DNA from: Ylistrum balloti | Lineage: Eukaryota | Direction of reading: 5' to 3' | Assembly (NCBI RefSeq): GCF_031769215.1 | Contig: NW_026782349.1 | Location: 303,634-367,633 of the forward strand | Length of the DNA: 64,000 bases | Shown here: positions 1 through 64,000 of the stretch, in pieces | How positions within the stretch are numbered: the stretch's first letter is position 1 | Layout of the letters: each line of letters starts with the position of its first letter | Made by a program: the position numbers and the translations under genes | Notes under the pieces: generated by a model | The model's database searches: none | Seen by the model: the letters and a program-made list of their open reading frames with translations, nothing else | Told to the model about the DNA's origin: nothing

Positions 1-46170: not shown

Positions 46171-47699
46171 ACCCAGGTAATCAGCTGTTCATTGATGTCT
46201 GCAACACTTCAGGTGAAAGGTTGAACTAATCAACAGCCAACAGTATTAACTAAAAGATAGACTAGAAAATAGCTCTGAAAAGGTCAACATCAGGAAGAAA
46301 TGGTGGTATACCAATTAATACCATCAGCCTTTAAACATGTATGTTTCCTGGTACCATGGAGATACACCAACAAGCTACAGGATGTGACAATACAGATGAT
46401 TTCAGTTAAAATTAGTTCACAGATTCCAATATATGAATAAGTTGATGTACCAACCGTTTGTAATTAATATGTATCCATGTATATACTAGTATTTGTCCAG
46501 AATTTCATTTAGTGTTGAAGATTTCCCTAACAACCAGTACTTTTTCTCTCTAAGGTATGATTATATAACTATTTCAGGTTTGTAACTAGTATTGTATAGA
46601 GACTGTTAAAGTCGATCTTGCATTGAAATATCTGTATATAACTGGAGGGTTTCTTTTGGAGTAGGTCAGCACTTTAGAACTTTTGCATCCTGAGTTGACA
46701 CCTCAAGCCTGCTAATTATTGTTTACAAGTTAATGGTGTGTCTCTTGTCACTTTTCCCCTGAGGAACACTGGGTTTTTTCGTCAGTCCATTACCTCCCAG
46801 ATTGTCTGGTATATTATCAGGAGGCCTGTGTCTAGGATAGTAGCTCGAAGGGGTGGTGTTATGTAACCATTAGTGTAAAGTACTTTATCATTCTCAGCTG
46901 ATTAAATCTGTAGGTAGTATAAAAGTGTTATGCACCTCGATATGTTAATTTTAAGATAAAGAAATTCCAATGGTTTTCATAGTTCGGGGCATTTTACAAG
47001 GAAATGGACATATGAAGAGATTTCAGTAATTTTTTTTTTTTGTAATCATAAAAGATCTGTAAAATTTTAAAACTGTGACTACTTTTGTGAATTTTAAGTG
47101 ACGCTTTTAATAACTTAAATTGAATCAACATTAAGAAAACCTTGAAGTTTGACCCAAAAGTGCAAAGTGACTCATTTGTCAATTTACATTATATAAAAAG
47201 AAACAAAATTGTGAGACAATTTCATTCTATTAATTCAGTTATACATATCCATGTAAGGGCATGGTGGCTTCTATGAAATCCTATAATGTGGTGTTTAATA
47301 GATGAGTAATGCATGATACAACACTTAAATGACATTTTCAACAATTTCAATAGACAGTTGCACTCATTTACTTCAAAGCTTGATAACATCACATTGTATA
47401 TTTAACAGAGAGTAGACAGGCATGTTAGTGTACAGCTGTTGTGAGAGGTGATCCATTCAACTTGAAGTGTAGCATTTTCTAAGAATATATTTTCCCTTCA
47501 TTATTTATGTCATCTCTTCTTTTTATAGATGTCCTCCACTAAAATCATGTGACAAGGTCAAAACAAAGGTCATTTCTTTGTCAAAAATATCTGCAATTGT
47601 TGACATCAGCAAAAACTGAAGTGGGTGGGTCTGCACTGGGATGACAAGAAGGCTTGGTGGATAAAGATTAATAATATGAAACTATGTTAATTTAATGAA

Positions 47700-49800
47700 T
47701 ATATTTACTTTCAGTGAATTGTTTGGGTTTCAATTTTAACACTTACCTTTTCTCTTCCCTGGACAGGTAAATCCATGCTTTTTAACCAGTGTGAGATGAC
47801 CTTTTCTCTTACCCTGGACATATAAATCCACACTTTTTAACCAGTGTGAGATGACCTTTTCTCTTACCTTGGACAGGTTAAATCCACACTTTTTAACCAG
47901 TGTGTCTTACCCTGGACAGGTAAATCCATGCTTTTTAACCAGTGTGAGATTACCTTTTCTCTTACCTTGGACAGGTAAATCCACACTTATTAACCAGTGT
48001 GTCTTACCCTGGACAGGTAAATCCACACTTTTTAACCAGTGTGAGATTACCTTTTCTCTTACCTTGGACAGGTAAATCCACACTTATTAACCAGTGTGTC
48101 TTACCCTGGACAGGTAAATCCACACTTTTTAACCAGTGTGAGATTACCTTTTCTGTTACCTTGGACAGGTAAATCCACACTTATTAACCAGTGTGTCTTA
48201 CCCTGGACAGGTAAATCCATGCTTTTTAACCAGTGTGAGATTACCTCTTCTCTTACCTTGGACAGGTAAATCCACACTTATTAACCAGTGTGTCTTACCC
48301 TGGACAGGTAAATCCACACTTTTTAACCAGTGTGTCTTAGCCTGGACAGGTAAATCCACACTTTTTAACCAGTGTGAGATTACCTTTTCTCTTACCTTGG
48401 ACAGGTAAATCCACACTTATTAACCAGTGTGTCTTACCCTGGACAGGTAAATCCACACTTTTTAACCAGTGTGAGATTACCTTTTCTGTTACCTTGGACA
48501 GGTAAATCCACACTTATTAACCAGTGTGTCTTACCCTGGACAGGTAAATCCATGCTTTTTAACCAGTGTGAGATTACCTCTTCTCTTACCTTGGACAGGT
48601 AAATCCACACTTATTAACCAGTGTGTCTTACCCTGGACAGGTAAATCCACACTTTTTAACCAGTGTGTCTTAGCCTGGACAGGTAAATCCACACTTATTA
48701 ACCAGTGTAAGATGACCTTTTCTCTTACCTTGGACAGGTTAAATCCACACTTTTTAACCAGTGTGTCTTAGCCTGGACAGGTAAATCCACATTTATTAAC
48801 CAGTGTGAGATTACCTTTTCTCTTACCTTGGACTGGTAAATCCACACTTATTAACCAGTGTGTCTTACCCTGGACAGGTAAATCCACACTTTTTAACCAG
48901 TGTGAGATGACCTTTTCTCTTACCTTGGACAGGTTAAATCCACACTTTTTAACCAGTGTGTCTTAGCCTGGACAGGTAAATCCATGCTTATTAACCAGTG
49001 TGTCTTAGCTTGGACAGGTAAATCCATGCTTTTTAACCAGTGTGAGATGACCTTTTCTCTTACCTTGGACAGGTAAATCCACACTTATTAACCAGTGTGT
49101 CTTAGCTTGGACAGGTAAATCCACACTTTTTAACCAGCGTGGGATGACCTTTTCTCTTACCTTGGACAGGTTATACCACACTTTTTAACCAGTGTGTCTT
49201 AGCCTGGACAGGTAAATCCACACTTTTTAACCAGTGTGAGATTACCTTTTCTGTTACCTTGGACAGGTAAATCCACACTTTTTAACCAGTGTGAGATTAC
49301 CTTTTCTCTTACCCTGGACATATAAATCCACACTTTTTAACCAGTGTGAGATGACCTTTTCTCTTACCTTGGACAGGTTAAATCCACACTTTTTAACCAG
49401 TGTGTCTTAGCCTGGACAGGTAAATCCATGCTTATTAACCAGTGTGTCTTAGCTTGGACAGGTAAATCCATGCTTTTTAACCAGTGTGAGATGACCTTTT
49501 CTCTTACCTTGGACAGGTAAATCCACACTTATTAACCAGTGTGTCTTAGCTTGGACAGGTAAATCCACACTTTTTAACCAGCGTGGGATGACCTTTTCTC
49601 TTACCTTGGACAGGTTATACCACACTTTTTAACCAGTGTGTCTTAGCCTGGACAGGTAAATCCACACTTATTAACCAGTGTGAGATTACCTTTTCTGTTA
49701 CCTTGGACAGGTAAATCCACACTTATTAACCAGTGTGAGATTACCTTTTCTGTTACCTTGGACAGGTAAATCCACACTTATTAACCAGTGTGAGAGAACC
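47700..49800. repeat. Higher-order tandem array about 2.1 kb: alternating 55-bp and 42-bp subunits (about 97-bp HOR x about 21), 1.5 kb downstream of TEP1 stop
   Basis: gtaaatccacactttttaaccagtgtgagattaccttttctcttaccttggacag alternates with gtaaatccacacttattaaccagtgtgtcttaccctggacag. Confidence 0.95.
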
Positions 49801-51445
49801 TTTTCTCTCATCCTCAGATTGTCAGGTCAATGATATGATGTCACAGTAACAACTCACTGATGTCATGTCACGTGTACCTAATAAAGCCAGCAGCGTAAGA
49901 GAAAAATTATCATTTACCCACTTGTTGATGAGATGAGGTGATCACAACCCTTAGAAAAGATGTTTAAGTTGCAAACACTTGCTAAGCCACATGTTTGCTA
50001 ACTTATTTGCCTTTCCCCTCGGGCTGAGATTCACCTAATTCTATACTGATGTATACAAATGGATCACTCGTAACTTAACCATTAAAAATGCACAATTTAG
50101 TCAAATAACTTGAAATCAACCAGATATGAAATAAATTACTTCGAATTAAATTGTGCTTCATTAATGATAAGAAATATTGTAAATAGTGTCTGCTATGATG
50201 AGGTGTTTTTTTTTCTTGGAAAAGCCAGTGGTACATTTGGACTAGAGACCTTGATCGCACAGTAAAGATTCTATTAGAAGAATTGCAATATGATTACATT
50301 TATACATCAAATAATTCACCCATTGGTGCTGATAGCTGAGACATTGATGAAAAAATGGTATTTGATTAGAAGAAAAAGCTGATGTGGAAAGTAGATGACA
50401 GATGTATGAATTTATGTCCATCTCCAATAACTTAGAGTGTTGGAATACTGTAAACAAAACTAAAATGTGTAGCCATACAAGTCAAGATTTCCTTATATGA
50501 TTAGTAAAATATAAAGAAAACCTTGGTAGGTGTCACATTTCAGCATAGATTGCTCATAAGGTGTATCAAACTAATTTTATTTGTAATGGGAACTTAGACT
50601 GTAATGTGGTACAGAAAAAAAAACTTGTTTAATTCTGTAGGGCTAGTTTATTGGTATTTAATTTCATACAAGTCGATGAACTGGTGTCCTATAACAGACA
50701 TAACAGCTATTTTCTGAGATTTTCATTCACTGCAAATATGTTCACCATGTAATCCATTTTATGCTATATTTATTATTAAAAATTATGCAGGATATATGAC
50801 GGCAAAAAGGCCTTTTATTACTTTACAGAATTGTATATCATCATCGACCATGGTGAGTCATATAATGTCATTAAAAGTAGGTTTTGCAAAGAATCAGAAA
50901 TATTTATGCCTCTGAATGACAAACTGTAATTCATATGTATTTTTCTATACTCCTTTTCATTATGATGATATATATGTTATAATAGAATGTATTCAAATGA
51001 AAAGAAATATCACAGAAAAATAGTGATACATACATTGTTCTTCATCTTATAAGTTTTAATTTTCTTTGTAAATTGTATATTGTTGTAAATAAAAGTTACA
51101 AATAATTCATAGTCAGAAACCAACAAAAGTGCTTGACTAAATAAGATTTGTTTTCTATTGTGATTGATCTGGTTTTTTTTAAGCAAGTATATTTTGATAA
51201 GGCTGTGTATGTGTATATAAATCAAGATGTTTTCATCCTAAAATAAAATAAGGATATTTTCGTTTTTTGTGATAGATGTGAGATATGACATTTTAATTAC
51301 CTCTTGTCTTACTTACCTGCTGAATTGTTTGTGTCGTGATACAATTGCAAATGCACCTAATCACGGGACTGCCTAAGAAATAACAACAGCACAACTAGTA
51401 TAAATCCTGGAATATTCTGGAATCATCTCTGTTTTCATCACTTAG

Positions 51446-51470
51446 ATTCATTCATTCATTCATTCATTTC
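51446..51470. repeat. (CATT)6 microsatellite = (AATG)n 3' tail of the minus-strand LINE
   Basis: Perfect tetranucleotide repeats about 200 bp past the ORF2 stop on the element strand. Confidence 0.8.
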
Positions 51471-51674
51471 TTTATTCCTCCAAAAGATGAAGAGTTACAA
51501 ATAAATGAAAAAGATATTAACATATTTTAAGATACATGTACACAAGATAGTGAGATTAGTTGTCGATCAAATAAAGAAGTAAATATCCAGAAAGAGAAAG
51601 TGAGCAATTAAATTACTAAAGCATTCCAAATGACACCAATGCAGTCGATGATAGCAACCTTTTATCAAAAGAAG

Positions 51675-54600
51675 TTACTGAAATGTAAGGCGAGACACCT
51701 TTTCGGAGAACACACAACAATCACGTAAAAAGTGGAAGAAAAGGTCATCGTATCCTCCGAAAATGTCTTGAATATTTTCGGGAGGAGAACAGAGAAATGT
51801 GGCTACCTGAGCCTCACGAGAAGCCTGGTCAACAGTTATATAAACATGTACAGGGTAATCATTTACAATTTTGGTAAATATATCATCACGTAGAGACAAA
51901 ATATCTATATGTGAGCAGTCTAATAAACAATGTGCGACTGCGTCATTTACAAACGTGCTGCACTTTGCACACATTAGCTGACAAGAAGGAGACATAGTCC
52001 ATAATTTAGCAACGCTAGCACAAATGTTATCCAAAGATGGGAAACGTTTTGAAAGAAGCCAGATATTTGAAGGCCTAATTTCGATTTGCAAATAGTTAAA
52101 CCTAGAAAAGTCACTGCTGAGAAGAAGACGTTGTTTCCAGTCAGTAGTGTAATTACGCAATAAGACATTTTTTGTCAAAAATTTCCATTTTTGTTTCGAT
52201 GGAAAGTACCCTGATTGCAAAAATGTATGTAACACATCAAGTAAATCATGCTCATGAAATATGTTCAAAACATCTGAGACAAGATTTTTTTCTTCTTTAC
52301 AGACTTCAAAATAACTATGAAAAAGACGAAGCATAAACAATCTTTTAGCGGAAAAATGAGTATCAAGTCTACATAGACTAGCAAAAAAACGAAGTTTGGC
52401 TAAATCGACCTCGACTTGTATAGAAGTAAGACCTAACATGCTTAGAGCGATGTCTGAACGTGTGCGACGAGAGAACCTTTGAATGAGTTTTGCACAAAGG
52501 TGATGTACAGTTTCAATGCGAGACCAGTCTGAATCTGTCAGAGAAAACCAGAGTTCACAGCCGAAGAGGCATCTTGGCATAACAACAGACTTGTATAATT
52601 TCACACCCGTGATAGGGTTCATACCAGTATCAAAAAAGTTGCAGTTAAGTAGCGCAAAACATTGACTGCGTAGCCTGTTAACAATGTCATGGATATCTGG
52701 AGATCCAATTTTGAACTTGTTAAGAAAAATGCCGACATGTTTCGTATTGGCTGACTCCGAAACAATCCCATTACCCAGAACCCATTTTCGGGTGTTTTTG
52801 GAATAGGCATTTTTGCTTTCATTAAAGACAATGACAGTTGACTTAGATGCATTATACATAAAACGCCACTTAATGCTGTACGCATAGCAGACATCCATAA
52901 GATTGTCCAGGCCACGTTTACAAAGTGAGAGCAATGTGATATCGTCGGCTTGCGTCGGGCAAGTGACGTTGGTGCCATGGATAGAAAATGAATAACTTGA
53001 TGAGCACAGTTCATTCAGTAAATCATTAATAAAAACAGTGTACAGCCAAGGGGAGATAATGCTTCCCTGACGCGTGCCCTGGCAAACTTTGAACCAATCG
53101 GAAACAAACCCTTGATGAAGAACGGCACTAAACATATTTTCGTATAGTGAAGCAATAATATGGACGAATTTCGAGTTAAAACCAATATTAGCCAATTTAA
53201 ACAAAAGGCCATTATGCCAGACGCAATCAAAGGCTTTGGCAGCGTCAAGGAAGCAAGCAAACAACTTACTTTCGTTTTCACGGGCATAGGAAATCGATTC
53301 ATGTACTAAGAAAGAGGTCATTGTACTACTGACATTCTTTTGAAAACCATTTTGCAAAGGATTAATCTTGAAGAGATCTGTTGCCTCTAAACGCACCAGT
53401 AGTAATTTTTCAAAAACTTTTGAAAGAACAGGAAGTAAGGAAATTGCTCGATAACTATCAGGGTCACATTTAGGTTTGTTATGACCTTTGTATAAAGTAC
53501 AAATAAGCCCCTTGGTGAGCAAAGGTGGAACATATTCTAATCTGTGGAAGGCGTTGAACAACATGCATAGGCAATAGTACAAAATATCATCAGCAAAAAT
53601 TAAGTGTTCATAGACTATGTGATCATATCCCGCCGCCTTGCCTGTAGGGAGTGTCTTGCAGACGCGTTTGACCTCATCCAAAGAGAAATCTTCAAAAGAG
53701 ACATTACCTAAATCATGGGTAGAAAGAATACGTTTTACAGAGTCGTCAATTTTTTCCTTAAACTGGGCATCGAAACACTCGCAGGATGAATAGGAATAAA
53801 CATCTGCAAAATATTTTCCCCAGAGAAGCGCAAGTCGGCTAGGATCTCGGATAACGTCGCCGTTAAAATTCATTTCAGCCCCAGCGACGCCCGATGTTTT
53901 TGAGCAACGTTTTCTTACCATCGACCAAAAAGACTTCTGATTCAGATCAGCATAGTTTTCAATTTCAGTATTTAAATTAACAATGTGTTCCTCGGACACC
54001 TGTCTGTGTCTGTTTCTGAAAACACGTTTGGCTTCCTTATAATTACGGTAGGATAAGGAATTACGGGGTCGACCTTGACTGACCCACACTTGACGACACT
54101 TCCACATGTTACGATGAAGATCTCTGAGCTTATCGTTCCAATAAGGTTTCAAGAATTTACAAAATTTACGTTTTGGCAAAGTATGCTCTGATGCTTTTAG
54201 CAAACACGACAGAAGCTCGCGTGAGTAATCGTCAACCGCTTCCTTGGAATTAAATTCCTGTACAGTGTGGAGGGATGAAAGATTGATACGTGAGACAAGA
54301 TCTTGACGGTAGTCATCAACATTCCTTGCGACTCCTGTGGTGATCCATTTGAAAGACAAACGATAGTGTTTTTCACAAGAATTTTCGTCTGAAGCCAACT
54401 TAGGAAATACCAATTCACAAATCATCGGTCTGTGGTTCGACACGTCAAGGTAACCACGTTCTAAAATAGAGCATTCACTCACAAGATCTAACAAGTTAGT
54501 GTTAATTATAATGTGGTCAATAAGGGAGGTAGGACCGTCAATTGAGTGAACATATGAATGTAAAGGACCTTTACAGAGGTTGGAAGTTGACAGCGCAAAC

Positions 54601-55208
54601 AACTGTAAACGGTCTAGACAATTTTGAAGAATTCTTCCACGTTGATCTTCGTATCCGGGAACACGTGAGCCTTGTAAACGGGCATTAAAATCCCCCATGA
54701 TAATTACAGGGCCATACAAGGAAAAAGTCGAGCAGAGCTCATCTAGCTTTTGAACATATTCGATGTACATGTCCATGCCGTATCGGGATGTCGGAAAATA
54801 AACTTGCAGGATATGAATAGTTTCGAAGTCAAGGACGAGTTTGATAATGACAATCCTGTCATCATCGGAGTCCACAACTGACACACGATCGTTAAATTTA
54901 CTGTGCCACATCAACGCGACGCCTCCTTTACGAGAACGATGGTCAGCTAGCGGATGCAGTGAAAAGTCTGAAATGGCGAAATAATGGTAGTTATGATGAA
55001 TACTACCGAATAAATGTAGGTTCTCTTCATAAAGCCAGTGTTCAGATATTCCACATATGTCCACGCGTTCCGTCGTCAGCGCGTCATGAAGATGAGAGGC
55101 AGCTGACATTATGCCAGTAACGTTCCACGACATCAAGCGAATGTTTGACATAACCAGGGCAAAGATGGATAAACTGAGAATGTAAACCGATCTAGTCGAA
55201 CCCGCCAT
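51675..55208 (-). CDS. LINE ORF2 protein, 1177 aa: apurinic-like endonuclease + reverse transcriptase + Cys-rich C-terminal domain
   Basis: Uninterrupted ORF with conserved endonuclease and RT catalytic motifs (YADD-type QADD). Confidence 0.9.
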   Translation of the reverse strand: MAGSTRSVYILSLSIFALVMSNIRLMSWNVTGIMSAASHLHDALTTERVDICGISEHWLYEENLHLFGSIHHNYHYFAISDFSLHPLADHRSRKGGVALMWHSKFNDRVSVVDSDDDRIVIIKLVLDFETIHILQVYFPTSRYGMDMYIEYVQKLDELCSTFSLYGPVIIMGDFNARLQGSRVPGYEDQRGRILQNCLDRLQLFALSTSNLCKGPLHSYVHSIDGPTSLIDHIIINTNLLDLVSECSILERGYLDVSNHRPMICELVFPKLASDENSCEKHYRLSFKWITTGVARNVDDYRQDLVSRINLSSLHTVQEFNSKEAVDDYSRELLSCLLKASEHTLPKRKFCKFLKPYWNDKLRDLHRNMWKCRQVWVSQGRPRNSLSYRNYKEAKRVFRNRHRQVSEEHIVNLNTEIENYADLNQKSFWSMVRKRCSKTSGVAGAEMNFNGDVIRDPSRLALLWGKYFADVYSYSSCECFDAQFKEKIDDSVKRILSTHDLGNVSFEDFSLDEVKRVCKTLPTGKAAGYDHIVYEHLIFADDILYYCLCMLFNAFHRLEYVPPLLTKGLICTLYKGHNKPKCDPDSYRAISLLPVLSKVFEKLLLVRLEATDLFKINPLQNGFQKNVSSTMTSFLVHESISYARENESKLFACFLDAAKAFDCVWHNGLLFKLANIGFNSKFVHIIASLYENMFSAVLHQGFVSDWFKVCQGTRQGSIISPWLYTVFINDLLNELCSSSYSFSIHGTNVTCPTQADDITLLSLCKRGLDNLMDVCYAYSIKWRFMYNASKSTVIVFNESKNAYSKNTRKWVLGNGIVSESANTKHVGIFLNKFKIGSPDIHDIVNRLRSQCFALLNCNFFDTGMNPITGVKLYKSVVMPRCLFGCELWFSLTDSDWSRIETVHHLCAKLIQRFSRRTRSDIALSMLGLTSIQVEVDLAKLRFFASLCRLDTHFSAKRLFMLRLFHSYFEVCKEEKNLVSDVLNIFHEHDLLDVLHTFLQSGYFPSKQKWKFLTKNVLLRNYTTDWKQRLLLSSDFSRFNYLQIEIRPSNIWLLSKRFPSLDNICASVAKLWTMSPSCQLMCAKCSTFVNDAVAHCLLDCSHIDILSLRDDIFTKIVNDYPVHVYITVDQASREAQVATFLCSPPENIQDIFGGYDDLFFHFLRDCCVFSEKVSRLTFQ

Positions 55209-56874
55209 CAGGTGTGGGCGCGTTTTCAGCCTCGTTTCCGTAGAACCGGTTATTGGAAACCCATTTCCGACACCTGATACCTTTGGGCCAGAAGTTGTCT
55301 TCCTTCGTTTTGGGGAAATCAGAAGAAATAACGTTCACCCTAGCAGAGACACAGAACTTTCGCTTACTTCTAAGAAGGCGAACAAAAGTGGTATTGACCC
55401 CACGGTCATGTAGGTAACTTCTTATATCGTCAACAGAACAAGATTCCGCTGACATACCGGTAAGAAATAAACGTGTAGTTTTGTGTCTGGAAACCGCCAC
55501 AAAACCACAAGATGATCCATGAGAATTTGCCGGCGGAGGAGTTCTCGCTCTTTGGAGACCATCTGGACTAAGTGAGCTGGGAGGCGACTGTATTAACTGA
55601 GATGACAGCTGGCCACAAGATGGGTTTGTATGAGAAGACGAACCATCATTAGGCGATGACAGAGCATAACCTTGAGAAGTGGTCTCATCACATGAAACGG
55701 TCCTTCCTTCATCCTGTACAGAGGAGGTTTGGACATCATGACGGTGAAAAGCCTGAGAAGGATCAAGACGAGCTGCATGTGGGGCTGTATGAGGAATGTT
55801 AGGAGGCGAAATGCCTTTCTCAGTCGGGAGCGGCTTTAAGCCATCGTGGACAAATTCCTCAAACTTGGTTAACTGAGCACTAAGTTCCTCGGCGAAAGCT
55901 TTCACAGCAATGTCAGTTGTGTGTTTTGCTTTTCCTGCAATATTTTTCATCTCTGAGTCCATTTGCCGGATGCGAGATTTAAGAGACGAAACACCACTAG
56001 AAGCCGAGGAGGCATTGGTTAAGGCAGTCTGGACGTCCTTAGCGAAGGTAGCGATCTGATCGTTCATATCTCGAATGTCTTTGTGAACAGCCGACGAATT
56101 GCCAAAGCGGACGTCGTTCAGGCGCGAGATACCGCTGCTGTTATCGTTGATTAACTTCGAAATGTTGCCGATCTCAGAAGCAGTCGACTTCCTAAATTTT
56201 TCCAGAGAAAGTAATTTGGAAGCTATCAAGTGGATATTATCAGCAAAATACGACTGGGGAGAACTTTGCTTAATGTCAATGTCAAACACTTTATTAATAG
56301 ACACACAAGCTTTATTTAACTGTGATTTAAGGGATGACATTTCTTGGTCCAGTTTCTTTTGAAGCTCCAACGCCGAGTCAATACGGACTTTGGAAGTCTC
56401 CCTGGATTCGTGAAGCAAAGCGTGCAAATTTGCCACCTCAAGCTTAAGTGATTCAAACTCGGAGCGCGAGATAGGGGCAGGCTGCTCTATAACGTTGCTC
56501 GAACAGTCCAAAACCGAAGTTTCTAGCTGACTATTCATCCTTGGAAGTTTTTGAGAGGAGAAAAGATCTACTATCTCACAAACGGATTCGCCATCCAAGA
56601 ACTGTTGTAAAGCGAAACAGTCTTTTGCATATTTCAAGTAGGCTTGACACTTGAGGGTATTCTTACGAGTAACGAGAGTAGAGGTCGGGCAACCGTCAAT
56701 ACCCTTAGCGCGGTCGAAAAGAATGGCCCGGTACCAGGCAATTTTACTTTCAGCATTTGATGAAAGTTCACAGAGTTTGGCAATGTACTCATTTTTGGGA
56801 AGCTTGAATAAAGAATCGTCAAACGATTTCGCAGCAGGAGACGGGTCTTGAGAGGACTCACTGATTGACGCCAT
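55192..56874 (-). CDS. LINE ORF1 protein, 560 aa (coiled-coil-rich middle, Ser/Pro-rich region, basic C-terminal domain FVRLLRSKRKF...)
   Basis: Uninterrupted ORF immediately upstream of ORF2, overlapping it by 17 nt in a different frame. Confidence 0.75.
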   Translation of the reverse strand: MASISESSQDPSPAAKSFDDSLFKLPKNEYIAKLCELSSNAESKIAWYRAILFDRAKGIDGCPTSTLVTRKNTLKCQAYLKYAKDCFALQQFLDGESVCEIVDLFSSQKLPRMNSQLETSVLDCSSNVIEQPAPISRSEFESLKLEVANLHALLHESRETSKVRIDSALELQKKLDQEMSSLKSQLNKACVSINKVFDIDIKQSSPQSYFADNIHLIASKLLSLEKFRKSTASEIGNISKLINDNSSGISRLNDVRFGNSSAVHKDIRDMNDQIATFAKDVQTALTNASSASSGVSSLKSRIRQMDSEMKNIAGKAKHTTDIAVKAFAEELSAQLTKFEEFVHDGLKPLPTEKGISPPNIPHTAPHAARLDPSQAFHRHDVQTSSVQDEGRTVSCDETTSQGYALSSPNDGSSSHTNPSCGQLSSQLIQSPPSSLSPDGLQRARTPPPANSHGSSCGFVAVSRHKTTRLFLTGMSAESCSVDDIRSYLHDRGVNTTFVRLLRSKRKFCVSARVNVISSDFPKTKEDNFWPKGIRCRKWVSNNRFYGNEAENAPTPDGGFD

Positions 56875-57349
56875 GATCGGAACTGGTAATAATGCTTGAA
56901 ACTACAAACACGTACGTGAAAATATAAAGTTATTGCGACCAATAAAGGGAGACGCAGTTTCGCCTCCGTGAGCACAATGGGCAACACAGCTTAATAATAG
57001 CGGATCATCAGACCGTGACGAAAATTCCAGCGTACCCACTCTACTGTAATATGGTGTGTATATACAAAACTACCTATATAGCGAGGCTAAATATAGAGTG
57101 TATGAAGTCATATAGTCACACCAAAAAACACTCAATAGCAGATCAGAAGTTTTTCCAAAATGACACAATGAGTCAAATTCAACACTTTATCAACCGTATA
57201 TATGTATATACCTTGTATCTCCAGGAAGACCGTATAAATGTAGGTGAGAATACAAAAGATTGCCGGAGCGAATTCAAGGCGACCGCCATCCTCCTCGGCC
57301 TCGTTTTCATACTTAGATTAGATAAAGAGATTTTTAGAAAACATTTGAA

Positions 57350-58040
57350 AGCACAATTAACAAAAACATTGCATCAACAAATTAACAGATATACCATCAA
57401 CAAATTAACAGATATACCATCAACAAATTAACAGATATACCATCAACAAATTAACAGATATACCATCAACAAATGAACAGATATACCATCAACAAATGAA
57501 CAGATATACCATCAACAAATGAACAGATATACCATCAACAAATTAACAGATATACCATCAACAAATGAACAGATATACCATCAACAAATTAACAGATATA
57601 CCATCAACAAAATACCATCAACAAATGAACAGATATACCATCAACAAAATACCATCAACAAATGAACAGATATACCATCAACAAATTAACAGATATACCA
57701 TCAACAAATTAACAGATATACCATCAACAAATTAACAGATATACCATCAACAAATGAACTGATATACCATCAACAGATATACCATCAACAAATTAACATA
57801 TATACCATCAACAGATATACCATCAACAAATTAACAGATATACCATCAACAGATATACCATCAACAAATTAACAGATATACCATCAACAAATGAACAGAT
57901 ATACCATCAACAAATGAACAGATATACCATCAACAAATTAACAGATATACCATCAACAAATTAACATATATACCATCAACAGATATACCATCAACAAATT
58001 AACAGATATACCATCAACAAATTAACAGATATACCATCAT
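57350..58040. repeat. 23-bp minisatellite x about 30 (caacaaattaacagatataccat / caacaaatgaacagatataccat)
   Basis: Lies 0.5 kb upstream (5') of LINE ORF1 on the element strand. Confidence 0.95.
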
Positions 58041-61000
58041 GAGCAATAGATGCAAATATAACATGCTCTATATAAAAAAACACCACAAAGAGATTTTATT
58101 CATTGACATTAGAAGACATGATTTCACTGTTGTCTTTAAAGGGTTTGACATTTTAACTTCAAGTTGGTGATTAATCTACTTTGTTCAATGACAGGAGATG
58201 TAATTTGGACCCCAAGATGACAACATATGACAACATGTGACAACAAATTGTATTCCTTCAATTAATGGCAACTTACATTTTTTTGTTTTCAGTTTGAAAA
58301 TTTTGTATGTGTTAATTTTTCATGTTTTGTTGTTTTATATGTTTATATTTGGGTGATGTATATAAGTTTAGAGCTAAATTCTGACCATATATTCAGTAAC
58401 AAATTATCTTTGATGTTTCACCGTTCTCTAGTTAGCATTACCATTCAGCCATTGCTTAAATGTCATGTTTATAGTTTGTTACTGGACTTCAATATTTCAA
58501 GTTTATTTCGTTGAATTAGCCTTCAGTAATCAACATTACAATTTATATTTTGCATTCTTTTTTAACTTCATTTACTTAACAGTCTTATACTGAGTTCTCA
58601 ACAAATATTTCTCATACTATAATTTATCACTTGTTGTAGAAATATGACAGCTTACGTAGAGTACTAACTTGTCATTTCAGTACCTGTGACAACCCCAACA
58701 CAAACACACATGTGTGACGTATTTAGCCGTCACTGCTCCAGGTTAGATGTGACATCACTACCTTTTCAACACCTCTGATTTGTCTTTGATTGACATACAC
58801 GTGCGTCAGGTGTAAATAAAACATTTACTTACGTATATATGTTACTATGAATAGTTATGGTGGCCTTGAGATCAATTTTAGAAATATTTATTACCATGAT
58901 GACCATCGTAAGTCAACACTACATTTTGCTCAAGTCAGGATTTGCCTTCCTGGTGATGCTACAACATACAGAGATAAAACACTTGCCCTAGTTGTTTTGC
59001 ACATGTAAAGAAAATCCGTTATTTTGCAAGTGGTTATATGTAAAATGGAAGGAAGGAATTTCCTGAACCTAAAGAACATTATTGTAACTTTAACCTTGTG
59101 TTGTTTCTGATTTACATGTATTTAATACCACAGGAGACACATGTTTTACTAAAGGCTATGTGTCAAATTTATTTTAAGCCGGAAGATTCAAACATGTTGA
59201 TTTAGGCTAATGTATCACATTCACCTTAGAATTTCATTGTTCATATGGTACGAAAGGAAATGATTTTTTGCACATTTGGAAAACATGGTGTTATATGTAT
59301 GATATAGTGTAATTATTGATTTTTATGTAAACAATGTGGAAAAAATTCTATAAGTCATTGTATATATATGTCTATCTTAGGAACCAGTTTAATATATAAA
59401 GCTAGCAAGATCACCAGTTTCATGGTATTACTGTAACACACCTTTTTGTTAATGAGGTTGATAGAGGCAGGCATGGTTCTGCCTCCATGTCCATATGATA
59501 TAGTATTACTTATATTGAAAAAAAAAGTTACCTACATATTAAGGTACAAAATTCAATGCATGGTATTCAATATTCTAAATTTTAGATGCAAGCATTTATT
59601 CAAATCAATGTTTAATTCATAGACCAATCCGTAGCTCTAATGGGTTTATGCAAATGTTTTAGTTTTTTGTGTGCATTTTTAATTGCAGTTTTAAAATGAC
59701 AAATGATATTCTTTGTAAATAACTTAAAATTTAATGCCTTGTAAATAGTCCTTTATATAACTTATCATGATACCATAGTAATACAGAGATCATACATTCT
59801 TCAGTTTTTTACAGATTTAATATGTGGTTTGTACAGGATCATCATTAGTGTCTACAATAACTTATATATATAAATAAGAACTGTGATAAGACCATATTTA
59901 TCGTCAATAAAAAAATTAGTTTGTAAAAAGGGTTTTGTTTAAAATACATGTATAATACTTGTCTTTGCAAGTTTTTAATTATTTCAGGGTTTGTTATGCA
60001 TAAACTTATTATTGTGATAAAGAAATCAATGATTATTTTTTCTTTTTAAAGTAATCACATGAGTAACATTTTACTTGGAATAATGATAACAGTATGCTTA
60101 TGAAGTTGATGCTGTTGTTGATTATGATGAACAATTTGGGGACAATGTGAGTCCTTATCATCAAGAGGAGACTGCGACTTTTCCTTGACCCCGGTTTTAT
60201 ACTCATTAGTGAACCTATCAGGTTGAAACATCCTATCCTTGTTAATTTATGATTTTATACAGGCTGTAGGATCATTCCTGCAATAATATTTTTTTTCAAG
60301 TTTCTGTTTTTCTATTCTTCAATTTTAAGATCCCATAGTACATTATTGTTTAGAACGATCTTTTTAAAAATATTATCATTTAGCAGGTTTCTGTGTAAGT
60401 TGTGTAAATTAACACATTGATAAGGTCAATAATTTGCAAATTTTGGCATTTTTCCAATGTTTATTAAATCAATAGAACACTATCAGGGTAAAAATCTTCA
60501 GTAGATTTTAATTTTACAAATTCTTTTGAAAAAATCACAATTTTCTTTGTAAAACTGTAAGTTCTTCAAGATTTTGCGTAAAGTTTCTTATTTTTCAATG
60601 AAAAAAAATGAAAGCCATTAGAATTTCAAAAAGGCTGTAAATATACATTTAAATGCAACCTGCAAGCAATGAAGATTAAAGTTGAATATTATTAACTAAA
60701 GATTCAACGTTTTATACTATGTACACATGTAAATCTGACATGTTGGCTTCAAATCAGCAAGTACTCTCATGAATATAAGGAACATGATGTATGGTTAGGT
60801 GTGGAAGTATCTTAATGAATGAGAACTTCTGTTGTATGGAAGAATATCAAGATGGTTGATAGCTGGAAAGAATGAATCTAACAAAGTAAAGGAGAGTGGA
60901 GGAAAGGTTAACAAATGTATGATGAAGGTTAAAGTATGACTGGTGTATGAACACTTGTATGATAGGAAGAGTGTATGGCGAAATAGTGCTGTCTGTAAAG

Positions 61001-61556
61001 ATGTTAACACAGCAATCTTTCTTCTAGAAGGCTAAGTGGATAACAGTGTATAGATGTGATTATGTTGTACTTTATTGGGACAAATTCATTTGTCAAAATA
61101 AAGATTGATATGTTTTCAATTTTTTGGTTTTGTTTTACATAAAACAATACATATTTGTTACTGTGACCAAGTGAATATCAATTTACAGGTGTTAGTTTTC
61201 AGTAAATGGAGAACATGGTGATAGAATCACATGGATGTACCTACAGTTATATTAAATAGAATGTGAAGCATCAGCTGTGTATACATCAATCTACAGAGAC
61301 TTGCAAGCGCTGTTCCTGAAAAGTGTGAAAAGTGAGAGATAATGATAAACATATAATTACAAGAAAAGAAAAATGAGAAAAAGCAATATGACGGGAAACA
61401 TAAAAAGTTAGTGATTAAAATAAATCACTAGAATGGGTAGATATGATTACTACTGCTGCAATATTTTGTGCTCATTTGTTCAAATTTGTGCAGAATATCA
61501 CAGGAAATATTGAACTAAAAGTCAATGAAAAAAAAAATGACAAAATATACCACTGT

Positions 61557-64000
61557 AACACAGTAAACTTTCTGTTCCATAAGTGTAGACACATCCTGCT
61601 GATGTTCTGCAAGTGTAGACACATCCTACTGATGTTATGACAACGTAGACACTTCCTGCAGATGTTCTGCAATTGTAGACACATCCTGCTGATGTTCTGC
61701 AAGTGTAGACACATCCTACTGATGTTCTGCAAGTGTAGACACATCCTACTGATGTTCTGCAAGTGTAAACACATCCTGGTGATGTTCTGAGAGTGTAGAC
61801 ACATCCCTCTAATATTCTGCAGTGTAGACACATCCTTCTTATGTTCTGCAAGTGTAGACACATCCTTCTTATGTTCTGTAAGTGTAGACACATCCTACTG
61901 ATGTTCTGCAAGTGTAGACACATCCTTCTTATGTTCTGCAAGTGTAGACACATCCTTCTTATGTTCTGTAAGTGTAGACACATCCTGCTGATGTTCTGCA
62001 GTGTAGACACATTCTTCTGGTGTTCTGACAACGTAGACACTTCCTGCAGATGTTCTGCAAGTGTAAACACATCCTGCTGATGTTCTGCAAGTGTAGACAC
62101 ATCCCTCTGATTTTCTGCAAGTGTAGACACATCCTAAAGATGTTATGCAAGTGTAGAGACATCCTGCTGATGTTCTGCAAGTGTAGTCACTTCCTGTTGA
62201 TGTTCAGCAAGTGTAAACACATCCTGCTGATGTTCTGGAGTGTAGACACATTCTTCTGGTGTTCTGACAACGTAGACACTTCCTGCAGATGTTCTGCAAT
62301 TGTAGACACATCCCTCTGATGTTCTGCAAGTGTAGACACATCCCTCTGATGTTCTGCAAGTGTAGACACATCCCTCTGATGTTCTGCAGTATAGACACAT
62401 CCTTCTTATGTTCTGCAAGTGTAGACACATCCTTCTTATGTTCTGCAATTGTAGACACATCTTGCTGATGTTCTGCAAGTGTAAACACATCCTGCTGATG
62501 TTCTGCAAGTGTAGACACATCCTACTGATGTTCTGCAAGTGTAAACACATCCTACTGATGTTCAGCAAGTGTAAACACATCCTGCTGATGTTCTGGAGTG
62601 TAGACACATTCTTCTGGTGTTCTGACAGCGTAGACACTTCCTGCAGATGTTCTGCAATTGTAGACACATCTTGTTGATGTTCTCCAAGTGTAGACACATC
62701 CTACTGATGTTCTGCAAGTGTAAACACATCCTGGTGATGTTCTGCAAGTGTAGACACATCCCTCTGATGTTCTGCAAGTGTAGACACATCCTGCTGATGT
62801 TCTGCAAGTGTAAACACATCCTGCAGATGTTCTGACAACGTAGACACTTCCTGCAGATGTTCTGCAATTGTAGACACATCCTGCTGATGTTCTGCAAGTG
62901 TAGACACATCCTACTGATGTTCTGCAAGTGTAAACACATCCTGCTGATGTTCTGCAAGTGTAGACACATCCTACTGATGTTATGCAAGTGTAGAGACATC
63001 TTGTCGATGTTCTGCAAGTGTAGACACATCCTGTTGATGTTCTGCAAGTGTAGACACATCCTGTTGATGTTCTGCAAGTGTAGACACATCCTTCTTATGT
63101 TCTGCAAGTGTAGACACATCCTGCTGATGTTCTGCAAGTGTAGAGACATCTGATGTGCAAGTGTGATGTTCTGCAAGTGTAGACACATCCCTCTGATGTT
63201 CTGACAGCGTAGACACTTCCTGCAGATGTTCTGACAACGTAGACACATCCTGCAGATGTTCTGCAATTGTAGACACATGGTGCTGATGTTCTGCAAGTGT
63301 AAACACATCCTGCTGATGTTCTGCAAGTGTAGACACATCCTACTGATGTTCTGCAAGTGTAGAGACATCCTGCAGATGTTCTGCAATTGTAGACACATCT
63401 TGCTGATGTTCTGCAAGTGTAGACACATCCCTCTGATGTTCTGCAAGTGTAGACACATCTTGTTGATGTTCTGCAAGTGTAAACACATCCTGTTGATGTT
63501 CTGCAATTGTAAACACATGGTACTGATGTTCTGCAAGTGTAGACACATCCCTCTAATGTTCTGCAGTATAGACACATCCTTCTTATGTTCTGCAAGTGTA
63601 GACACATCCTTCTTATGTTCTGCAAGTGTAGACACATCCCTCTGATGTTCTGCAAGTGTAGATACATCCTACTGATGTTATGCAAGTGTAGAGACATCTT
63701 GTTGATGTTCTACAATTGTAGACACATCCTGCTGTTCTGCAAGTGTAAACACATCCTGCTGATGTTCTGCAAGTGTAGACACATCCCTCTGATGTTCTGC
63801 AAGTGTAGATACATCCTACTGATGTTATGCAAGTGTAGAGACATCTTGTTGATGTTCTGCAAGTGTAGACACATTCTTCTGGTGTTCTGACAACGTAGAC
63901 ACTTCCTGCAGATGTTCTGCAATTGTAGACACATCCTGCTGATGTTCTTCAAGTGTAGACACATCTTGTTGATGTTCTCCAAATGTAAACACATCCTGTT
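61557..64000. repeat. 30-bp satellite (ctgatgttctgcaagtgtagacacatcctg), at least 80 copies, continues past window end
   Basis: Near-perfect tandem copies with point variants; stop-free frames on both strands. Confidence 0.95.

Follow-up and report, generated by a model that had tools for sequence, protein, structure and literature searches.

The 64,000-nt stretch of Ylistrum balloti DNA that was analyzed here (the window) very probably carries, at positions 51446–57302 of the minus strand, one full-length, uninterrupted and recently inserted APE-type non-LTR retrotransposon of the bivalve Proto2 lineage. The element spans 5857 bp (5.86 kb, including the 5′ UTR), and its sequence makes it a good candidate for LINE activity. 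The coordinates of its features (Table 1) bear out the two uninterrupted minus-strand ORFs, overlapping by 17 nt in different frames, that an earlier note on this DNA had described.

Table 1 Features of the element and its target site (positions in the window)
Feature	Positions	Strand	Description
Target-site duplication, 3′ copy	51431–51445	.	reads CTAAGTGATGAAAAC on the element strand
(AATG)n microsatellite tail	51446–51468	−	Tandem Repeats Finder: period 4, 5.8 copies, 100% match
3′ UTR	51469–51674	−	206 nt, 29% GC; between ORF2 stop and tail
3′-terminal motif CTCTTC-N7-GGAGG-AATAAAG	51470–51494	−	potential 5-bp hairpin, then poly(A)-signal-like hexamer
ORF2	51675–55208	−	1177 aa; APE + RT + CCHC; alternative start Met20 at 55151
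C-terminal CCHC motif	51915–51971	−	C1080-x2-C1083-x9-H1093-x4-C1098; all four residues invariant in 27 sequences
Reverse transcriptase domain	52827–53474	−	ORF2 residues 579–794; Pfam RVT_1 (PF00078), 1.8e-25
APE-type endonuclease domain	54438–55133	−	ORF2 residues 26–257; Pfam PF03372 (Exo_endo_phos, 2.4e-11) and PF14529
ORF1	55192–56874	−	560 aa
ORF1 C-terminal RRM-fold domain	55225–55479	−	residues about 466–550
ORF1 coiled-coil-like region	55855–56496	−	residues about 127–340
ORF1 N-terminal helical domain	56500–56832	−	residues about 15–125; conserved
5′ UTR	56875–57302	−	428 nt, 40% GC, CpG o/e 1.09; contains three short upstream ORFs
Target-site duplication, 5′ copy	57303–57316	.	reads CTAAGTATGAAAAC; one G fewer than the 3′ copy

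Extent and age of the insertion

The element lacks terminal repeats, ends in a 3′ tail and is flanked by a target-site duplication, as expected of a LINE. Its 5′ end was placed at about position 57302 by the imperfect 14–18-bp duplication and an abrupt CpG step; the LINE that the earlier note had drawn at 51446–57000 kept its apparent full-length status, supported by the 5′ UTR and the duplication, and its 5′ boundary moved outward. The duplication, which that note had suggested looking for, reached a score of 16 when aligned locally to the sequence 5′ of ORF1; 3000 random 23-mers drawn from the window reached 14.5 at best. The AAT preceding its 3′ copy is ambiguous between tail and target, and the 1-bp indel between the two copies is unexpected for a brand-new insertion. 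Relatives carry at least 385–925 nt upstream of ORF1, comparable to the 5′ UTR found here, and the presence of this UTR together with the duplication indicated that the copy is not visibly 5′-truncated. Past the terminal motif, the UTRs had no similarity in nucleotide sequence to the loci of the relatives, and nucleotide and translated BLAST found no second copy or fragment in the rest of the 64-kb window. A 23-bp tandem array at 57372–58039 was considered as a source of 5′ UTR monomers and rejected, because it lies outside the target-site duplication and contains no CpG.

The observed/expected CpG ratio was 0.97 inside the element (239 CpG) compared to 0.24 outside, with 7–8 CpG per 250 bp of the element and none in the 1 kb beyond the 5′ target-site copy, and the step in composition coincided exactly with the duplication. 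This undecayed CpG in CpG-depleted surroundings argues for a recent insertion. Alternatively, the high CpG could mean that the element escapes methylation and not that it is young. The relatives have ratios of 0.73–1.04 and undepleted flanks.

ORF2 and the integrity of the copy

An open frame of 1177 codons in DNA of 36–40% GC is impossible by chance. The retention of APE, RT and C-terminal Cys motifs in ORF2, also claimed earlier, was confirmed by the Pfam matches and by the conservation of every family-invariant residue (63 of 63, invariance being defined across 26 relatives), so that the search for lost catalytic residues, which the earlier note had been unable to judge by eye, uncovered none. 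Residues E56, D173, N175, D231 and H259 of the endonuclease, and D655, D661, Q714-G715, A754-D755-D756 and K789 of the RT, are invariant in the family; the motifs FLDAAKAFD, QGTRQGS and QADD are present, and Pfam gave no RNase H match in ORF2. The “SDH” triplet of L1 reads S-N-H in ORF2, Asn replacing Asp, and this variant looks like a lineage trait, since most relatives carry Arg and one (L088) Asp at the same site. The best database relative was 39% identical, and look-ups of the exact ORF1p and ORF2p sequences in public assemblies gave no match. The RT region aligned to residues 393–751 of human L1 ORF2p, and a sequence search of solved structures returned human L1 ORF2p (1.7e-17) and R2 (2.4e-16) at scores that do not separate L1 from R2 affinity.

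A lesser but still appreciable chance is that the copy only looks intact and is dead, whether 5′-truncated within the true 5′ UTR, and hence deprived of its promoter, or disabled by private missense changes. The window holds no second copy from which a consensus 5′ end could be defined; however, the element is slightly longer than the 5675-bp mean given for curated bivalve Proto2 consensus sequences in PMC10294476, and its 5′ UTR resembles those of its relatives. ORF2 departs from the family at 29 of the 189 columns conserved at ≥85%, and the S-N-H endonuclease and the indel in the target-site duplication could likewise be read as decay. Yet the departures are like those seen elsewhere among divergent members and leave the catalytic sites untouched, the departures that could be checked (F650, QADD) are common to the scallop relative, and no invariant residue is lost.

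ORF1 architecture

The coiled-coil-like middle of ORF1 and its lack of CCHC knuckles, both noticed earlier, held up: the middle region showed a 3.5-residue hydrophobic periodicity (z = 7.8), few Pro or Gly residues and weak matches to coiled-coil families, and the ORF1 sequence contains neither a CCHC knuckle nor a C-x2-C. A Pro/Ser-rich linker joins the middle region to the RRM-fold domain, and ORF1 ends ~10 residues past an extra helix of the RRM. A model of the N-terminal domain gave generic helical-bundle matches only. The helical N-terminal domain, which matches no known fold, the coiled coil and the RRM without a knuckle or L1-type C-terminal domain may together make up an undescribed type of ORF1.

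ORF1 is not private to this copy. A full HMMER scan of 1.84 billion cluster representatives yielded 477 homologues at E ≤ 1e-3 (a word-indexed protein search with ORF1 gave zero matches at this threshold), and ORF2 is preceded by a homologous ORF1 in the relatives L002–L008, L029, L052, L087 and L088. In type I ORF1p (I, Jockey and R1) the RRM is followed by one or more CCHC knuckles, of which ORF1 has the fold and lacks the knuckle. Type II ORF1p of the L1 clade combines a coiled coil, an RRM and an L1-type C-terminal domain with an RT grouping with L1; Pfam gave no Transposase_22 match in ORF1, and the L1-type C-terminal domain is missing.

The 3′ end

The (AATG)n tail reported earlier was recovered by Tandem Repeats Finder. 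The 3′-terminal motif stands directly before the tail here and in L001–L005, L013 and L034, and the tail microsatellite is specific to each family. Thus, the motif is kept in eight elements with different tail repeats, and a hairpin was predicted in each, at −4.3 to −7.2 kcal/mol; covariation is thin, with a single compensatory pair plus two G-U changes. The conserved hairpin-GGAGG-AAUAAAG before interchangeable microsatellite tails forms a 3′ module.

Clade assignment

The RT core was 67.3% identical over 217 aa, including QADD, to A.purpuratus_14_LINE from a scallop, and 22–32% identical to labelled sequences of five clades (L1-Tx1, Nimb, Ingi, CR1-Zenon and RTE-X). Taken alone, the closest RT suggests a pectinid scallop or another bivalve as the host. 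A.purpuratus_14_LINE was classified as RTE/Proto2 by a maximum-likelihood tree and BLAST (Table S7 of PMC10294476). The clade check called for earlier is thereby answered by proxy: on RT sequence the element is assigned to Proto2 of the RTE superfamily through its identity to a member of the published tree. The absence of RNase H and the tetranucleotide tail in place of poly(A) are Proto2 traits. The element does not have the compact RTE-like architecture of vertebrate Proto2 and RTE (~3.3 kb, ORF1 rudimentary or absent), a feature that is not clade-defining. The lineage has already been catalogued in bivalve molluscs, and in this respect the element is of an ordinary kind.

It is conceivable, although we consider it unlikely, that the bivalve “Proto2” elements, this one included, form a distinct lineage rather than ordinary Proto2/RTE. 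Such a lineage may unite an RTE-like RT with the undescribed ORF1 type, an L1/R1-like CCHC in ORF2 and the 3′ module. On this reading, the undecayed CpG within heavily depleted DNA could further reflect either evasion of germline methylation by the family or its recent arrival.

Considerably less probable is membership of the L1/Tx1 or CR1/L2 clades. The microsatellite tail could suggest such membership, the coiled coil and RRM of ORF1 resemble the type II (L1-like) layout, and a CCHC at the C terminus is characteristic of L1, R1 and I and not of classical RTE; in addition, human L1 ORF2p was the top solved structure, marginally ahead of R2, and RT identity to CR1-Zenon (30.4%) was about the same as to RTE-X (30–32%). 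Against these affinities stand the 67% identity to a sequence that a tree built with Repbase references, and BLAST against RepeatPeps, assign to Proto2 (PMC10294476), an identity to L1-Tx1 of only 22–25%, and the missing L1-type ORF1 domain. The next-nearest database group, moreover, consists of ~950-aa APE+RT proteins of RTE-like architecture.

The ORF1/ORF2 junction

ORF2 lies in the +1 frame relative to ORF1. The earlier note had taken their overlap to suggest translational coupling or reinitiation; separate initiation is still the right kind of explanation, but the overlap is not conserved in eight relatives. In these, the ORF2 AUG lies anywhere between −146 and +126 nt from the ORF1 stop, and all three relative frames occur (gaps of 18–126 nt or overlaps of 11–146 nt), with intervening ORF2-frame stops in some. 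On this comparison, the 17-nt overlap is not a conserved feature and offers weak evidence for reinitiation. Because spacing and frame vary among relatives, ORF2 is probably initiated separately, by reinitiation or a similar route, and not by frameshifting. Its first 19 residues are poorly conserved and could be skipped if translation began at Met20, 41 nt past the stop of ORF1.

An ORF1-ORF2 fusion produced by programmed +1 or −2 ribosomal frameshifting in the overlap is highly improbable, even though the overlap exists and ORF2 stays open for 126 nt upstream of its AUG: the overlap contains no slippery heptamer, the relatives have gaps or overlaps in all three frames, with intervening ORF2-frame stops in some, and the residues before Met20 are unconserved.

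Proposed retrotransposition cycle

For a recently inserted Proto2 LINE, the features described above suggest the following cycle. A 5.86-kb bicistronic RNA would be transcribed from a putative promoter in the 5′ UTR. ORF1p, made up of the helical N-terminal domain, a coiled-coil region for oligomerisation and a C-terminal domain with an RRM fold, would bind this RNA. Translation of ORF2p would begin at an AUG of its own (Met1, inside the end of ORF1, or Met20), possibly by termination-reinitiation or a similar unconventional route, and the protein may recognise the conserved 3′ hairpin, GGAGG, AAUAAAG and (AAUG)n tail. Its APE domain would then nick the target, with reverse transcription primed on the tail repeats, probably helped by pairing of the tail AAU with the target AAT, and the outcome would be the 14–18-bp target-site duplication that flanks this copy.

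That host selection instead keeps the two ORFs open as a domesticated, LINE-derived gene pair, as their length and integrity and the lack of another copy in the window might suggest, is hardly credible, since the copy has all the hallmarks of mobility (its target-site duplication, its tail, the 3′ recognition motif and a 5′ UTR), CpG is undecayed within strongly CpG-depleted surroundings, and the family is multicopy elsewhere, in clusters of up to 181 member sequences.

Significance and comparison with known systems

As an intact and datable copy, the element offers a specific candidate for activity among the Proto2-type LINEs of molluscs, a phylum in which, to our knowledge, retrotransposons have hardly been studied by experiment. 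It leaves the general concept of LINE function unchanged, and provides the full anatomy (ORF1 domains, variable junction and 3′ module) for a group catalogued so far by its RT domain only. This anatomy could guide annotation, searches for SINE partners and retrotransposition assays.

The closest known systems are the Proto2 LINEs that Martelossi et al. 2023 catalogued in bivalves (PMC10294476), among them A.purpuratus_14_LINE, M.yessoensis_17_LINE and P.maximus_102_LINE. A.purpuratus_14_LINE shares the unusual QADD and the FLDAAKAFD motif, and the curated group is of similar length. The element was identical to no sequence in the parts of the supplements searched, in which its exact 16–20-mers likewise had no match, and ORF1 architecture, ORF junction and 3′ motif are not described in that paper. 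The literature places classical RTE/BovB elements and vertebrate Proto2 in the same superfamily on RT phylogeny; like the present element, they have an ORF2 with APE and RT and no RNase H, a short 3′ UTR and a tail of simple repeats. However, RTE/BovB and Proto2-Snek measure ~3.2–3.3 kb with a rudimentary or no ORF1 (PMC3905857; PMC7846101), whereas ORF1 of the present element is 560 aa long and its ORF2 extends ~230 residues further at the C terminus, with a CCHC; across this extension, relatives at 22–25% identity gave no alignment.

In L1, too, the coiled coil of ORF1 precedes a lone RRM-fold domain, ORF2 has the order APE, linker, RT and CCHC, and the bicistronic RNA requires separate initiation of ORF2. 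L1 differs in its RT, to which ours is 22–25% identical (L1-Tx1), and in its L1-type ORF1 C-terminal domain; the element has in addition a conserved helical N-terminal ORF1 domain, and its tail is a tetranucleotide repeat, not poly(A). Finally, Kajikawa and Okada reportedly found that the 3′ stem-loop and short tail repeats of eel UnaL2 and zebrafish ZfL2 are recognised by the RT. Those elements similarly carry a small hairpin directly before a tail of short repeats, and among the present element and its relatives the tail unit varies from family to family while the hairpin region is kept. In contrast, UnaL2 and ZfL2 belong to the L2/Jockey superfamily, and the conserved block described here, with its predicted hairpin, adds AAUAAAG.

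Extent and age of the LINE

The minus-strand LINE is a young Proto2-type copy of the bivalve kind, complete and intact, and it is plausibly competent to retrotranspose. The earlier note's reading of an intact LINE stands, with the 5′ end moved and the interpretation of the ORF overlap weakened. Its two long minus-strand ORFs, overlapping by 17 nt in different frames, were borne out by the ORF list and the junction sequence, and its (AATG)n tail by Tandem Repeats Finder.

Coordinates of the LINE and its parts
Feature	Position	Strand	Basis
LINE, 5857 bp	51446-57302	minus	target-site duplication and CpG step
5′ UTR, 428 nt	up to 57302	minus	target-site duplication and CpG step
ORF1, 560 aa	55192..56874	minus	ORF list
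ORF2, 1177 aa	51675..55208	minus	ORF list
APE-type endonuclease	ORF2 residues 26-257		Pfam
RVT_1	ORF2 residues 579-794		Pfam
(AATG)n tail, perfect 4-nt array, 5.8 copies	51446-51468	AATG on element strand	Tandem Repeats Finder

The 5′ limit had been placed at 57000, 300 nt too short. The 23 nt from the last AAT of the tail aligned with 57319-57300 (AATCTAAGT-ATGAAAAC-GAG versus AATCTAAGTGATGAAAACAGAG) with a score of 16, the maximum among 3000 random 23-mers drawn from the window being 14.5. We interpret the match as the two copies of a target-site duplication, CTAAGT[G]ATGAAAAC, 14-15 bp long (57316-57303 and 51445-31); they may reach 17-18 bp with the ambiguous AAT included, and differ by one single-base indel. 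The 5′ end of the element lies at GAGGCCGAGG. CpG counts per 250 bp were 6-21 over the element (7-8 in the 5′ UTR), with no CpG in the 1 kb past 57302, and this boundary, obtained independently of the target-site duplication, agreed with it. No further copies or fragments of the LINE were found within the window. A 23-bp tandem array at 57372-58039 (CATCAACAAATTAACAGATATAC, about 29 copies, 84-100% matches) was rejected as part of the LINE, being CpG-free and beginning 70 bp upstream of its 5′ end.

The CpG o/e of the element, 0.97, equals its own GpC value, while the sequence outside it (window 1-64000) showed 0.24 overall (0.12-0.51 per 4 kb) and an excess of TpG/CpA (1.2-1.7). Together with the 0.73-1.04 observed in relatives elsewhere, these values argue for an insertion into CpG-decaying DNA that was recent enough for decay to be absent. 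Alternatively, the high CpG content could reflect escape from methylation rather than youth. One indel between the target-site duplication copies speaks against a brand-new insertion, but its statistical weight is small. The CpG-depleted background suggests a heavily methylated region, for example a gene body.

Only two young transposable elements stand out from this background, at o/e of about 0.95-0.97. Besides the LINE, a 340-aa Tc1/mariner-type transposase ORF at 19522-20544 (plus strand; DDE_3, HTH_Tnp_Tc3_2 and HTH_23 domains) is probably another recent insertion, given its CpG o/e of 0.95. A cluster of overlapping ORFs at 61522-63697 (minus strand; 184-357 aa, no Pfam match) has an extremely low CpG o/e of 0.08 and a TpG/CpA of 1.67. 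A 338-aa ORF at 10610-11626 (plus strand), with a weak Bflower_2 match (1.5e-12, two stretches), may be repetitive coding or low-complexity sequence; the 10-14 kb region around it has a GC skew of about +0.2.

ORF2 and clade assignment

Pfam found no domains in the ORFs besides the endonuclease and reverse transcriptase (RT). In a search of 5.8 billion proteins, the nearest to ORF2 were only 37-39% identical, all of them APE+RT proteins of about 1100-1250 aa from metagenomes and unannotated assemblies. Four of the ORF2 relatives (P0004, P0021, P0033 and P0035), APE+RT LINE proteins, carry the label 'reverse transcriptase family protein' and are assigned to Sedimenticola or Candidatus Thiodiazotropha MAGs, on contigs of 3-6 kb. 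Their most likely source is the bivalve host, whose DNA would have been binned with the symbiont genomes, and the filing of several ORF2 relatives under clam-symbiont MAGs fits such a source.

Alignment with 26 relatives confirmed the APE, RT and C-terminal Cys motifs noted earlier: all invariant residues (63/63) are present in ORF2, including E56, D173, N175, D231 and H259 of the endonuclease, D655, D661, Q714-G715, A754-D755-D756 and K789 of the RT, and the C-terminal C1080-x2-C1083-x9-H1093-x4-C1098. ORF2 departs from the majority in 29 of the 189 columns conserved at ≥85%, a number comparable to other divergent members, and none of these departures falls at a catalytic position. In an alignment with human L1 ORF2p, ORF2 has S-N-H where L1 has the triplet S228-D229-H230; the triplet is S-R-H in most relatives and S-D-H in L088, a related nucleotide locus. 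QADD, replacing the usual F/YADD, is common to ORF2, the scallop relative and L088, other relatives having VADD. S-N-H and QADD appear to be lineage traits rather than private lesions.

For clade assignment, the RT was compared with alignment Data S2 of Martelossi et al. 2023 (PMC10294476). ORF2 residues 581-797 were 67.3% identical to A.purpuratus_14_LINE of the scallop Argopecten purpuratus, and 22-32% identity was found to the labelled L1-Tx1, Nimb, Ingi, CR1-Zenon and RTE-X sequences of that alignment. Table S7 of the same source assigns A.purpuratus_14_LINE to the Proto2 clade of the RTE superfamily by tree and BLAST to RepeatPeps; its tree places it beside M.yessoensis_17 and P.maximus_102, in a bivalve group sister to the Capitella Proto2 references. 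Proto2 is described there as bivalve-enriched, with a mean curated consensus length of 5675 bp. The RT identity and this published class strongly support, by proxy, a Proto2 assignment of the window LINE. The closest RT also points to a pectinid or another bivalve as the probable host.

ORF1/ORF2 junction and 3′ end

ORF2 lies in frame +1 relative to ORF1, and its ATG is contained in the junction sequence ...GAT GGC GGG TTC GAC TAG. The overlap had been taken to suggest translational coupling or reinitiation. A separate ORF2 start held up, but the overlap is weaker evidence for it, as spacing and frames vary among relatives, with all three relative frames represented. Residues 1-19 of ORF2 are unconserved, and the L088 ORF2 start aligns with residues 19-20, beside Met20, which sits 41 nt past the ORF1 stop. 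We infer that ORF2 starts on its own, via reinitiation or a related route, for which L1 and SART1 are analogues. Leaky scanning past the ORF1 AUG would be unlikely, since this codon is in a strong context with A at −3 and G at +4, and frameshifting as a family-wide route is excluded by the differing junction distances and frames. In the related locus L002 (2472-2495), ORF1 and ORF2 share a frame, with a stop codon and 18 nt between them, and, unlike in the window element, could in principle be fused by stop-codon readthrough.

Junction distances (ORF1 stop to first ORF2 AUG) in related loci, and tails following the 3′ motif
Element	Junction (nt)	Tail
Window		AATG
L001		AATC
L002	+18	TCAG then TC
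L003		TA
L004	+26	contig stops 6 nt beyond motif, before any tail
L005	+57	A/T-rich, clear repeat unit absent
L006	-146 or +25	
L007	+126	
L013		ATT
L034		TAC
L087	+26	
L088	-11	

Directly before the tail, 8 elements carry CTCT(C/T)C-N4-7-GGAGG-A0-2-AATAAAG, and their tail units differ. A 5-6-bp hairpin was predicted in each motif (-4.3 to -7.2 kcal/mol); its covariation support is limited, with two changes to or from G-U and a single A-U pair replaced by G-C. The motif resembles a 3′ recognition module of the stringent type and may function as one.

ORF1 and comparison with known elements

A full HMMER scan yielded 477 ORF1 homologues at E≤1e-3, conserved in two blocks at residues about 15-125 and about 445-546, the latter with the pattern FxGV..R..LSGI...FWPxGVxCRxW. 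The N-terminal block was predicted as a 4-5-helix bundle (pLDDT 80), for which no informative structural match was obtained. Residues 127-340 show hydrophobic periodicity of the heptad type (maximum z 7.8), a Pro/Ser-rich stretch follows at residues 345-455, and neither a zinc knuckle nor an L1-type C-terminal domain is present, in agreement with the coiled-coil-like middle and missing CCHC of the earlier description. Homologous ORF1s lie upstream of ORF2 in the related loci L002-L008, L029, L052, L087 and L088. In L015, an ORF (2-613) ending in an RRM-like domain as in the window ORF1 (E 1.7e-5) precedes an ORF2 (697-3273) that is 23% identical to the window ORF2, indicating that this ORF1 type reaches outside the immediate family.

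Elements of this kind are already known; the ORF1 architecture and 3′ module add useful description but are not surprising. Among the ORF1 types of Khazina and Weichenrieder, as summarized in PMC4120745, type II is nearest to the window ORF1, which differs from it by the absence of a C-terminal domain and by an added N-terminal domain.
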